The notes beneath the pieces are model-generated. The model was not told the DNA's origin. It did no database searches and saw only the letters and a list, made by a program, of their open reading frames with translations. A stretch of 64,000 bases of DNA from positions 1 through 64,000 of the forward strand of contig JAVQSZ010000003.1 in NCBI GenBank assembly GCA_033581555.1, read 5' to 3'. Every line of letters begins with the position of its first letter. The stretch's first letter is position 1. Shown here one piece after another: positions 1-64,000 of the stretch. The position numbers were made by a program, and so were the translations under genes. Source of the DNA: Nitrososphaerota archaeon (GTDB taxonomy: Archaea > Thermoproteota > Nitrososphaeria_A > Caldarchaeales > Calditenuaceae).

Positions 1-426
1 TTATCTAATGCTCTATAAATTTTTGGTGTCGCAGCATCAAGGTGAAGGTGAAGAGGGGGTGACTTGGCGCGCACCGGTCGGGCTGAGCTCACGGTGGAAA
101 GCCTCGTCGCGGAGAGAGAGTCGCTCGTCCTAGGACGGAACGGCCCCGTACCGGCACATTCGGGTTCCGCAGCCGTCCGAATCGCTTACCTATTATTGAG
201 GTCCCAGTGTGTTTATCGTCATAAAGATGTCAGAATTGGTCCGATCAAATATGTATGCGTTCGGATATCGTCAACACCTACCTTGTGAGATGCGGGAGGT
301 TGAACATTTGGCTAATTTCGCGAAAAGTGAGGAAAAGCGAAATCGAGAAGTCAAAGGCTATTTGTTAACTGATGATTTATCCCCACTTTTGAAAATTCAT
401 ATACTACCATCTTTCGCATTCGAGGC

Positions 427-702
427 GTGACGAGGGAAGATCCATACAAATGGTACTGGAAGCGGCTTGCGCGAGCGACGCTGGTCTGGTTCGTGATCTG
501 GTTGTTCATCGCGGTGTTGATAGAGATTCCGAACCCGTACGTCTTCAGAGGGGTGAGGATTGGGTCGCTGCCACCGCTCCACTGGTACGTGCCGGCGTTC
601 ATCGTGATCGTCGCGGGCATCCTGGCGATCTTCGCCTACGCGGCCTACATGGATAAGGTCGACAGGGAGTTCATGAGAATTGCCAAGGAGGGTGAGAGGT
701 AA
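427..702 (+). CDS. small membrane subunit associated with solute:sodium symporter (DUF4212/DUF485-like)
   Basis: 91 aa, two hydrophobic segments, 'YW..' start and 'YAAYMDKVDREF' end typical of ActP partner proteins; TAATG overlap with the symporter. Confidence 0.8.
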   Translation: MTREDPYKWYWKRLARATLVWFVIWLFIAVLIEIPNPYVFRGVRIGSLPPLHWYVPAFIVIVAGILAIFAYAAYMDKVDREFMRIAKEGER

Positions 703-2471
703 TGGGTCTGGTCTCGGACATAATGTCGGACCCGAAGAGGGCGACCGGGACTGCGTTAGTGGTCTACGCGGCGGCGATCGCGTTCTCGGCGTTGGCGCTG
801 GGGACATACATCGCGTCTCTGGTGATCGTGATAGGATCGCTCTTCGTGTACTTCGTCCTAGCGCTCAGCCTCAGGAGGGCGACGGTCGAGGCCTTCTACG
901 TCGCCGAGAGGAAGATTCCGCCGGTGATCAACGGTGCCGCGACCGCGGCGGACTGGATGTCGGCCGCCTCCTACCTATCGATGGCCGGGACGATCGCGCT
1001 CTTAGGATTCGACGCCCTGATCTACATCATCGGCTGGACGCTAGGTTACACGCTGATGTCGTTCACCGTCGCGCCCTTCATCAGGCGGTCGGACACGTAC
1101 ACCGTGCCGGAGTTCATCGAGACCAGGGCCGGGCACTGGGGTCCTGCTAGGATCGTGGCAGTCATCATGCTATTCATAATGAACCTGACGTACCTCTCAG
1201 CACAGCTCTTAGGAGTCGGCGTCGTCTTCGGGAGGTTCCTGGGGATACCTGCCACCATCGGTGTCTTCGTGGGCGTCCTTGGAACGGTGCTCTATTCGTG
1301 GACGAGCGGGTGGAGGAGCATCACGTGGGTCCAGTTCCTGCAGTACATCTTCCTGATCTCGATGTATTGGACGCCGGTGCTGATCGCCTCCTATTACCTC
1401 GGGCTCTTCAGGCCGTTGCCGCACTTCGCCTACGGCGACCTGGTGTCGTCTCTCGAGGCAAAGGAGGTCGCCTACGGTCTCAGGACCTGGACCGAGCCCT
1501 TCGCGCGGCCTTTAGCCGCTGGGACCGGACAGCTGAACTGGATCATGTCCGCCGTCCTCCTGATGCTAGGGACGATGGGGTTGCCCCATATCCTGATACG
1601 ATACTACACTGTGCCGAGCATGAGGGACGCGAGGTACAGCGTCGGTTGGAGCCTTGTTTTCATCGGGCTGCTCTACGTGACCGCCTCGATATACGCCGCG
1701 ATCGCCAGGTACTCCTTCACCCAGCTCTGGGGGATGCCGGTCAAGGACGCGATGGAGGTGGACTGGGTCAAGAAGTGGCTCCCGACGGGGCTTATCACGA
1801 TCAGGGACGCCAACAACGACGGCATACTTCAGCCTGCTGAACTGACCTTCCACGGCGACATCGTAGTCGTCGGTATGCCTGACATGTTCGGTATGATCTG
1901 GATCATCTCACCCTTCGTCGCGATGGGAGGGCTCGCAGCCGCGATTAGCACCGCCGACGGCCTGCTACTGGCGATGTCGACGGGCGTCACGAGGGACATC
2001 TACAAGCGTTTCATCAACCCCCAGGTCTCAGAGAGGAGCGAGGTTTGGCTGGCGAGGGTGATACTCTGGATTATCGGCGTGATCGCTGCGATCCTCGCTG
2101 CGCAAGCGGTTGCAGACCCGAGGTTCGCGATCTACGTAGCTCTGCTCGTCGCGTGGGCGTTCGTCTTCGCGGCCTCTTCGCTGACGCCGATCATCATGCT
2201 AGGCATATTCTGGAAGAGGCTGAACAGGTACGGAATAGTCGCTGGGATGATCGCGGGCATGCTGACGGCCTTCCCGTACGTCCTGCTAGTCGGAATCTTC
2301 AACTATCCGCCGATAGAGATCGCCGGCCAGAAGATCGGGACCATCGCTTGGGGCATAATCGGGTTCTTCGCCAACCTGATCACCGCGGTCGTGGTCTCGC
2401 TGCTCACGAGGCCAGAGGGCGAGGAGGTGATGAAATTCGTGGATAAGTGCAGGACGCCCGAGATAAAGTGA
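702..2471 (+). CDS. actP: cation/acetate symporter ActP-like (SSF family)
   Basis: Many TM segments; motifs NGAATAADWMSAASYL, GTMGLPHILIRYYT, GGLAAAISTADGLLL; acs downstream. Confidence 0.88.
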   Translation: MGLVSDIMSDPKRATGTALVVYAAAIAFSALALGTYIASLVIVIGSLFVYFVLALSLRRATVEAFYVAERKIPPVINGAATAADWMSAASYLSMAGTIALLGFDALIYIIGWTLGYTLMSFTVAPFIRRSDTYTVPEFIETRAGHWGPARIVAVIMLFIMNLTYLSAQLLGVGVVFGRFLGIPATIGVFVGVLGTVLYSWTSGWRSITWVQFLQYIFLISMYWTPVLIASYYLGLFRPLPHFAYGDLVSSLEAKEVAYGLRTWTEPFARPLAAGTGQLNWIMSAVLLMLGTMGLPHILIRYYTVPSMRDARYSVGWSLVFIGLLYVTASIYAAIARYSFTQLWGMPVKDAMEVDWVKKWLPTGLITIRDANNDGILQPAELTFHGDIVVVGMPDMFGMIWIISPFVAMGGLAAAISTADGLLLAMSTGVTRDIYKRFINPQVSERSEVWLARVILWIIGVIAAILAAQAVADPRFAIYVALLVAWAFVFAASSLTPIIMLGIFWKRLNRYGIVAGMIAGMLTAFPYVLLVGIFNYPPIEIAGQKIGTIAWGIIGFFANLITAVVVSLLTRPEGEEVMKFVDKCRTPEIK

Positions 2472-2475
2472 CAAG

Positions 2476-4074
2476 ATGAGCGGCAAGACTAACAGCGACC
2501 TCCGGGATCTTATTAGACAGTTCGACAGTTTTTTGAAGCATTTCAGGGACTCTGTCTCGATAATCTATTTACCCCCGAAGACTGAGGTCAAGCTGTCCGG
2601 AAAGGTTTACGTCTACAAAGGCGTCATAAGATACAACGAGAATTTTTACGAGAGCGGCGAGAGCCTCATGGTGAGGGGCGGAGTAGTGGCAGAAGAGGAG
2701 TCGATCCTCTTGGTCGACGAGCAAAACGCGGTCCTTCCGGCCTCCTACAGGACTGAAAGCCCCATCTTCGAGGTGATAAGGGGAGAGCCTGTAACGGTCC
2801 CTGAGGGCACGACGATCAGGGAGGCGGCGAGGGTCATGACCGAGAGGTCGGTCTCTTCGGTAGTTATCGTCAGCGAGGACGGGTACCCGCTCGCGATCTT
2901 CACGGACACCGACCTCAGGAGGGCGGTCGCGAGCGGAGTCGACCTGAACCTGCCGGTGACGTACGTCTCGAGCAGGGAGCTCTTAACCGTAGAGGAGACC
3001 ACGTCGAGCCTCGAGGCCCTGATCAGGATGACAATGTCCAACGTCAAGCACCTGATCGTCGTGGACCCGAAGGGAAGACTGAGGGGTGTGGTCACGATGA
3101 GGGACATAGCCTACCGGATGGTTCCGATCCCCCTTCACACCATAAGGGACCTGAGGAGGGTCAAGTCTGCCGACGAGCTCAAGCGTCACCTGAGGGAGGT
3201 CGGCGAGTGGGCGAAGCGGGCCTCGCAGCTCATATTGAACCCCGAGGCCCCTCACCCGCTCCACCTCACGAGGGCAATCAGCTACATCAACGACGAGGTG
3301 ATGAGGATCGTGATAGGTGAGGTCGAAAGGGAGCTCGGACACCCACCCCATCCCTTCTGCGTGGCGGTCACGGGGTCTCAAGGCGTGTACGAGCAGTTCG
3401 TGGTCACGGACATGGACAACTTCATCGTCGCGGCCTACGACGACAGTTACTTCAAGGAGCTAGGGTCTAAGGTGATTGAGAGGCTGCTGGAGCTCGGGTT
3501 CCCTGCGTGCAAGGACGGCAACACGATGGACAGCCTCCAGTTCTCCGTCCGCAGGCTCGGCGAAGCGATAGAGAGGTCGGGAGAGAGGGACGTCATACTG
3601 ATGAACCTGATCTACGACGGGAGGGCGATCTACGGGCACCGGGAGCTTCTAGATAGAGCGAAGGAAGTGGTACACAGGATCGCGTCGGAGAACCGGGCCA
3701 GAGTCCTCTCGAACTCGCTCCGCTTCAAGCCGCCGCTCACGACCCTCGACCGGGTCAAGAGGACGTTCAAGCCGAAGGAGGAGGCGCTCGCGTCCCTCTC
3801 CATGCCCGTCAGGGCGGTATCGATGGTCCTGGGGGTTCAGGGCGAGACGATACCCGAGAGGATAACGGCGCTCGCCGACAGGTGGGTGATAAGCAGGGAG
3901 CTGGAGGTGAGGCTGAGGGAGGCCTACGATGTCCTCCTAAGGATCAGCGTCTGGGCCAAGTCCCAGGGCAAAGGGGAGCTCCACGCCGACGAGGTCCCGC
4001 TCAAGGACGAGCTCAAGGCGGCCTTGAGGGCCGTGAAGACGTTCCACGATAAGCTCGAGAGGGAGCCGGTGTGA
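2476..4074 (+). CDS. CBS-pair + DUF294 nucleotidyltransferase-like protein
   Basis: Tandem CBS domains (TIREAARVM...IFTDTDLR; VKHLIVVD...GVVTMRDI); Pol-beta-type motif GSQG..EQ...TDMDN; helical C-terminal domain. Confidence 0.82.
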   Translation: MSGKTNSDLRDLIRQFDSFLKHFRDSVSIIYLPPKTEVKLSGKVYVYKGVIRYNENFYESGESLMVRGGVVAEEESILLVDEQNAVLPASYRTESPIFEVIRGEPVTVPEGTTIREAARVMTERSVSSVVIVSEDGYPLAIFTDTDLRRAVASGVDLNLPVTYVSSRELLTVEETTSSLEALIRMTMSNVKHLIVVDPKGRLRGVVTMRDIAYRMVPIPLHTIRDLRRVKSADELKRHLREVGEWAKRASQLILNPEAPHPLHLTRAISYINDEVMRIVIGEVERELGHPPHPFCVAVTGSQGVYEQFVVTDMDNFIVAAYDDSYFKELGSKVIERLLELGFPACKDGNTMDSLQFSVRRLGEAIERSGERDVILMNLIYDGRAIYGHRELLDRAKEVVHRIASENRARVLSNSLRFKPPLTTLDRVKRTFKPKEEALASLSMPVRAVSMVLGVQGETIPERITALADRWVISRELEVRLREAYDVLLRISVWAKSQGKGELHADEVPLKDELKAALRAVKTFHDKLEREPV

Positions 4075-4604
4075 GCCTATTAGCCTTCGACGCCGAGTAC
4101 ACCAGCCCGAACCCGAAGGACGCGAAATTGGTGGCGTTCGCTACCGTACCCATAGAGGACGACGTGATAAGGGTCTCGAGGTCGAAGTACGTCGTGGTCT
4201 CTCGAGGTCTCGTTGGGGAGAGCGCCAAGATTCATGGGATAACCGGTCAGGACGGCGTCGACGAGCTAGAGGCGATCGAGGTCCTCTACGAGGAGGTCAA
4301 CGGGCAGACGCTCGTGGTCTTCGGGAGGATAGACGTCAACTTCCTCAAGAGGACCTTCGGGAAGAAGCTCAGGGCCAACTATGTCGACGTCGCGTACGGT
4401 TACCTGAGGTGGAGGGCTTCCCGGGAGAACCTCGAGTACGTCCTGATGAGGGAGGGGATGAACCTCACGGAGATCTGCAAGCAGTTCGGCCTCTGCGTGG
4501 GAGACTTCATCTTCCACAACTCGCTGGTGGACGCGATCCACACGGCCCTCCTGTATCTGAAACTGCGCTCAGTGGGCGTGAGCTTCAGGTTGGAGAGGGT
4601 CTAG
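4071..4604 (+). CDS. DEDDh/DnaQ-like 3'-5' exonuclease family protein
   Basis: ExoI FDAEYT, SAKIHGIT, ExoII D, ExoIII HNSLVDA; GTGA overlap with the upstream gene. Confidence 0.8.
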   Translation: MSLLAFDAEYTSPNPKDAKLVAFATVPIEDDVIRVSRSKYVVVSRGLVGESAKIHGITGQDGVDELEAIEVLYEEVNGQTLVVFGRIDVNFLKRTFGKKLRANYVDVAYGYLRWRASRENLEYVLMREGMNLTEICKQFGLCVGDFIFHNSLVDAIHTALLYLKLRSVGVSFRLERV

Positions 4605-4893
4605 GGGGCCACCTGAGCCTTGCGCTCGGCTTGAAGAGGGCCAGCGTCACCATCTTGAGCTTCTTGCCCGAATAGTCCAGGGTAATTGAGATCTTCTTCT
4701 GGCCGTCCTCATCGTAACAGAAGACCCTTCTCCTTCCGAACAGCATCCTCCTTTCATCGAAGCACCTGAGCTCCGGGACTACTATGCCCTTCGGCACCCT
4801 CACGAAGAGGTAGTAAGCGTTCTCGTCTTCGTGCCAGCGGTACGTGCCCGTCGTCCCGAACGCCCTCTCGAAGTACCTCACTAAGAACTCCAT
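4585..4893 (-). CDS. hypothetical protein
   Basis: ORF 4585-4923 with likely ATG at 4893; protein-like composition; fills the gap between the exonuclease gene and acs. Confidence 0.55.
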   Translation of the reverse strand: MEFLVRYFERAFGTTGTYRWHEDENAYYLFVRVPKGIVVPELRCFDERRMLFGRRRVFCYDEDGQKKISITLDYSGKKLKMVTLALFKPSARLRWPPRPSPT

Positions 4894-4996
4894 GGCGTCC
4901 CTCGCAGGGTGCGAAGAGTTCAACGAACTCCTCTGAGGTCAGGTGTCATATGCGTGTGTATTAAACCTTATTACTGACATACATCGTTCTTAGACC

Positions 4997-7009
4997 GTGA
5001 GCTACGAGACTTTTCAGAGCGAGCCCCTGCCGTTCGATGAGAAGATTGTCGTGAAAGGGTGGGAGAACAGGACGGTAGACGTGGAGACTTACTGGAGGTT
5101 CCATCAACTGACGACGAAGGACTTCGAGAGGTTCTGGGAGAGCGTCGCGAGCGAGATCGAGTGGTTCAGGAAGTGGGACAGGATCGTAGAGCCGGGCGAG
5201 TACCCGAACGTCTACAGGTGGTTCCCGGGATCGCTACAGAACGTCTCGTACCTATGCCTGGACAGACACGTCAGGACCTGGCGCAAGAATAAGCTCGCGA
5301 TCCTATGGGAAGGCGAACCTGTCGACGAACGCGGCGAGCCGAAGGAGGTCAGGAAGCTCACCTACTACGACCTCTGGAGGCTCACCAACAGGATCGCGGA
5401 GGGGCTCAGGAGAATCGGGGTCAAGAGGGGGTCGAGGGTCGCGATCTACATGCCTATGATACCGGAGCTCCCGGCGGTGATGTACGCCTGCGCGAGGCTG
5501 GGAGCGACCTTCACGGTAGTCTTCAGCGGCTTTACCAGCGAGAACCTCGCGATGAGGATGAGGGACCTCGGGGCGAAGTTCCTGGTCACCGCAGACGGAT
5601 TCTACAGGAGGGGTAGGGTCGTGAGGCTGAAGGAGGTCGCGGACTCGGCGTGCCAGCTCTACGACGGGGTCGAGAAGGTGGTAGTGGTCAGGAGGCTGAG
5701 GGAGGATGTGCCGATGAAGGAGGGGAGGGACGTCTTCCTCGACGACCTCCTGGCGCAGGTCCCCGTCAACGCGTACGTCGAGCCCGAGAGGATGACTATA
5801 GATGAGCCCCTCTACGTCCTCTACACCTCCGGGACCACGGGCAAGCCGAAGGGGATCATCCACGACCACCACGGTTACTCGGTCATCCTCCACGCGACGA
5901 TGAAGTGGGTCTTCGACATCAGGGACGAGGACGTCTACTTCTGTACCGCCGACATAGGTTGGGTCACTGGCCACAGCTACGTCGCCTTCGGGCCGATCAT
6001 GGAGGGAGCAACGATCGTGATGTACGAGGGCGCGCCGGACTTCCCTGGTCCTGACAGGTGGTGGAGCATCGTCGAGAGGTACGGTGCCACCGTGCTCTAC
6101 ACGACACCCACCGCGGTCCGGATGCTGATGAAGTTCGGTGAGGAGCCGGTCAGAAGGCACGACCTCTCGACGCTAAGGCTGATCCACAGCGTAGGCGAGC
6201 CCATCAACCCCTCCGCGTGGAGGTGGCTCTTCGAGGTCGTCGGGGGCAAGAGGTGTCCCGTCGGGAGCACGTGGTGGCAGACCGAGACCGGCGGCATCCT
6301 GATCAGCCACCTCCCAGGCCTGATGCTCGTGCCCTTGAAGTCCGGGACCAACGGCCCGCCCTTACCAGGGATCGAGGTCGAGGTCGTCGACGAGCAGGGC
6401 AACCCGCTCCCACCGGGCGCGAAGGGCCTTCTCGTGGTCAAGAAGCCGTGGCCTGGGATGCTGGGACCTCCGACCGGGATGTGGGGCGACCCCGAGGGGT
6501 ACAACAGGGTTTACTGGAGCAGGTTCCCGGGCGTCTACTACACCGGCGACTACGCGATTAAGGACCAAGACGGGTACATCTGGGTCGCGGGTAGGGCCGA
6601 CGAGGTCCTCAAGGTCGCTGGTCACAGGATAGGGACCTTCGAGCTCGAGTCGGCGCTGGTCTCCAACCCTGCGGTCGCGGAGGCCGCTGTCGTGGGGATC
6701 CCGGATCCCGTGAAGGGCGAGGTCCCGCTGGCCTTCGTCACCCTGAAGGTCGGATACGTGCCCTCTGAGCAGGTCAAGAACGAGCTCCTCACCTGGATAA
6801 GGGAGAGGTACGGGCCCGTCGTCGTTCCTAAGGACGTCCTCTTCGTGAGGGGCCTGCCGAAGACTAGGAGCGGCAAGATCATGAGGAGGCTTCTGCGGGC
6901 GGTCGTGATGGGCGCCCCCCTGGGCGACGTGACGACGCTCGAGGACGAGGCGACCGTGGATGAGGTCAAGAAGGCCTACGAGGAGCTGAAGGAGTACCTG
7001 CAGCGCTGA
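4997..7009 (+). CDS. acs: AMP-forming acetyl-CoA synthetase
   Basis: LYTSGTTGKPKG, TADIGWVTGHSY, WWQTETG, LPKTRSGKIMRRLL. Confidence 0.96.
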   Translation: MSYETFQSEPLPFDEKIVVKGWENRTVDVETYWRFHQLTTKDFERFWESVASEIEWFRKWDRIVEPGEYPNVYRWFPGSLQNVSYLCLDRHVRTWRKNKLAILWEGEPVDERGEPKEVRKLTYYDLWRLTNRIAEGLRRIGVKRGSRVAIYMPMIPELPAVMYACARLGATFTVVFSGFTSENLAMRMRDLGAKFLVTADGFYRRGRVVRLKEVADSACQLYDGVEKVVVVRRLREDVPMKEGRDVFLDDLLAQVPVNAYVEPERMTIDEPLYVLYTSGTTGKPKGIIHDHHGYSVILHATMKWVFDIRDEDVYFCTADIGWVTGHSYVAFGPIMEGATIVMYEGAPDFPGPDRWWSIVERYGATVLYTTPTAVRMLMKFGEEPVRRHDLSTLRLIHSVGEPINPSAWRWLFEVVGGKRCPVGSTWWQTETGGILISHLPGLMLVPLKSGTNGPPLPGIEVEVVDEQGNPLPPGAKGLLVVKKPWPGMLGPPTGMWGDPEGYNRVYWSRFPGVYYTGDYAIKDQDGYIWVAGRADEVLKVAGHRIGTFELESALVSNPAVAEAAVVGIPDPVKGEVPLAFVTLKVGYVPSEQVKNELLTWIRERYGPVVVPKDVLFVRGLPKTRSGKIMRRLLRAVVMGAPLGDVTTLEDEATVDEVKKAYEELKEYLQR

Positions 7010-7013
7010 GCTC

Positions 7014-7041
7014 GTCGGCGACCGCCGACCCACGGTTTTTT
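7014..7041 (+). terminator. putative terminator (GC hairpin + T6) after acs
   Basis: GTCGGCG-AC-CGCCGAC inverted repeat at 7014-7029, then TTTTTT at 7036-7041. Confidence 0.5.
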
Positions 7042-7106
7042 CCCTCGCCCCTTTCTCCGGTCAGGAGGTCTTCCCGGAAAGACCTTAATTTGCCGGGGAG
7101 AGCTGT

Positions 7107-8327
7107 ATGACGAAGTTGGTCAGGCTCGGCCTGATCGGCAAGACCAACACCGGCAAGACGACGTTCTTCAACGCAGCGACGCTTCAGTCGGCCGAGGTCT
7201 CGACGTACCCGTTCACCACGAAGCAGCCCAATTACGGGATCGCCCACGCGGTCACACCATGCGTAGACAAGGAGTTCGGGGTCAAGTGCAACCCGAGGTC
7301 CGCGCCGTGCGTCGACAACTGGCGTTACCTGCCCCTCGAGTTGATCGACCTCCCGGGGTTGATAAAGGGCGCCTGGGCAGGGAAGGGGCTCGGTAATCAG
7401 TTCCTCGCGGTCGCGTCCCAGTCCGACGCGCTGCTTCACGTCGTGGACGCCTCGGGGAGCGTCGACGAAGAGGGGAAGCTCACCGAGCCGGGGACTGGCA
7501 ACCCGGTCGCGGACGTCTTCGACATAGAGGAGGAGCTCGATATATGGCTGATGAAGGTGATCGAGAGGAACGATGACAGGATCTCCAAGTCAATCAAGGG
7601 AGGGAAGCCCCTCGCTGAGGCGATCGCCGAGCCCCTCAACGGCATCAGGATATATGAAGAGCACGTGGAGAAGGCGCTGAAGCTCACGGGTCTTGTGAGC
7701 AAGGACTTCGAGAACTGGAACCTCAACGACGACAGGAGGTTCGCGAAGGCCCTCAGGGAGGTCTCGAAACCGACGATCATCGTGGCTAACAAGGTCGACA
7801 TCGAGACGGCCGACAGGTTCTACCAGGAGCTGGTGGAGAAGTTCCCAGACAAGATAGTGGTCCCTTGCAGCGCCGAGGCCGAGCTGATCCTGAGGAGGGC
7901 CGAGCAGAAGGGCCTGATCAAGTACAAGCCGGGGCAGGAGAAATTCGTCATCACGGGGGGAAGCTCGCTCACGGAGCGTCAGAGGTGGGCGCTGGACGTG
8001 ATCAACGAGAGGGTCATCGGGTTATACATGAGGACGGGCGTCCAGTTCGCGATCAACGTCGCGGTCTTCAAGCTCCTGGGGATGAACACGGTATACCCGG
8101 TCTACGACGTCCAGACCCTCACCGACAGGGCAGGGAACGTCCTACCCGACGCGTTCCTCGTCCCGCCGAACGCGACCGTGAGGGACTTAGCCGAGAGGGT
8201 CCACAAGGAGCTGGCGAAGGGGCTGCTCTACGCCATCGACGCCCGCACCGGCCTGAGGGTCCCCGCGGACCACAAGCTGAAGGACCGGGACGTGATCAAG
8301 ATCGTCTCGGCGACAGCGCACGGCTGA
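7107..8327 (+). CDS. OBG-family YchF/Ygr210-like NTPase with TGS domain
   Basis: GKTNTGKTTFF, YPFTT, DLPGLIKGA..GKGLGNQFL, NKVD, C-terminal TGS. Confidence 0.9.
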   Translation: MTKLVRLGLIGKTNTGKTTFFNAATLQSAEVSTYPFTTKQPNYGIAHAVTPCVDKEFGVKCNPRSAPCVDNWRYLPLELIDLPGLIKGAWAGKGLGNQFLAVASQSDALLHVVDASGSVDEEGKLTEPGTGNPVADVFDIEEELDIWLMKVIERNDDRISKSIKGGKPLAEAIAEPLNGIRIYEEHVEKALKLTGLVSKDFENWNLNDDRRFAKALREVSKPTIIVANKVDIETADRFYQELVEKFPDKIVVPCSAEAELILRRAEQKGLIKYKPGQEKFVITGGSSLTERQRWALDVINERVIGLYMRTGVQFAINVAVFKLLGMNTVYPVYDVQTLTDRAGNVLPDAFLVPPNATVRDLAERVHKELAKGLLYAIDARTGLRVPADHKLKDRDVIKIVSATAHG

Positions 8328-8385
8328 GGTTCCACGGGGCCGATCGTTGTAACCTTTTATGAGGCAGGGAGGCCCAGAGCGGGGA

Positions 8386-9186
8386 ATGTCCGTTCTGAGG
8401 AAGGAGGGCTTCCCGAGGGAGGGCGAGCTGGTGGTGGCCACGGTGAAGAGGGTCGAGAGGCACGGCGCGATCGTCGCGCTGGAGGAGTACGACGGCCTCG
8501 ATGCCTTCGTCCACGTCTCGGAGATCTCGCTGAAGTGGGTGAGGAACATCACGGACTACCTCAGGGTGGGGCAGAGGGCGGTCCTGAAGGTGATCAGGAG
8601 CAACCCGGAGACCCTTCAGGTCGACGTCAGCCTGCGCAGGGTCTCGAACAAGGAGAGGGAGGAGAAGATGATAGAGTGGAGCAGGAAGGTGAAGGCCGCC
8701 AGGTTGATAGAGGCTGTCGCGAAGGAGACGAACACGCCGATGCACGTCGTCGAGCAGGGACTGGTTCAGCCGTTGAGGGAAAGGGGGATCAACGTCTACT
8801 CCTTCCTCGAGGAGCTAGCGATGGGTGAGCCCCTTCCTGGCTGGATCAAGGTCCCGGAGGCTTTCGCGGCCAAGCTCGCCGAGAAGTGCGCGAGGGACCT
8901 CAAGAGGCCGGTCCACGTCGCGAAGGCCGTCGTCAAGCTCTCCTCGAGGAGAGGAGGGGTCGACGCGATCAGGAGGGCGGTGGAGGAGGCGATCTCCGTG
9001 GACCCGAGGTCGGTGAGGATCACGGTCATCGGCTCTCCGAGGTTCTTCGTGAGGGTCGAGGGCAGGAGCCCCGAGGAGGCCGAGTCGAGGCTCAGGGCCT
9101 GCGTCGAGAGGATGAGGGCCGTCCTCACGAACGAGGGCGACGTCGTCGAGGTCCTGCCCGCCGCGGAGGCGAAGGAGAAGAAGTGA
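8386..9186 (+). CDS. eif2a: translation initiation factor aIF2 alpha
   Basis: S1 domain FPREGELVVATV...HVSEIS..WVRNI, VDVSLRRV; ATG at 8386. Confidence 0.93.
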   Translation: MSVLRKEGFPREGELVVATVKRVERHGAIVALEEYDGLDAFVHVSEISLKWVRNITDYLRVGQRAVLKVIRSNPETLQVDVSLRRVSNKEREEKMIEWSRKVKAARLIEAVAKETNTPMHVVEQGLVQPLRERGINVYSFLEELAMGEPLPGWIKVPEAFAAKLAEKCARDLKRPVHVAKAVVKLSSRRGGVDAIRRAVEEAISVDPRSVRITVIGSPRFFVRVEGRSPEEAESRLRACVERMRAVLTNEGDVVEVLPAAEAKEKK

Positions 9187-9374
9187 GGATCAGGAGATGC
9201 GGGAGGTGCGGGAGGTACACGTTGAGGCCGGAGTGCCCGGCCTGCGGATACCCCACCTCTTCTCCACATCCGCCGCACTTCAAGGAGGGGAGCCCGGTGC
9301 TCGACGAGATGGCGAGGGCGGTTGTCGAGAGGTGGAGGGCCGAGGGCGCGAGGACTGGAGGGGACGGCGAGTGA
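9183..9374 (+). CDS. nop10: H/ACA RNP protein Nop10
   Basis: IRRCGRCGRYTL..CPACG.PT..PHPPHF; GTG overlaps the aIF2a stop, conserved gene order; lies inside track ORF 8886-9374. Confidence 0.9.
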   Translation: MRIRRCGRCGRYTLRPECPACGYPTSSPHPPHFKEGSPVLDEMARAVVERWRAEGARTGGDGE

Positions 9375-9928
9375 TGAGCAGCTGGATAGTCCGGCTCCAC
9401 GCCGCCGCGACCCGCCTCAAGTCGACCGAGAGGAAGGGCTGGAGGCTGAGGGGGGTCAGGGACCCGGAGAGCGTGGCCGACCACTCGCTGGCGCTCGCGG
9501 TCCTGAGCGTCGCGGTCGCCGCCTCGCGTGGCCTCGACCCGGGGAAGGCCGCGGTCATAGCGGTCCTCCACGACGTCGCCGAGTCCTACACCGGAGACCT
9601 CACGCCGGAGGAGAAGGACCATATGGGCGAGGAGAGGCTCTCGGAGCTAGAGGACAGCGCGCTCGAGCGGATACTGGAGGGCGCGCCGCCGGCGGTGAGG
9701 AAGCTCGTGAAGGAGGCCCTTGAGGAGTACAGGTCCGGGAGCTCCCCGGAGGCGAGGCTCGTTAGGGACCTCGACAAGCTCGAGATGGCCCTGACCGCCC
9801 TCGAGTACCGCGACCAGCTCGGCCCGGCGGGCGTGATGGAGTTCCTTGACTCAGCCGCGAGGTCCGTGAACGACAACGAGGTCTCGGAGCTGATAGGTGG
9901 GCTGGTCCGTGGCCTCAGCACTTCCTGA
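9374..9928 (+). CDS. HD-domain hydrolase (YfbR/HDDC2 5'-deoxynucleotidase-like)
   Basis: LK...RKGW, ESVADHS, HDVAESYTGD, DLDKLEM. Confidence 0.88.
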   Translation: MSSWIVRLHAAATRLKSTERKGWRLRGVRDPESVADHSLALAVLSVAVAASRGLDPGKAAVIAVLHDVAESYTGDLTPEEKDHMGEERLSELEDSALERILEGAPPAVRKLVKEALEEYRSGSSPEARLVRDLDKLEMALTALEYRDQLGPAGVMEFLDSAARSVNDNEVSELIGGLVRGLSTS

Positions 9929-11012
9929 CGAGTTTTACGTCCGGTCGAAGCTCTTCATGGCGAAGTATCCGTTCTCAGCCAGCGCGAGGGAGTACGTCGC
10001 GAGCTACTGGGGCTCGACGGTCGAGGAGCTCTCGAGGTCTTGGCACGCGGGGGCAGTTGACGCGGCAGTCCGGAGGGTCCTCGATGCAGTCAATCGGGGG
10101 GAGGAGGTCGGGGAGGTCAGGGTCGGGGAGGACGTCGACGCGGAGATCCTCAGCTTCCCGATAGCCCTGATGATGGTCGCCTCGGTCGGGGCCAGCTGGC
10201 TCGCCAGGAGGTGGGCCCTTTACGAGTCGAGGAGGGTCGAGAGGCTCCTCTCGGAGGAGGACGACCCGACGTTGCTGCACCTGTTGAGGGCTGAGCTCGG
10301 GATCAGGGTCGAGTTCGTCCCCACCTCGGAGGAGCAGAGGAAGGGAGGGAGCGCGTATAAGGTCTCCCTCCACGACTACTTGCGGCTGGTGAAGGGCCTC
10401 GACGGCGTCGAGTGGAGGCTCGTGAACAGGACCGTCCACTCTGGGTGGGTTTACGTCTCGAGGCGGGAGCTCATTCGGCTCGCGGCGGAGGAGGTCGAGT
10501 CGCGGGTCCTGAGGAGGGTCTCGGAGGTCGGACAGCCCAAACTCCCCGAGGAGCTCTTGCGGAGGTTGAGCGAGGTGAGGGAGGTCGTCCTCTCGAGGGC
10601 CGCGAGGCTCGGGGCTAAGGCGGAGTTCAGGGGCGAAGAGACTTGGCCTCCGTGCATGAGGGCCCTCAAGAACGCCCTCGTCTCAGGAGGCAAGGTGGGG
10701 CACTTCGGGAACTTCGCGATCGCGACGTTCCTCCTCTCGATAGGCTGGACCGTTGAGGACGTGATCGGCATCTACGCCCAGAGGGCAGACTTCAACGAGA
10801 GGATCGCCCGCTACCAGACCGAGCACATAGCGGGGCTGCGGGGCTCGAGGACGAAGTACTCAGTTCCCTCTTGCCAGACGATGAGGGCCCATGGGCTGTG
10901 CGTCGAGCAGGGGAGGCTCTGCCCTTCGGGCATCAAGAACCCGAGGCAGTACGCGAGGCTCCTTGGGGCGGCGAGGAGGTCAGCCGGAGAGGCCGCAGGT
11001 AGCGTCACCTGA
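9897..11012 (+). CDS. priL: DNA primase large subunit
   Basis: AKYPF, WRLVNRTVHSGWVY, PPCM, YQTEHIAG.RG...Y..PSC..M....LC (Fe-S cysteines); exact start uncertain. Confidence 0.92.
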   Translation: MGWSVASALPDEFYVRSKLFMAKYPFSASAREYVASYWGSTVEELSRSWHAGAVDAAVRRVLDAVNRGEEVGEVRVGEDVDAEILSFPIALMMVASVGASWLARRWALYESRRVERLLSEEDDPTLLHLLRAELGIRVEFVPTSEEQRKGGSAYKVSLHDYLRLVKGLDGVEWRLVNRTVHSGWVYVSRRELIRLAAEEVESRVLRRVSEVGQPKLPEELLRRLSEVREVVLSRAARLGAKAEFRGEETWPPCMRALKNALVSGGKVGHFGNFAIATFLLSIGWTVEDVIGIYAQRADFNERIARYQTEHIAGLRGSRTKYSVPSCQTMRAHGLCVEQGRLCPSGIKNPRQYARLLGAARRSAGEAAGSVT

Positions 11013-13476
11013 AGTCGTGCACATACCTGTAGAGCTCAAGGACCTTCGGGTCGGCTCTCCCTTCCCTCACCATCTCCTCTAGCTCATCAGGGCTGCTCCC
11101 CAGGACCAGGTTGATCGTCGTAAGGGCGGTCTCGTTCTCCATCTCTGCAGCCGCGAAGAGGAGCCTCGCGTTGTGCTGGACGTACCTCGGCGATGTGATC
11201 AGGGCCCTCAAGAACTCCATCACGAGGGGCGCCCTCGACCTGTCGAACCTGGGCGCGTTCGCGACCACCTCCCTCTTGGCCTCCTCGAGCACTACGCCGA
11301 GCTTCTCTGAGACCTGCTTAGCTGCTTCTTCGGCGCTCAACTCCGCGAACGGCCCGGAAGCGTACGCCCTCCTCAGGACCTCCTTCACCCTCGAGACGAG
11401 CTCCGGCTCGGCCCTGCCCTTCAACGACTTTACGACCCTCTCAGCGGCGATCGAGTCGAGGTCGTCGTAGAAGGCCCGAGTCCACTCGTAGTGGAGTTCC
11501 CAGACCTTCCTGAAGAGCGTCTCGTCGAACCTCGTCCCCTTGGGGACTTGCTCGACCCTCCTCGCTAGCACGACGCCGTCCTTCGTCCTCTCCGGCCCCA
11601 GGAGGTAGCCGTCCCTCGTGACCCGGGCGCCGTTCCTGTAGAGCGACCAGAGCCAAGCCGTGAAGATCCTGTAGGTCGCGAGGTCGTTCATGAAACGCTG
11701 ATTCAGCTCGTAGTCGTCGATGGCCGCCGCGAGGTTTCCGTTCAGGATCTGGAAGGCGTAGTTCGCGGCCATGTAGAAGGCGTGCTGGATGTGCTCCACC
11801 GTGATCTCCCCCTGGGGGATCGAGTAGAGGGCCTCCCAGAGCCCCTTCCCTCCCCACAACCTCTCCGAAAAGAGGTCCTCTGGCCTCGAGAGGTCGGACG
11901 CCCTGACGGTCCAGGGCTTGATCTTCCCGTCCTGCGTCAGCAGTCCCAGCTCCGCGAACCTCCTCCTCTCCTCAGGGGTGAGGCCGCTCCCCGGCGCAGG
12001 CAACCTCTGTCCCTCGACCTCGACGTACTCGACCGGCGCGTCGATCAGTCCCTGCAGCTCCTCGAGCCTCGCCCTCAGCGGGGCGTTCCCTGCGGCCACG
12101 TACTGCTCCTCCTTCGTCGCAACCCAGCTCTGCCTGAAGAGGTCGTAGAGCCTCCCCCTATATCTCCCCTCCAGTACGTCCCTCAAAGTCACGACGGCGC
12201 CCTCCGGCAGGTCCTCGGCGACGAAGATCAGACCCGTGAGCCTCTCCCTGAGCTTGTCGATCCAGATCCCCCTGATCGCCCTCGCGTTATACCTGTGGCG
12301 TCCGTAGTAGTCTGTCTGCGGGTAGAGCATGACGGCCGCCATTCCGCCGACCGGTGCGGCGCGGGCCTCTCCGTCCGTCATGCCAGCCATCAGCATGAGG
12401 AGCGCGTTGTACCTCTGATAGACCATCATGTTCGGAGAGGTCATCGTGACGTTCTGCGGGTCCGGGAAGACCGACTCGTCCTTCCACATCTCGATCAGCG
12501 ACCCGAGGTAGTCCCAGCGGCCGTTGCTGGACTTGATTAGCCTCTCCCTCCATATCCAGAGAATCACGGGGAGGTAGAGCCCAGCCATCCCCTCCTCGTA
12601 GAGCATAGCGACCTTGATCTCTCCGGTCCTGAGCCCCGCGGCCCGCTCAAGCGACCTGAGCATCCTCTCGACGACTAGCGCCTCCTCCGGCGTCATCACC
12701 TTCGGTACGTAGAAGTAGACTCCAGAGCCAGCCCTCCTCAGCGCGTCGTAATTGTTCAGAAGGTAGACCGTGGCCGAGACAACGATCGCAGGGGCCGGTC
12801 TGCCGTCGACGAGGACGTAGTGGTCGAGGAGGTGGATTCCTGGGAGCCGATGGAAGACCGCGGGCCACTCTGACCTGGGCTTCCTGATCTCGTAGGACTT
12901 CCCTCCCTCGAAGTAGGGCTTAGGGACCGACTCCGAGAGGACCAGCTTCACGTTCCGCCTGCCCTCCCAGACCGCGGGGCACCTCCTCCCGGACCCCCGG
13001 GGCACGAACCAGGCCGGCGACGCGTCCTCCTCGTCCTCGAACGCGGTCACGACGTCGGCGTTGATCTGGTGGATCGCCCTGCTGAGCGGATACCAGGGTC
13101 CGGTGAGCTCGAGGCCCGCCCTCCTGACGGGGTCGATCTCGTCTGGGACCGGCACCCGGTCGTTCAGCCTCCAGGCGAGCTCGGTCCTCCGGCCGTGGAA
13201 GTTGTCGATCAGCCCCTGGACGATCTCCCTGAACGTCCAGACGTTGCCGTCGGCGTCCGCAAAGCGCTCCTCCCACGACGGGAACCTGCCCTTCGACCTG
13301 AGGGGCGACCTGTCGTCGAGCCACCTCCTCCTCGCGGCGACCGCTGCGTCCAGCTCCGGTCTAAGGGAGACGGTCAGCTCGCCGATCGTTCGCTCCACGT
13401 TGAGCGTCCTCGCGTTGATTACTTTGTCGCCGAGGAGCTCAGGGTACTCGTCGCGGCAGAGAATCTCAACACGCAC
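11005..13476 (-). CDS. aceB: malate synthase (long archaeal type)
   Basis: LELTGP, DEEDAS, GVYFYVPK, NGRWDY, APVGGMAA, MNDLAT. Confidence 0.85.
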   Translation of the reverse strand: MRVEILCRDEYPELLGDKVINARTLNVERTIGELTVSLRPELDAAVAARRRWLDDRSPLRSKGRFPSWEERFADADGNVWTFREIVQGLIDNFHGRRTELAWRLNDRVPVPDEIDPVRRAGLELTGPWYPLSRAIHQINADVVTAFEDEEDASPAWFVPRGSGRRCPAVWEGRRNVKLVLSESVPKPYFEGGKSYEIRKPRSEWPAVFHRLPGIHLLDHYVLVDGRPAPAIVVSATVYLLNNYDALRRAGSGVYFYVPKVMTPEEALVVERMLRSLERAAGLRTGEIKVAMLYEEGMAGLYLPVILWIWRERLIKSSNGRWDYLGSLIEMWKDESVFPDPQNVTMTSPNMMVYQRYNALLMLMAGMTDGEARAAPVGGMAAVMLYPQTDYYGRHRYNARAIRGIWIDKLRERLTGLIFVAEDLPEGAVVTLRDVLEGRYRGRLYDLFRQSWVATKEEQYVAAGNAPLRARLEELQGLIDAPVEYVEVEGQRLPAPGSGLTPEERRRFAELGLLTQDGKIKPWTVRASDLSRPEDLFSERLWGGKGLWEALYSIPQGEITVEHIQHAFYMAANYAFQILNGNLAAAIDDYELNQRFMNDLATYRIFTAWLWSLYRNGARVTRDGYLLGPERTKDGVVLARRVEQVPKGTRFDETLFRKVWELHYEWTRAFYDDLDSIAAERVVKSLKGRAEPELVSRVKEVLRRAYASGPFAELSAEEAAKQVSEKLGVVLEEAKREVVANAPRFDRSRAPLVMEFLRALITSPRYVQHNARLLFAAAEMENETALTTINLVLGSSPDELEEMVREGRADPKVLELYRYVHDFR

Positions 13477-13507
13477 GGCGTCACGACAGACGGGCGGGAT
13501 ATATCTC

Positions 13508-15055
13508 TCAGCAGGGCTCGATCGTGCTCGGCGGCTTGCTGCTGACTGCGTAGCAGACCATCGCGACGCCCGGGACCTCGTTGGTGATCCTCCTCGATAT
13601 CCGGTCGAGCAGGTCGTGGTCGAGCCTCATCCAGTCGGCGGTCATCCCGTCCTCGCTGGTCACGACCCTCACGATCACGATCCTCCCCTCCTCGCGCTCG
13701 TCGCCCTTCACCCCGACCCACCGGTCGTCACCGACGGCTGCAAACGCCTGCCAGACCTGGTCGTAGAGACCGGCCCTCGTCAGCTCTTCCTCCACGATCG
13801 CGGAGGCCCTCCTGCAGACCTCGAGCTTCTCCTCGGTGACCTCGCCCATCACCCTCACCGCAAGACCGGGGCCCGGGAACGGGTGCCTCCTCACGACCGA
13901 CTCGGGGACTCCGAGGGCCCTCGCGACCTGTCTCACCTCGTCCTTATAGAGGTCCTTGAGCGGCTCGATCAGACCGAGCCCCAGCTCCCTAGGGAGGCCT
14001 CCGACGTTGTGGTGGGACTTGATCACGCTCGTGGCGGTCCCCGTAGCACCGCTCTCGACCCTGTCCGGGTAGATCGTGCCCTGCGCGAGATACTCGATCC
14101 TCCCGATCCTCGAGGCGACATCCTTGAAGACCTCGACGAAGAGCGCTCCGATCGCCTTCCTCTTCTCCTCCGGGTCCCTCAACCCCCTTAGCGCGTTCAT
14201 GAACCTAGACCTCGCGTCGACGAAGTGGACGTTCTTCAACCCCATCGACCTCAGGACCTCGAGGACCTCCTCGGCCTCGCCCTCCCGCATCAGCCCGTGG
14301 TCGACGAAGACGACGTGGAGCCTGTCGCCGACCGCCCTGTGGAGGACAACGGCAGTCGTAATGGAGTCGACGCCTCCGCTGACGCCCAGCAGGACGCCCG
14401 CGCCTTCGGGGACCGACCTCCTCACCTCCTCTATGACCTCCGCGACCCTGTCGAGCGGGTTCCACCTCTCCCTCAGCCCCGCGCCCCTCCTGAGGAAGTT
14501 CTCGAGGACCTTCGTCCCGTGCTCGGTGTGCCTCACCTCCGGGTGGAACTGGACCGTGAAGACGGGCAGCTCCTTCGACTCCATCGCCGCGATCAGGCCG
14601 TACTCGGACCTCGCCACGACCCTAAAGCCCTCGGGGGGCCGCACGACGACGTCTCCGTGGCTCATCCAGACGACCTGCTGTCTCGGGAGGTCCGCGAAGA
14701 GGACGCTCTCCTCGTCCTCGACGATGACCCTGGTCCTCCCGTACTCCCTCCTCTCGGACCTCATTACCTCCCCGCCGAGCGCCTTCGCGATCAGCTGGTG
14801 GCCGTAGCAGATTCCGAGGACCGGTATGCCCGCGCCGATCACAGACGGGTCGAGTTGCGGCGCGCTTGGCTCGTAGACCGATCTCGGTCCTCCAGAGAGG
14901 ATCAAGGCCGAGTACTCCGCCAGCGGGACCTCCCTCAACCTCGAGTGGTCGACGATCTCCGAGTAGACTCCGAGCTCCCTGCACCTCCTCGCGATAAGGT
15001 GGGTGTACTGGCCTCCGAAGTCCACTACCAGGACCTTTTCCCTGACCGTCGACAC
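13508..15055 (-). CDS. guaA: GMP synthase (glutamine-hydrolysing, fused GATase + ATPPase)
   Basis: DFGGQYTHLIARR, GICYGHQ, QFHPEV, SGGVDS, IKSHHNVGG, KPPSTIE. Confidence 0.96.
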   Translation of the reverse strand: MSTVREKVLVVDFGGQYTHLIARRCRELGVYSEIVDHSRLREVPLAEYSALILSGGPRSVYEPSAPQLDPSVIGAGIPVLGICYGHQLIAKALGGEVMRSERREYGRTRVIVEDEESVLFADLPRQQVVWMSHGDVVVRPPEGFRVVARSEYGLIAAMESKELPVFTVQFHPEVRHTEHGTKVLENFLRRGAGLRERWNPLDRVAEVIEEVRRSVPEGAGVLLGVSGGVDSITTAVVLHRAVGDRLHVVFVDHGLMREGEAEEVLEVLRSMGLKNVHFVDARSRFMNALRGLRDPEEKRKAIGALFVEVFKDVASRIGRIEYLAQGTIYPDRVESGATGTATSVIKSHHNVGGLPRELGLGLIEPLKDLYKDEVRQVARALGVPESVVRRHPFPGPGLAVRVMGEVTEEKLEVCRRASAIVEEELTRAGLYDQVWQAFAAVGDDRWVGVKGDEREEGRIVIVRVVTSEDGMTADWMRLDHDLLDRISRRITNEVPGVAMVCYAVSSKPPSTIEPC

Positions 15056-15134
15056 CTCACTGGTCCCTTAGGCCCGGCGCTATTAATCGGAGCCTCCGGG
15101 CTTAGAATAAATACGCCCCGTGACTCCGAGATTG

Positions 15135-15226
15135 GGGGCCGTGGTCTAGCGGTCATGACGCCGCCCTTACGTGACCGACGTCAGGGGACACGGCGGAGGT
15201 CGCCGGTTCGAGTCCGGCCGGCCCCA
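15135..15226 (+). tRNA. tRNA-Val(TAC) with 19-nt intron
   Basis: Acceptor GGGGCCG/CGGCCCC-A, D-arm GTC..GAC, anticodon stem CCGCC/GGCGG enclosing 26 nt, T-arm GCCGG-TTCGAGT-CCGGC; AT-rich promoter at about 15102-15113. Confidence 0.9.
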
Positions 15227-15261
15227 CCTCGCATCCACCGGATCTCCCTCGAAATGCCTTA

Positions 15262-15894
15262 ATGACAAGGGCTCGGACTGACGGTGGAGTGCACCCTTCG
15301 GCGCTCATCGTCACGGAGTTCAGGCAGATAGGTGGCTCGAGGAGGGGCCTGGTGAGGCTCCATGACAAGCCGCTGATCCAGTACGTCATCGAGTCGATAC
15401 CGGACGAGGTCGAGGAGCTCGTGGTCTCGGTCGCGAGCGAGTCGGAGGCCGAGGACTACAGGGAGCTCGTGGAGCAGTACATGGGCCGGTTCGTGATCTC
15501 CTCGAACAACCCTTTGCCCCAGGTCCTCCACGAAGTCCTCTCGGAGGGTGAGACCGACAGGCTGCTGGTCCTCCCCTGTGACGCTCCGCTCCTCACGATT
15601 GAGTTCACCTCGATGCTCCTGGACCTCACGAAGAGGTTCAACGCGGCCGTGCCGACCTCCTCCGACGGCGAGAGGAACTTCCTGTTCTCGGCCTACAGGG
15701 TCGAGGAGTACGTGAGGGCCTACGGGGCCGCGAGGTACAGGACTTCGATGAACGAGGTCGTGGGATCGATGAGGAACGTGATCTACGTCAACTATAGGGC
15801 TCTCAGGTCGCTGGACCCCAGGCTCGCGTTCCTACTGAGGGTCAACAGCCCCGAGGACCTGAGGAGGGCGGAGCTCTTGATGCAGAGGAGGTGA
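15262..15894 (+). CDS. MobA-like NTP transferase (degenerate N-terminal motif)
   Basis: KPLIQYVIE, LVLPCDAPLL, RVNSPEDLRRAE; lacks LAGG; start may be GTG 15289. Confidence 0.7.
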   Translation: MTRARTDGGVHPSALIVTEFRQIGGSRRGLVRLHDKPLIQYVIESIPDEVEELVVSVASESEAEDYRELVEQYMGRFVISSNNPLPQVLHEVLSEGETDRLLVLPCDAPLLTIEFTSMLLDLTKRFNAAVPTSSDGERNFLFSAYRVEEYVRAYGAARYRTSMNEVVGSMRNVIYVNYRALRSLDPRLAFLLRVNSPEDLRRAELLMQRR

Positions 15895-15958
15895 AGAGGG
15901 GACGAGGGCGCTCGACAGCTCGAAGATCCTAGAGGCGCTCGGCATCGACTACTACGTC

Positions 15959-18900
15959 GTGAGGAGAGAGGGCTCGAGGCCGAAGAGGGTCGAGGTCAGG
16001 TTCAGGGACCTGTTGCCAGAGCTCGCGGAGAGGGGACTCGAGATCGCGGAGAAGCAGCTCTACGTCCACCAGATGAGGGCCCTGATCGCCCTCAATTCCG
16101 ACAAGAACCTCATCTTGAGGTCGGGGACCGGCTCCGGGAAGACCGAGGCCTGGTTCGTCTACGTCGCGAGGAAGAGGCTCAAGGCGATGGCCGTCTACCC
16201 GACCCTGGCCCTCGCGAACGACCAGATCAGGAGGCTCAAGAGCTACTGTGAGGCGCTGGGGATGAAGGCGACGATAGTCGACTCGCCGACGGTCAAGGAG
16301 TACGCGAAGTCGTCGGGGACGAGGGCGCTCAGGTATGAGATCTCAGGGAGCGACGTCGTGATCACGAACCCCGCCTTTCTCCTCAACGAGCTGAAGAGGA
16401 TCGGGACCGACCGGCCGCCCTACACGCGGAGCTTCCTCGAGAACTTGGACCTCCTGGTGATCGACGACCTCGACTTCTACAACCCGAGGAGCCTCGCGAT
16501 AATGCTCGCGATGATGGCGATCCTTCGTGAGGAGGTCTCCCCGAAGGTGAGGTTCGTAGTCCTGACAGCGATGCTGAAGGACCCCACCGGGCTCGCCGAG
16601 TACGTGAGGCGGATCACGGGGAAGGAGGTGGAGGTGATCGACGGCCTCCCGTTCAGCGCGGAGAATTACACCTACGTCGTCTTCGGGAAGGACCTGAGGA
16701 GGCTCTGGGAGGGGCTGAGGGGCGCTAGGCCTGTCATCGAGGCTGCGGGCGCGGGGCGCGACGCCCTTCAGGCCCTCGAGGACTTCCAGAAGTTCAGGGC
16801 GTCGCTCTTCAAGGTGATGGAGGTCGCGAGGGCGGCTGGCATCGAGGTCCCGGAGGACCTGGGGCTCAACCCGGTTGAAGTGTTGGAGAGGTACGTGGAG
16901 GACGAGGGGATCACGCTGGTCTTCACCAAGAGCATCGCCAAGGCCGAGGAGGTCGCGAGGGCCCTGAGGGAGAGGGTCGGGGACGCGGTAGCCTCTCATC
17001 ACCACCTCCTCGAGAAATCGCTGCGGGCCGAGGTAGAGGAGAGGGCCAGGAGGGGCGAGGTGAAGATACTGGTCTCGCCGAGGACGCTCTCCCAGGGGAT
17101 AGACATCGGGCAGATCGTAAGGACGGTGCACATCGGGCTCCCCGACAGCCTGAGGGAGTTCCTCCAGAAGGAGGGGAGGAAGGGGAGGAGGGAGGAGGTC
17201 GAGCGGACCGAGACCCTGATCTTCCCTTCCTCGGGCTGGGACTACAACCTCCTGAGGAGGGGACCTTCGGCGCTCCTGAAGTGGCTCGAGCTCCCGAGGG
17301 AGATTCTGGTCATCAACCCGGAGAACAAGTACGTGGTGCTGGTGAAGGGCCTGATTAGGCTCTCGAACCCGAACAGGGCCGTGAACGCGTCTCCGGAGGA
17401 GCTGGAGCTGCTGAGCAGGCTCGGGCTGAGGGACGGCCTCCAGCTCAACGACCGCGGAAAAAGGGCGCTCCTCAACCTGAACTTCTACGAGTTCGCGCCA
17501 CCCTACGGTATCAAGAGGATAAGGAGGACCAAGGAGTCGGAGAAGTACCTCGAGGAGATCTCGCATGCGGACCTCGTCGAGAAGTTCCAGATCGGGTGCA
17601 TCGACTACACCTCCGACGGCGTCGTGACCGCGTTCAGAAAGACGGACTCGAAGGGCAGGGTGGTGACCGGGGTGATAGTGGAGGACATCGCGGAGCACGT
17701 GCTAAGGAGGCACGACCCGCTCGCCTACGTCCTCGAGGAGTACTACGCCTTCGCGAGGAGGTGGGGCGTCACGCCGGACATCAGGAGGGACTACAGGGCC
17801 GGGCTGATCCACAGCGACGTCATATGCGTCGTGAGGCCCCCTGAGGGCTTCGAGCGCTATGTGAAGATCCCCAACAGGACGATCTGGACCGTGATGAGCA
17901 GGGTGCCGAAGGTAGTCGTGGTGGGGGACGGGAAGACGGTCGTCATGAGGGAGGCGAAGAGAATGGCCGTGCCCGCGATCACGGACGGAATCTACACGGA
18001 CTTCTCATACGGAACTATGGTCGAGCTTGACCCGAGGACCGAGCCTGACCTCGCGAGGCTCGGGGCGGCCTTCATCGAGCTGGTGATGCGGAGGGCCCTC
18101 TCGATCCCGTTCTGGACTATAGCGTACGACGTCCTCGTGATGGGCGAGAGGAAGTTCCTCACGGTCCACGAGCCCGATTCGGCGGGGCTGCTGGAGGGGA
18201 TGGATTGGGTGAAGCTCAGGGAGATTGTCGCGACCTACAACCCCGACGAGCTGGACGAGGCCCTCCTCGAGAGCGTGAACGAGCTCGGCTACTCGGCCCT
18301 GGTCGCGAAGGGGATGGACTGGGAGGTGGCCAGGCACTACGCGCTCTCGATCATCGACCGGTTCATCGCCCGAGAGAGGATCAGGGTCGAGTTCAGGGGG
18401 AAGGAGCTGATGCTGCCTAAGCCCTCGAGGGCCCTAAAGAGGGCCGCGATGCTGGTCTACACCCTATCGGTCGGAGAGCGTTCGGTCCTGACGGGGTCCT
18501 CCGAACAGCAGGACGAGCTATACGCGGTCGCGGTCTTCGACGGCGAGTCGCTGAAAGTCCCGGTTGGTGTGTTCACGCCAGAGGGCCCTGACGAGGCCTA
18601 CCTCGAGTCCTCCGCCTACGTCTCGAAGCTCGTCGACCAGGAGTTCACCATATACACCTACGACGTCGAGTCCCTGGAAGCCGCCCTGACCAGGCTCAAG
18701 ATGAAGTCCCTAAAGGCGAAGCTCGCGGGCCTTCAGGGCGAGAACCTCCTGATCGACCTCTCGCCGCACGCCTCGAGGCTCCTTGGGCCCGACCACACCT
18801 TCAGGGACGTCGTCGAGTCCTTCGTGGGGTTGGCCGAAGGTCGGGTCGTCACGCCGATAGACGTCCTACTCCGGGGGATCAGGGTCCAGACCTCCCGAAG

Positions 18901-19021
18901 GGGATGGAGGGAGAAGGCGGTTAACGCGGTCGCGCCGGCTTTAGAGAAGCTCGCGGAGGTGGAGCTGACCGCGCTCTACCTCCTGAGCCTCATCGTGGAC
19001 CCAAGGAGGGACGCTGGGTGA
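15959..19021 (+). CDS. SF2 helicase, Hrq1/SftH/YprA-like
   Basis: SGTGSGKT, YPTLALANDQ, TNP, DDLD, TLSQGIDIG, QKEGRKGR; reading frame is open upstream to 15881. Confidence 0.82.
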   Translation: MRREGSRPKRVEVRFRDLLPELAERGLEIAEKQLYVHQMRALIALNSDKNLILRSGTGSGKTEAWFVYVARKRLKAMAVYPTLALANDQIRRLKSYCEALGMKATIVDSPTVKEYAKSSGTRALRYEISGSDVVITNPAFLLNELKRIGTDRPPYTRSFLENLDLLVIDDLDFYNPRSLAIMLAMMAILREEVSPKVRFVVLTAMLKDPTGLAEYVRRITGKEVEVIDGLPFSAENYTYVVFGKDLRRLWEGLRGARPVIEAAGAGRDALQALEDFQKFRASLFKVMEVARAAGIEVPEDLGLNPVEVLERYVEDEGITLVFTKSIAKAEEVARALRERVGDAVASHHHLLEKSLRAEVEERARRGEVKILVSPRTLSQGIDIGQIVRTVHIGLPDSLREFLQKEGRKGRREEVERTETLIFPSSGWDYNLLRRGPSALLKWLELPREILVINPENKYVVLVKGLIRLSNPNRAVNASPEELELLSRLGLRDGLQLNDRGKRALLNLNFYEFAPPYGIKRIRRTKESEKYLEEISHADLVEKFQIGCIDYTSDGVVTAFRKTDSKGRVVTGVIVEDIAEHVLRRHDPLAYVLEEYYAFARRWGVTPDIRRDYRAGLIHSDVICVVRPPEGFERYVKIPNRTIWTVMSRVPKVVVVGDGKTVVMREAKRMAVPAITDGIYTDFSYGTMVELDPRTEPDLARLGAAFIELVMRRALSIPFWTIAYDVLVMGERKFLTVHEPDSAGLLEGMDWVKLREIVATYNPDELDEALLESVNELGYSALVAKGMDWEVARHYALSIIDRFIARERIRVEFRGKELMLPKPSRALKRAAMLVYTLSVGERSVLTGSSEQQDELYAVAVFDGESLKVPVGVFTPEGPDEAYLESSAYVSKLVDQEFTIYTYDVESLEAALTRLKMKSLKAKLAGLQGENLLIDLSPHASRLLGPDHTFRDVVESFVGLAEGRVVTPIDVLLRGIRVQTSRRGWREKAVNAVAPALEKLAEVELTALYLLSLIVDPRRDAG

Positions 19022-19471
19022 TCAGGACCGCTTCCAGAGCTGTAGCCCCCCTAGTCTCCTCATGACCTCGTCTGTGAACGCGGAGACCTCGGACCACTCG
19101 ACGCCACGGGACTTCAGCAGCCCGGCGATCTCCCTCTCGACCAGCCTGTAGCTCTTCAGCCGCTCGTTCAGGGTTCGCCACCTCACGTCCTTCAGGGGCT
19201 CTGCGATCCTCTCATCGTAGGGAAGGACGCCCCTAACCATGAGGTACGCGATGATCGGGTAACCCACGTAGTTCCTGAAGACGGTACCGTTGTCGTCGGA
19301 GCTCGCCTCGCCCGTGTTCAGGTCGACCCTCACCGTGTAGACCCTGTCGCCCTCAGACGCGGCCACCCTGCACCCGTTCTCGGCGACCTCGGTGACCCTT
19401 CCTCCCGCGACCGCGCCCAGCGCCTCGAGGACTTTGACCCTCGGAGGGAGCGAGAGGACCGTTCTGTCCAT
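19022..19471 (-). CDS. hypothetical protein
   Basis: 149-aa ORF with genome-typical codon usage; motif SDDNGT..R.YVGYPIIA.LM. Confidence 0.7.
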   Translation of the reverse strand: MDRTVLSLPPRVKVLEALGAVAGGRVTEVAENGCRVAASEGDRVYTVRVDLNTGEASSDDNGTVFRNYVGYPIIAYLMVRGVLPYDERIAEPLKDVRWRTLNERLKSYRLVEREIAGLLKSRGVEWSEVSAFTDEVMRRLGGLQLWKRS

Positions 19472-19494
19472 CCCATCCTTCCCGGTGCCCGTCG

Positions 19495-20226
19495 TTAATC
19501 AACGATGAGTAGCTCCGGCCTCGAGTTGACCCTGACCTGGTGGAACATCTGCCCGATCCCCCTCGAGACGTAGAGCCTCGCGCCCCTCAGCTCGTAGAGC
19601 CCCCTGTTGTACCTCGAGTTGGTGAGCAGGGTCAGGCCTCCGACCACGAGGCCCCCGTGGGTGTGTCCAGCGAGCACAAAGGCCCCGCCCGACACGCTGT
19701 CCGCCACGTTCGGGTCGTGGGCTAGAACCAGACCGTCCGTGACCACCCGCGCGTACCTCCTGTCCTCCCTCCAGTCGTAGCCGAAGACCCTCCCGAACGG
19801 GGTCTCCGCGAACCGGTCAACTAGGACCTCGAACCCCCACCTCCTCAGAGCATTCGCCGTCTCCGAGGCCCGCCCGCTCCAATACTCGTGGTTCCCCAGG
19901 ACCGCGAGTTTGACCCGAGCCTCTGTCCTCCGGAGGACCGAGTCGAGGCCCTCCATGTCCTTCGTCTCCTCATCGACGAGGTCGCCCGCGATCACCACCG
20001 CGTCCGGGTCTAGGCGCTCGAGGGCCTTGAGGGCGCCATCGACGTGGGCCTCGCCGCGGAAGTGGTAGTGGACGTCGGGGAGGAACGCGACCCTTCCCCC
20101 CAGTCCCACCTCGAGCTTCGTGACCTCCAGCCCGTAGTCGATCGAGCCGAGTGCGATCGAGCCGACCGCGGCGAGGGAGCCGAAGAGAGTCGCGGCTAGG
20201 GCCTTCCTCCTCGAGACCCCGGGCAA
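19495..20226 (-). CDS. calcineurin-like metallophosphoesterase (YkuE-like) with possible Tat signal
   Basis: DVH, GDLVD, GNHE, AHDP, GHTHGG, VSRGIG; N-terminal SRRK followed by a hydrophobic stretch. Confidence 0.85.
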   Translation of the reverse strand: MPGVSRRKALAATLFGSLAAVGSIALGSIDYGLEVTKLEVGLGGRVAFLPDVHYHFRGEAHVDGALKALERLDPDAVVIAGDLVDEETKDMEGLDSVLRRTEARVKLAVLGNHEYWSGRASETANALRRWGFEVLVDRFAETPFGRVFGYDWREDRRYARVVTDGLVLAHDPNVADSVSGGAFVLAGHTHGGLVVGGLTLLTNSRYNRGLYELRGARLYVSRGIGQMFHQVRVNSRPELLIVD

Positions 20227-20227
20227 C

Positions 20228-21724
20228 TCATCCCTTCACTACGCCGATCGGAACTAGCCTCGCGACCTTCGTGCTCATCCCGACGCTGTGCGCGACCTCG
20301 ACGACGTCGTCCGGGTTCTTATAGGCCTCGGGGACCTCCTCGACGATCGTGTCCATCGTGTCACCCTTGACGTAAATCCCTCTGCTCTCGAGGGCCCTCA
20401 CGACCTGGTCGCCCCTGTACGCCCTCTTCGCACCGGCCCTGCTCATCTGCCTCCCCGCGCCGTGGACGCTGCTCCCGAACGTGATCTCGAGCGAGTTCCT
20501 CTGGCCGAGGAGGACCCAGCTCGCGGTCCCCATGCTGCCGGGCACGAAGACCGGCTGGCCGAGGTCCCTGTAGGTCTCCGGGATGTGGTCCGAGTAGGGC
20601 GGCGCGTTGCCGGGGTAGCTCCTCGTAGCTCCCTTCCTGTGGACGAAGACGTCCCTCGTCTCGCCGTCGACCTTGTGCTTCTCGAGCTTGACGATGTTGT
20701 GGCAGACGTCGTAGACTATCTTCAGGCCCATCTCCTCAGCAGGCCTCTTGAAGACCTGCTCGAAGCTCTGCCGTATCCAATGGCTGATCGCCTGCCTGTT
20801 AGCGAAGGCGAAGTTGACCGCGCACCCGAACGCCTTGAGGTACATGGTGGCCTCGGGGCTGCTTGCGGGAGTGCAGGCCAGCTCCCTGTCCGGGAGCCTG
20901 ATGTTGTACTTCATCACCGCCCTCTCCATCACCCTGAGGTAGTCGCTGCAGATCTGGTGGCCGTAGCCCCTGCTTCCGCAGTGGATGAGGATCGTTATCT
21001 GGCCCTCCTCGTAGATACCCATCCTCTTCGCAGCGACCGGGTCGAAGATCTTCTCGACCTTCTGGATCTCGAGGAAGTGGTTCCCGCTCCCGAGGGTCCC
21101 GATCTGATCGAGTCCCCTGTGCTTCGCCTCGTTCGAGACCACGCTCGGGTCCGGGTCCGGTATGTCCCCGGTCTTGTACCTCGGGTACCTGCCCTCCTCC
21201 TCGATGTGCTTGTAGTCCTCGTGCCACCCGAGCCCGTACTTATCGATGATGTAACGGGCTCCCTCTGTCGCGACCCTGTCGAGGTCGGACATCGAGACGA
21301 CGAAGTCCCTCCTCCTCGACCCGAGGCCCGCGGGGACGTTCCTGAAGATCACGTTCACCAACTCAACGATCTTCAGCCTGACCTCCTTCTCTGTGAGGTT
21401 GGTGACCATCAGCCTGACCCCGCAGTTTATGTCATATCCGACCCCTCCGGGTGAGATGACGCCCTCGGTCGCGTCCATCGCGGCCACCCCTCCGATCGGG
21501 AAGCCGTAACCCTCGTGTGCATCGGGAAGGACGGCGACGTGCTTCTGGACCCCGGGTAGGGTCGCGACGTTGACCCCCTGAATCAGGGTCCTGTCGGTCC
21601 TCATCTTCTCGAGGAGCTTCTCGGAGGCGAAGACGTAGACCGGTACCCTCATGTCGTGTCTGAAGGTCTTCGGGATCAGCCAGACGCTCGGCGCCACCTT
21701 CTGCAGCGGAACTGAGGCGCTCAT
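20228..21724 (-). CDS. rtcB: RNA-splicing ligase RtcB
   Basis: PDAHEGYGFPIGG, GYDINCG, GSGNHFLE, HCGSRG, HRKGAT, HGAGR. Confidence 0.96.
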   Translation of the reverse strand: MSASVPLQKVAPSVWLIPKTFRHDMRVPVYVFASEKLLEKMRTDRTLIQGVNVATLPGVQKHVAVLPDAHEGYGFPIGGVAAMDATEGVISPGGVGYDINCGVRLMVTNLTEKEVRLKIVELVNVIFRNVPAGLGSRRRDFVVSMSDLDRVATEGARYIIDKYGLGWHEDYKHIEEEGRYPRYKTGDIPDPDPSVVSNEAKHRGLDQIGTLGSGNHFLEIQKVEKIFDPVAAKRMGIYEEGQITILIHCGSRGYGHQICSDYLRVMERAVMKYNIRLPDRELACTPASSPEATMYLKAFGCAVNFAFANRQAISHWIRQSFEQVFKRPAEEMGLKIVYDVCHNIVKLEKHKVDGETRDVFVHRKGATRSYPGNAPPYSDHIPETYRDLGQPVFVPGSMGTASWVLLGQRNSLEITFGSSVHGAGRQMSRAGAKRAYRGDQVVRALESRGIYVKGDTMDTIVEEVPEAYKNPDDVVEVAHSVGMSTKVARLVPIGVVKG

Positions 21725-21787
21725 TCCGTACCCATGGGTGAGGCGGGGAATATTAACGTAGACCTAAATCGCGAGTCTCCGGAGAGG

Positions 21788-23992
21788 TCAGGAGATGTAC
21801 GCCATCTGGGTCTTCATCCGCTCCTCGATCCTCTCGTAGGCGGTCCTCAGCTCCTCGCTGATGCTGGGCTTGACCTTCTCGAAGGCCCTCTCGAAGTGCC
21901 TCCAGGAGACCTTCAGCTTCTCGAGCTCCTCCTTCCTCTGCTTCGACGCAGCGATCAGCGACGAGTGCTCCCTCGCGGCGTTTAGGGCCGCCTCCCTGCA
22001 GAGCGCCTCGATGTCGGCACCGGTGTAGCCCTCCGTGAGCCTCGCGAGCCTCTCGAGGCTGACGTCGTCGTCGAGCGGCATCCCCCTCGTGTGGACGTTG
22101 AGGATCTCGAGCCTCGCCTTGTAGTCAGGTATCGGGACCCTGATCACCCTGTCGAACCTCCCGGGCCTGAGGAGGGCTGGGTCCAGCAGGTCGGGCCTGT
22201 TCGTCGCGCCTATCACTACAACCCCAGTGAGTGCCTGAATTCCGTCCATCTCGGTCAGCATTTGGTTCACGATCCTGTCCGTGACGCCCGCGTCGGTGTG
22301 CGTCCCCCTCCTGGCCGCGATCGAGTCGAGCTCGTCGAAGAAGACGATGCACGGCGCGGTCTCCCTCGCCTTCCTGAAGATCTCCCTGATCGCCTTCTCC
22401 GACTCTCCGACCCACTTGGAGAGGACCTCGGGGCCCTTGACGCTGATGAAGTTCGCCTCAGACTCGGTCGCGACCGCCTTCGCGAGCAAGGTCTTTCCAG
22501 TCCCGGGCGGACCGTAGAGCAGGATCCCCTTCGTCGGCCTGATCCCGAGCCTCTTGAAGAGCTCCGGGTACCTGAGCGGCCACTCGACGGCCTCCCTCAG
22601 CTCCTGTTTGACCTCGTCGAGGTCGCCGACCATGTCCCAGGTCACGTTCGGGATCTCGAGGACAACCTCCCTAAGGGCAGAGGGCTGAACGACCTTCAGG
22701 GCCTGCATGAAGTCATCCCTGGTCACCTTCAGTTGCTCGAGGACCTCCGCAGGTATCACCTCCCTCTCGAGGTCGATCTTCGGCAGGAACCTCCTCAGCG
22801 CGTTCATCGCCGCCTCCCTACAGAGCGCGGCTATGTCGGCGCCCGTGAAGCCGTGGGTGACGTCGGCCAGCTCGTCGATATTGACGTCCTCGGCGAGCGG
22901 CATCCTCCTGGTGTGTATCTGGAAGATCTCCTTCCTCCCGTTCCTATCCGGGACGCCTATCCTGATCTCCCTGTCGAACCTCCCGGGCCTTCGGAGCGCC
23001 GGGTCGACCGCGTCGATCCTGTTCGTCGCGCCGATCACTACCACCTGTCCCCTAGACTTCAGGCCGTCCATGAGCGTGAGGAGCTGCGAGACCACCCTCC
23101 TCTCCACCTCGCCAGTCACCTCGCTCCGCTTCGGGGCGATCGCGTCCAACTCGTCGATGAAGATGATGCTGGGGGCGCTCTTCTCGGCCTCGGCGAAGAT
23201 CTCCCTGAGCCTGGCCTCGCTCTCTCCGTAGAACTTGCTCATGATCTCGGGGCCGTTGATGCTGAAGAACCTAGCCCCGGTCTCGTTCGCGAGGGCCTTC
23301 GCTATCAGGGTCTTCCCGGTCCCCGGAGGTCCGTAGAGGATGACGCCCTTGGGAGGTTCGATCCCGAGGTGCCTGAAGAGCTCAGGGTGTTTCAGGGGCA
23401 GCTCGACCATCTCCCTGATCCGCTGAAGCTCGTTCGCGAGGCCTCCGATGTCCTCGTACGTGACCCCTCCGACCTCCTCGGTCCTCGCGACCGGAGAGGT
23501 CGAGACCTCGATAACAGTGTCCTCCGTCACGAAGACGTAGCTCTTCGGGACCGTGTGGATGACCTTCAGCTCGAGCCCCATCCCCAGTATCGGGATCACG
23601 ACCGTGTCACCCTTCGCGACCGGGAGGTTCATCAACTGCTGCTTGACGACCCTCGAGATGTCGCCGATGAAGGGGAGCTGCTCGTAGGGCGCGAGGACCA
23701 CTTTCGTACCCCTGACGGTCTCGGCCTTGGCGACGGTAACGTAGTCCCCGACGTTCACGCCCGCGTTCCTCCTGATCTCGCTGTCGATCCTGATCAGCCT
23801 CTGGCCTTCGTCCTCCCTGTAGGCTGGCCACGCCCTCGCGACCGTCGACTTCTTTCCGGTCACCTCGACGAGCTCGCCCGGGGAGACGTTCAGCTCCCTC
23901 AGGACCGAGTTGTCGATCCTCGCGATCCTCATGCCGATGTCCCTCTGGCGCGCCTCTGCGACGCGCAGCTGGACGCCCCGCTTGTGGGACAT
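21788..23992 (-). CDS. cdc48: CDC48/VAT AAA+ ATPase
   Basis: N domain plus two AAA modules (GPPGTGKT twice, DELD, RPGRFDR). Confidence 0.95.
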
Positions 23993-24098
23993 GCCGCCGA
24001 CTCAGGGTCCGTCCCGGTAATTAAGAGATTCCGAGCGATCAGTGAGCGGTGCCCCCGCCTCGCTCAAACTTAAAAATGGACGCGGGATCCTCAGCGCC

Positions 24099-24377
24099 GT
24101 GAAGGTCCCCGAGGTGATCAGCACCTACTGCCCAAAGTGCAACGCCCACACAGAGCACAAGGTCTCGCTCTACAAGAAGGGGAAGGAGAGGGCGCTGGCG
24201 ATAGGCGCGAGGCGGCACGAGAGGGAGCTGCACGGGTACGGAGGCCAGAAGTACCCGATACAGAGGAACAAGGCCAAGACCACCGATAAGAAGACGCTCG
24301 TCCTGACATGCAACAAGTGCGGGAGGAAGCTGCTGAGAAAGGGGGTTAGGCTCAGGAAGCTCGAGATCGTGAGGTGA
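24099..24377 (+). CDS. rpl44e: 50S ribosomal protein L44e
   Basis: KVP....TYCPKC..HTEH.V, GYGGQ, C..C; GTG at 24099, TATA-like box at about 24070. Confidence 0.93.
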   Translation: MKVPEVISTYCPKCNAHTEHKVSLYKKGKERALAIGARRHERELHGYGGQKYPIQRNKAKTTDKKTLVLTCNKCGRKLLRKGVRLRKLEIVR

Positions 24378-24384
24378 AGCGACG

Positions 24385-24588
24385 ATGTCGCGGGTCGAGA
24401 TCGAGGGGATGATACCACAGCCGAGGTCGCGGTTCCTCCTGGTCTCGTGCTTGAGCTGCGGCAACAAGCAAGTGGTCTTCGACAGCGCGAAGACGGTCGT
24501 GAGGTGCGCGGTTTGCAGGGAGGTGCTCGCGGTCCCGAGGGGCGGGAAGTCGAAGGTCCTGGGGAAGGTGGTTGCGGTCCTCACTTGA
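24385..24588 (+). CDS. rps27e: 30S ribosomal protein S27e
   Basis: PRSRFLLVSC..CGNKQVVF...VRC..C...LA.P.GGK. Confidence 0.94.
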   Translation: MSRVEIEGMIPQPRSRFLLVSCLSCGNKQVVFDSAKTVVRCAVCREVLAVPRGGKSKVLGKVVAVLT

Positions 24589-24591
24589 GCC

Positions 24592-25575
24592 TCAGAGCAG
24601 CCCCCTCTCCCTGAGGGACCTCCCGACGGCCTCGATGGGGTGGGCCTCTACCTCGGACATCAGCCTGTTCAGCTCCTCGTAGGCCTTAGGGTTTCCGGTC
24701 CAAGTCCTCTCGAACTCGCCGCTCCTGATCGCTCTCAGGGCCTCCCTCATCCTCTGCTTGACCTCCTCGTCGATCACCTTGGGCCCGACGGTGAGGCCTC
24801 CGAACTTCGCGGTGTCCGATACCCCCCTCAGCATCCCGGTCAGGCCGCCCGAGTAGATCAGGTCGACGATCAGCTTCAGCTCGTTGCAGACCTCGAAGTA
24901 AGCCAGCTCGGGCTGGTAACCGTTCTCGACGAGGACCTCGAACCCCTTCTTGATCAGCTCCATCACGCCGCCGACCAGGACCGTCTGCTCTCCGAAGAGG
25001 TCGGTCTCAGTCTCCTCCGCGAACGTCGTCTCGATGACCCCCGCCCTCGTGCATCCTATCGCCTTAGCGATCGCTAGGGCGATCGACTTCGCGTCGCCCG
25101 TGGCGTCGTTGTGGACCGCGACGAGCGCGGGCACGCCCTTCCCCTCGACGAACTTCTGGCGGAGCAAGGCACCTGGCGACTTCGGAGCGACCAGGACCAC
25201 GTTGACGTCGGGCGGCGTCTTGATCCTCCCGAAGTGGACGTTATAGCCGTGGGCGAAGACCAGCGTCTTCCCGCGGCGGAGGTGCGGCTCCACGTGTCTC
25301 CGGTAGACCTCGGCCATCGGGACGTCCGGGATCAACATCAGTATCACGTCGCCGGCCCTTGCTGCCTCTTCGATCGGGACAGGCTCGAAACCGTCGGCCC
25401 GCGCCTGCGCGTAGCTCCGGCCCTCGCCCCTCAGTCCGAGGAGAACCCTGATCCCCGAGTCACGGAGGTTCAGCGCCTGAGCCCTCCCTTGACTCCCGTA
25501 TCCGATCACGGCGACCGTCTTGTCCTTGATCGGGTCGAGGGAAGCGTCCGGGTCGTAGTGAACCTTAGCCCGCAT
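24592..25575 (-). CDS. ilvC: ketol-acid reductoisomerase
   Basis: [38 protein letters not shown]. Confidence 0.95.
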
Positions 25576-25699
25576 CTCGAGCTGAGCCGGAGGTCCCACT
25601 AAAAACGTTTCCACGGCCCACAGAGTCGGGAAGGGTTGCGATGTCGCGTCGAGCTCGAGGCGACAACTATTATAGGACCGGGAGTCGGGGTGAAGGGAG

Positions 25700-26431
25700 A
25701 TGGCAGCCCTAGGGATGGCAGGCGCGTACGACAGGGCGATAACGGTCTTCTCGCCGCAGGGCAGGCTCTACCAAGTAGAGTACGCGCTTGAGACGGTGAA
25801 GTCGGGCTCGAGCTCAGTCGGGATCAGGGTGGAGGAGGGCGTGGTGCTCGCGGTCGAGGAGAGAGCCCACAGCAAGCTACAGTCGCCGACGTACTCCCAG
25901 AAGCTCTTCCAGGTCGACCTCCACATAGGGGCCGCAGCCTCGGGCCTGATCTCCGACGCCAGAGTCCTCGTCGACAGCGCGAGGATCTTCGCTCAGAGCT
26001 ACAGGCTCACTTACGACGAGCCACCATCCGTCGAGAGCGTCGCCAAGAGGGTCGGAGACTTGATGCAGCTGTACACTCAGCACGGCGGGGTGCGGCCGTT
26101 CGGCGTGGCGCTCCTGATCGGCGGCGTCTCGGTCGACGGGGCGAGGCTCTTCTACACCGAGCCCAGCGGGGTCGTGATGGAGTACAACGCCTGGAGCATC
26201 GGGAGAGGAGCCGAGAAGGTCAAGGAGGTCCTCGAGGCGTCCTACGACCCGATGATGCCGCTCGAAAGGGCTAAGGCCCTCGCGATCACGTCGCTGGTGA
26301 GGTCGGTCGACAAGATCGAGGAGAACTGGATGGCGAGGATGGTCGTGATACCCGCGGACACGAGGAGCTATACGCCCGTCCCGGTCGAGGAGGTCAACAG
26401 GCTGGTCAAGGAGGCCCTTCAGTCGAGGTAG
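25700..26431 (+). CDS. psmA: proteasome alpha subunit
   Basis: [35 protein letters not shown]. Confidence 0.96.
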
Positions 26432-26433
26432 CC

Positions 26434-27486
26434 CTAGGGCGTTATCAGGACCTTCATCCCGTCTCCGGACTCGAAGACCCTCAGCGCCTCCTCGAACCTC
26501 TCGATGGGGAACCTGTGAGTTATCAGCCTCGATGCCCTGACCCTGCGCTCCTCTAGGATCCTGATGGCCTCGACCATCTCCTCCTCGGTAGCGGCGTTGG
26601 ATGAGATCAAGCTCACCTCCCTGACCAATAGCTCGCTGAAGTCCTGATCGACCTTCGTCCCCCTCGGCGGCAGCCCGAAGAGGCAGACCGTTCCGCCGTT
26701 CCTAGTCGACCTGATGGCCGTGACGATCGCCGCTGAGCTGCCCGTCGCGATGATCGAGAGGTCGGCTCCCCTCCCTCCACTCAGCTCCCTCACCTCGCGG
26801 TCTACATCAGCCCTCGAGGCGTCCAAGGCCCTCACGCCCAGCGAGTCCGCGAACCTGAGCCTCGACTCCTTGACGTCGACCGCGACGGCCTCGCAGCCGA
26901 GCGACCTCAGGAGCTCCAGGAAGATCGCGCCCATCGGGCCGACCCCGAAGACCGCGACTGTCCAGCCCTGCCTCACTCCGGATCGCTCGAGGGCCCTCAG
27001 GCAGCAGGCCAACGGCTCAGTCAGCGACGCCTCTTCTAGCGAGAGGCCACCGGGGACCTTATAGATCGCACCGCGCCTCACGATGAACTCGGGGACCCTG
27101 AAGTACTCCGAGAACCCGCCGGGGTCGAAGTGGTGCCTCCTGTACTCGGGGCACATCGTCGGGCTCCCGTTGAGGCAGTAGTAGCAGTCGCCGCAGTTAG
27201 TGTGGTGGTGCGGGACTACCCTGTCGCCCCTCCTGAGCCACTCCACCCCTTCACCCACCTCCTCGACGACCCCGGAGGCCTCGTGCCCGATCACCTGCCT
27301 CCCCGCGGTGTATCCTCCCCTGATCCGCTCGACGTCGGTCCCACAGAGGCCGCAGGCCGCCAGCCTCACTAGCACCTCCCCCTTCCCGATCTTGGGCCTC
27401 TCGACCTCGAGGACGACTGCCCTCCCCCCCTCGACGAGGACCGCCTTCACGCGGTTCACTGCTGAGACCTCTGATTTACGTCTCAC
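26434..27486 (-). CDS. Zn-dependent medium-chain dehydrogenase (iditol/threonine dehydrogenase-like)
   Basis: CGLCGTD, GHE, CxxCxxC...C, GVGPMG. Confidence 0.87.
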   Translation of the reverse strand: MRRKSEVSAVNRVKAVLVEGGRAVVLEVERPKIGKGEVLVRLAACGLCGTDVERIRGGYTAGRQVIGHEASGVVEEVGEGVEWLRRGDRVVPHHHTNCGDCYYCLNGSPTMCPEYRRHHFDPGGFSEYFRVPEFIVRRGAIYKVPGGLSLEEASLTEPLACCLRALERSGVRQGWTVAVFGVGPMGAIFLELLRSLGCEAVAVDVKESRLRFADSLGVRALDASRADVDREVRELSGGRGADLSIIATGSSAAIVTAIRSTRNGGTVCLFGLPPRGTKVDQDFSELLVREVSLISSNAATEEEMVEAIRILEERRVRASRLITHRFPIERFEEALRVFESGDGMKVLITP

Positions 27487-27538
27487 GCGCTTGGTCGGAA
27501 ACCCTTTTCACCGGACGTACGGAACGTGTGTCAGAGCG

Positions 27539-27979
27539 ATGGCCGACGAGTGCGTCTTCTGCAGGATCGCCTCAGGCGAGGAGTGGGGCGCGATCGTCTG
27601 GGACGACGGCGAGTACGTCGCCTTCATGGACAAGTACCCGGTCTCGGTGGGCCACACGCTCGTGGCGCCGAAGTTCCACAGGTCCGACGTCCTCGAGATG
27701 TCCTTCGAAGAGGCCGGGAGACTCTTCTCGCTCGCGGCGAAGGTCGCGAGGGCGATCAAGGCCTCCCTGAACCCCGACGGCATCAACATCCTTCAGAACA
27801 ACGGCGCCGCCGCAGGGCAGGTGATCTTCCACGCCCACGTCCACGTCATCCCGAGGTACGCCGGACACCATGGGAACCCGTCCAGGCCACTGAAGGGGAT
27901 GAGGCTCAGCGTCACAGAGGAGGAGCTCCTGAGGGTCGCTGAGAGGATCGGTGAGGCCATGCGAAGGCTTCAGGGTTGA
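27539..27979 (+). CDS. HIT family hydrolase
   Basis: CVFCRI, GHTLV, AGQVIFHAHVHVIPR; ATG at 27539. Confidence 0.92.
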   Translation: MADECVFCRIASGEEWGAIVWDDGEYVAFMDKYPVSVGHTLVAPKFHRSDVLEMSFEEAGRLFSLAAKVARAIKASLNPDGINILQNNGAAAGQVIFHAHVHVIPRYAGHHGNPSRPLKGMRLSVTEEELLRVAERIGEAMRRLQG

Positions 27980-28329
27980 GCCCTGGGCCTGCTCTCCAGC
28001 CCGCTGTACCTCCTCACCGCGTCGACGAAGCTCTCCGGATCGGTCACCGATAGCACGAGCCTCCTCCAGAAGCCCGCATTCTTCCTCACCTCGACGCAGT
28101 TTCGCCTGCGAGCGACGACGTAGAGCGTCCTGCTGATCGGGTAGGGCTCAATCCCCCTTCCGACGTACCACGGGATCCTCTCGACGACGCCTACCCACTC
28201 CAGCTCCGGGTATGGAATCTCGATCGTGAAGAGGAGGGTCTTCACCTCCATCCGGTCCCAGCGAACGCGTGCCCATACCTTGAACGGGAAGAGGTCGATG
28301 TAGTCGGAGTGGAGGGCCTCCTCGGTCAC
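27970..28329 (-). CDS. hypothetical protein, bacterial PH-domain-like
   Basis: IEIPYPEL..V, LVLSVTDPESFVDAV pattern; translationally coupled to the upstream gene. Confidence 0.55.
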   Translation of the reverse strand: MTEEALHSDYIDLFPFKVWARVRWDRMEVKTLLFTIEIPYPELEWVGVVERIPWYVGRGIEPYPISRTLYVVARRRNCVEVRKNAGFWRRLVLSVTDPESFVDAVRRYSGLESRPRAQP

Positions 28330-28646
28330 CGGCGCCGCCTCAAGAGCGTGGCCGCGGCCCCGAGCGCCGCGACGAAGACCAGCGCGAGCCCCAGCACGAC
28401 TATTGGGTTGAGGAGGGTGGAGGCGGCGATCCCAAGTCCTGCAGCTAGGGCGACCCCTCCCCAGAGGAGGTAGTAGAGGGGGTCCCTGGACGCGGCCCCG
28501 TAGGCGACGGTGTAGACCCCGAAGACCGCCACGACGACCCCGACGGCGGTGAAGGGGTCGACCCTCAGCAGGCCCGCCCCCGATAGAACTAGCAAAGCCC
28601 CCGTCGATGCCACGATCGCTATCAGGGCTCCGGCGCCGTAACTCAT
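28326..28646 (-). CDS. small membrane protein (about 4 TM)
   Basis: Almost entirely hydrophobic, basic tail; ATGA overlap with the SPFH gene. Confidence 0.75.
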   Translation of the reverse strand: MSYGAGALIAIVASTGALLVLSGAGLLRVDPFTAVGVVVAVFGVYTVAYGAASRDPLYYLLWGGVALAAGLGIAASTLLNPIVVLGLALVFVAALGAAATLLRRRR

Positions 28647-29701
28647 GTCACCCTCGCACCGCACTCGGGGCAGAACTTGGACCCCGGCGCTACCCTGTGT
28701 CCGCTCGGACAGGTCAGGGCCATCGGAGCTCCGCACTCCGGACAGAACTTCGATCCAACCGGGACGCTGTGACCGTTGGGGCAGGTCGTCGTCTGAGGTT
28801 GCACCGGCGCCTGTTGCTGTGGAGGCGGCCCAAGGGGCTTGCCGCAGCTCCCGCAGAACCTCACGCCCTGAGGGTTCTGGAACCCGCAGTGCGGACAGAC
28901 CACCAGCACAGTTTGGGGCTGCTGGGCCGGATGCTGGAAGAGGGGCGGGATGATCGCGATGCCCGCGCCGACAGCTGCTCCCGGGCTCTGTCCGAGGGCC
29001 TCCGCGGTCTTCGTCACGGTCTGCATCCTGAGGACCTCAGCGGCCGAGACTCCCTGCCTGAGGAAGAAGATCCTGTCCCTCCACTCCGGCGTCGTGTCAA
29101 TCCCCTCGAACTTGACGTCGATCAGCTCGAGCCCTATCCTCCTGAAGGCCGCGCCCACGACGTTCTTAGCGAGGAAGCTGGTCTCGTCGAGCTTGCCGTA
29201 GACCTCGGTTATGCTGTGCTGGCTCAGCTCGTCGATTAGGGCCTCGTTGAAGTATCCCCTGAGGAAGTCCTGGAGCTGCTGGGTGCTGTAGGCTCCCTGC
29301 GACCCCACGACCTCCTGGACGAAGAGGTTCGGTTCCTCGACCCTGAACCAGAAGCCCCCGAAGAACTTCAGGGGTGCGAGCTCCTTCGTCTGGCCCTGCG
29401 CCCCGAACTTCCCCTGGAACTGCTTCAGCGAGACGAAGATCACGGTCGCCCTGAACGGGACCCTGTCGAAGCCCGCGACCCTCGAGAGGACCTTCGTCAG
29501 GAGCGGCAGGTTCGCGGTGGTGATCACGTGCCTCCCGGCCCTGAAGACGTCGTAGGCCTTCCCGTCCCTGAGGAAGACCGCGGCCTGCGCCTCCTCGACG
29601 ATAAGGTTGCTCCCCCACTCGATCTCGTCCACCGGGTACCTCCAGACGATGTCGCCCTCCCTCGCGCCGACCCACTGGATCACCTTAGGCAACCTTCCCA
29701 C
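28643..29701 (-). CDS. SPFH/Band-7 (YdjI-like) protein with C-terminal Zn ribbons
   Basis: GSNLIVEEAQAAVFLRDGKAYDVF..G.H...T.NLP.L; Gln/Pro linkers; CPHC..FCGSCG, CPNGH..FCPECG, CPSGH..FCPECG. Confidence 0.88.
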   Translation of the reverse strand: MGRLPKVIQWVGAREGDIVWRYPVDEIEWGSNLIVEEAQAAVFLRDGKAYDVFRAGRHVITTANLPLLTKVLSRVAGFDRVPFRATVIFVSLKQFQGKFGAQGQTKELAPLKFFGGFWFRVEEPNLFVQEVVGSQGAYSTQQLQDFLRGYFNEALIDELSQHSITEVYGKLDETSFLAKNVVGAAFRRIGLELIDVKFEGIDTTPEWRDRIFFLRQGVSAAEVLRMQTVTKTAEALGQSPGAAVGAGIAIIPPLFQHPAQQPQTVLVVCPHCGFQNPQGVRFCGSCGKPLGPPPQQQAPVQPQTTTCPNGHSVPVGSKFCPECGAPMALTCPSGHRVAPGSKFCPECGARVT

Positions 29702-30932
29702 CTCCCTTGCTCCTTCTGGGAATCCAGGGCCTCTGCCCAGCTATAACGTTGCCAGTCGAGCCCGAGACGACCACCATGAACTCCCTGCCCGACATCTCGT
29801 ACTTCACGAACCACCAGGGGTCGTAGACCAGCTCAGGCTCGCCTGCCTCGAAAGCGCTGACGTCGAACTTCCTCAGCGTCGTGTACCTGGACCTGATAGT
29901 CTCTAAGGCCGTGCCTTTGGCAAAATTGACGGCCTCGGCCTCGTCCATCTCCGCGTTCAGGACTTCGTCGCCGGTCCTCCTGAAGGGCAGCTTCCTCTCA
30001 AGGGGGACCCTGAAGGCCTCCGGGTCTGGCTGGTAGGCCGCAGACCTCCTCGCCACGACCGGGACTTGCATGAGCTCATCGACCGTCTCCTTCCTTTCCC
30101 TATCCGCGATCGTCCGCCCGGCCTTCCCGCCGAGTGCCGCTCCGAGCAGCTCGAGCCCGATCTCTTGGGCCACCTTAGCGACCTCGCTCTTCGTCTTGAC
30201 GAGGCCCCTTTCGCCGATCACCTCACCCCGAACCCTAACCGGGACCACCCATATCGGGACGTACGCAGACCAGATCTCTCCCCAGCTCGCCCTCTCGACC
30301 ATTCCCTTGGTGACAAGTATCCCCTTCGCGGCGAAGTCCTGCGCGATCCTCATCGCGGCGCTCCCGTCGACGGACATCGGGACCATCGACATCCTCGGAG
30401 GCTTCTCGCCGGTCGGGTTGTTCGCGTAACCGCAGTACCCGCATATGACGAGGACCTCCTCTGGGTCGTAGGTGAGTGGCGCTCCGCAGTGTAGGCACGC
30501 CTCTAGACGGGGGCGCTGTGTCGGTCGGGCTTGTCGAACCGGCAGTTGAGGCTGGGAGGACTGGGTCGGCACCGTCGTCTGAGGCGTTCCGAACAGCTTC
30601 CCCAGGGGGGTCGAGCTGAGCATCTCCAGCGCCTCTCGGGCCTCAAGCTGCCTCCAACCCACGATCGCCGACGGGTTAGCGCAAGACTCCATGAGCGCCT
30701 GGTCCACCAGGTCCTTCAGCTCTTCAGGCCCCTCGACATCCACCCTCAGCTCCTCCGGCGACCCGCCAGCCCTTATCGTCCCCTTCTTCATGAAGCCCCT
30801 GCTCACCTCGACGAGGAGGCTCCTCTGCCCCGGCAAGTGCTTGTTGACCTTCCATCCCGACCTCTGGAGGATCTCGATCAGATTTCGCTGAAAGGCGGTC
30901 ATGTCTACCCCGGCGTTCCTGTACGTCGGCAT
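29685..30932 (-). CDS. Zn-ribbon protein (YdjG-like), soluble paralogue with extra N-terminal domain
   Basis: CLHCGAPL...CGYCG, YVPIWV, YDPWW...Y...G....VVSGSTG.V; no C-terminal TM. Confidence 0.7.
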   Translation of the reverse strand: MPTYRNAGVDMTAFQRNLIEILQRSGWKVNKHLPGQRSLLVEVSRGFMKKGTIRAGGSPEELRVDVEGPEELKDLVDQALMESCANPSAIVGWRQLEAREALEMLSSTPLGKLFGTPQTTVPTQSSQPQLPVRQARPTQRPRLEACLHCGAPLTYDPEEVLVICGYCGYANNPTGEKPPRMSMVPMSVDGSAAMRIAQDFAAKGILVTKGMVERASWGEIWSAYVPIWVVPVRVRGEVIGERGLVKTKSEVAKVAQEIGLELLGAALGGKAGRTIADRERKETVDELMQVPVVARRSAAYQPDPEAFRVPLERKLPFRRTGDEVLNAEMDEAEAVNFAKGTALETIRSRYTTLRKFDVSAFEAGEPELVYDPWWFVKYEMSGREFMVVVSGSTGNVIAGQRPWIPRRSKGGGKVA

Positions 30933-30935
30933 CAG

Positions 30936-31469
30936 CTAACCCACCTCCGCCAGGCCCTTCAGGATCTTCGTCCTCTCGTCGATCAGCTTGTCGAACTCGG
31001 AGACCGCCGCCCTCACCTCTGAGAGCTTGGCCTTCCACTCGTCCGTCCCGGGTTCCCTGCCCATCAGCTCGGCGACCGAGGACCTGATCGACTCAGCCCT
31101 CTCGATCAGCGAGAGGTCGTGCCTGATCACCGCGTCCAGCTTGTCCTCCTTCACCTTCACCGCGTCGAAGAGGCCCGCGTAGCCTGCGACCGCTTTGTCG
31201 ATCCTCTGCGTCACCCTGTCCAGCTCGGCCCTGAGGTTCTCGAAGAGGAACTTGGAGTCCTGGTCGTACGCGAGCTTCCTGGCTGCAGAGGGCGAGAGCG
31301 GGGAGCTGAGGGACGCCCTGGCCTCCGAGAGCAGCGAGCTGACCTTCCTCCTCACCAGGACGTCGGTCTCCCTCCTGACCTCCTTCTCCTTGTACCCCCT
31401 GTAACCGGGGACGTAGGAGATGATCCTCTCGAGGAGGCCCATCTCCCTCCTGACGCGCTCGACGTCCAT
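30936..31469 (-). CDS. alpha-helical/coiled-coil hypothetical protein
   Basis: LLERIISYVPGYRGYKEKE.RRETD..VR, GYAGLFDAVKV.E..LD....D; heptad-like charge pattern. Confidence 0.75.
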   Translation of the reverse strand: MDVERVRREMGLLERIISYVPGYRGYKEKEVRRETDVLVRRKVSSLLSEARASLSSPLSPSAARKLAYDQDSKFLFENLRAELDRVTQRIDKAVAGYAGLFDAVKVKEDKLDAVIRHDLSLIERAESIRSSVAELMGREPGTDEWKAKLSEVRAAVSEFDKLIDERTKILKGLAEVG

Positions 31470-31493
31470 TCGAGCCCTGTCATCAACCTACCG

Positions 31494-31499
31494 ATATAA
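31494..31499 (-). promoter_or_regulatory. TATA box for the 31469-27970 transcription unit
   Basis: TTATAT on the minus strand about 25 nt before ATG 31469 (leaderless spacing). Confidence 0.6.
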
Positions 31500-31541
31500 G
31501 GCCTACACCGACGAGCAGGCCGAACCTCTAAAAGGACCGAG

Positions 31542-32552
31542 TCACGTCATATCCCTCCTGTAGATCCTCTCGATCAAGCCCGGTTTCCTCCGCCCCTCCG
31601 TGACCGGCTCGTGGGCCTTCGCTGGTGCTAGGGCGGCCCTGGCGTAGTAGGCGGAGGCCGTCGCCATACCGGCAAGCGCGGTGACGGCCGTCAACCAGCT
31701 CGAACCCCAGATGACCGCAGCGAGCGTTATCCCCGCGACCAAGTGCAGCGCGGATATGCCGAGGTAAGCTGCCCTCTCGGCGACCTCGGAGGGATACGTC
31801 GCGAGGATCACCCTCGACGACGATGCATCGATCATGGCCCTGTACTTCTTGCCCCGGAACTCATAGGTGACGTCCCAGACGGGGACGTAAACCAGCGAGA
31901 GCTCCCCGACCGAGATCTCGTCGGACCTGGACCTAACCTCGACGACCTCCCTCGAGATGAGCCTCGTCAGCTCCGCGGCGGCCGCCCTCTCTGCGGCCCT
32001 CCTCGCCTCTTCCCTGCTCACTGTGGCGCCGTGAAGGACGCCTCCGTGCCTCCTGACGTACTCGTGGCTGAAGTAGAGCCTCGCCCTCGAGACCGCGACC
32101 ATCTCCCCCTCCACTGGAACCTCTCCGCTCGCGGGGACCGCGAACTCGATCAGCCTCTCGAAGCTCCCGGACTCCTCCCTCCGGATCAACTTGACGGTCC
32201 TGAAGCCCTTGCCGTCCGGATTCGAGTACTCCGCGTCCTCCCCGAGCCCGGTGAAGGCAGTCGAGGCACGGACGGTCGCGACCCAGAACGGATAGAAGTG
32301 GAGGCTCACTTCCCTGAGGACCATCTCCCTCGGGAGCGACTCGTCGTAGAGGTGCTGCTTCTCGGCCCAAAGCAGGAAGTTCTCTAAGGCCTTGCTGCTG
32401 TCGTAATGGACAGGTAGGACGTACCTCTTCTCCTCCTCGAAGGTCCTGAAGGTCACGCCGCAGTAGCCGCACCTGATCGCGACGTCTCCCTCCCTCACCT
32501 CGTGGGACGCGCCGCAGTTCGGGCACCGGTAAGTCCCAGCGACGCCGCTCAT
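31542..32552 (-). CDS. Zn-ribbon protein (YdjG-like) with two C-terminal TM helices
   Basis: CPNCGA...CGYCG, FYPFWV, YVPVW...Y...GKKY...IDA; ATG 32552 overlaps the upstream stop. Confidence 0.75.
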   Translation of the reverse strand: MSGVAGTYRCPNCGASHEVREGDVAIRCGYCGVTFRTFEEEKRYVLPVHYDSSKALENFLLWAEKQHLYDESLPREMVLREVSLHFYPFWVATVRASTAFTGLGEDAEYSNPDGKGFRTVKLIRREESGSFERLIEFAVPASGEVPVEGEMVAVSRARLYFSHEYVRRHGGVLHGATVSREEARRAAERAAAAELTRLISREVVEVRSRSDEISVGELSLVYVPVWDVTYEFRGKKYRAMIDASSSRVILATYPSEVAERAAYLGISALHLVAGITLAAVIWGSSWLTAVTALAGMATASAYYARAALAPAKAHEPVTEGRRKPGLIERIYRRDMT

Positions 32553-33550
32553 CCCTCGAGCACCCTCACGTCCTCCTCCTTCGAGAGCCTCTTCAACCTC
32601 TGGATTGCGGTCGCGGACCTCGCGGAGAGGTAACCCCAGAGCGCCGCTAGACCGGGCGGTAGGGCTAGGAGGATCAGCTTGGCTTCTAGGCTGACGTCCT
32701 CGTAGAGGAGGGGCTCGATGACTGGTCCCAGCGCAGCGGTGGCGAGCACCGCACCTGCTCCTACGAGCATCCACTTCGCCCTCCTCAGCAGGCTTACCGG
32801 AGCCTCCGCCTTCAGCACCTTCACCCCACCCTCCGCGCCGTCGACGCAGAGCCTGTAGGACTTCCCTCGGGACTCGTACCGGGCCTCGACCACTGGGTAG
32901 AGGACGAGCCTGATCGAGGAGCGGTCCGTCTCGGTGTAGCAGTCGAAGACCTTCGTCGCCATCGACTCAACCCTCGACCTGTGCGCGTCGGCGGCCCCTA
33001 CCTCGGCGGATTTCCAGGCCTCCTCTTCGGTGAGCTCGGATCCCAAGACCTCCCAGCCCCTCAGCGCTCCTGGGTCGAGCCCTCCAGCGGCTTCGTAGCG
33101 CGTCAGCGCGCTCCACTTCACCGCCCCGAGCCCGAATATCGACTCGAACTTCCTCCCGTAAACCGCGACCGCGAGCCTCTCGTCGAGCGTGCCCGTCACG
33201 GGATAGTAGACCTTATAGACCGTCGTTCTGCGTCCAGTGGATCTGGTCTTGTGCTCGACCTTGTACCCGTTGTAACGGGTTCTCGCCCTCAGCTCCGCCA
33301 CCCAGACCGGGACTGCGACGAACCTGACGTCCCGTATCGAGGCCCCCTTTCCTCCCTCCTTACGGACCGCGCGCTCCACGAAGTCCCTCAGCTCCTGAGC
33401 GCGGGCCGGACGGACCATAAGGGGGCTGGCCCCCAAGGGGAAGGAGGACTCGACGTGGCCGCAGTAAGAGCAGACGGAGACGACCGTGTCGGGAGAGAGC
33501 TCGATGGGGGCCCCGCAGTTCTGGCACCTGTGAGCGGCCTCCGTCAGCAT
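32549..33550 (-). CDS. Zn-ribbon protein (YdjG-like) with two C-terminal TM helices
   Basis: CQNCGAP...CSYCG, AVPVWV, LYPV....Y...GKSY...VDG. Confidence 0.75.
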   Translation of the reverse strand: MLTEAAHRCQNCGAPIELSPDTVVSVCSYCGHVESSFPLGASPLMVRPARAQELRDFVERAVRKEGGKGASIRDVRFVAVPVWVAELRARTRYNGYKVEHKTRSTGRRTTVYKVYYPVTGTLDERLAVAVYGRKFESIFGLGAVKWSALTRYEAAGGLDPGALRGWEVLGSELTEEEAWKSAEVGAADAHRSRVESMATKVFDCYTETDRSSIRLVLYPVVEARYESRGKSYRLCVDGAEGGVKVLKAEAPVSLLRRAKWMLVGAGAVLATAALGPVIEPLLYEDVSLEAKLILLALPPGLAALWGYLSARSATAIQRLKRLSKEEDVRVLEG

Positions 33551-33596
33551 CCCAGTCGGATCGGGGCTCGCAGCACTTATGGTTTAGGGCAGGGTG

Positions 33597-34145
33597 TTAG
33601 ACCACGTTGACCCCGAACTCCGACCTGACGAACTCGATAGCCTCCTCCTTCGTCGGCCTGTGGGACCTCGGGATCCTGGACCTCCTTATCCTCCTGTTCT
33701 GGACTCTCAGGCCGGGCCTCGAGAGGTGGACGATCACGTCGAACCCGATCATCCCGAGCTCCGGGTCGTATCTCGTCCCGGGGACGTCGAGGTGCTCCTT
33801 GATCCCGAACGCGAAGTTCCCGTGCTCGTCGAAGCTCTCGGACCCGAGGGTGTTCTTCACCGCGTCCAGAGCCCTCCTCAGGAACTCGAGGGCCCTCTCG
33901 CCACGCAGGGTCACCATTACCGCGATCGGCTCGCCCTTGTGTATCCCGAAGCCCTTGATCGTCTTTTTCGCCTTCCTGACCGACGGCCTCTGACCGGTGA
34001 GCGACTCGACGATCTTCGCGGCCCTCTCGAGCCTGACGCCGGACTCGCCGACGCTGCAGTTCACCACCACCTTCTCCACCCTCAGCCTCCTCATCGGGTT
34101 CAAGGGGCTAGGCGCCTCTGTGCCCGTCACGGGAGCTTCAGCCAA
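33597..34145 (-). CDS. rpl5: 50S ribosomal protein L5
   Basis: NPMR...EKVVVN..VGESG.RL, FD..GNF.FGI.EH.D.PG..YDP. Confidence 0.95.
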   Translation of the reverse strand: MAEAPVTGTEAPSPLNPMRRLRVEKVVVNCSVGESGVRLERAAKIVESLTGQRPSVRKAKKTIKGFGIHKGEPIAVMVTLRGERALEFLRRALDAVKNTLGSESFDEHGNFAFGIKEHLDVPGTRYDPELGMIGFDVIVHLSRPGLRVQNRRIRRSRIPRSHRPTKEEAIEFVRSEFGVNVV

Positions 34146-34846
34146 GGCTCTCCCTCACCCACCGGCATGACGTAGTCGAGGACCGTGGATATCGTTCCCT
34201 CCGAGGTCTGGACGGTCACCAGCTGCTTCGCCGGGTACCGCCTCACCTCTTCGTAGCTGAGGATGGGGCCGTGGAGACCGCTCCTCGAACCCCTGAAGAT
34301 CAGGCCGTACTTTCCAGGGGAGAACTTCAGGTGCGCTAACACCTTCCCGGAAGGCAACTCGACCTTGAAGACGTCGTGGGTCATGATCGACCGCTCCCTC
34401 TCGGTCGGGTCCTTGAGGAGGACGTTGCGGCCGTCGTGGAGGGTGAATTGGAGGGCCCCGCCCTTAACGTGCTGCTTCCTGACTATCAGTCCGAGCTTGA
34501 ACCCTGACTCCCTCCCGTCGATCTCGAGGAGCCCCAGTCCCTTCCGGTAAAGCGGGAGGACCCGGTAATTCTCTCCGGTCTCGGGGAACGTGAGGACGTC
34601 CATCAGCCCAACCGGGAACCTGGGCTCCCTGACGGTCCTGCCGTCGACCGCGATCTTCCCCGACTTGACGATCGTCTCGGCCTCCCTCGCGGTCGACGCC
34701 CTACCGAGCCAGTCCCTGATCACCACCAGGATCGGGACGCTGTACTCCTTCGGGTGAGGCCCAGGACTCGGGACCGGTGCCCACTTCTTCTCCTTGACCG
34801 GGATCCTGAAGGTGACCGGTGCGGCGTACCTCCTGAGGTGCGTCAG
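34127..34846 (-). CDS. rps4e: 30S ribosomal protein S4e (CTG start proposed)
   Basis: Frame extends 40 codons beyond the track ORF: (L)THLRRYAAPVTFRIPVKEKKWAPVPSPGPHPKE; FPVGLMDV, HDGRN. Confidence 0.92.
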   Translation of the reverse strand: MTHLRRYAAPVTFRIPVKEKKWAPVPSPGPHPKEYSVPILVVIRDWLGRASTAREAETIVKSGKIAVDGRTVREPRFPVGLMDVLTFPETGENYRVLPLYRKGLGLLEIDGRESGFKLGLIVRKQHVKGGALQFTLHDGRNVLLKDPTERERSIMTHDVFKVELPSGKVLAHLKFSPGKYGLIFRGSRSGLHGPILSYEEVRRYPAKQLVTVQTSEGTISTVLDYVMPVGEGEPWLKLP

Positions 34847-35241
34847 CCCTCTTCACCCTTCCAGGCCCTCAGCGCATCCCTGCCCTCCTCAAGTAGCTTC
34901 CTGCGGTATTCGTCGCCCAAGTCGAGACTCACCAGCATCACGTTGGAGACGTGTACCGGGACGTTCACGTTCGTACCGTCGGCCTTCTTCCTAGTGACGT
35001 TCTCGAGGTAGACGAACTGCCTCCGCCTGTCGACCCTGATCACCTTCGCCGTGATGCCCCTGTACTCTCCCCTCAGGACCTTGACCGTGTCTCCGACCCT
35101 CACAGGGACCGAACGCCTCCCGTACTTCTCCCTCAACTCCTTGGAGAGGTGGGCCGCCATCAGCTTGCTCGGGCTCTTGACAGCCAGCAGGGCCCTGAGC
35201 TTCCTCTGCTTCGAGGGCTTGGACGAGAGCATCGCCACCAC
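34843..35241 (-). CDS. rpl24: 50S ribosomal protein L24
   Basis: SSKPSKQRK, LSKELREKYG.RS.PVR.GDTVKVLRG. Confidence 0.94.
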   Translation of the reverse strand: MVAMLSSKPSKQRKLRALLAVKSPSKLMAAHLSKELREKYGRRSVPVRVGDTVKVLRGEYRGITAKVIRVDRRRQFVYLENVTRKKADGTNVNVPVHVSNVMLVSLDLGDEYRRKLLEEGRDALRAWKGEEG

Positions 35242-35676
35242 CTAGACGATTATCGAGGCGAGGTTCGCTATTTTCGGCCACCTCTCAGCGGCTTCCTTCG
35301 CGACCGGCCCCCTGATCTCCGTCGCCTTCACGTCGCCCTCCTTCGTCACGACGACCGCGGCCGTGTCCTCGAAGGAGATCCAGGTCCCGTCGGGCCTCCT
35401 GTAGGGCTTCCTCTGCCTCACGATCACTGCGTAGAGGACCTTCTTCCTCAGCTCCACGTCGCCCTTCTTCACCGTCACGGCAACGAGGTCCCCGACGCAG
35501 GCGGCGGGCTGCCTCCTCAGCCTCTGCTTGATGCCGATCACGTTGATCACCTTTAGGACCTGTGCGCCCGAGTTGTCGGTGCAGTTGACGTAGGACCCGA
35601 CGTTGATGGTCCTCGGTATGTTGGGCTTGACCAGCAGCAGGCCTACCTCGGCAACCGCCCTGGACCTACGCGCCAA
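35242..35676 (-). CDS. rpl14: 50S ribosomal protein L14
   Basis: DNSGA, VIVRQRKPYRRPDG..I.FED.A, GPVAKEAAERWP. Confidence 0.95.
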   Translation of the reverse strand: MARRSRAVAEVGLLLVKPNIPRTINVGSYVNCTDNSGAQVLKVINVIGIKQRLRRQPAACVGDLVAVTVKKGDVELRKKVLYAVIVRQRKPYRRPDGTWISFEDTAAVVVTKEGDVKATEIRGPVAKEAAERWPKIANLASIIV

Positions 35677-36013
35677 CCGCTCCTCCCCTCCTGCTCAGGT
35701 TCTCGATCACGACGAAGCTCTTGGTCTTGGAGATCGGCCTGCACTCCGCGAACCTAACCGTGTCGCCGACCTCGACCTCGATGCACGGCGGCAGGTGGAC
35801 CGAGATCCTCTTCCTCTTCCTCATGTACCTCTTGTACTTCCTGATGTAGATCGTGATGTCCCTCTCGACGACCACGGTCTTCCTCATGTACTTCTTGAAG
35901 ACCCTGCCCTCGAGTATGATCCCCCTAACCTTCAGGTGCCCGTGGAAGGGGCACTCCTCGTCGTCGCACTCCCTCGCCGGCGGCGTGACGTCTATCCCGA
36001 TGTCCCTAGTCAT
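35666..36013 (-). CDS. rps17: 30S ribosomal protein S17
   Basis: DIGIDV.PP..EC.D..CPFHG.L.VRG, ECRPISKTKSF; ATG at 36013. Confidence 0.95.
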   Translation of the reverse strand: MTRDIGIDVTPPARECDDEECPFHGHLKVRGIILEGRVFKKYMRKTVVVERDITIYIRKYKRYMRKRKRISVHLPPCIEVEVGDTVRFAECRPISKTKSFVVIENLSRRGGAVGA

Positions 36014-36043
36014 CTCCGATCTGGTAACCGGAACTAGTACCAC

Positions 36044-36051
36044 TTTAATAA
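36044..36051 (-). promoter_or_regulatory. TATA box upstream of rps17
   Basis: TTATTAAA on the minus strand about 31 nt upstream of ATG 36013. Confidence 0.55.
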
Positions 36052-36206
36052 CCATGAGCGCGTTGCCTGCTCCTCCGATGCGCCGGGCGCGTGGCCTTCA
36101 TCCGTCAGGCCGATCGGACCGCAGGGGCCGTTCAACCCGGGACGCCAGCCCACCGCGTCGCAAACGCGCCGAGTGTCCTTAAATCGATGAGGTCGCGGCT
36201 CAGCGA

Positions 36207-36722
36207 GTGCGAGAGGTTCCTTGGGAAGGAGAGGGGCCTTACTTCGAGGACTTCAAGCCCGGCATGCGGATAAGGTCCTGGCCCGGCCGGACGTTCAGGG
36301 AGTGCGATAATCACCTATGGCTCTCAATCACCGGCGACTGCGTACCCCTCTACGTCGACAGCGAGTTCGCCAAATCAACGGAGTTCAGGGGCACCGTCAT
36401 CCATCCACTGATCGTCCTGAATGCGGCGATCGCCTTGAGCATAAAGGACACGAGCGTCAACAGCATCGCCTTCCTCGGTGCGGAGTACATGAGGACGCAC
36501 AAGTACCTACGGCCGGGCGACACGCTCTACGTGGAGACCGAGGTGGTCGAGGTCCGCGAGTCGAGGTCGCGCCCTGAAGCGGGGATCGTGACGTGGATAC
36601 ACCGCGGCTACGACCAGAGGGGAGACTTGGTCTGCGAGGTCAAGAGGACCAACTTGGTTTACAGGAGGGCCCACTCGCCTTGGAGGCGTTACCTCAGGGA
36701 GGCAGGGGTGGCGGGAAAGTGA
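36207..36722 (+). CDS. MaoC-family (FkbR2/Ich-like) acyl-CoA hydratase subunit 1
   Basis: YFEDF..G, PGRT....DN, PGDTLYVETEV...RESRSRP..GIV. Confidence 0.85.
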   Translation: MREVPWEGEGPYFEDFKPGMRIRSWPGRTFRECDNHLWLSITGDCVPLYVDSEFAKSTEFRGTVIHPLIVLNAAIALSIKDTSVNSIAFLGAEYMRTHKYLRPGDTLYVETEVVEVRESRSRPEAGIVTWIHRGYDQRGDLVCEVKRTNLVYRRAHSPWRRYLREAGVAGK

Positions 36723-37219
36723 GCGAACACCTCGGCTACCAAGGGCTATTCTTCGAGGACCTGAAGAGCGGGCAGGTGATAGTTCACAGGCGCGGGAGGA
36801 CGGTGACGTTCCAGGACAACCTGCTGCTCTCTCACCTCCTCCTCAACGCCTCGCCCCTTCACTTCGATGGCGAGTACATGGAGTTCACGGAGTTCAAACG
36901 ACCGCTCCTCGTGATGACATTAGTGCTCGGGGTGACCGTCGGGATCGCCTCAGAGGACCTCAAGAACGTCGCGAGGGAGGTGGAGATCCGCGACCTGAGG
37001 ATGACAGCCCCTGTCTTCGACGGAGACACCCTGCACGTCATCACAGAAGTGCTCGAGAGGCGCGAGGTGTCCGACAGGGTCGACGTCGGCGCGGTCGTGG
37101 TGCATCACAGGACCTACAAGGACGACTACTCGACGCTGGTGATGCAAGTCGACCGAGAGCTGCAGATCTACCGAAAGGGGTGCCGTCCCGCGTGGCGACC
37201 CGAGCCTTCCGGCCCCTAA
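36719..37219 (+). CDS. MaoC-family (FkbR2/Ich-like) acyl-CoA hydratase subunit 2
   Basis: FFEDL..G, GRTVT..DN, N..PLHFD.EY...TEF, PVFDGDTL; GTGA overlap with subunit 1. Confidence 0.85.
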   Translation: MSEHLGYQGLFFEDLKSGQVIVHRRGRTVTFQDNLLLSHLLLNASPLHFDGEYMEFTEFKRPLLVMTLVLGVTVGIASEDLKNVAREVEIRDLRMTAPVFDGDTLHVITEVLERREVSDRVDVGAVVVHHRTYKDDYSTLVMQVDRELQIYRKGCRPAWRPEPSGP

Positions 37220-37306
37220 TACGTGGCACTCGAGCTCAGCTGTCCGGTCGGTGCCGAATTCGAATGAGGGTTCCGGTCGCGATGGTCGATCAACAGACGA
37301 GGGCAG

Positions 37307-37609
37307 TCAGTCGGGCTTCTCCCAGCCCCTTCTCTGCCTCTTCAGCCTCTCCGCAGGAGTGCCTAAAAGCCTGCGCCCCTCCGTCCTGATCCTGGTGCCG
37401 TCGCCGAGCTCTAACACCAGCTTCTCGCAGTTCGATTTGATCAGCCTCACGACGTTACCATCGACCGTCCTCAGCGTGATGAGGTTCGCCGACTCGTCCA
37501 CGATCACGCCCTCGAAGGTGCGGCCTCTCACTTTCGCGGTCGCCCTGTAGCCCAAAAGGGTAACAGGTGCCCTGAGCCGCTCACTTCCTCCGCGCGGCCT
37601 CCGACCCAA
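37307..37609 (-). CDS. rnp1: RNase P protein subunit p29 (Rnp1/Pop4)
   Basis: EGVIVDESAN, G..LLG.PAERLK; position after rpl29; start uncertain. Confidence 0.8.
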   Translation of the reverse strand: MGRRPRGGSERLRAPVTLLGYRATAKVRGRTFEGVIVDESANLITLRTVDGNVVRLIKSNCEKLVLELGDGTRIRTEGRRLLGTPAERLKRQRRGWEKPD

Positions 37610-37802
37610 CCCTCCTCTCCTGCAGGATCGTGAGGGCCCTCGCGAGGCTCCTCCTGAGGTTCCTGAGCCTCATGGGGTTCTCGACACGGCCTCCGGCCTC
37701 GATCTTCGTCCTGAGGGACCTGAGCTCGGTCTTGATCTCAGAGACCTCCTCGAGGAGCTCGGCGTCGGTCTTCTTCCTCAGCTCTTCCACTTCACGCACC
37801 AA
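37581..37802 (-). CDS. rpl29: 50S ribosomal protein L29
   Basis: ELR......L, ENP.RLRNLRR.LAR.LT. Confidence 0.9.
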   Translation of the reverse strand: MVREVEELRKKTDAELLEEVSEIKTELRSLRTKIEAGGRVENPMRLRNLRRSLARALTILQERRVGSEAARRK

Positions 37803-38406
37803 CCCTCTCCTCGCCCCCCTCGACTTTGACCTCCTCGACCAAGGGCTCGGTCGGCGGGTAGATCAGCACCTTGACGCCAAAGATCCCCGCCGGCAGCTGG
37901 ACGTGCGCGACGCCCTTCCTCACCTTGGTCGCGTAGTACCCGGACTTCGGGATCAGCCCGGCCGTGTACTTCTCGGACCTAGCCCTCGCAGAGGTGAGCT
38001 TCCCGCTGATGACGATCTCGGCACCCCTCGCGCCGGCCTCCATGATCCTCCTGAGGGCCCAGAACGCGATCCGCCTCCACCTTATCCCCGCGGCCATCGC
38101 CTGCGCGATCCTCTTCGCCATGATGTTCGGGTCCAGCTCGGGCGCCTCGACCTCCGAGACGACTATCTGCATGTTCTCGAGCTTGAACCTCTGCTCGAGC
38201 TCGGTCTGGAGCGCCTTGATCCTCTTCCCCCTCGGGCCTATCACCAGCCCAGGCCTCATCGTGTAGATGGTGACGGTCGTCCAGATCGGCGTCATCACGA
38301 TGTCCACCTTCCCGATGAACGCGTCCTTGAGGTAGTTCCTCACGAACTCCTCTATCTCCGCCTTGACCCTCGACCGGTTCAGCAACCTCTTCGTAGCAGC
38401 GTCCAA
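37792..38406 (-). CDS. rps3: 30S ribosomal protein S3
   Basis: RPGLVIG..GKRI..L, IMEAGARGAEIVISGKL; TTTATA at 38433-38438 upstream. Confidence 0.95.
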   Translation of the reverse strand: MDAATKRLLNRSRVKAEIEEFVRNYLKDAFIGKVDIVMTPIWTTVTIYTMRPGLVIGPRGKRIKALQTELEQRFKLENMQIVVSEVEAPELDPNIMAKRIAQAMAAGIRWRRIAFWALRRIMEAGARGAEIVISGKLTSARARSEKYTAGLIPKSGYYATKVRKGVAHVQLPAGIFGVKVLIYPPTEPLVEEVKVEGGEERVGA

Positions 38407-38470
38407 CCCCGCGCACCTTCGGGCTCCGTCGCTATAAAGGTGTAAGGAGCGTGCCCAGCGGTGCCGGTGT

Positions 38471-38788
38471 CTATTTCTGCTTGGTCGCGACCTCCGCGCG
38501 GACCTGCCCTACCGCAGCCTCGACCGAGGTCCTCAGTGAAGAGGCCAAGTCCCTCAGCCTAGAGAGCCCCCTCTGCAGCACGGACCGGACCTCGTGCCCC
38601 GGCTTGACCCTCAGGACGAACCTGAGCCTCTGGTGAAGCGGATGGATGAGCGCGGTTCCCGCGTACTCGACCTCATCCATTCCGTTCAGGACTTCCTGAA
38701 GGGAGTCCAGGACGCTGAAGTCGACGCCTTCGACCTCGAGGACGAGGTGAAGGTCTGACCTCTCCACTACCTTGACGGTGATCCCCAA
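38471..38788 (-). CDS. rpoL: RNA polymerase subunit L (Rpo11)
   Basis: LEVEG.D...L..L...L...DEVEYAG....HPL; TTG at 38788; follows csl4 as in the conserved order. Confidence 0.78.
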   Translation of the reverse strand: MGITVKVVERSDLHLVLEVEGVDFSVLDSLQEVLNGMDEVEYAGTALIHPLHQRLRFVLRVKPGHEVRSVLQRGLSRLRDLASSLRTSVEAAVGQVRAEVATKQK

Positions 38789-38790
38789 AC

Positions 38791-39372
38791 TCAGCGCACC
38801 TGGACCATCGCGGCCGCCGGGAACATAAATAGCAATTTCCCGAAGTTCCGGTAGAGCGTCGAGACCTTTTTCCTGTACGTCCTCCTGCAGTTCCCGCAGT
38901 TCAGGAGGTTGACCCGCTCGACGAGAGGACTCCCGCAGACGTCGCAGAACCCCAGGACCAACCCGAGCTCCTTCCCCTCCACCGAGAGCGTGTAGGTGCC
39001 GAAGGTGTCGTCGACGACCTTCGCCACGACTAGGTCCCCGACGTTGTAGTCGAGGAGCTTCGAGGTCCTCAGTATCGCGCCGCTGTACCGCAGCACCTTC
39101 TTCGTCCCGGCCACGCCGAGGATGTCGCACCACATCACCTTGTCCTGGAGTTCCCTGACAGCCGCGAGCACGATGTCGCCGGGCCTCGGCTTGGCGTCCC
39201 TCGTTAGGGGCCTCAGGGAGACCTCGTGCTGCCTGAGGTCGTAGTGCACCACTCCAGCCCTCTTCGCCAGTATCTCGCCCCTCCTGTTCGCCCAGAGTCC
39301 GTACCTGTGCACGAACTCCTCGATCACGCCGACCCTATCGCCGGGCAGCACCAGTCTCTTCTCCGCCACCAT
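38791..39372 (-). CDS. csl4: exosome subunit Csl4
   Basis: VLPGDRVGVIEEF, S1 domain, LG.V...CxxCG..L....L.CxxC...Y.KKVS. Confidence 0.88.
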   Translation of the reverse strand: MVAEKRLVLPGDRVGVIEEFVHRYGLWANRRGEILAKRAGVVHYDLRQHEVSLRPLTRDAKPRPGDIVLAAVRELQDKVMWCDILGVAGTKKVLRYSGAILRTSKLLDYNVGDLVVAKVVDDTFGTYTLSVEGKELGLVLGFCDVCGSPLVERVNLLNCGNCRRTYRKKVSTLYRNFGKLLFMFPAAAMVQVR

Positions 39373-39481
39373 TCCGGTTCACAATCACCTCACGGCTATT
39401 ATGGTTATCCCGGCACAAGTTTGAGCTCGCGTTGCAGACCTGAGAGAAACGCAGGGCCAGTTCCGAGTCCTGGTCGCTCCT

Positions 39482-40981
39482 TCACCCGAGCACAATTCTG
39501 TAGTAAGGCCTCATCGGGCCATGCTGGCTGTCGAGGTAGATCCCCTTGATCTCCAGGTAGTGCTCTATCGCGAGGACGGTGTTGTTCCTGCCGATCCCGG
39601 ACTGCTTGAATCCTCCCCACGGCATCTCCACCGGAAGCGTGTAGTAGGTGTTTATCCAGACGGCCCCCGCCTTCACCCGTTCCGCGACCCTAAGGGCCTT
39701 GCCGAGGTCGGAGCTCCAAACGCCGGCCGCGAGCCCGTAGACGGTCTGGTTCGCTAGCCTGACGGCCTCGTCCTCGTCGCTGAACTCTGTGACGGTCAGG
39801 ACCGGTCCGAAGATCTCCTCTTGGAAGAGCTTGCTCTCGGGGGGCACGTCGTCGACCACGGTCGGCTGCATGTAGTTCCCCCTGGAGTAGATCCCGTCGG
39901 TGAGCCTGTTGCCTCCGTACGCGACCTTCAAGCCCTCGGACTCGGCCGCCGCGACGTACTCCATCACCTTCTCCAGCTGGCCCCTGCTGACCAGCGGACC
40001 GACGTCGCTGCTCTCCTCGAGCTGGTAGCCGACCCTCAGCCTGCTAACCCTCTCCACGACCGCCCTCACCAGCTTTTCCTTGACCCTCGAGTGGACCAGT
40101 AGCCGCGAGCCCGCAGCGCACGACTCGCCGTTGTTGGCGTAGGCGCCGTATGTGACAGCGTTCGCGGCCCTCTCGAGGTCAGCGTCGTCGAAGACGATGT
40201 TCGGGTTCTTCCCCCCAAGCTCCAGCACTACCCTCTTCAGGGTCCTCGATGCCCTCTCGAGTATCCACTTGCCCGTGGTGGTCTCGCCCGTGAAGTTGAT
40301 CGCGTCGACCTTCTCGTTCGCTATCAGCGCGCCACCCACCGTCTCGCCCCCGCCGGTGACGACGTTGAAGACGCCCTTCGGTGCGCCTGCCATCGAGAGG
40401 ATCTTCGCGAGCTCGACCGCGGAGGCCGACGTCAGGGACGACGGCTTCGCGACCACGGTGCACCCCGCTGCTAAGGCCGGCGCGACCTGTCTGCATAGGA
40501 TGAGGAAGGGGAAGTTCCACGGCGTGATGGCGGCCACGACGCCCACCGGCTGCTTCACGACCGCCACCAGGTCCCCGGTCCTGTGGATTTGGCCAGTTCC
40601 GAGCACCTTGTCTGCCAGCCCCGCGTAGAACTCCATGATCTCGGCCGCTCTGGGTATGTCGCTCGTCCGACTGGTCCTTATCGTCTTCCCGGAGAAGAGG
40701 CTCTCGAGCCTCGCGAGCCTCTCGAGGTCCTCACGTATCAGCTCCGCGGCCTTGAAGAGCACCCTAGCCCTCAGTCTGTAGTCGGAGACCCAGCCGCCGG
40801 CGTTGTTGTCGAAGGCCCTCCTCGCGGCGTCGACCGCGGCGCCCACGTCCCTCGACCCGTCAGCGACGAGACCTATCGTACGACTCTCGTCGCCCGGGTC
40901 AGTCCGAGGGATGTACGAACCGGACGAGGGCTCGACCTCCTGGCCCTCTATGAAGAGGTTGATCCTCAGCACGGGCTCCAT
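39482..40981 (-). CDS. aldehyde dehydrogenase
   Basis: ITPWNFP, FTGET..G, LELGGKNP, GESCAAG, EEIFGPV. Confidence 0.93.
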   Translation of the reverse strand: MEPVLRINLFIEGQEVEPSSGSYIPRTDPGDESRTIGLVADGSRDVGAAVDAARRAFDNNAGGWVSDYRLRARVLFKAAELIREDLERLARLESLFSGKTIRTSRTSDIPRAAEIMEFYAGLADKVLGTGQIHRTGDLVAVVKQPVGVVAAITPWNFPFLILCRQVAPALAAGCTVVAKPSSLTSASAVELAKILSMAGAPKGVFNVVTGGGETVGGALIANEKVDAINFTGETTTGKWILERASRTLKRVVLELGGKNPNIVFDDADLERAANAVTYGAYANNGESCAAGSRLLVHSRVKEKLVRAVVERVSRLRVGYQLEESSDVGPLVSRGQLEKVMEYVAAAESEGLKVAYGGNRLTDGIYSRGNYMQPTVVDDVPPESKLFQEEIFGPVLTVTEFSDEDEAVRLANQTVYGLAAGVWSSDLGKALRVAERVKAGAVWINTYYTLPVEMPWGGFKQSGIGRNNTVLAIEHYLEIKGIYLDSQHGPMRPYYRIVLG

Positions 40982-41285
40982 GCGCTGAAGGGCTATCTCT
41001 GGGACGCTTTATATCCTATCCGAGCGAAGAGGAGTTGAGTCTGTTCGCGGGAGGAGCAGGGCGCGTGGAACTTGATGCGCTATCCGCAGGGATCTTCGGA
41101 CTTCGCGCCGACCATTTGGATTCATCCGTGCGTCCGAGGGCCTCGCCCTCTCACCTTACAGACACCTCGAGCCCTAACCGACTCGTAGGCGTCTATACCC
41201 GCGTATATCCCGTAAGTACAGGTCATGGTGGTCGGTGTCGAATATACGGACCTGCTAAATACGCCCCGGGCCGGCCACCGGCGGA

Positions 41286-41768
41286 ATGAGCGGGCTGGAG
41301 GGTCGGGCGAAGTGGGTCGGGACCGAGCAGGTGCAGGCGAGGCCGATCGTCGTGCCGATATTCGAGGGCGTCGACCCGAGGAGGGCGGTAGAGGTCGCGG
41401 CAGAGGAGGCGGCGGCTTCCGGTCAGGAGGTCCTGCTGGTCGCGGTCGTCAGGAGGCCGAAGTCCTTGCCGAGGGGCTTCAACGAGTACGCGAGGGCCGA
41501 GTGGAAGGGCGAGAGCCCTTGGTGGCTCTACGTCAGGCTCCTGGGTGAGCAGACGCTCAGGCCTCACCTCGATTACCTCAGGTCGAAGGGAATAAGGTGC
41601 GACTACCTCGTCGAGACGACGGAGAGCGTGAAGTACGCCATCGCGGATCTACCGGTCGGGCCGTCGAAGGTAGTCGTGGCCTTGCCCTCTAGGAGGGCCG
41701 ACAGGGAGTTCAGGAGGCTGGTCGAGGTCCTCGAGAGCCTCAGGGTCCCCATTCTCATCACGCCCTGA
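41286..41768 (+). CDS. universal stress protein-like
   Basis: IVVPI...RAVEVAAE.A...EVLLVAVV...VPILITP topology. Confidence 0.55.
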   Translation: MSGLEGRAKWVGTEQVQARPIVVPIFEGVDPRRAVEVAAEEAAASGQEVLLVAVVRRPKSLPRGFNEYARAEWKGESPWWLYVRLLGEQTLRPHLDYLRSKGIRCDYLVETTESVKYAIADLPVGPSKVVVALPSRRADREFRRLVEVLESLRVPILITP

Positions 41769-41818
41769 GCCGTCGGGGAACCCTTAATCCGATGCGTCTC
41801 AGAAGCTCTCGGTGACCC

Positions 41819-42469
41819 GTGAGCAAGGCGAGGTGGTTAGCTGAGCGGCGGGGCGACCCGTGGCACAGGAGGGCGATGGCCGAGGGTTACCCATCGAGGG
41901 CCGCCTACAAGCTCCTCTACATCCAACAGAGGTACGGGATACTCGAGAGGGGAGACGTCGTCGTCGACATCGGGTCCTGGCCGGGAGGGATGCTCAAGGT
42001 CGAGTCCGAGATCGTCGGGCCCGAGGGCCTCGTCGTCGCGGTCGACCTGAGGGAGCCGGTCTTCAGGGCGGAGAACGTCAGGTTCCTGAGGATGGACGTC
42101 GAAGACCCGAGGGCGACCGATGCGATCCTGGACGCGTGTGGCGGCGAGAGGTGCGACGTCCTCGTCTCCGACGCTTCCCCGAAGTTCACCGGCGCGAAGG
42201 ACGTCGACGCCTTCAACCAGCTCCTTCTGACCGTCAGGGCGGTCGAGGTCGCCGACGTCGTACTGGCGTGGGGCGGAAACGCCGTCTTCAAGGCCTTCGA
42301 CTGTCCCGAGCTCCCGGTCGTGGAGCAGAGGCTGAGGAGGTCCTTCCGGGCCTACAAGAGGGTGGTGACGCCACCGACGCTGAGGAAGAGGTCCTCGGAG
42401 GTCTACATGGTCTGCATAGGCAAGGCGAGGGAGGGCGTCAGCGAGGGGCTGAGGGAGCTCGTCGTCTGA
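41819..42469 (+). CDS. rlmE: RlmE/FtsJ 23S rRNA 2'-O-methyltransferase
   Basis: SRAAYKL, DIGSWPGG, SDASP, K, SSEVY (K-D-K-E tetrad). Confidence 0.9.
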   Translation: MSKARWLAERRGDPWHRRAMAEGYPSRAAYKLLYIQQRYGILERGDVVVDIGSWPGGMLKVESEIVGPEGLVVAVDLREPVFRAENVRFLRMDVEDPRATDAILDACGGERCDVLVSDASPKFTGAKDVDAFNQLLLTVRAVEVADVVLAWGGNAVFKAFDCPELPVVEQRLRRSFRAYKRVVTPPTLRKRSSEVYMVCIGKAREGVSEGLRELVV

Positions 42470-42516
42470 AACCCCTTCACCGCTTTGAGATATTTTAGGA
42501 GAGCCTGAGCATCGCG

Positions 42517-42789
42517 ATGGGGTTGCGGGAGCTCACGGCCTACCTCGTGAAGGCAAGCATAGGCGTCCTCGCGGGCGCGGCCTCGGCGTACGTCTCGGTC
42601 CTCGCCCACTGGGCCCTCACGATCCCGCTGGCAGCCGGCGTCTACTTGCTGGTGACGTACGCGACGCTCGGCCTGATCCGCAGGGACAACCCGCACCTCA
42701 CGGGGAGGAGGGCCTGGACGCTGGCCGTGGGCGCGTACTCGACCGTCTGGTTGACCTGCTGGCTGCTCTTCTACAACCTAATCGCATGA
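42517..42789 (+). CDS. 3-TM membrane protein, EMC6/Rab5ip-like
   Basis: IGVLAG...; C-terminal G.Y..VW..W.L.YNL pattern. Confidence 0.55.
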   Translation: MGLRELTAYLVKASIGVLAGAASAYVSVLAHWALTIPLAAGVYLLVTYATLGLIRRDNPHLTGRRAWTLAVGAYSTVWLTCWLLFYNLIA

Positions 42790-42801
42790 CGCAGACTTCC
42801 G

Positions 42802-43179
42802 TCAGGACGGGCCGGCCTCTGCCCTCTTCCTGTACCTGTCTGGCTCCGGCAGCTTGTCGAAGTTCCTCAGGATCGCCTCCCACACCTCCATGACCTCAGA
42901 CGCCTCCTCGAGGGTACCGTTCGCCTCCCTCATCGACTTCAGGTACTCCTCTAGCTCGGACTTCGGGTCCTCGGCGGTGAAGGCCCTGAAGACTAGCGAC
43001 GCGGCGTCGTCAGTCGTGTAGGAGAGGTGGATCCCCCTGAGGACCCTCGCGACCTTGAGCTCCGAGTCGGACTTCGCTCGACTCTCCAGGGACTCGATCA
43101 TCCTCTCCGCGTCCGAGTACCTCCCCGAGAAGAGCGTCTTGACGAACTTCACCACGGCCTTCTCGAGCCTCTCGTCCAC
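42802..43179 (-). CDS. hypothetical helical protein
   Basis: 125-aa ORF 3 nt downstream of the radA stop, genome-typical codon usage. Confidence 0.65.
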   Translation of the reverse strand: MDERLEKAVVKFVKTLFSGRYSDAERMIESLESRAKSDSELKVARVLRGIHLSYTTDDAASLVFRAFTAEDPKSELEEYLKSMREANGTLEEASEVMEVWEAILRNFDKLPEPDRYRKRAEAGPS

Positions 43180-43182
43180 GCC

Positions 43183-44208
43183 TCACCGCCTCCTTAGCTC
43201 CTCCCTTTCGGACTCCTCGACGTCCTCGATGCCGTTCTGAGTTATTTTGATCAGCACCTCGCCCTCGGGGAGGTAAGGGCTCGAGACGAGCCTGACAATC
43301 CTGAGGTTCTTCCCCGCTGTCTTCCTGACGAATAGCCTCGTGTGGCTCGTGTGCCCGACTATGTGTCCGCCGACCGGGGCGACGACCATCGGCGAGAAGA
43401 ACTCGTCGGGCCTCGCCATCACCTGGTTGGTCACGACCGCGGCCGCATTGAAGGCCCTCGCGAGCCTCAGGAGCCTGTGCATGTGCTTGTTCAGCTTCTG
43501 CTGCCTCTCCGCGAGCATCTCCCTCCCTATGTATTCGCTCCTGAAGTGGGCCGTCAGGGAGTCGACGATGATCAGCCTGACGTTGTTCTCTTTGATGACC
43601 CTGTCGGCCTTCTCGAGGAGGAGCATCTGGTGGTCGCTGTTGTAGGCCTCCGCGTAGACGATCCTCTCGAGCACGCCGTCCGGATCGAGGCCCAAGTTCT
43701 TGGCCATCGCCTCGATCCTCTCGATCCTGAACGTGTTCTCGGTGTCGATGTAGAGGGCCGCGCCGTTCAGGCCCCCGCGCTCCTCAGGGAGCTGGACGTT
43801 AACCGCCAACTGGTGGCAGAGCTGCGACTTCCCGGACCCGAACTCGCCAAAGAACTCCGTGATCGACATGGTCTCGATCCCACCGCCTACCAGCCCGTCG
43901 AGCGCCCTGCTCCCGGTGGTGATCCTCCCGATCGAGCTCCTGTACTTGATCAGCTCCTTCGCGGTCACCCAGGAGATCTCTATCGTCTCCCTCGCGAGCT
44001 CTATCAGCTCCTGTGCCTTCTTCTCGCCGATCCCCGCGGCCTCCAGCTCGCTCACCGTCGCGGTCGCTAGGGCCTCGACGGTCGAGAACCCGATCTCCCT
44101 CAGCTTCTCCGCGGTCGCAGGCCCGACTCCCGGGAGCTCCGAGATGTCGGTGAAGGCCGGGACCTTTTCCCTCTCCTTCTGCTGCTTCGCCTTCTCCTTC
44201 TGCGGCAT
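43183..44208 (-). CDS. radA: DNA repair and recombination protein RadA
   Basis: [39 protein letters not shown]. Confidence 0.96.
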
Positions 44209-44424
44209 CCCGATCGGACGACTGTCTCACCCCGATATAAGGGCGAGACGAAGTGGCCACGAGAGCGTCCCTGTGTTGACCCTCGAGGCCGCCGGCTGAT
44301 CGTGAGGCTCGGGACCTCAGCGTGCTCGCCGTCAGTCCGCGCGGCCCTCCGGCCGGACTACCCGTCTCAGAGCCGATCCGAGGGGTGCCAATTTTTATAA
44401 AAAACGTACTCGAAAAAGAGCTCG

Positions 44425-44838
44425 GTGTCGTCGGAACCGATCGACGAGGCGTTCATCGAGACCCACGCGAGGAGGTTGAGGGACATCCTCCCGGCGCGGA
44501 AGGCATCGCTCGAGGAGCTGATCAACTCCCCTGACCCGCACGTCGAGACGCTCGGAGGAGGGCTCCACAGGTTCAGGAGGGAGGACCTGCTCGGGGCGGA
44601 CAGGGTCCTGGCCGGCGAGCTGAGGCGGGCTCCCGTCTTCCCGATAACATTCTCGTCAGGCGACGAGTTCGGCAAGGGCGTCGTCCTCCTGAGGAGCAGG
44701 GCCGAGGCGGCCGTCTACAGGGCGCTGATGGGGCTCCAGTTCGTCCCCGAGACGCCCGAGGGGTACGCCTACACCTACAAGCCCCTCGTCGCCGAGTTCT
44801 TCAGGAGGTTCCCCTCGCTGGCCGTCATCTCCGCCTGA
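44425..44838 (+). CDS. DUF61/UPF0216-like protein
   Basis: LP..K.SL.EL.....P.V....G..HRF.REDL, Y.YKP.V....RRFP. Confidence 0.65.
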   Translation: MSSEPIDEAFIETHARRLRDILPARKASLEELINSPDPHVETLGGGLHRFRREDLLGADRVLAGELRRAPVFPITFSSGDEFGKGVVLLRSRAEAAVYRALMGLQFVPETPEGYAYTYKPLVAEFFRRFPSLAVISA

Positions 44839-44890
44839 TCGATCCGGTCAACGTTTTAGTCGTGCCGGTCGCGCTGACCCCCGAGCGGTC

Positions 44891-46312
44891 TTGGGGTCCC
44901 GAGAGGACCTCCTCAGGCAGAGGGAGAAGGCGAGAGATCTGACCCTGAAGATCGTTGAGGCGCTCGCGGAGAGGGAGAGGGTGGTGGCCGAGATATCGAG
45001 GCTGAAGTCCGAGCTCGGAGTTCCAGAGTTCGTCCCCGACGTCGAGAGGGAGCTGAGGGCGGCCGCGCTGAGGAGGGCCGCGGAGCTCGGGGTGGACCAG
45101 GACCTCGTGAGGAGGGTCCTGACGCTGGTCCTCAGGAGCTCTGTCAGGGCCCAGGCCTCGACCTCAAACCCGAACAGGGTGACCCACATGGACCTCATGC
45201 GGGCCGCGAAGAGGATGGAGCGGAACGGAAGGGAGGTGGTCCACATGGAGGTCGGGGAGCCGACGCTCGGTGCACCTCCGGAGGTCGCGAGGGAGCTGAG
45301 CGACGCGGCCCTGAGGGGCTACGCCTTCTACGGTGAGGCTGCGGGCCTGCAGGAGCTGAGGTCCGCGATCGCGGAGGACCTGAAGGAGAGGTTCGGGGTC
45401 GACGTCAAGCCGGAGAACGTCGTGGTCACGCAAGGCGGCAGGTTCGGCGTCTACCTCGTAATGGCGTCGATCCTCTCGGTCGGAGACGAGGTCCTCGTGA
45501 TAGACCCTTCGTGGCCCCATTACAAGCAGACCGCTGAGTCGATCGGGTGTAGGCCGGTCGTCCACAGGACCTCGCTGGAGGGCTCCTGGACCCCGGACCC
45601 CGCGGAGATGGAAGGCCTTGTCAGCGACTCGACGAGGCTGATCGTGATCAACTACCCGAACAACCCGACCGGCTCGGTGATAAGCGAGGGCATGATGCGC
45701 GAGCTGGTCGAGCTCGCGGAGAGGAGCGGGGCCTACCTCCTCAGCGACGAGGTCTACATGGACTACTCCTTCGGCGAGCACGTCACCGCGCTGGCCTCTG
45801 GCTCCGAGAGGGTCGCGATGCTGATGTCCTTCTCTAAGAGCTGGGGCATGACCGGCTACAGGATCGGGTACGTCGTCGCGCCCAAGGAGGTCGCTGAGAG
45901 GGCTGCCCGGATTCAGGGGTCGCTCCTGACCTGCGTCCCAGAGTTCATCCAGATGGCAGCCCTGAGGGCTCTCTCCGACAGGGAGACGCCGAGGAGGTAC
46001 AGGGAGCACATGATGAGGGGGATCGAGGTCATCTGCTCGCACCTGGACCGGGTCGGCGCCCGCTACGTTAGGCCCGGCGGAGGGATGTACGTGTTCCCCC
46101 AGCTCCCGGTGGAGGACTCGATGGGGTTCGCCCTCAGGCTCCTGGAGAGGAGGGGGGTCGCGATCGCGCCCGGCCAGGTCTTCGGGAACTATCAGGGCTT
46201 CGTGAGACTCAGCGTCGGCGACTCCCTCGAGAAGATCGAGAAGGGGATGAGGGCGTTGGCCGAGGAGCTCTCCGACGGCCGTGCCACGGGTCCCGGGGAA
46301 TTCCCAGGATAA
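44891..46312 (+). CDS. chorismate mutase (AroQ)-like domain fused to class I/II PLP aminotransferase
   Basis: N-terminal ~90-aa helical AroQ pattern (R..ER..LK..E..S...Q); NYPNNPTG, DEVY, SFSKSWGMTGYRIG. Confidence 0.85.
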   Translation: MGSREDLLRQREKARDLTLKIVEALAERERVVAEISRLKSELGVPEFVPDVERELRAAALRRAAELGVDQDLVRRVLTLVLRSSVRAQASTSNPNRVTHMDLMRAAKRMERNGREVVHMEVGEPTLGAPPEVARELSDAALRGYAFYGEAAGLQELRSAIAEDLKERFGVDVKPENVVVTQGGRFGVYLVMASILSVGDEVLVIDPSWPHYKQTAESIGCRPVVHRTSLEGSWTPDPAEMEGLVSDSTRLIVINYPNNPTGSVISEGMMRELVELAERSGAYLLSDEVYMDYSFGEHVTALASGSERVAMLMSFSKSWGMTGYRIGYVVAPKEVAERAARIQGSLLTCVPEFIQMAALRALSDRETPRRYREHMMRGIEVICSHLDRVGARYVRPGGGMYVFPQLPVEDSMGFALRLLERRGVAIAPGQVFGNYQGFVRLSVGDSLEKIEKGMRALAEELSDGRATGPGEFPG

Positions 46313-46406
46313 TTCGCCGGAGAAGTCCAGCCGAATAACTCCGAGCGCACGGACTCCAACATTTATATCAAATGAAACTTGATCGGGATAGAAGCGTGGT
46401 GGGGAA

Positions 46407-47267
46407 ATGGCGGTATTAGGTAGGGTCGTCTGCCCGCACTGCGGAAAGCTCACGATCAAGGGGAAGTTCTGCATGAATTGCGGAAAGGAGCTCGAGGCGC
46501 CGGCAACCCAGCCTCCCGTTCAGCCCAGGCCGACGCCCCCGCAGCCCGGCGCCCCTACGCCTCCTACGATTGAGCTGGCAGCGCCTCCTGCTGAGCAGCA
46601 GGCCCCGCCCGAGGCCCCGAAGGAGGTCCAACCCGAGGAGCTCACGGAGGAGAGGAGGCTCGTCGAGCAGCTCTCGAAGCTCTACAACTGGCAGCTCAGG
46701 CTGGTCGACCTCTTCCTCGACGGCGAGGCCACGTTCGACGCGTTCTCCGAGATCTACACTGACTACGAGTCCCGGATAGCGACGCTCAACCAGAAGAGGC
46801 TCGAGATGATCAGCAGGTACGAGGAGAGGATCAAGGAGCTGACCCAGAGGCTCGACAACCTGAAGCTCCGGCATGAGGTCAGCGAGATCACCGACAGGGA
46901 GTACATCAGGCAGAAGATCGAGATCGACCGTGAGATCTCGAAGCTGAGGCCGAAGCTGACGATCCTTCAGAACCCGATCGAGATCAAGATCGGCGACATA
47001 CCGAGGTTCAGGTCCGATATACAGGAGAGGATGGAGAGGGTGAAGAGGCAGGCGAAGGACCTGAACATGCCCGAGGAGTGGGTCCAGAGGGTCGTGAACA
47101 ACCTCAGGGTCCTGTTGGACGCGATAGGCGAGCTGGTCAAGCAGTACGAGAGGATAAAGGCGGAGATGGTGAAGTTGGAGCTCAGGTACAAGGTTGGGGA
47201 GCTGAAGCACGACGACTACATGTCCCAGAGGCAGAGGTTAGAGAGGCAGCTGGAGCTCACCTTCTGA
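46407..47267 (+). CDS. Zn-ribbon + Pro-rich linker + CdvA-like coiled-coil protein
   Basis: CPHCG...FCMNCG; repeated L.L....GE.....Y motifs separated by heptads. Confidence 0.65.
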   Translation: MAVLGRVVCPHCGKLTIKGKFCMNCGKELEAPATQPPVQPRPTPPQPGAPTPPTIELAAPPAEQQAPPEAPKEVQPEELTEERRLVEQLSKLYNWQLRLVDLFLDGEATFDAFSEIYTDYESRIATLNQKRLEMISRYEERIKELTQRLDNLKLRHEVSEITDREYIRQKIEIDREISKLRPKLTILQNPIEIKIGDIPRFRSDIQERMERVKRQAKDLNMPEEWVQRVVNNLRVLLDAIGELVKQYERIKAEMVKLELRYKVGELKHDDYMSQRQRLERQLELTF

Positions 47268-47270
47268 GGG

Positions 47271-49934
47271 TCAGGCCGTAAGGCAGGCGGACCATCCGCA
47301 GTCCAAGCAGGTCGCGCATCCCTCCTGATGGGCTATCCTCTTTCCCCCGCAGCTCGGGCACCTCTCCGCGTGTAGCCCTCCGGTCGCCGACCTCTCTTCG
47401 ACCTCAGTCTCCGCCTCTTCGCCAACTGCCACCTTGAGGATGAGCTTGGGGGCTGCCTCCTCGTGGGCGGGAGCCGACTCGACGGCCACCTCGATGCCCA
47501 GCGCCCTCATCATCTCCAGCGTGTTGTTCTTCACCGGTGTGAAGTACTGCCTTGTCCTCTGGCTCGGGGTCACCAGGACCTGCGAGCTCTTCGACTGGTC
47601 CCTGTAGATCGTGATGCCCTTCAGGCCGAGCTTATAGGAGAAGAGGTACGCGTTCTTGACGTCCTCCGCCGTCACCCAGTTGGGCATGTTGATGGTCTTG
47701 CTGACCGAGGCGTCCACCCACAGCCCGACGTGGTACTGGGCCCTGACGTGGTCCCACCAGGGGATGTCGTAGGCCACGACGAAGACTTTCCTCGCCTCTT
47801 CGTCGAAGAGTTCCTCGAGTCCCTGGATCGACCCGCCGTTGTCCGAGACCGCCTTGAGGACGTCGTCCCTCTTCATCCCCTTCTCCTCGAGGTACCTCTC
47901 GAACTCGGGGTCGATGTAGTAGAACGTGCCCACCGTGACCCTCTTCTCGTAGACCAGGGCGAAGACCGGCTCTATGCCCGAGCTCGTGTCGACGAGCATC
48001 GAGATGCTTCCCGTGGGCGCGACGGAGAGGACGAAGCTGTTCCTCATCCCGTTCGCCCTGATGTGCCTGATCAGCGAGTCCCAGTCCATCGTCCAGAGCT
48101 CCCTGTGGTAGTACCCCTCTAAGGGCAGCTCGCCCTTCGGGTACCCGCTCTGCCAGTAGAGCGGGAACGGCCCCCTCTCCTTCGCCCTCCTCGCGCTCTC
48201 GAAGTACGCGTGCCACGCGATGAACTCCGAGACCCTTTGCATCAGCGCGAACCCCTCTTCGCTATGGTAGGGTATCCTCAGGGCGAGCAGCATGTCGGCG
48301 AGGCCCATGAACCCGAGCCCCACCCTCCTAGTCCTTCGGGCCATCTCGTCGATCTCCTTCAGGGGGTAGTTGTTCACGTCGATCACGTTGTCGAGGAACC
48401 TGTACGCGGTCCTCACCGTCTCCGCGAGTCCCTCCCAGTCTATCACCGCCTTCCCGTCGACCCTCTTGACGAAGGCGTAGAGGTTCACCGAGCCGAGGTT
48501 GCAGACCTCGTACTCGTAGAGCGGCTCCTCCGCGCACGGGTTGGTCGCCCTTATCTCCCCGAGGGCCTCCCTGAGTATGTTCCTCCTGTTGATGTTGTCG
48601 AGGAAGAGGACGCCAGGGTCCGCGGTCTTCCAAGCTGCCTCGGCGATCATGTTGAAGAGCTGACGCGGGTTCACCGTCGACCAGACCTTCCCGTCCCTCG
48701 GGTTGACGAGCGGGTAGGGCTCGTTCCTCTCGTAAAACTCCCAGAACTTGGGCTCGATCATCACGCTGATGTTGAAGTTCTCGAGGAACCCTGGCCTCTC
48801 CTTCGCCCTAATGAACTTCTCAACGTCTGGGTGCCAAGACTCAAGGATGCCCATGTTAGCGCCCCTCCTCTTCCCGCCCTGCTTAACGACGTCTGTCACG
48901 GTGTCGATGATCCGCATGAAGGTGACTGGACCTGAGGCCACCCCGGAGGTCGAGGCTACTATGTCGCCCTCAGGCCTGAGCTTGGAGTAGTTGATCCCGA
49001 TGCCCCCGCCGCTCTTGAAGATCATCGCGGCCTCGTACGCCGACCTCATGATCGACTCCATGTTGTCCTCGATCGGGAGGACGAAGCAAGCGGAGAGCTG
49101 CCCGAGCCTAGCGCCGGCGTTGAAGAGGGTGGGGCTGTTGGGCATGAACTTCTTCTCGGCCATCATCGAGTAGTAGGCGAGGTAGTCCCTCGCGTGGTCG
49201 TCGAACTCTCCCCTCCGGATCATCTCCACCACCTCCGAGAACCTGACCTTCATCGCGCCCTCCGAGTTCAGCCTGTCGTAGAGGGCCTTCATCCTCTCTA
49301 AGTGCCACCTGTTCCAGGTGAAGAGCAGCTGGCCGTCGGGGCCCCTGAGCCCCATCTTCCCCGACCACAGGTCCGGGTCGAAGCCCTCGGTGGGGTTGAC
49401 CTTCTGGGACCTGCTGACGTCGAAGACCTTCGGGTCGTAGAGGACGTCGGGGATCACTATCAGCGCAGCGACCCTCTGGAACATCTGCTTCGGGCCCTCG
49501 ATCAGCTTCCCGGTCTCTGGGTCCCTCAGCAGGTACCTCGCCGCCATCAGCCTTAGCGAGTTGACCGAGAAGGACTTGTCGACCTCGTCGAGGTAGTCCC
49601 TCTCCAGGATCCGCATCTTCTCCTTCCTTATCCGCTCCCTCTCCTTCCTGTACAGGATGTACGCCTTCGCGACCTCGTAAAGGTCGAACTTGACCAGCGA
49701 GAGCTCCACGAGGTCCTGGACGTCCTCGACGTGTGGGATCCTCGTCTCACCGAACTTCTCCGCGACGAGGTTCAGGACGTGCTCCGTCACTTTGTCGAGG
49801 AGCTGCTCGTCGAGCTTGTTGGTCGCGATCATCGCCTTCCTTATCGCGTTCCTTATCCTCTCCGGGTCGAATTCGACGACGCGGCCGTCACGCTTCACGA
49901 TCCTCTTGACCGGATACGAGTTCGCACCCGTCAT
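47271..49934 (-). CDS. nrdJ: adenosylcobalamin-dependent (class II) ribonucleotide reductase with ATP cone
   Basis: VKRDG ATP cone, PNSPTLFNAG, QLSACFV, TNPCAE, APTGSIS, C-terminal Cys cluster. Confidence 0.92.
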   Translation of the reverse strand: MTGANSYPVKRIVKRDGRVVEFDPERIRNAIRKAMIATNKLDEQLLDKVTEHVLNLVAEKFGETRIPHVEDVQDLVELSLVKFDLYEVAKAYILYRKERERIRKEKMRILERDYLDEVDKSFSVNSLRLMAARYLLRDPETGKLIEGPKQMFQRVAALIVIPDVLYDPKVFDVSRSQKVNPTEGFDPDLWSGKMGLRGPDGQLLFTWNRWHLERMKALYDRLNSEGAMKVRFSEVVEMIRRGEFDDHARDYLAYYSMMAEKKFMPNSPTLFNAGARLGQLSACFVLPIEDNMESIMRSAYEAAMIFKSGGGIGINYSKLRPEGDIVASTSGVASGPVTFMRIIDTVTDVVKQGGKRRGANMGILESWHPDVEKFIRAKERPGFLENFNISVMIEPKFWEFYERNEPYPLVNPRDGKVWSTVNPRQLFNMIAEAAWKTADPGVLFLDNINRRNILREALGEIRATNPCAEEPLYEYEVCNLGSVNLYAFVKRVDGKAVIDWEGLAETVRTAYRFLDNVIDVNNYPLKEIDEMARRTRRVGLGFMGLADMLLALRIPYHSEEGFALMQRVSEFIAWHAYFESARRAKERGPFPLYWQSGYPKGELPLEGYYHRELWTMDWDSLIRHIRANGMRNSFVLSVAPTGSISMLVDTSSGIEPVFALVYEKRVTVGTFYYIDPEFERYLEEKGMKRDDVLKAVSDNGGSIQGLEELFDEEARKVFVVAYDIPWWDHVRAQYHVGLWVDASVSKTINMPNWVTAEDVKNAYLFSYKLGLKGITIYRDQSKSSQVLVTPSQRTRQYFTPVKNNTLEMMRALGIEVAVESAPAHEEAAPKLILKVAVGEEAETEVEERSATGGLHAERCPSCGGKRIAHQEGCATCLDCGWSACLTA

Positions 49935-50146
49935 CCAAAACCACCCATACGCTTAGGCTGCAGATAATTCAATCGGCTCCACCGGCCCACTCATTCTATC
50001 CACCCAGTCATAAAAGCGTGATCCACTTCCGCCTGCATCGGATTTGAAAGGGCCGCCCTAGGCTCCACTCTTTGGCCATTAGCGGAGGCCGTGCCGCATC
50101 ACGTTTTTAAACAGGTAATACGCATAGTCACATTCAGCGCGAGAGC

Positions 50147-50698
50147 ATGTTTTATCTCGTCACGATCGAGGACGTCATAGGCATAGAGCCGAGGGAGTTC
50201 GGCGGCCCGTTGAAGGAGATCGCGATGGAGAAGCTGATCTCGATGTACGAGGGCGTCGTGGACGAGGAGCTGGGGTACGTGATCACGGTCACAGACGTGG
50301 AGGTCGACGAGGTCGGGTTCCTACTGCCAAGGGATCCGGCGTCATACCACAAGGTCAGGTGCACGCTGCTCACCTACATGCCGATGCTGCAGGAGGTCGT
50401 GGAGGGCGAGGTCGTGGACGTAACGGAGTTCGGGGCCTTCGTGAGGGTCGTGACGATAGACGCGCTGCTGCACCTCTCCCAGATCATGGACGACTACGTC
50501 TCCCTCGACAAGAAGAACATGACGTTGGTGGGGAGCAAGACCGGCCTCAAGCTCGGGGTAGGGGACAAGGTGAGGGCGAGGGTCGTCGCGGTCTCTATAA
50601 GCGGCGGGAAGGTCGGGCTCACGACACGCCAGCCCTACCTCGGGAACCTCGAGTGGATCGCGCAGCAGGTCGCACCGAAGCCCGCGGCCAAGAGGTAG
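50147..50698 (+). CDS. rpoE1: RNA polymerase subunit E' (Rpo7)
   Basis: P.LQEVVEGEV..VTEFGAFV....DALLH.SQIMDD, LT.RQPYLG.LEWI. Confidence 0.93.
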   Translation: MFYLVTIEDVIGIEPREFGGPLKEIAMEKLISMYEGVVDEELGYVITVTDVEVDEVGFLLPRDPASYHKVRCTLLTYMPMLQEVVEGEVVDVTEFGAFVRVVTIDALLHLSQIMDDYVSLDKKNMTLVGSKTGLKLGVGDKVRARVVAVSISGGKVGLTTRQPYLGNLEWIAQQVAPKPAAKR

Positions 50699-50893
50699 AT
50701 GAGCTTGCCGAGGGAGAGGGCGTGCAGGGTCTGCAAGGCGATAACCTCTGAGGATAAGTGCTGGAACTGCGGCTCCACCGACCTCTCCACCTCCTTCTCC
50801 GGCATGGTGGTGATGCTGGTCCCAGAGGAGTCAGAGATCGCGAGGGCGCTTGGTATCACGAAGCCTGGCAAGTATGCGGTCAGGGTGGAGTGA
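50699..50893 (+). CDS. spt4: transcription elongation factor Spt4 (RpoE'')
   Basis: ACRVC....C.NCGS..LS..FSG, SEIA..LGI.KPGKYA. Confidence 0.93.
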   Translation: MSLPRERACRVCKAITSEDKCWNCGSTDLSTSFSGMVVMLVPEESEIARALGITKPGKYAVRVE

Positions 50894-51446
50894 GCTCTTC
50901 CGGGGCGGCGCGCGGGCGCTGGTCCTGACGGAGGCCCAGAGGGAGATCCTGAGGAGGCCGATCGGCGATCTGATCCCCGGAAGCCCGGTGGAGACGAGGG
51001 AGGCGCTCCGCGGGTTGCTCGGGGAGGGCACGGCGCTCGTCGTGGCGGTGGGCGACGTGGTCTCCGCGGAGGTCAGCGCGATCATGCCGAAGAGGGTCGT
51101 CTACGTGACCGACGACAGGAGCAGGAGGACCCCGAGCACCAGGGTCGAGCTCCAGGTCGAGGAGGAGATCCGGTGCGCGAACCCAGCGGGCTCGGTCACG
51201 AGGGAGAGCTTCGAGGCGCTCGAGGCGGCGATCCTCAGGGCCGGTAGGGTGAGGGTGCTCGTGGAGGGAGAGGAGGACCTCCTAGCGCTCGTCGCGGTCT
51301 ACCTCGCTCCGACCGGGTCCCTGGTCCTCTACGGCCAACCTTCGGAGGGCTTGGTGGTGGTCGAGGTGAACGAGGAGAGGAAGAGGTTCGCGTACCTCAT
51401 CTTCTCCGGGGCTGTGCCGGTGCGCGAGGCGCCTCCTTCTGCTTGA
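50874..51446 (+). CDS. GTP-dependent dephospho-CoA kinase (DUF359)
   Basis: VGDVVS, NPAGSVT, VEGEEDLLAL, VLYGQP.EG; start uncertain. Confidence 0.85.
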   Translation: MRSGWSELFRGGARALVLTEAQREILRRPIGDLIPGSPVETREALRGLLGEGTALVVAVGDVVSAEVSAIMPKRVVYVTDDRSRRTPSTRVELQVEEEIRCANPAGSVTRESFEALEAAILRAGRVRVLVEGEEDLLALVAVYLAPTGSLVLYGQPSEGLVVVEVNEERKRFAYLIFSGAVPVREAPPSA

Positions 51447-51606
51447 AGATCGTGTGGTGGCACCTGCCGCAGTAGTACCGGTCGCCGTGGTCGGCCATCA
51501 GGTAGCCGGTCCCGCAGACGGGGCAGTAGATCGTCCTCCTGACCAGCTTGCCTTCCTTAGCGACCTCGTAGAGCTTGTAGAGCGGCCTGACGCCGCCTCG
51601 TGCCAT
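51397..51606 (-). CDS. rps27ae: 30S ribosomal protein S27ae
   Basis: YEV...KLVR....CP.CG.G.LMADHGDR.YCGRC. Confidence 0.9.
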   Translation of the reverse strand: MARGGVRPLYKLYEVAKEGKLVRRTIYCPVCGTGYLMADHGDRYYCGRCHHTIFKQKEAPRAPAQPRRR

Positions 51607-51642
51607 GCCCGTCCTCATCAGGCTGGCTCTAATAAACCCGAG

Positions 51643-52887
51643 TTAGACGTACTCGCGGCCGATGAGCCTCCTCGCGATGATCAGCCTCATCATGTTCTCG
51701 GTCCCCTCGGCCCCGAGGACGTAGCTGAGGGCTCCGAGCCAGGCCCTGACGATCGGCGTCTCCTTGTAGTAGGCCGCTCCGCCGAACCACTTCATCACCT
51801 CGTGGCCTATCTCGACGGCCAGTGCGGCGCACTTCAGCTTCGACATCGCGCCGTAGAGCGCCACGTCTCCTAGGTCGACGCTCCCGTCCCTCTCGACGTA
51901 GTACTTGTCGGCGACCCAGGCGGCCTTGTAGCAGAGGAGCCTCGCGGCCTCGAGCTCTTTAGCGAGGTCCGCGAACCTGAAGCTGATGGCCTGGTAGCTG
52001 GCTATCGGCTTGCCGAAGACCACCCTCTGCTTGATCCACTCCCTCCCGGCGTCGAGCATCCACCTGGCGGACCCGACCGTGATCGCACCGATCATGGACC
52101 TGGCGAGGTTGAAGCCCTCCATCGCGATCCTGAACCCTCCGTTGACGTCGCCGATCCTGAAGGCGTCGGGGACTCGGGTCCCGTTGAAGGTCACGACCGA
52201 CGTGTCGAGCCCCTTCCTCCCGATCTCGGTCCAAGGCCTGAAGCTTATGCTTCCGTCCCTGACCCCCTTTCTCTTCATCAGGACGAGGAAGTCGGTGATC
52301 GTGTTGTGCTTCGCCCTCGGGTCGCCGGTCCTAGCGATCGTGAACCACCCACCTCCCCACGGCAGGGACTCGATGACTCCCGGGAGCGAGACCATGCTCT
52401 TCTCGCCCGTCACGACCCACTCGTCGCCTTCCCTCACCGCCAGGAGCCTGACGTCGGAGACGTCGCTGCCGCCGTGCGCCTCGGTGCTCGCGATCCCTAT
52501 CGCCGCCCTTCCCCTCGCGACCTCTGGGAGCACCTCGGACCTCGCCTCGTCGGACCCGTAGAGCTGAAAGACGTAGGGCCATGAGGACTGGATGATGAAG
52601 AGGACCGCGAGCGACAGAGCCGGTGCGTGGTAGGCCAGCTCCTCGCCCGCGATCGCGGCCTCGGTGAAGGTCCCTCCCTGCCCGGAGTACTCCTCCGAGA
52701 GGGTGAGGGCGTAGATCCCGTTCTCAGCCATCCTGCGGACCAGATCGGGGTCGATGACACCGCTCTCGTCGATCTCGATCCAGACCGGCTCGACGTAGCG
52801 CTTGCAGAACTCCCTCACCGACTCCCTGAAGACCCTGTGGTCGGGAGACTCCGAGAAGTCCACGGCAGCAGAGCTTAACCCAATCAC
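51643..52887 (-). CDS. acyl-CoA dehydrogenase
   Basis: TEAHGGSD, GEK, R.VFGKPI..YQ.ISF..AD, GG..Y, EGT. Confidence 0.9.
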   Translation of the reverse strand: MIGLSSAAVDFSESPDHRVFRESVREFCKRYVEPVWIEIDESGVIDPDLVRRMAENGIYALTLSEEYSGQGGTFTEAAIAGEELAYHAPALSLAVLFIIQSSWPYVFQLYGSDEARSEVLPEVARGRAAIGIASTEAHGGSDVSDVRLLAVREGDEWVVTGEKSMVSLPGVIESLPWGGGWFTIARTGDPRAKHNTITDFLVLMKRKGVRDGSISFRPWTEIGRKGLDTSVVTFNGTRVPDAFRIGDVNGGFRIAMEGFNLARSMIGAITVGSARWMLDAGREWIKQRVVFGKPIASYQAISFRFADLAKELEAARLLCYKAAWVADKYYVERDGSVDLGDVALYGAMSKLKCAALAVEIGHEVMKWFGGAAYYKETPIVRAWLGALSYVLGAEGTENMMRLIIARRLIGREYV

Positions 52888-52930
52888 ATAAACGTGTGAC
52901 CTGGACTCTCAAATAGGCCTCCGGACCTGT

Positions 52931-53851
52931 GTGATGGGCTTGATGATGAGGTTGACCTTCGTCGGGACCGGAGGAGGCATGCCGACCCCCGAGAGGGCGC
53001 TTCCCTCGCTGGCTGTGAGGTTCGCGGGGAGCCTCCTGATTTTCGACTGCGGCGAGGGGACGCAGAGGCAGCTCCTGAGGGCGGGCCTCGGGTTCCCGGA
53101 GAGCACGCACGTCTTCGTCACGCACCTCCACGCGGACCACTACCTCGGCCTCGCGGGCCTGATCGCGACGATGGACCTCCTGAGGAGGGAGGCGCCGCTC
53201 TTCGTCTATGGCCCCGAAGGGATCGGAGAGTCCCTGGAGATGATCCTGAAGGGCGCGAGGCTGAACCCGGGATTCGACGTGGTCGTGAAGGAGGTGGGCG
53301 AGGGCGAGGTGATGAGCGCGAGGGACTTCGTCGTCGAGGCGATATGGTCGAGGCACACGGTCCCCTCGCTCTCTTACAGGATCAGGGAGCGTGACAGGCC
53401 CGGGAAGGTGAACGTCGAGCTCCTCGAGTCGATAGGGCTCCCGAGGGGCCCGCTCTGGGGCGAGCTTCAAAGGGGGAGGGCGGTCCTGCACGGCGGGAGA
53501 ACGATCAGGCCCGAGGAGGCCGTCGGCCCTCCGAGGAAGGGGAGGGTGGTGGTCTACTCCGGTGACTCGGCGCCCTTCGAAGGGATGGTCGAGTTCGCGC
53601 GGGGGGCCGACGTCCTGATCCACGAGAGCACCTACGACAGCAGCCTCAAGTCTAGAGCCGAGGAGGACCTCCACTCGACCGCAGCCGATGCTGCGACGAT
53701 CGCGCTGAGGGCAGGCGCGAAGCTGCTAGTCCTCTACCACCTCAGCTCGAGGTACAGGGGGAGGTGGAACCTGCTCCTGGAGGAGGCGAGGTCGATCTTC
53801 CCGAACGTCATCTTACCAGAGGACCTCCAGTCGGTCGAGGTGAAGCACTAG
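52931..53851 (+). CDS. rnz: ribonuclease Z
   Basis: GTGG.MPT.ER, DCGEGTQ, THLHADH, exosite arm, YSGD, HESTY, H.SSRY. Confidence 0.93.
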   Translation: MMGLMMRLTFVGTGGGMPTPERALPSLAVRFAGSLLIFDCGEGTQRQLLRAGLGFPESTHVFVTHLHADHYLGLAGLIATMDLLRREAPLFVYGPEGIGESLEMILKGARLNPGFDVVVKEVGEGEVMSARDFVVEAIWSRHTVPSLSYRIRERDRPGKVNVELLESIGLPRGPLWGELQRGRAVLHGGRTIRPEEAVGPPRKGRVVVYSGDSAPFEGMVEFARGADVLIHESTYDSSLKSRAEEDLHSTAADAATIALRAGAKLLVLYHLSSRYRGRWNLLLEEARSIFPNVILPEDLQSVEVKH

Positions 53852-54318
53852 AGCTGCCTCGGGCCGCCAGGCTGAAGCGTGAAGGCCTTCGGCGGCCAGA
53901 CCGAGAGGTCGATGTAACCCTTCAACACCGAGAGCAGGTCGTAGGTCCTCAGAGTCCTCGGCGGTGATCCGTCCGCCTCCCTCACGACTGACCAGTCCTG
54001 CTTGACGATCAGGTGGGAGTCGTCGGGGTCAGCCGCGTCGACTGATATCCTGGATCCTGGGGAGGCCCTGACCGCGATCGCGTCCGGAGGCAGCGATCCC
54101 ACGCCCTGCCTCGCGACGACCAGCCACCGCTCACCTGAGTTCGGGGGGATTGAGCCGAGGATCCCGTCAGTCGACGAAATCGGGCCCATCGGCCTCTCGC
54201 CTGCGAGCACGGCGCCGCATGCCCTGCACCTCCAGGCCTCGAGGACTTTCAGGAGCTCCTCGCCGACGAGGACGTTGCACGCTCCGATGTAAAGGTAGTC
54301 GTGGGTCTCGCAGCCCAT
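53848..54318 (-). CDS. hypothetical Zn-finger protein
   Basis: ATG 54318 just after the MBL stop; CxxH...CxxC; 3' part of track ORF 53848-55299. Confidence 0.6.
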   Translation of the reverse strand: MGCETHDYLYIGACNVLVGEELLKVLEAWRCRACGAVLAGERPMGPISSTDGILGSIPPNSGERWLVVARQGVGSLPPDAIAVRASPGSRISVDAADPDDSHLIVKQDWSVVREADGSPPRTLRTYDLLSVLKGYIDLSVWPPKAFTLQPGGPRQL

Positions 54319-54320
54319 CC

Positions 54321-54998
54321 TCAACCCTCCGGCTCCAGGATCTCGACCCTCACGCCCGCGAGGGACTTGAACCTCTCCGCGTCCCTCGAGGTCCCGACGA
54401 TCTCTCCGAAGTGCATCGGGATCGCGAGCTTGGGCATGATCGCCTTCGCGGCCTCGGCGGCCTCCTCCGCGGTCATGACGTAGGTCCCGCTCACAGGGAG
54501 GAGCGCGACGTCGACGCCCTTCAGCTGAGCGAGCTCGGGGACGTTGTCCGTGTCTCCCGCGTGGTAGACCCTCACGCCAGCGAGTTCGATCACGTAGCCC
54601 ACGCCCCCGTACTCCCTCGGGTGGAAGGGGACCCCAGGCGCCCTGAACTTGTTGACGTTGTAGGCGGGCACGGCCCGATACCTGACGCCGGCCTGCTCGC
54701 CAAAGCTCCCAGGCTCGACGAACTCCTTGACCCTGCACTTGAGGTCCCTGAGTGCCCCAGAGCAGTTCTTCGCCGCGACGATTGCGGTCCTCTCCCTGTC
54801 GACGAAGGGCTCGAGGTCCTTCAGCGAGCAGTGGTCGAAGTGGTCGTGGGTGACGAATGCGACGTCGGCCTTCACCTGCCTCTTCGGTCTGACGTTGTAC
54901 GGGTCGATGACGACCGTCTTTCCGGCGCCGGTGAGGAGGAAGCCGTCGTGGCGCAGCCACGTGACCGTGAGCTCCCCGAAGGTGACGCTGGACGGCAC
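54321..54998 (-). CDS. MBL-fold metallo-hydrolase
   Basis: THDHFDH, YHAGDT, LLPVSGTYVM, IPMH. Confidence 0.9.
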   Translation of the reverse strand: MPSSVTFGELTVTWLRHDGFLLTGAGKTVVIDPYNVRPKRQVKADVAFVTHDHFDHCSLKDLEPFVDRERTAIVAAKNCSGALRDLKCRVKEFVEPGSFGEQAGVRYRAVPAYNVNKFRAPGVPFHPREYGGVGYVIELAGVRVYHAGDTDNVPELAQLKGVDVALLPVSGTYVMTAEEAAEAAKAIMPKLAIPMHFGEIVGTSRDAERFKSLAGVRVEILEPEG

Positions 54999-55028
54999 AC
55001 AGATTTTCCTTGAGCCCCAGATAAGAAC

Positions 55029-55310
55029 TTAGCCGCGAAATTGGACCCAACCGAGCCTTGCGAGCCGACTCTGCAACGTCTCCTCGAGCCTCTTTATCCG
55101 CCTGAAGCCGTCGTCGGACCCGAAGAGGAGCTCGTTGAACCCAACGAGGAACCTCACGACCCTCACCCTGGGCTCGGCCCTCGCGACCCTCCTCAGGGCG
55201 CAGGAGACGTTCGAGCAGAGGGCCTCCGCGACCCCGCTCAGGACGACGAGCTCGACGTTGTCGGGTGAGAGGACGTTGCCGCAGGCGCAGACGGGCCACC
55301 CGTCGCTCAT
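55029..55310 (-). CDS. small Cys-containing hypothetical protein
   Basis: WPVCACG...CSNVSC; ATG 55310 with an AT-rich box at about 55330-55340. Confidence 0.55.
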   Translation of the reverse strand: MSDGWPVCACGNVLSPDNVELVVLSGVAEALCSNVSCALRRVARAEPRVRVVRFLVGFNELLFGSDDGFRRIKRLEETLQSRLARLGWVQFRG

Positions 55311-55346
55311 CGGCCGGCCGCGATGACGGTTTAATTTATAGGTGCC

Positions 55347-56102
55347 ATGTTCGCGGTAGCGTTGCTGGTCGACGTCCATGCCCACCTCACGGACCCGAGG
55401 CTGATCGCAAGGCTGGGGACGGTGCTGGCTTCCGCGGCCGCCGCGGGGGTCTGGAGGGTCGTGACCTGCGGGGTCGGGCCCGAGGACTCCGAGAGGGCCC
55501 TTGAGATCGTCGACGGGCGCGTCAGGGCGTCGCTGGGCGTCGCGCCCTACGACCTCAGGGGGTACGAGCAGGTGATCCGGCTGATCGAGCGGAAAGCCGG
55601 CGAGGTCGACGCGGTCGGCGAGGTCGGTCTGGACCTCTACAGGGGCTCAAAGGAGACGTTGGGGGAGCAAACGAGGGTCTTCAGGGAGTTCATCCGGCTC
55701 GCCAAGGAGCTCGACAAGCCGGTCGTGGTCCATAGCAGGAACGCCGGTAAGCTCGCGATCGAGGTGCTCCTCCATGAGGGCGCGGAGAGGGTCGTGATGC
55801 ACGCCTACGACGGCGACGTCTCGGCCGCGAGGAGGGCCGCGGAGAGGGGCTTCAAGTTCTCGATACCTCCGAGGATCGCCGAGTCGGAACAGAAGAGGTC
55901 GCTGGTTCGGAGGCTTCCGCTCGAGGCCTTGCTCCTGGAGACCGACTCGCCCTGGCTCGGGCCCTCGAAGGGCTCGCTCAACGAGCCGAAGAACGCCTGG
56001 ATCTCGGTCGAGTGGATCGCGAGGGTCAAGTCGGTCCCGCCGCAAAGGGTCGTCGAGGCCACTTATCGGAACGCGCTGGAGACCTTCGGCTGGACGGACT
56101 GA
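55347..56102 (+). CDS. tatD: TatD family DNase
   Basis: DVHAH, VGEVGLD, VVHSR, MHAY, LETDSP. Confidence 0.9.
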   Translation: MFAVALLVDVHAHLTDPRLIARLGTVLASAAAAGVWRVVTCGVGPEDSERALEIVDGRVRASLGVAPYDLRGYEQVIRLIERKAGEVDAVGEVGLDLYRGSKETLGEQTRVFREFIRLAKELDKPVVVHSRNAGKLAIEVLLHEGAERVVMHAYDGDVSAARRAAERGFKFSIPPRIAESEQKRSLVRRLPLEALLLETDSPWLGPSKGSLNEPKNAWISVEWIARVKSVPPQRVVEATYRNALETFGWTD

Positions 56103-56180
56103 CCGATCTAAGCCTTCGCCGCGAGCCGCGCTCAGTTCTGGGTGGCAAATCTTATCTATTGGATAGATCGACCAGACCTG

Positions 56181-57461
56181 ATGTCCCAGACGGGTTTCGT
56201 TGGCAAGACCTCCCAGACCGTGGCAGCGGTGCTGATCGCGGTCTCGCTGATCACGGGGTTCGTGTTCGGCGCAGCGGCCGCACCGGCGATCTTCCCGCCA
56301 CCTACCCGGACTCAGACCGTCACACAGACCGCGACGCTGGCGACGACGGTGGTCCGGACGACCCAAGTGGTAACGACATCCCTCGTGGTAACAACGTCGC
56401 TCGTCACGGTAACGCAGCGGGTCGAGGTCGTCGAGCCTCCGGTCAAGTACGCGAAGCTCTTCAGCATCGAGAGGAGGGACGGGTTCACCGTCCTCAGGGA
56501 CGGGGTCAACAGGACGATCCTTCTGGTGCCGAAGGGCAGGACCGCGCCCGACATAAAGGCGGACCTCGTCGTGACGGTTCCGGTCGAGCGGATGGTCCTG
56601 ATGTCAGCGACCCACGTGGCGCTGATCGAGAGGCTGAGGGAGTACGCGCCCGACTTGCTGACCAGGGTCAAGGGAATAATGTGGGGGAACTCCTATCGGT
56701 GGTTCTTCCCGGAGATCGATAAGGCCCTGAAGGACGGCAGGATCGCTGACGTCGGGGCCGCGTTTTCGCCGAACTACGAGGCGATCGTCGCGCTGAGGCC
56801 CGACCTGGTCATGATCTACACGTACCCCGGCGACCCGATACCGTCGAAGCTCGCTGAGCTGAAGCTGCCGTACGTCGTCAACAGCGAGTACCTTGAGGAC
56901 ACGCTGCTCGGGAGGTTCGAGTGGATCAAGTTCGTCGGCGCGTTCCTCGGGTTGGACGAGGAGGCCAGGACCGTCTTCAGGTACGTCGAGGCGTCCTATC
57001 AGCTGACCGTTGAGAAGGTGGCTGGCGCGATCGACGCGAAGCTGGCGACCCCGAAGAAGATCGTCTGGTTCTCGGTCTTCAGGGGCACGGTCTACGTCGC
57101 GGCCGGAGGTAGCTACGTCGCCAAGGCGATCGGCGACCTCAAGGGGGTCTACGCCTTCTCGGACGTCAGGGGGACCGGGAGCGGCACCGTGACGATGGAG
57201 GAGCTGGTGAAGCGGGCCGCTGACGCGGACGTGATCATGCTCTCGACCGACCTGGTGGCGTCGCTGGACGCGCTGCTGGCTGAGGTTCCTGGCCTCGCTG
57301 GGTCGAAGGCGGTGAGGGAGGGCCGGGTCTTCAGGTACAACTCGAACATCTTCCAGCTCGGCTACTACGACACTGAGGGTTGGTTCAGGGACCTTGCGGC
57401 GGTCCTCTACCCGGAGCTTTTCAAGGACCACCAGCTGAACTACTACGTTAGGCTCCGGTGA
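56181..57461 (+). CDS. ABC transporter substrate-binding protein (cobalamin/Fe-siderophore class)
   Basis: N-terminal TM + Thr-rich linker; VPVERMV, NYEAIVALRPDLV, EYLE...LGRFEWIKF. Confidence 0.85.
   Translation: MSQTGFVGKTSQTVAAVLIAVSLITGFVFGAAAAPAIFPPPTRTQTVTQTATLATTVVRTTQVVTTSLVVTTSLVTVTQRVEVVEPPVKYAKLFSIERRDGFTVLRDGVNRTILLVPKGRTAPDIKADLVVTVPVERMVLMSATHVALIERLREYAPDLLTRVKGIMWGNSYRWFFPEIDKALKDGRIADVGAAFSPNYEAIVALRPDLVMIYTYPGDPIPSKLAELKLPYVVNSEYLEDTLLGRFEWIKFVGAFLGLDEEARTVFRYVEASYQLTVEKVAGAIDAKLATPKKIVWFSVFRGTVYVAAGGSYVAKAIGDLKGVYAFSDVRGTGSGTVTMEELVKRAADADVIMLSTDLVASLDALLAEVPGLAGSKAVREGRVFRYNSNIFQLGYYDTEGWFRDLAAVLYPELFKDHQLNYYVRLR
56367..56402 (+). repeat. imperfect 18-bp tandem repeat (VVTTSL x2) in Thr-rich linker
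   Basis: GTGGTAACGACATCCCTC / GTGGTAACAACGTCGCTC. Confidence 0.6.
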
Positions 57462-58471
57462 CCCGATTTTTGAGGCACTGGCCGCTCCCGCTCCTCGGAG
57501 CCTCTTTATTCGGTTCCTTGCTCCTCTCGGTCTCGACGGGGACGGTCAGGATACCCTTTGAGGTAGCGGTCGCCCACGTCTTCGGGCTTAGCTCCGCCGA
57601 CCGCGTCACCGCGGCCGTCCTCGACATCAGGACGCTGAGGGTGTTGGCGGCGGCGATCACCGGCGCGTGCCTCGGCGCCTCCGGGGCCCTGCTCCAGTCG
57701 CTCTTCCGAAACCCCCTCGCGGACCCGTTCGTCCTCGGGATATCGTCGGGCTCGTCGCTCGCGATCGCGCTGACGCTGGTCTTCGGACTCGGGGGCGGCC
57801 TGATCTCCCAGTACGACCCCTATGCCCTTTACGCGGCAGGAGCGGTCGGCGCCCTCCTCACGTCGCTCCTGGTCATCTCGCTCTCGTCGGTGGTCCAGTC
57901 GGTCTCCTCGATCGTCCTCGTCGGCGTGATGATCGGGTACCTTAACTCCGGGCTTACCGCCCTCGTGGTCTTCCTCTCGGAGGTCGAGAGGGCCAGGGCC
58001 TTCAGCTTCTGGACGCTCGGGAGCTTCGGGGCCGCGAAGTGGTCGATCCTCCTCCCGCTCCTTCCGGTCTCGGTCGCGACGCTCCTCACTATGCTCCTCA
58101 TGGCGAAGCCCCTGAACGCACTAGCTTTCGGGGACGAGACCGCGGTCTCGATGGGCGTGAGGCTCAGACTAACGAACGTCGCGACGGTCGCGGTGGCGGC
58201 CTCTGCGCTCAGTGCCTCGACGTTGATCGCGGGGCCGATCGGCTTCATCGGGCTCGCCTCCGCCCATATCGTGAAGCTGACCCTTGACACCTCCGACAAC
58301 AGAGTCGTGATCCCGCTCTCTGCGGTCGTCGGCGCGACGGTCGCGATCCTTTCCGACCTCGCCGCGAGGTCGCTGTTGGCTCCGCTCGACCTCCCGGTCA
58401 CGGCGGTCACCTCGATCTTCGGCGCTCCGCTCCTCGTGTTCCTGGTCCTCAGGAGGAGGGCGTGGAGTTGA
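57458..58471 (+). CDS. FecCD/BtuC family ABC permease
   Basis: LQSLFRNPLADPFVLGISSG, GPIGFIGL, LPV..VTS.FGAP. Confidence 0.92.
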   Translation: MTRFLRHWPLPLLGASLFGSLLLSVSTGTVRIPFEVAVAHVFGLSSADRVTAAVLDIRTLRVLAAAITGACLGASGALLQSLFRNPLADPFVLGISSGSSLAIALTLVFGLGGGLISQYDPYALYAAGAVGALLTSLLVISLSSVVQSVSSIVLVGVMIGYLNSGLTALVVFLSEVERARAFSFWTLGSFGAAKWSILLPLLPVSVATLLTMLLMAKPLNALAFGDETAVSMGVRLRLTNVATVAVAASALSASTLIAGPIGFIGLASAHIVKLTLDTSDNRVVIPLSAVVGATVAILSDLAARSLLAPLDLPVTAVTSIFGAPLLVFLVLRRRAWS

Positions 58472-59685
58472 TCGAGGCCAGGGCGCTCTCGGTGGGGTAC
58501 GGCGCGAAGGTCGTGTTGGGTAATGTTGAGCTCGAGGTGCGGCCCGGCGAGCTGACCCTTCTGATCGGGCCCAACGCTTCTGGCAAGTCGACGCTCCTTA
58601 AGACGCTGGCAGGCGTCCTGAAGCCGGTCATGGGCGCGGTCTACGTCTCGGGCTCTGAGCTCCATGGGCTATCGCCCCGGGAGAGGGCGAAGAAGGTGAG
58701 CGCGGTCTTCACGGGCAGGCCCAATTTAGGCGCGATGACCGTCGAGGAGGTCGTCGCGATGGGGAGGTACCCGTGGACGAACCTGGCCCACCTCCTCTCC
58801 GAGGAGGACAGGAGGGCCGTAGAAGGGGCGATGAAAGACGTGGGGGTCCTCCAGCTGAGGCGCAGGAAGGTCTCTGAGCTCAGCGACGGCCAGTTCCAGC
58901 GGGTCATGATCGCGAGGGCCCTCGCCCAGTCTCCCCGGTGCCTCGTCCTCGACGAACCGACGACCCACCTCGACGTGAGGTCCCGCCTGGAGGTGATGGG
59001 GCTGCTCCTCAGGCTCACGAGGACTAGGGGGATCGCCGCGATCGCCTCGACCCACGAGCTAGAGCTGGCCCTTAGGTTCGCCGACAGGATAGTCGCGATC
59101 CTCGACGGTTCGATCGTGGTGAGGGACGACCCCGAGGACCTCCTCAGGGAAGAGGCGTTCCTGAGGGGCTTCGGGCTGAACGGAGAGCTCACGATCTCCC
59201 CAGCGACCCTCTCGGTCGAGTTCAGGCGCGGCTCTTCGCAAGGCTCTCCGCGGGTCTTCGTGATCGCGGGGGCCGGGACCGGCTCAAGGGTCTTCAGGGC
59301 CTTGACCAGGAGGGGCGTCAGGGTCCTGACGGGCGTCCTGCACCGGAACGACGTCGACCACCACGTAGCGGCGTCGATGGGGATAGAGGTGATCTCGGAG
59401 GAGCCCTTTCACCCGATCAGTGAGGCGAGCTACTCGGCTGCGCTCTCGACCGCCCTCGGGTCAGACGCGGTCGTCTACGCTTCGCCCCCCATCGGCCCGT
59501 TGAACAGGAGGAACGTCGACCTCGCGAAGGAGCTGGTCAGAGCGGGCAGGAGGGTCCTGGTGATGCCCGGGGTCTCGTCGGGACTTGTGAGGGGCGCGGA
59601 GGAGGTGGAGGGCGTGGGGAGGCTGATCGAGGAGCTCGTCGGGGCCGGGGACAGGGTTAAGTGGGCTGAGGCCCGGTCAGGCTGA
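58462..59685 (+). CDS. ABC ATPase (FecE/BtuD-like) with C-terminal extension
   Basis: GPNASGKSTLL, LSDGQFQR, LDEPTTHLD; ~140-aa extension (VFVIAGAGTG...GVLHRNDVD). Confidence 0.9.
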   Translation: MELIEARALSVGYGAKVVLGNVELEVRPGELTLLIGPNASGKSTLLKTLAGVLKPVMGAVYVSGSELHGLSPRERAKKVSAVFTGRPNLGAMTVEEVVAMGRYPWTNLAHLLSEEDRRAVEGAMKDVGVLQLRRRKVSELSDGQFQRVMIARALAQSPRCLVLDEPTTHLDVRSRLEVMGLLLRLTRTRGIAAIASTHELELALRFADRIVAILDGSIVVRDDPEDLLREEAFLRGFGLNGELTISPATLSVEFRRGSSQGSPRVFVIAGAGTGSRVFRALTRRGVRVLTGVLHRNDVDHHVAASMGIEVISEEPFHPISEASYSAALSTALGSDAVVYASPPIGPLNRRNVDLAKELVRAGRRVLVMPGVSSGLVRGAEEVEGVGRLIEELVGAGDRVKWAEARSG

Positions 59686-60336
59686 GTGAGCGGGCTGCCG
59701 CGGCACTACGTCGGGTTCTTCGAGCTCGTCCAGGGGGCGCTCTCGAGGCTCGTGAGGCTGGAGCACCTCCACGTCTCAGGACCGGTGAGGGTCTGCGCCG
59801 CCGACGCCTCGTACTCTGACGGGGTGGGGAGGGCCGGGTGCGTGGTGGTGAGCCTGCCCGACTGGAGGGTCATCGAGGAGAGGTCGGCTGAGCTGGAGGT
59901 CCTCTTCCCGTACGTTCCAGGCCTCCTCTTCCTCAGGGAGGGGCCCTTAGTCGTCGAGTGCGTCAGCGGACTGAGGGAGGAGTTCTCGGTCCTCGTGGTG
60001 AACGGCCACGGCGTCGCACACCCAAGGCGCGCTGGGCTCGCGTCGGTCGTAGGGCTGCTCCTCTCGGTCCCGACCGTCGGCGTCGCGGGTTCCCTGCTGG
60101 TCGGAGAGGCGAGGTGGAGGGGCTCGGTGGGCGACGTGGTCCTAAGAAACGAGGTGGTCGGCAGGTGCTACAGGACGCCGGGAGGAGAAGAGTACTTCGT
60201 CAGCCCGGGCCACCTCACGGACCTCGAGACCGTCGACGAGCTATTGGACCTCACTGGGATGAGGCTTCACGAGCTGGTGGGACTGGCGGACCTCATCGCC
60301 TCTCGCCGGAGGCCCTCGCGACCAGCTGGGGCTTGA
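59686..60336 (+). CDS. nfi: endonuclease V-like protein
   Basis: D.SY, FPYVPGLLFLREG, GHGVAHPRRAGLAS, VSPGH. Confidence 0.82.
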   Translation: MSGLPRHYVGFFELVQGALSRLVRLEHLHVSGPVRVCAADASYSDGVGRAGCVVVSLPDWRVIEERSAELEVLFPYVPGLLFLREGPLVVECVSGLREEFSVLVVNGHGVAHPRRAGLASVVGLLLSVPTVGVAGSLLVGEARWRGSVGDVVLRNEVVGRCYRTPGGEEYFVSPGHLTDLETVDELLDLTGMRLHELVGLADLIASRRRPSRPAGA

Positions 60337-61270
60337 GTTGCCCGAGCTTCACGCCCTCCACGAACCTCACCGCCTCAAGGGCCGCCATGCACCCGAACCC
60401 CGCCGCGGTTATCGCCTGCTTGTACTTCTTGTCATGGACGTCGCCCGCCGCGAAGACCCCGTCGACGCTCGTCTTGACGAATTCCCTCGTTACGATGTAA
60501 CCCTCCTCGTCGAGCTCGACCCAGCCCCTCAGGAACTCGGTGGCCGGCGCGTGTCCGATCGCGACGAAGACCGCGTCGCACTCGATCACGCTGGTCTCTC
60601 CGGTCTTCACGTTCCTCACCCTCACGGCCCTCACCTTCACGTCCCCGAGGATCTCCTCGACGACGCTGTTCCACACGAATGATATCTTCGGGTTGGCGAA
60701 GGCCCTGTCCTGCATCGCCTTCGAGGCCCTCAGCCTGTCCCTCCTGTGGATAACCGTCACCCTCTCGGCGAGGTTCGCGCAGAATAGGGCGTACTCCATG
60801 GCCGAGTCGCCCCCGCCCACCACCACTATGTTCTTCGCGCCCTTGAAGAGCGGGGCGTCGCAGGTCGCGCAGCTCGAGACTCCCCTCCCGATGAACCTCT
60901 TCTCGGACTCGAGGCCGAGCCACTTGGAGGCCGCTCCGGTCGCGACGACGATCGAGAGCGCCGAATACTCCGAGTCTCCGGCGTAGACCTTGAACGGGTA
61001 CGTCGAGAGGTCCAACGCCCTCACGTCCTCGTAGACCACCTCCGCGCCAGCCCGTTCCGCCTGTTCCCTCATCCTGTCCATCAGGTCCGGCCCGTTCACG
61101 CCATCTGGGAATCCCGGGAAGTTCTCGACTACCGTCGTGAGCATCAGCTGGCCTCCAGGGGTCACGCCCGCTATCATCAGCGTCTTCATTCCGGCCCTTG
61201 CGGCGTAGATCGCTGCCGTGCAGCCCGCGGGCCCCGACCCGATCACGACGACGTCGTAGGGCTCGGTCAC
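60293..61270 (-). CDS. trxB: thioredoxin reductase
   Basis: GSGPAG, GGQL, CATCD, GGGDSA, HRRD, FAAGDV. Confidence 0.95.
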   Translation of the reverse strand: MTEPYDVVVIGSGPAGCTAAIYAARAGMKTLMIAGVTPGGQLMLTTVVENFPGFPDGVNGPDLMDRMREQAERAGAEVVYEDVRALDLSTYPFKVYAGDSEYSALSIVVATGAASKWLGLESEKRFIGRGVSSCATCDAPLFKGAKNIVVVGGGDSAMEYALFCANLAERVTVIHRRDRLRASKAMQDRAFANPKISFVWNSVVEEILGDVKVRAVRVRNVKTGETSVIECDAVFVAIGHAPATEFLRGWVELDEEGYIVTREFVKTSVDGVFAAGDVHDKKYKQAITAAGFGCMAALEAVRFVEGVKLGQLKPQLVARASGERR

Positions 61271-61469
61271 CGGGCCGTCACCGTCCCGTGGGCTCTATTA
61301 AACCTCCTCAGGGCCGTCCGGTGCGGTACATACGACGCGGTCCCTGTTGAGCGCGTGTCCGGCTCACCGCGGCGATGGCGGGCGCCCGGTCAGGAACCCT
61401 GGCCAGCGTAGGAAGGCGATGCGGAGCCGCTCATCGCTGTCAGAAGTCTTATAATTCCATGGTTCCCGA

Positions 61470-61787
61470 GTGTTCGGAATGACTCCCCAGGGAGGAGTGG
61501 TCGATCCAGGGCTGGTGGCCTCGATCATTTGGTTCGCGATCGGGTTCGGGGCGGGGATGTTCGTCATCCGCTTCTGGGCGGTGGTGCTGGCCGCGATAAT
61601 CGTGGCGCTGATAGCCCCTCTGATCCTCGCTCCCCTCGGCGTCACCCTAAGCCCCGAGCTCGTAATAGGCACGGCGGTCGGCGGCGTCGAGTGGTTCGCG
61701 AGGTTCCTGGTATCCAGGGCGCCGATGTTCGCCGGGTTCATCGTCGGGCTGGTCCTGAGTCTGTTCCTAAAGTTCCTCAGGGGCTGA
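61470..61787 (+). CDS. small membrane protein (FUN14-like)
   Basis: Three hydrophobic segments; IGF..G and AGFIVG motifs; TATA-like TTATAA at about 61449. Confidence 0.55.
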   Translation: MFGMTPQGGVVDPGLVASIIWFAIGFGAGMFVIRFWAVVLAAIIVALIAPLILAPLGVTLSPELVIGTAVGGVEWFARFLVSRAPMFAGFIVGLVLSLFLKFLRG

Positions 61788-61863
61788 GCGGGCAGGAAGA
61801 GGTCGGGGCTGAGTCTCAACCCGGCTGAAGACGTTTAATGTGGGTCCATGCGGCGAAGAGGGG

Positions 61864-62796
61864 ATGAGGTGCGTCCGCTGTGGCAGCGAGGGTGCGAGGT
61901 ACGCGCTCTCCTTCGCGAGGGCAGCGTTCTGCAGGGAGTGCTACGTCTCCCGCTTCGAGAGGAAGCTGAGGTCGACGGTCCTGAAGTACGGCATGCATAG
62001 GGTGATGAGGAGGACGCTGGTCGCGGTCTCAGGGGGGAAGGACAGCGTCGCGCTGCTCGCGGGCCTCAAGAGGGCCTTCGGGGACCTGGACCTGACCGCG
62101 CTCTACATCGACCTCGGCATACCGAACTACTCTGAGAGGTCAGAGGAGGTGGTGAGGAGGGTCTGCGAGCGGCTCGGCGTCCCTCTGATGGTTCACGAAC
62201 TCAAGTCCTCCGAGGGCGTCTCTATACCCGAGCTCGCGGTCGGTAGGTTCAGGAGGAAGCCCTGTGCGGTCTGCGGGACCGTGAAGAGGCACGTCCTGAA
62301 CAGGATCGCGGTCGAGAACGGGTTCGACACGGTCGCGACGGGCCACAACCTCGACGACACGGTCGAGGTCCTCTTCGAGCTCTACAGGAGGGGCCTTCTG
62401 GAGGAGGCCGCGAGGCTGAGGCCGGTACTCCTGGGCAACGGAGCGAACCTCGCGAACAGGGTTAAGCCGCTCTTCGAGATGACCGACGAGGAGGACCTCT
62501 ACTACGTCGACGCCCTCGAGCTGGAGCACGTCGACTCCTGGTGCCCTTTGGTCAGGGGATCCCGAATGGTCTCGAGGAAGCAGCTCGTCCTCGAGATCGA
62601 GTCCAAAATACCCGGGTTCAGGCACACCCTCCTCAAGGCACACGTCAAGAGGGTCCTTCCGCTCCTCGACGCGGCCGTCCCGAGGGTAGAGACTAGGCCC
62701 TGCAAGTCCTGTGGTCAGCCGACGACCTCCGACGTCTGTGCTTACTGCAGGACGGTCACAGGCTTGAAGGCTAGGGCCCCTGGCCCTGGCGGCTGA
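61864..62796 (+). CDS. ttuA: tRNA 2-thiolation protein TtuA/Ncs6 family
   Basis: N- and C-terminal Zn fingers, PP-loop SGGKDS, CAVCG, TGHNLDD, CP. Confidence 0.88.
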   Translation: MRCVRCGSEGARYALSFARAAFCRECYVSRFERKLRSTVLKYGMHRVMRRTLVAVSGGKDSVALLAGLKRAFGDLDLTALYIDLGIPNYSERSEEVVRRVCERLGVPLMVHELKSSEGVSIPELAVGRFRRKPCAVCGTVKRHVLNRIAVENGFDTVATGHNLDDTVEVLFELYRRGLLEEAARLRPVLLGNGANLANRVKPLFEMTDEEDLYYVDALELEHVDSWCPLVRGSRMVSRKQLVLEIESKIPGFRHTLLKAHVKRVLPLLDAAVPRVETRPCKSCGQPTTSDVCAYCRTVTGLKARAPGPGG

Positions 62797-63259
62797 GCTG
62801 GGCGCTCGGGGAGACCAGCTGGTACCTCACCTCGGACTTGAGGACCCTCGTTGTGACGAAGACGTGGACCTCCCTCACCCCCTCGATCCTCCTGACCGCG
62901 CTCACCCTCCCCTGGAGGTCCTGCAGGTCGGTCCCGAAGACGACAGCGATCAGGTCGTACTCGCCGCTCAGCTGGTAGACGTTCGTGACCTCCCTCATGC
63001 CGATCAACCTCTCCGCGACCGACTCCAACCTCCCCGGCTCGACCTTGATCATCAGGGCCGCCGATACCGTCAGGCCTAGGGCCCTCGGGTCGAGCAGGAC
63101 CGTGAACCTCCTGATCACGCCGTTCCTCATCAGCCTCCTGATCCTGTACCGGATCGTGTTCTGGTGGACGCCAAGCCTTCGCGCAATCTCCGCCGCGGTC
63201 CTCCTCGAGTCCTCCTGGAGGGCGTCGATGATCCTCGCGTCGAGCTCGTCGATCTTCAA
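62771..63259 (-). CDS. Lrp/AsnC transcriptional regulator
   Basis: IDELD..II..LQED.R...EIA..LG....IR.RI.RL...GVI; GEYDL. Confidence 0.92.
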   Translation of the reverse strand: MKIDELDARIIDALQEDSRRTAAEIARRLGVHQNTIRYRIRRLMRNGVIRRFTVLLDPRALGLTVSAALMIKVEPGRLESVAERLIGMREVTNVYQLSGEYDLIAVVFGTDLQDLQGRVSAVRRIEGVREVHVFVTTRVLKSEVRYQLVSPSAQLSRQGQGP

Positions 63260-63382
63260 CCCCGGACTGACTTCCGGCCGGCAGGATTTAGCTTCACGGA
63301 CCTCCAGGAGCGCGATCGGCTCCGAGGAATGGGGCGCAGCGCGTCCTCAGGATTTATATGGTGAGCGGATCCGGTGGGGCCG

Positions 63383-64000
63383 ATGGGTTCCTCCGCGGCG
63401 ATCGAGTACACCTCGATCTACGAGATCAGGGGTCCTCTGGTCATCGTCGACAAGGTCGAGAGGGCGAAGTACGAGGAGCTCGTCGAGGTCGAGACCGCGA
63501 CCGGCGAGCGGAGGCTCGGGAGGGTCATCGAGGTCGGGGGTGGGAAGGCGGTGGTCCAGGTCTTCGAAGGGACAAGGGGCCTCTCGATCGAGGGGACGAA
63601 GGCGAGGTTCCTCGGGACGACGCTGAGGTGGGGCGTCTCGACCGAGTGCCTCGGGAGGGTCTTCGACGGCCTCGGCAGACCGATCGACGGGCTGACGGCA
63701 CCGTACGCCGAGGACTTCAGGGACGTTAACGGCGAGCCTATCAACCCGGAGAGGAGGGAGTACCCGTCGGAGTTCATCCAGACCGGGGTCTCCGCGATCG
63801 ACGTGATGAACAGCCTCGTTCGGGGGCAGAAGCTCCCTATCTTCAGCGGGTCCGGGCTCCCCCACAACGTCCTCGCGGCCCAGATCGCGAGGCAGGCGAC
63901 CGTCCCTGGGAAGGAGGAGGAGTTCGCGGTGATCTTCGCAGCGATCGGCGTCCAGAACGACGAGGCCAGGTACTTCAGGTCGAGCTTGGAGGAGAGCGGC
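63383..64000 (+). CDS. atpB: A/V-type ATP synthase subunit B (5' part, runs off the window)
   Basis: Translated by hand: [56 protein letters not shown]. Confidence 0.93.

Follow-up and report, generated by a model that had tools for sequence, protein, structure and literature searches.

A conserved archaeal SPFH gene cluster with Zn-ribbon proteins and, in the position of PspA, a helical protein outside known families

The window analysed here, a stretch of 64,000 nucleotides from a Nitrososphaerota archaeon (contig JAVQSZ010000003.1), contains a cluster of seven co-oriented minus-strand genes at positions 33550-27970, named g1 to g7 in the order of reading:

g1: 33550-32549, minus strand, 333 aa (from ORF and sequence); Zn-ribbon paralogue with C-terminal hydrophobic helix pair
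g2: 32552-31542, minus strand, 336 aa (start at ATG 32552); second Zn-ribbon paralogue (g2-type), predicted to be membrane-anchored
g3: 31469-30936, minus strand, 177 aa (ORF); soluble helical protein
g4: 30932-29685, minus strand, 415 aa (ORF); soluble Zn-ribbon paralogue
g5: 29692-28643, minus strand, 349 aa from TTG 29692 (352 aa from GTG 29701); SPFH protein
g6: 28646-28326, minus strand, 106 aa (ORF); protein of four hydrophobic helices
g7: 28329-27970, minus strand, 119 aa (ORF); small soluble protein

The original prediction had described these genes as mostly overlapping, and overlaps are indeed found at four of the six junctions: 4 nt between the g1 stop and the g2 ATG (32552), 8 nt at g4/g5 (17 nt if g5 begins at the GTG), and 4 nt each at g5/g6 and g6/g7. 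The gap between g3 and g4 measures 3 nt, and that between g2 and g3 72 nt (31470..31541). The longest ORF of g2 begins at GTG 32774; ATG 32552 was taken as the start because g2 relatives are mostly 313-353 aa long. The TTG start of g5 (29692) corresponds to the MPKVI... start of its relatives. In the g2-g3 gap, an A/T-rich hexamer, TTATAT (31499-31494), is located approximately 27 nt upstream of the g3 ATG, and this gap possibly harbours a candidate internal archaeal promoter; a promoter and terminator scan, whose models are of the bacterial type, returned nothing there. Hydrophobic windows of 19 residues number two in g1, one in g2 and four in g6, and are absent from g3, g4, g5 and g7, which agrees with the two anchored paralogues, the soluble third one and the protein with about four transmembrane segments that had been proposed. 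A family scan detected no TPM or PspA gene in the cluster, as had been stated previously, and none elsewhere in the window.

The gene neighbourhood was surveyed in 80 loci anchored on g3, which were kept from 187 confirmed in 185,579 species genomes. Homologues of each of g1-g6 are found in many of these loci, and the genes are therefore real. Among the 51 well-flanked loci (with at least 2.5 kb upstream and at least 3 kb downstream of g3), g5 occurs in all 51 (49 as ORFs and two via tblastn across masked N runs), invariably after g3, or after g4 where g4 is present, and g6 occurs in 50. A Zn-ribbon paralogue of any type is found in 33 of them, with none nearby in the other 18; the g4 type is limited to 12 loci and g7 to a single one. 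The expected co-occurrence of the genes in other genomes thus holds, most fully for g6, g3 and g5, with the Zn-ribbon paralogues variable and g7 rare. Of the 62 loci in which g6 precedes g3, 60 have its stop overlapping the start of g3; g3 either overlaps g5 or lies at most 30 nt from it in 39/55 loci, and g3 and g4 overlap in 16/19. The position of g6 follows lineage, being upstream of g3 in Bathyarchaeia and downstream of g5 in Caldarchaeales. The ribosomal-protein flank of the window recurs in just three of the 80 loci, and every other neighbour family is limited to 27 loci or fewer: the surroundings of the cluster change, but its genes remain side by side. What is conserved is not a seven-gene unit but the triad g6-g3-g5, which is near-invariant and, from its junctions, apparently translationally coupled across Caldarchaeales, Bathyarchaeia and relatives. 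Across 66 loci, g3, g5 and g6 show correlated pairwise distances (rho 0.86-0.90), as shared descent explains.

The SPFH protein g5 matches Pfam Band_7_1 with 99.8 bits (cut-off 24) and Band_7 with 63.8 bits, and Zn_Ribbon_1 matches three stretches of its C-terminal tail, after a low-complexity linker, so that the SPFH protein with three Zn ribbons of the original prediction is recovered in full. It is predicted to be soluble, a hydrophobic window being absent, and is 66-84 % identical to 28 relatives. The SPFH protein of an Enterococcus SPFH-ZnR-TPM operon is aligned with g5 by BLASTP (E 9e-10) over a stretch that starts at residue 81, within the SPFH region, crosses the linker and ends in the Zn-ribbon tail. 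SamI is portrayed in the available text of PMC13713150 as a protein without anchor, with a stretch of low complexity and a zinc finger at the C-terminus. Hence g5 has the YdjI/SamI build, consisting of Band_7_1, linker and C-terminal Zn ribbons without an anchor. No solved SPFH structure was matched by the g5 profile in a sequence search at E ≤ 0.01, and the geometry of a g5 oligomer is therefore extrapolated from distant relatives.

The three Zn-ribbon paralogues g1, g2 and g4 are mutually related, as proposed, with 27-29 % identity, 35 invariant columns in the alignment of the three, and phmmer cross-matches at E 1e-5 to 1e-15. In an alignment of 30 sequences of this family, eight columns are invariant (C10, C13, C28, Y30, C31, P88, P224 and P254) and three nearly so (W90, Y230 and G234); these columns make up the CxxCGA..CxYCG, P.W and P...Y...G motifs. 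The build of g1 comprises an N-terminal C4 Zn ribbon, an alpha/beta domain and the C-terminal helix pair. The AF2 model of g2 (pLDDT 83.0) places the Zn ribbon at residues 6-45, followed by a helix and a long beta-hairpin (78-140), a helix (180-202) with four strands, and C-terminal helices at 257-281 and 286-308. The soluble g4, devoid of a hydrophobic window, has an extra N-terminal region of approximately 140 residues. Orthologues of g1 are found in the Caldarchaeales-type loci L001-L014 (the L003 copy is cut by a contig end) and form a clade of 14 rows with support 100/100; the g4-type clade has 20 rows (support 100/99), and g4 orthologues occur in Bathyarchaeia loci at E 1e-122 to 1e-137. 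Of 7998 scored candidates, 23 matched g2 at E ≤ 1e-3, and a single one of these came from a source that is not Aigarchaeota-like; both the g1 and g2 types are confined to Caldarchaeales-type loci and to L017 and L070. Outside the Caldarchaeales-type loci, hydrophobic windows are absent from all short (27/27) and all g4-type (17/17) paralogues, and g6 is therefore the sole membrane protein of the cluster there.

The Zn-ribbon family extends well into bacteria. At E ≤ 1e-3 the profile of the paralogues (A3) matches 8141 cluster representatives, of which 3788 remain at E ≤ 1e-10, and 17 of the 149 matches listed combine two Zn ribbons with one C-terminal hydrophobic segment, the architecture given for YdjG in the available text of PMC11237479. 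Alignment of A3 by hhalign with the Enterococcus protein encoded between the SPFH and TPM genes gave a probability of 98.7 % over 250 columns (E 2.5e-16). Of 12 plasmid or chromid records with such a Zn-ribbon homologue, 11 were inspected, and all of these have an SPFH gene at a distance of at most about 2 kb. By these alignments g1, g2 and g4 are homologous to bacterial Zn-ribbon proteins encoded beside SPFH/TPM genes, the link to YdjG running via bacterial proteins that match the architecture and operon context of the literature, and not via B. subtilis YdjG.

As for the two last genes, the four helices of g6 are not accompanied by a soluble domain, and the invariants of its family alignment are Y3, G43, Y45, W62, G63 and G86. 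No consistent Pfam family was obtained for g6, nor any likeness to TPM/YdjH or NfeD. The gene g7 is seen solely in the window and in its closest relative, L005. That it might be PH-like is suggested by its nearest ESM-Atlas clusters (score 0.94), in which bPH_5 is found on 18-19 % of members, and it possibly represents a bacterial-type PH domain on this ESM-Atlas lead; the assignment was not borne out by Pfam (nothing at E ≤ 1), and NCBIfam and PADLOC gave no match. It probably stands outside the system.

The remaining member of the triad, g3, was correctly described as helical: its AF2 model (pLDDT 85.1, pTM 0.83) is all-helical and compact, and one of its most amphipathic stretches spans residues 3-20 (muH 0.58). 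The family comprises 1207 of 1840 candidates at E ≤ 1e-3, with 32 invariant columns among 37 aligned sequences, including the motifs PGYRGYKEKE and AVAGYAG.FD. Pfam has no family for it, and its only named relative is NCBIfam NF047596, the uncharacterised LIMLP_15305 family of Leptospira, a tag that in the available text of PMC7567364 is merely listed beside a small RNA. Residues 3-169 of g3 align to positions 8-172 of the 175 of this profile, a full-length likeness, and all 37 alignment members match it (best E 1.9e-15), all below its cut-off; with 43.9 bits, g3 falls far short of the curated cut-off (210) and is therefore a distant relative and not a member. Previously treated as a side part, this gene is in fact the most telling one of the cluster, given its tight coupling to g6 and g5 and its lack of any known family.

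We consider it fairly probable that the products of the cluster form a YdjI/SamI-type scaffold associated with the membrane, in which g5 is tethered to the cytoplasmic face and recruits g3. In such a scheme g5 would oligomerise like other SPFH proteins and would be held at the membrane by the 4-TM g6, the cluster's only membrane protein in Bathyarchaeia; in the present genome the hairpin-anchored adaptors g1 and g2 would strengthen this hold, with soluble g4 as a further adaptor. The g5 assembly would then recruit or control g3, a predicted four-helix bundle with an amphipathic N-terminus, and the likely role would be to maintain or organise the membrane, in housekeeping or in response to stress. 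With no Zn-ribbon paralogue in the vicinity in 18 of the 51 loci, tethering by these proteins cannot be indispensable, unless they are encoded elsewhere. In B. subtilis, membrane recruitment of YdjI needs YdjG and YdjH, and PspA foci need YdjI, according to the available text of PMC8581546.

Comparison with Bacillus subtilis pspA-ydjGHI (= pspA-samGHI), as far as it is described in PMC8581546, PMC11237479 and PMC13713150, reveals shared features: a soluble Band_7_1-type SPFH protein with linker and C-terminal zinc finger, as in g5, a Zn-ribbon protein that carries a membrane segment and to whose family g1, g2 and g4 are related by homology (via bacterial proteins), a gene for a helical protein in the operon, and soluble parts that are all predicted to be cytoplasmic. 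The archaeal cluster differs in having no PspA, in bearing a 4-TM mini-protein in place of the TPM-domain YdjH, in three adaptor paralogues (one soluble, with the extra N-terminal region) with one Zn ribbon each where YdjG has two, in the two-helix anchor of g1 and g2 versus the single helix of YdjG, and in the three Zn ribbons of its SPFH protein. The proposed archaeal counterpart of a Psp-type module therefore stands as regards the Zn-ribbon proteins and the build of g5, but not as regards g3, which would fill the operon slot of PspA by analogy of gene position only. What is new is a known membrane-stress module with an uncharacterised conserved helical protein in PspA's place.

SPFH cages have precedents in HflK/C for FtsH and in stomatin for NfeD. 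It is conceivable, if unlikely, that g5 forms such a cage regulating a membrane protease, channel or other client, g3 and g6 being clients or regulators and not repair effectors. As in those systems, an SPFH scaffold for which oligomerisation is expected is encoded with a small membrane partner, the polytopic g6 (50/51 well-flanked loci). Ring-like SPFH megacomplexes on membranes are described in PMC13713150 and PMC11188069, and the available text of the former has SamI loss in Bacillus acting via unbalanced SamH activity rather than PspA. However, g5 lacks an anchor of its own, neither the seven genes nor the recurrent neighbours yielded a protease, NfeD or channel family, a soluble domain is absent from g6, and g3 shows no catalytic signature.

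That g3 is a cryptic, diverged protein of the PspA/ESCRT-III type, and the cluster a genuine Psp system whose g5 recruits a polymer that remodels membranes, we regard as improbable. The gene does sit beside YdjI-type SPFH and YdjG-type genes, its product is helical, of about 20 kDa and with an amphipathic N-terminal stretch, and PspA-SPFH links are described as ancient in the available text of PMC11188069. Nevertheless, the relation to PspA or Snf7 that had been suggested for checking was not found by profile or structure: PspA_IM30 and Snf7 gave no match to g3 at E ≤ 1 and none at E ≤ 0.01 for the 37 family members, PspA, Vipp1 and ESCRT-III are all missing from the 13 rows that the g3 profile retrieved from PDB sequences at E ≤ 10, and hhalign with E. 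coli PspA gave a probability of 0.35 %. The model is a compact bundle, not a long hairpin; in Foldseek against the PDB the best E was 0.12, with no match at E ≤ 0.001, and the approximately 40 PDB matches listed (ranks 1-50) include no ESCRT-III-type chain. There is no likeness to TelA by sequence, profile or fold either. Thus g3 is unrelated to PspA, ESCRT-III or TelA by every test run; it is a strongly conserved helical protein outside known families that takes PspA's place in the cluster.

We deem it distinctly improbable that there is no single system and that g1-g2, g3-g6 and g7 are separate units merely adjoining in this lineage, as the 72-nt gap with its TATA-like hexamer, the restricted range of g1 and g2, the rarity of g7 and the differing placement of g6 might suggest. 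Against this, Zn-ribbon paralogues of some type adjoin the triad in 33/51 loci of different lineages and bacterial homologues adjoin SPFH genes in 11/12 records, and a functional tie between the Zn-ribbon and SPFH proteins is therefore likely even with split transcription; as regards g7, this alternative is largely absorbed into the scaffold reading. An anti-viral role, as put forward in the original prediction, or one in abortive infection, with membrane proteins as effectors, is very improbable: a TIR-domain gene lies on the opposite strand near the SPFH-ZnR dyad of one Vibrio plasmid, and pore formers top the Foldseek rows for the long beta-hairpin protein g2 (probability ≤ 0.16, TM-score about 0.1), but PADLOC gave no match below E 0.009 for the seven proteins and none at all for g3, g4 and g5, the remaining 61 ORFs of the window are of the housekeeping kind and gave no integrase or transposase family at E ≤ 1e-5, neighbours that recur at other loci also resemble housekeeping genes (judged from sequences alone), g3 has no match at E ≤ 0.001 to viral models (Foldseek), and g5, with a mean pairwise distance of 0.23 over 66 loci, is conserved to a degree atypical of fast-evolving defence genes. 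No defence signature or mobile context was thus found for the cluster by PADLOC, the window family scan or the neighbours.

Two further groups of loci resemble the proposed scaffold. The 'Meth_adaptin' ESCRT neighbourhoods of methanogens, as described in the available text of the Makarova et al. 2024 preprint (PMC11188069), which also remarks on the YdjI-PspA parallel, contain an archaeal SPFH/coiled-coil/Zn-ribbon protein, likened to g5 by this description, in a conserved membrane-related setting; they differ in their Vps4, ESCRT-III and adaptin-like genes, none of which was found here in the cluster, the window or the recurrent neighbours. Bacterial SPFH-ZnR(-TPM) operons without pspA, in Enterococcus gallinarum (NZ_CP116511.1) and in Vibrio, Paracoccus, Comamonas and Pseudorhodobacter replicons, likewise have an SPFH gene adjoining a YdjG-type Zn-ribbon gene, with direct homology for the Enterococcus pair, and differ in the absence of g3 and g6; a tblastn search with g3 gave no match at E ≤ 0.01 in 72,556 plasmid records. 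Their partners vary, with TPM in Enterococcus, TelA and DUF2927 in Paracoccus, and an HTH fused to SPFH in Comamonas.

Seven genes, here called g1 to g7, are encoded in the same direction between positions 33550 and 27970 of the window.

Genes of the cluster, in order of transcription
g1: 33550-32549, minus strand, ORF for a Zn-ribbon paralogue
g2: 32552-31542, minus strand, ORF for a Zn-ribbon paralogue, start corrected to ATG 32552 against the longest ORF
g3: 31469-30936, minus strand, ORF for a 177-aa helical protein
g4: 30932-29685, minus strand, ORF for a Zn-ribbon paralogue
g5: 29692-28643, minus strand, ORF for an SPFH protein with three Zn ribbons, start probably TTG 29692 against the longest ORF
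g6: 28646-28326, minus strand, ORF for a 106-aa four-TM protein
g7: 28329-27970, minus strand, ORF for a 119-aa soluble protein

The start of g2 was corrected because its relatives mostly have 313-353 aa, and that of g5 was chosen since MPKVI begins nearly all of its relatives. Consecutive genes overlap at four of the six junctions (g1/g2, g4/g5, g5/g6 and g6/g7), g3 and g4 are spaced by 3 nt, and the sole real gap, of 72 nt, separates g2 from g3. This gap contains a TTATAT hexamer approximately 27 nt ahead of the g3 ATG, possibly an internal archaeal promoter; a scan limited to bacterial-type promoters and terminators returned one promoter-like and one terminator-like site, both intragenic and not above shuffled sequences. 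The closest relatives of g2 and g3 are labelled Aigarchaeota, Candidatus Caldarchaeum or Calditenuaceae. Ribosomal-protein genes S17-L14-L24-S4e-L5 (33551-36055, minus strand) end 46 nt upstream of the cluster and run in the same direction. Genes for S14, S8 and L6, which usually come after L5 in archaea, are absent after L5 at this junction.

The triad formed by g6, g3 and g5 is conserved and tightly coupled across archaeal loci. The survey was anchored on g3: two of its conserved peptides, searched in one genome each for 185,579 species, gave 266 matching stretches, 187 of which encode a g3 relative, and the best 80 of these 187 loci were surveyed; the result is therefore silent on the frequency of g5-type genes without g3. 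According to record titles, the 80 loci, which lie on fragmentary MAG contigs, comprise 15 Caldarchaeales-type, 55 Bathyarchaeia/Bathyarchaeota, 2 Nezhaarchaeota and 8 other loci (labelled Thermoproteales, Nitrososphaeria, Thaumarchaeota, Thermoproteota, Terraquivivens or uncultured archaeon). The seven window proteins were compared by phmmer with the 4163 ORFs of these loci, and presence was counted over the 51 well-flanked loci, with at least 2.5 kb upstream and at least 3 kb downstream of g3. g5 is present in 51/51, as an ORF in 49 and directly after g3 in the remaining two, L034 and L036, where an ORF-based count wrongly scores it absent because runs of masked N break the gene (651 bases within L034 5741-7368 and 99 bases within L036 8519-9314). 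g6 was found in 50/51 loci and at least one Zn-ribbon paralogue in 33; the g4 type occurs in 12 and g7 in only one. The profile of the Zn-ribbon family detected no member in 30 of all 80 loci, some of which have short flanks. The one locus lacking g6, L056 from Nezhaarchaeota (JASFYF010000001.1, 6701-9590), instead carries, upstream of g3, a 372-aa ORF whose N-terminus is hydrophobic.

Gene order is g1-g2-g3-[g4]-g5-g6 in Caldarchaeales and [short Zn ribbon]-g6-g3-[g4]-g5 in Bathyarchaeia. In 60 of 62 loci the end of g6 overlaps the beginning of g3 (by 4 nt in 51 of them), g3 and g5 overlap or are separated by at most 30 nt in 39/55, and g3 overlaps g4 in 16/19. Beyond g3, g5, g6 and the Zn-ribbon family, no further conserved component was detected in the 80 loci, all other families occurring in 27 loci or fewer. 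The cluster stays together as its surroundings change, since no other family exceeds that number and the ribosomal-protein flank and junction of the window are common only to the three closest of the 80 loci (L001, L002 and L005). Pairwise distances of g3, g5 and g6 correlate over 66 loci (rho 0.86-0.90), which fits joint inheritance, although shared descent would yield the same result; mean pairwise distances in these loci are 0.23 for g5, the most conserved of the three, 0.38 for g3 and 0.57 for g6.

The g5 protein matches Pfam Band_7_1 (PF13421) with 99.8 bits against a cut-off of 24, its residues 19-206 aligning with profile positions 1-198 of 211. It is devoid of a membrane anchor, no 19-residue window exceeding a KD value of 1.6 (maximum 1.15), and after approximately residue 235 a low-complexity stretch rich in G, A, P and Q leads into the three Zn ribbons. 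A Band_7_1 domain, no anchor of its own, and a low-complexity linker followed by C-terminal zinc fingers are the features of YdjI/SamI-type proteins. A profile search for solved relatives of g5 matched only the Zn-ribbon tail.

g1, g2 and g4 are mutually 27-29 % identical with 35 invariant columns and are true paralogues. C10, C13, C28, C31, one tyrosine and three prolines are invariant in A3, a 30-sequence alignment of the archaeal family that includes other loci, bearing out the shared Zn-ribbon motifs of the original prediction. Each paralogue has a single Zn ribbon; 5 of the 30 family members touch PF08271 below its cut-off and one matches Pfam PepSY (E 4.3e-4). C-terminal hydrophobic helices are indicated by two windows in g1 and by one window, with two helices in the AF2 model, in g2, and are missing from g4. 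The latter has some 140 extra N-terminal residues without a Pfam or NCBIfam family match; residues 1-140 of g4 (29685-30932) are conserved between Caldarchaeales and Bathyarchaeia orthologues in A3. The predicted topology of g2 is a helix and an unusually long beta-hairpin (residues 78-140), followed by a helix and four strands. Foldseek found nothing significant for the whole g2 model: its top rows were beta-pore-forming toxins and secretins, but with probabilities of at most 0.16 and TM-scores of about 0.1, and they were not taken to indicate a pore former.

In a maximum-likelihood tree of the Zn-ribbon family (87 rows, 8 of them bacterial), the archaeal sequences form four well-supported clades on long stems: the g4 type (20 rows, support 100/99), the g1 type (14 rows, 100/100), the g2 type (15 rows, 100/99) and a 250-aa short type (26 rows, 100/100). 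The archaeal paralogues are therefore old, whereas long branches make the position of the 8 bacterial rows unreliable. Four family members retrieved by profile search (P0202, P0209, P0277 and P0281) have 490-505 aa, with other N- or C-terminal regions fused on, and an ORF family of nine Bathyarchaeia loci has an N-terminus resembling that of these longer proteins.

In a search of 1.84 billion proteins, the A3 profile matched 8141 cluster representatives with E-values of 1e-3 or below, 3788 of them at E<=1e-10, and its hits near E 1e-36 include proteins that combine two Zn ribbons with a single TM segment. Of the 149 hits read among the matches listed, 17 join the shared domain to a pair of Zn ribbons and a single C-terminal hydrophobic segment. 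Ravi et al. describe this architecture for YdjG, with two Zn ribbons, an NTF2-like domain related to YpeB, and a TM segment (PMC11237479). Close relatives of one such profile match, P0272, are labelled Lachnospira, Eubacteriales and Diplocloster; PF08271, which Popp et al. give as the Pfam domain of YdjG (PMC9239133), is present in the majority of these relatives. The only pointer to B. subtilis YdjG itself is the ydjG forward primer printed in PMC8581546, whose translation closely resembles the N-terminus of P0272. With P0272 as query, tblastn matched 12 plasmid or chromid records. In Enterococcus gallinarum, the P0272-type gene lies between genes annotated as 'SPFH domain-containing protein' and 'TPM domain-containing protein', thus forming a ydjI/G/H-like trio without pspA, and in 10 more records (Tsukamurella left out) an SPFH gene detected with g5 lies within about 2 kb of the Zn-ribbon match.

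The archaeal and bacterial proteins can be aligned directly. hhalign aligned the A3 profile with the Enterococcus Zn-ribbon protein (L081:4992-6113) over 250 columns with a probability of 98.7 % and E 2.5e-16, from the second Zn ribbon of the bacterial protein to the end of its globular domain, and g5 matches the Enterococcus SPFH protein (E 9e-10) in an alignment that begins at residue 81, within the SPFH region, crosses the linker and extends into the Zn-ribbon tail. These sequence comparisons establish homology of the archaeal genes to the bacterial SPFH/Zn-ribbon pair, the link of g1, g2 and g4 to YdjG running via bacterial relatives, and the comparison covering the Enterococcus proteins. 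YdjG/SamG has two Zn ribbons, whereas the archaeal paralogues have one each; its C-terminal TM segment is likewise found in g1 and g2 but not in g4. On plasmid pFER4 of Paracoccus ferrooxidans (CP038202.1, 542-5260), the SPFH/Zn-ribbon dyad is preceded by a TelA-like gene, annotated 'toxic anion resistance protein', and a DUF2927 gene. As TelA stands beside the dyad there, the slot seems to be lineage-variable, with PspA in Bacillus, TelA in Paracoccus and g3 in archaea.

The AF2 model of g3 (pLDDT 85.1, pTM 0.83) comprises helices 33-54, 60-96, 108-136 and 143-174 together with two short N-terminal helices, and its high pTM suggests a compact bundle; the protein also has an amphipathic N-terminal stretch. 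At E<=1e-3, 1207 of 1840 scored candidates match the g3 family, and the matches listed include Bathyarchaeia-, Thermoprotei- and Thorarchaeota-labelled relatives with 52-58 % identity to g3. An alignment of 37 sequences has 32 invariant columns, clustered in two motifs, PGYRGYKEKE...RRE.D and AVAGYAG.FD..K..E..L, that both fall in inter-helix segments of the model. No Pfam family exists for g3. The one named family related to it is the Leptospira 'LIMLP_15305 family protein' (NCBIfam NF047596), matched by 37/37 family members at E<=1e-3 (best E 1.9e-15); g3 is a distant homologue and not a member, because it scores 43.9 bits against a curated equivalog cut-off of 210. The only paper found to name the LIMLP_15305 tag lists it beside a small RNA (PMC7567364). 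As leads, ESM Atlas searches gave similar-looking clusters in Methanobacteriota and Chloroflexota. Searches of g3 against viral structure models (E<=0.001) and, by tblastn, against plasmid records gave no match.

Several identities were considered for g3 and rejected. Membership of the PspA/ESCRT-III superfamily is opposed by the lack of a PspA_IM30 or Snf7 Pfam row at E<=1 for g3 and at E<=0.01 for all 37 members, by an hhalign probability of 0.35 % against E. coli PspA, and by the absence of any such chain from 13 PDB sequence rows at E<=10. Nor is a long alpha1-alpha2 hairpin compatible with the compact model, for which Foldseek found no PDB match at E<=0.001 (best E 0.12). TelA was compared because the Paracoccus locus carries TelA-DUF2927-SPFH-Zn ribbon; hhalign gave 0.9 % against one TelA and 2.3 % against a seven-sequence TelA profile. 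Complex prediction of g5 (residues 1-262) with g3 scored 0.47, 0.46 and 0.00, versus 0.60 for the control with unrelated chain 1, an outcome that favours neither binding nor its absence.

g6 has four hydrophobic windows in its 106 residues. In loci outside Caldarchaeales, the short (27/27) and g4-type (17/17) paralogues lack a hydrophobic segment, and g6 is therefore the only membrane protein of the cluster in these loci. No Pfam (E<=1), NCBIfam or PADLOC match was obtained for g7; as a lead only, an ESM Atlas feature search related it (0.94) to clusters with bPH_5 (PF10882) on 18-19 % of their members.

YdjI of B. subtilis is soluble and depends for its membrane recruitment on YdjG and YdjH, both membrane proteins, and PspA foci require YdjI (PMC8581546; PMC13713150); SPFH proteins self-assemble into rings on membranes (PMC13713150). 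The Bacillus pspA-ydjGHI module contains pspA and the TPM-domain gene ydjH, whereas the archaeal cluster has neither: the original prediction's lack of a TPM or obvious PspA gene holds for the seven genes at E<=1 and for the 61 other ORFs of the window at E<=1e-5. We propose that g5 would assemble on the cytoplasmic face of the membrane with g6 as its constant receptor, while in Caldarchaeales g1 and g2 would act as added, hairpin-anchored tethers and g4 as a soluble adaptor. g3, which is coupled to g6, adjacent to g5, and bears the amphipathic stretch, would be the recruited or regulated partner, and its operon position is that of PspA in Bacillus. A bolder and rather doubtful extension is that the g3 family constitutes a new class of membrane-active effector, recruited by SPFH scaffolds and unrelated to ESCRT-III/PspA, with the role that PspA plays in Bacillus; this would apply to Caldarchaeales, Bathyarchaeia, Nezhaarchaeota and some other lineages, and possibly also to the NF047596 family of Leptospira and to the clusters from Chloroflexota and Methanobacteriota. 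If true, the triad of four-TM protein, g3 and SPFH protein would represent an ancient membrane-maintenance machine complete in itself, and the YdjG-type Zn-ribbon proteins would be exchangeable adaptors held in common with bacteria.

SPFH proteins are found in all domains of life. To our knowledge, the soluble subtype that bears Zn fingers has been studied only in the SamGHI/PspA module of Bacillus. No published description of the archaeal cluster or of the g3 family was found in a search that lay mostly outside subscription journals and entirely outside supplements, and such loci may already be listed in the supplementary tables of PMC11237479, PMC9239133 and PMC11188069. Nearest in print, the work of Makarova et al. 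reports an SPFH/coiled-coil/Zn-ribbon protein in 'Meth_adaptin' ESCRT loci of methanogens and remarks on the YdjI-PspA parallel (PMC11188069). New is an SPFH/YdjG-type module in which two partners of no known family replace PspA and TPM: the pairing reaches into archaea, and these partners are conserved as tightly as the surroundings of the SPFH protein itself. In a survey of 915 archaeal genomes, over half had no Psp domain (PMC9239133), which makes a non-PspA partner of a YdjI-type scaffold a concrete candidate for their membrane upkeep. The cluster also places the NF047596 family of Leptospira in a context for the first time and supplies four small, soluble or easily expressed proteins for testing.

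Anti-viral defence, the other function suggested in the original prediction, now appears very improbable. Against PADLOC-DB 2.0.0 the best E-value for the seven proteins was 0.0093, on a Zn-ribbon stretch, with no row at all for g1, g3, g4, g5 and g7. The 61 other ORFs of the window are housekeeping, with no PspA, Snf7, TPM, NfeD, integrase or transposase family at E<=1e-5, and the recurrent neighbours in other loci, apparently from one Bathyarchaeia subgroup, look like housekeeping genes as well (judged from the sequences only). Among the bacterial loci, the SPFH/Zn-ribbon dyad on a Vibrio coralliilyticus plasmid (NZ_CP048695.1, 1-6059) lies beside two hypothetical genes and an opposite-strand TIR-domain gene, surroundings that may represent a defence-island context, unlike those of the archaeal loci.
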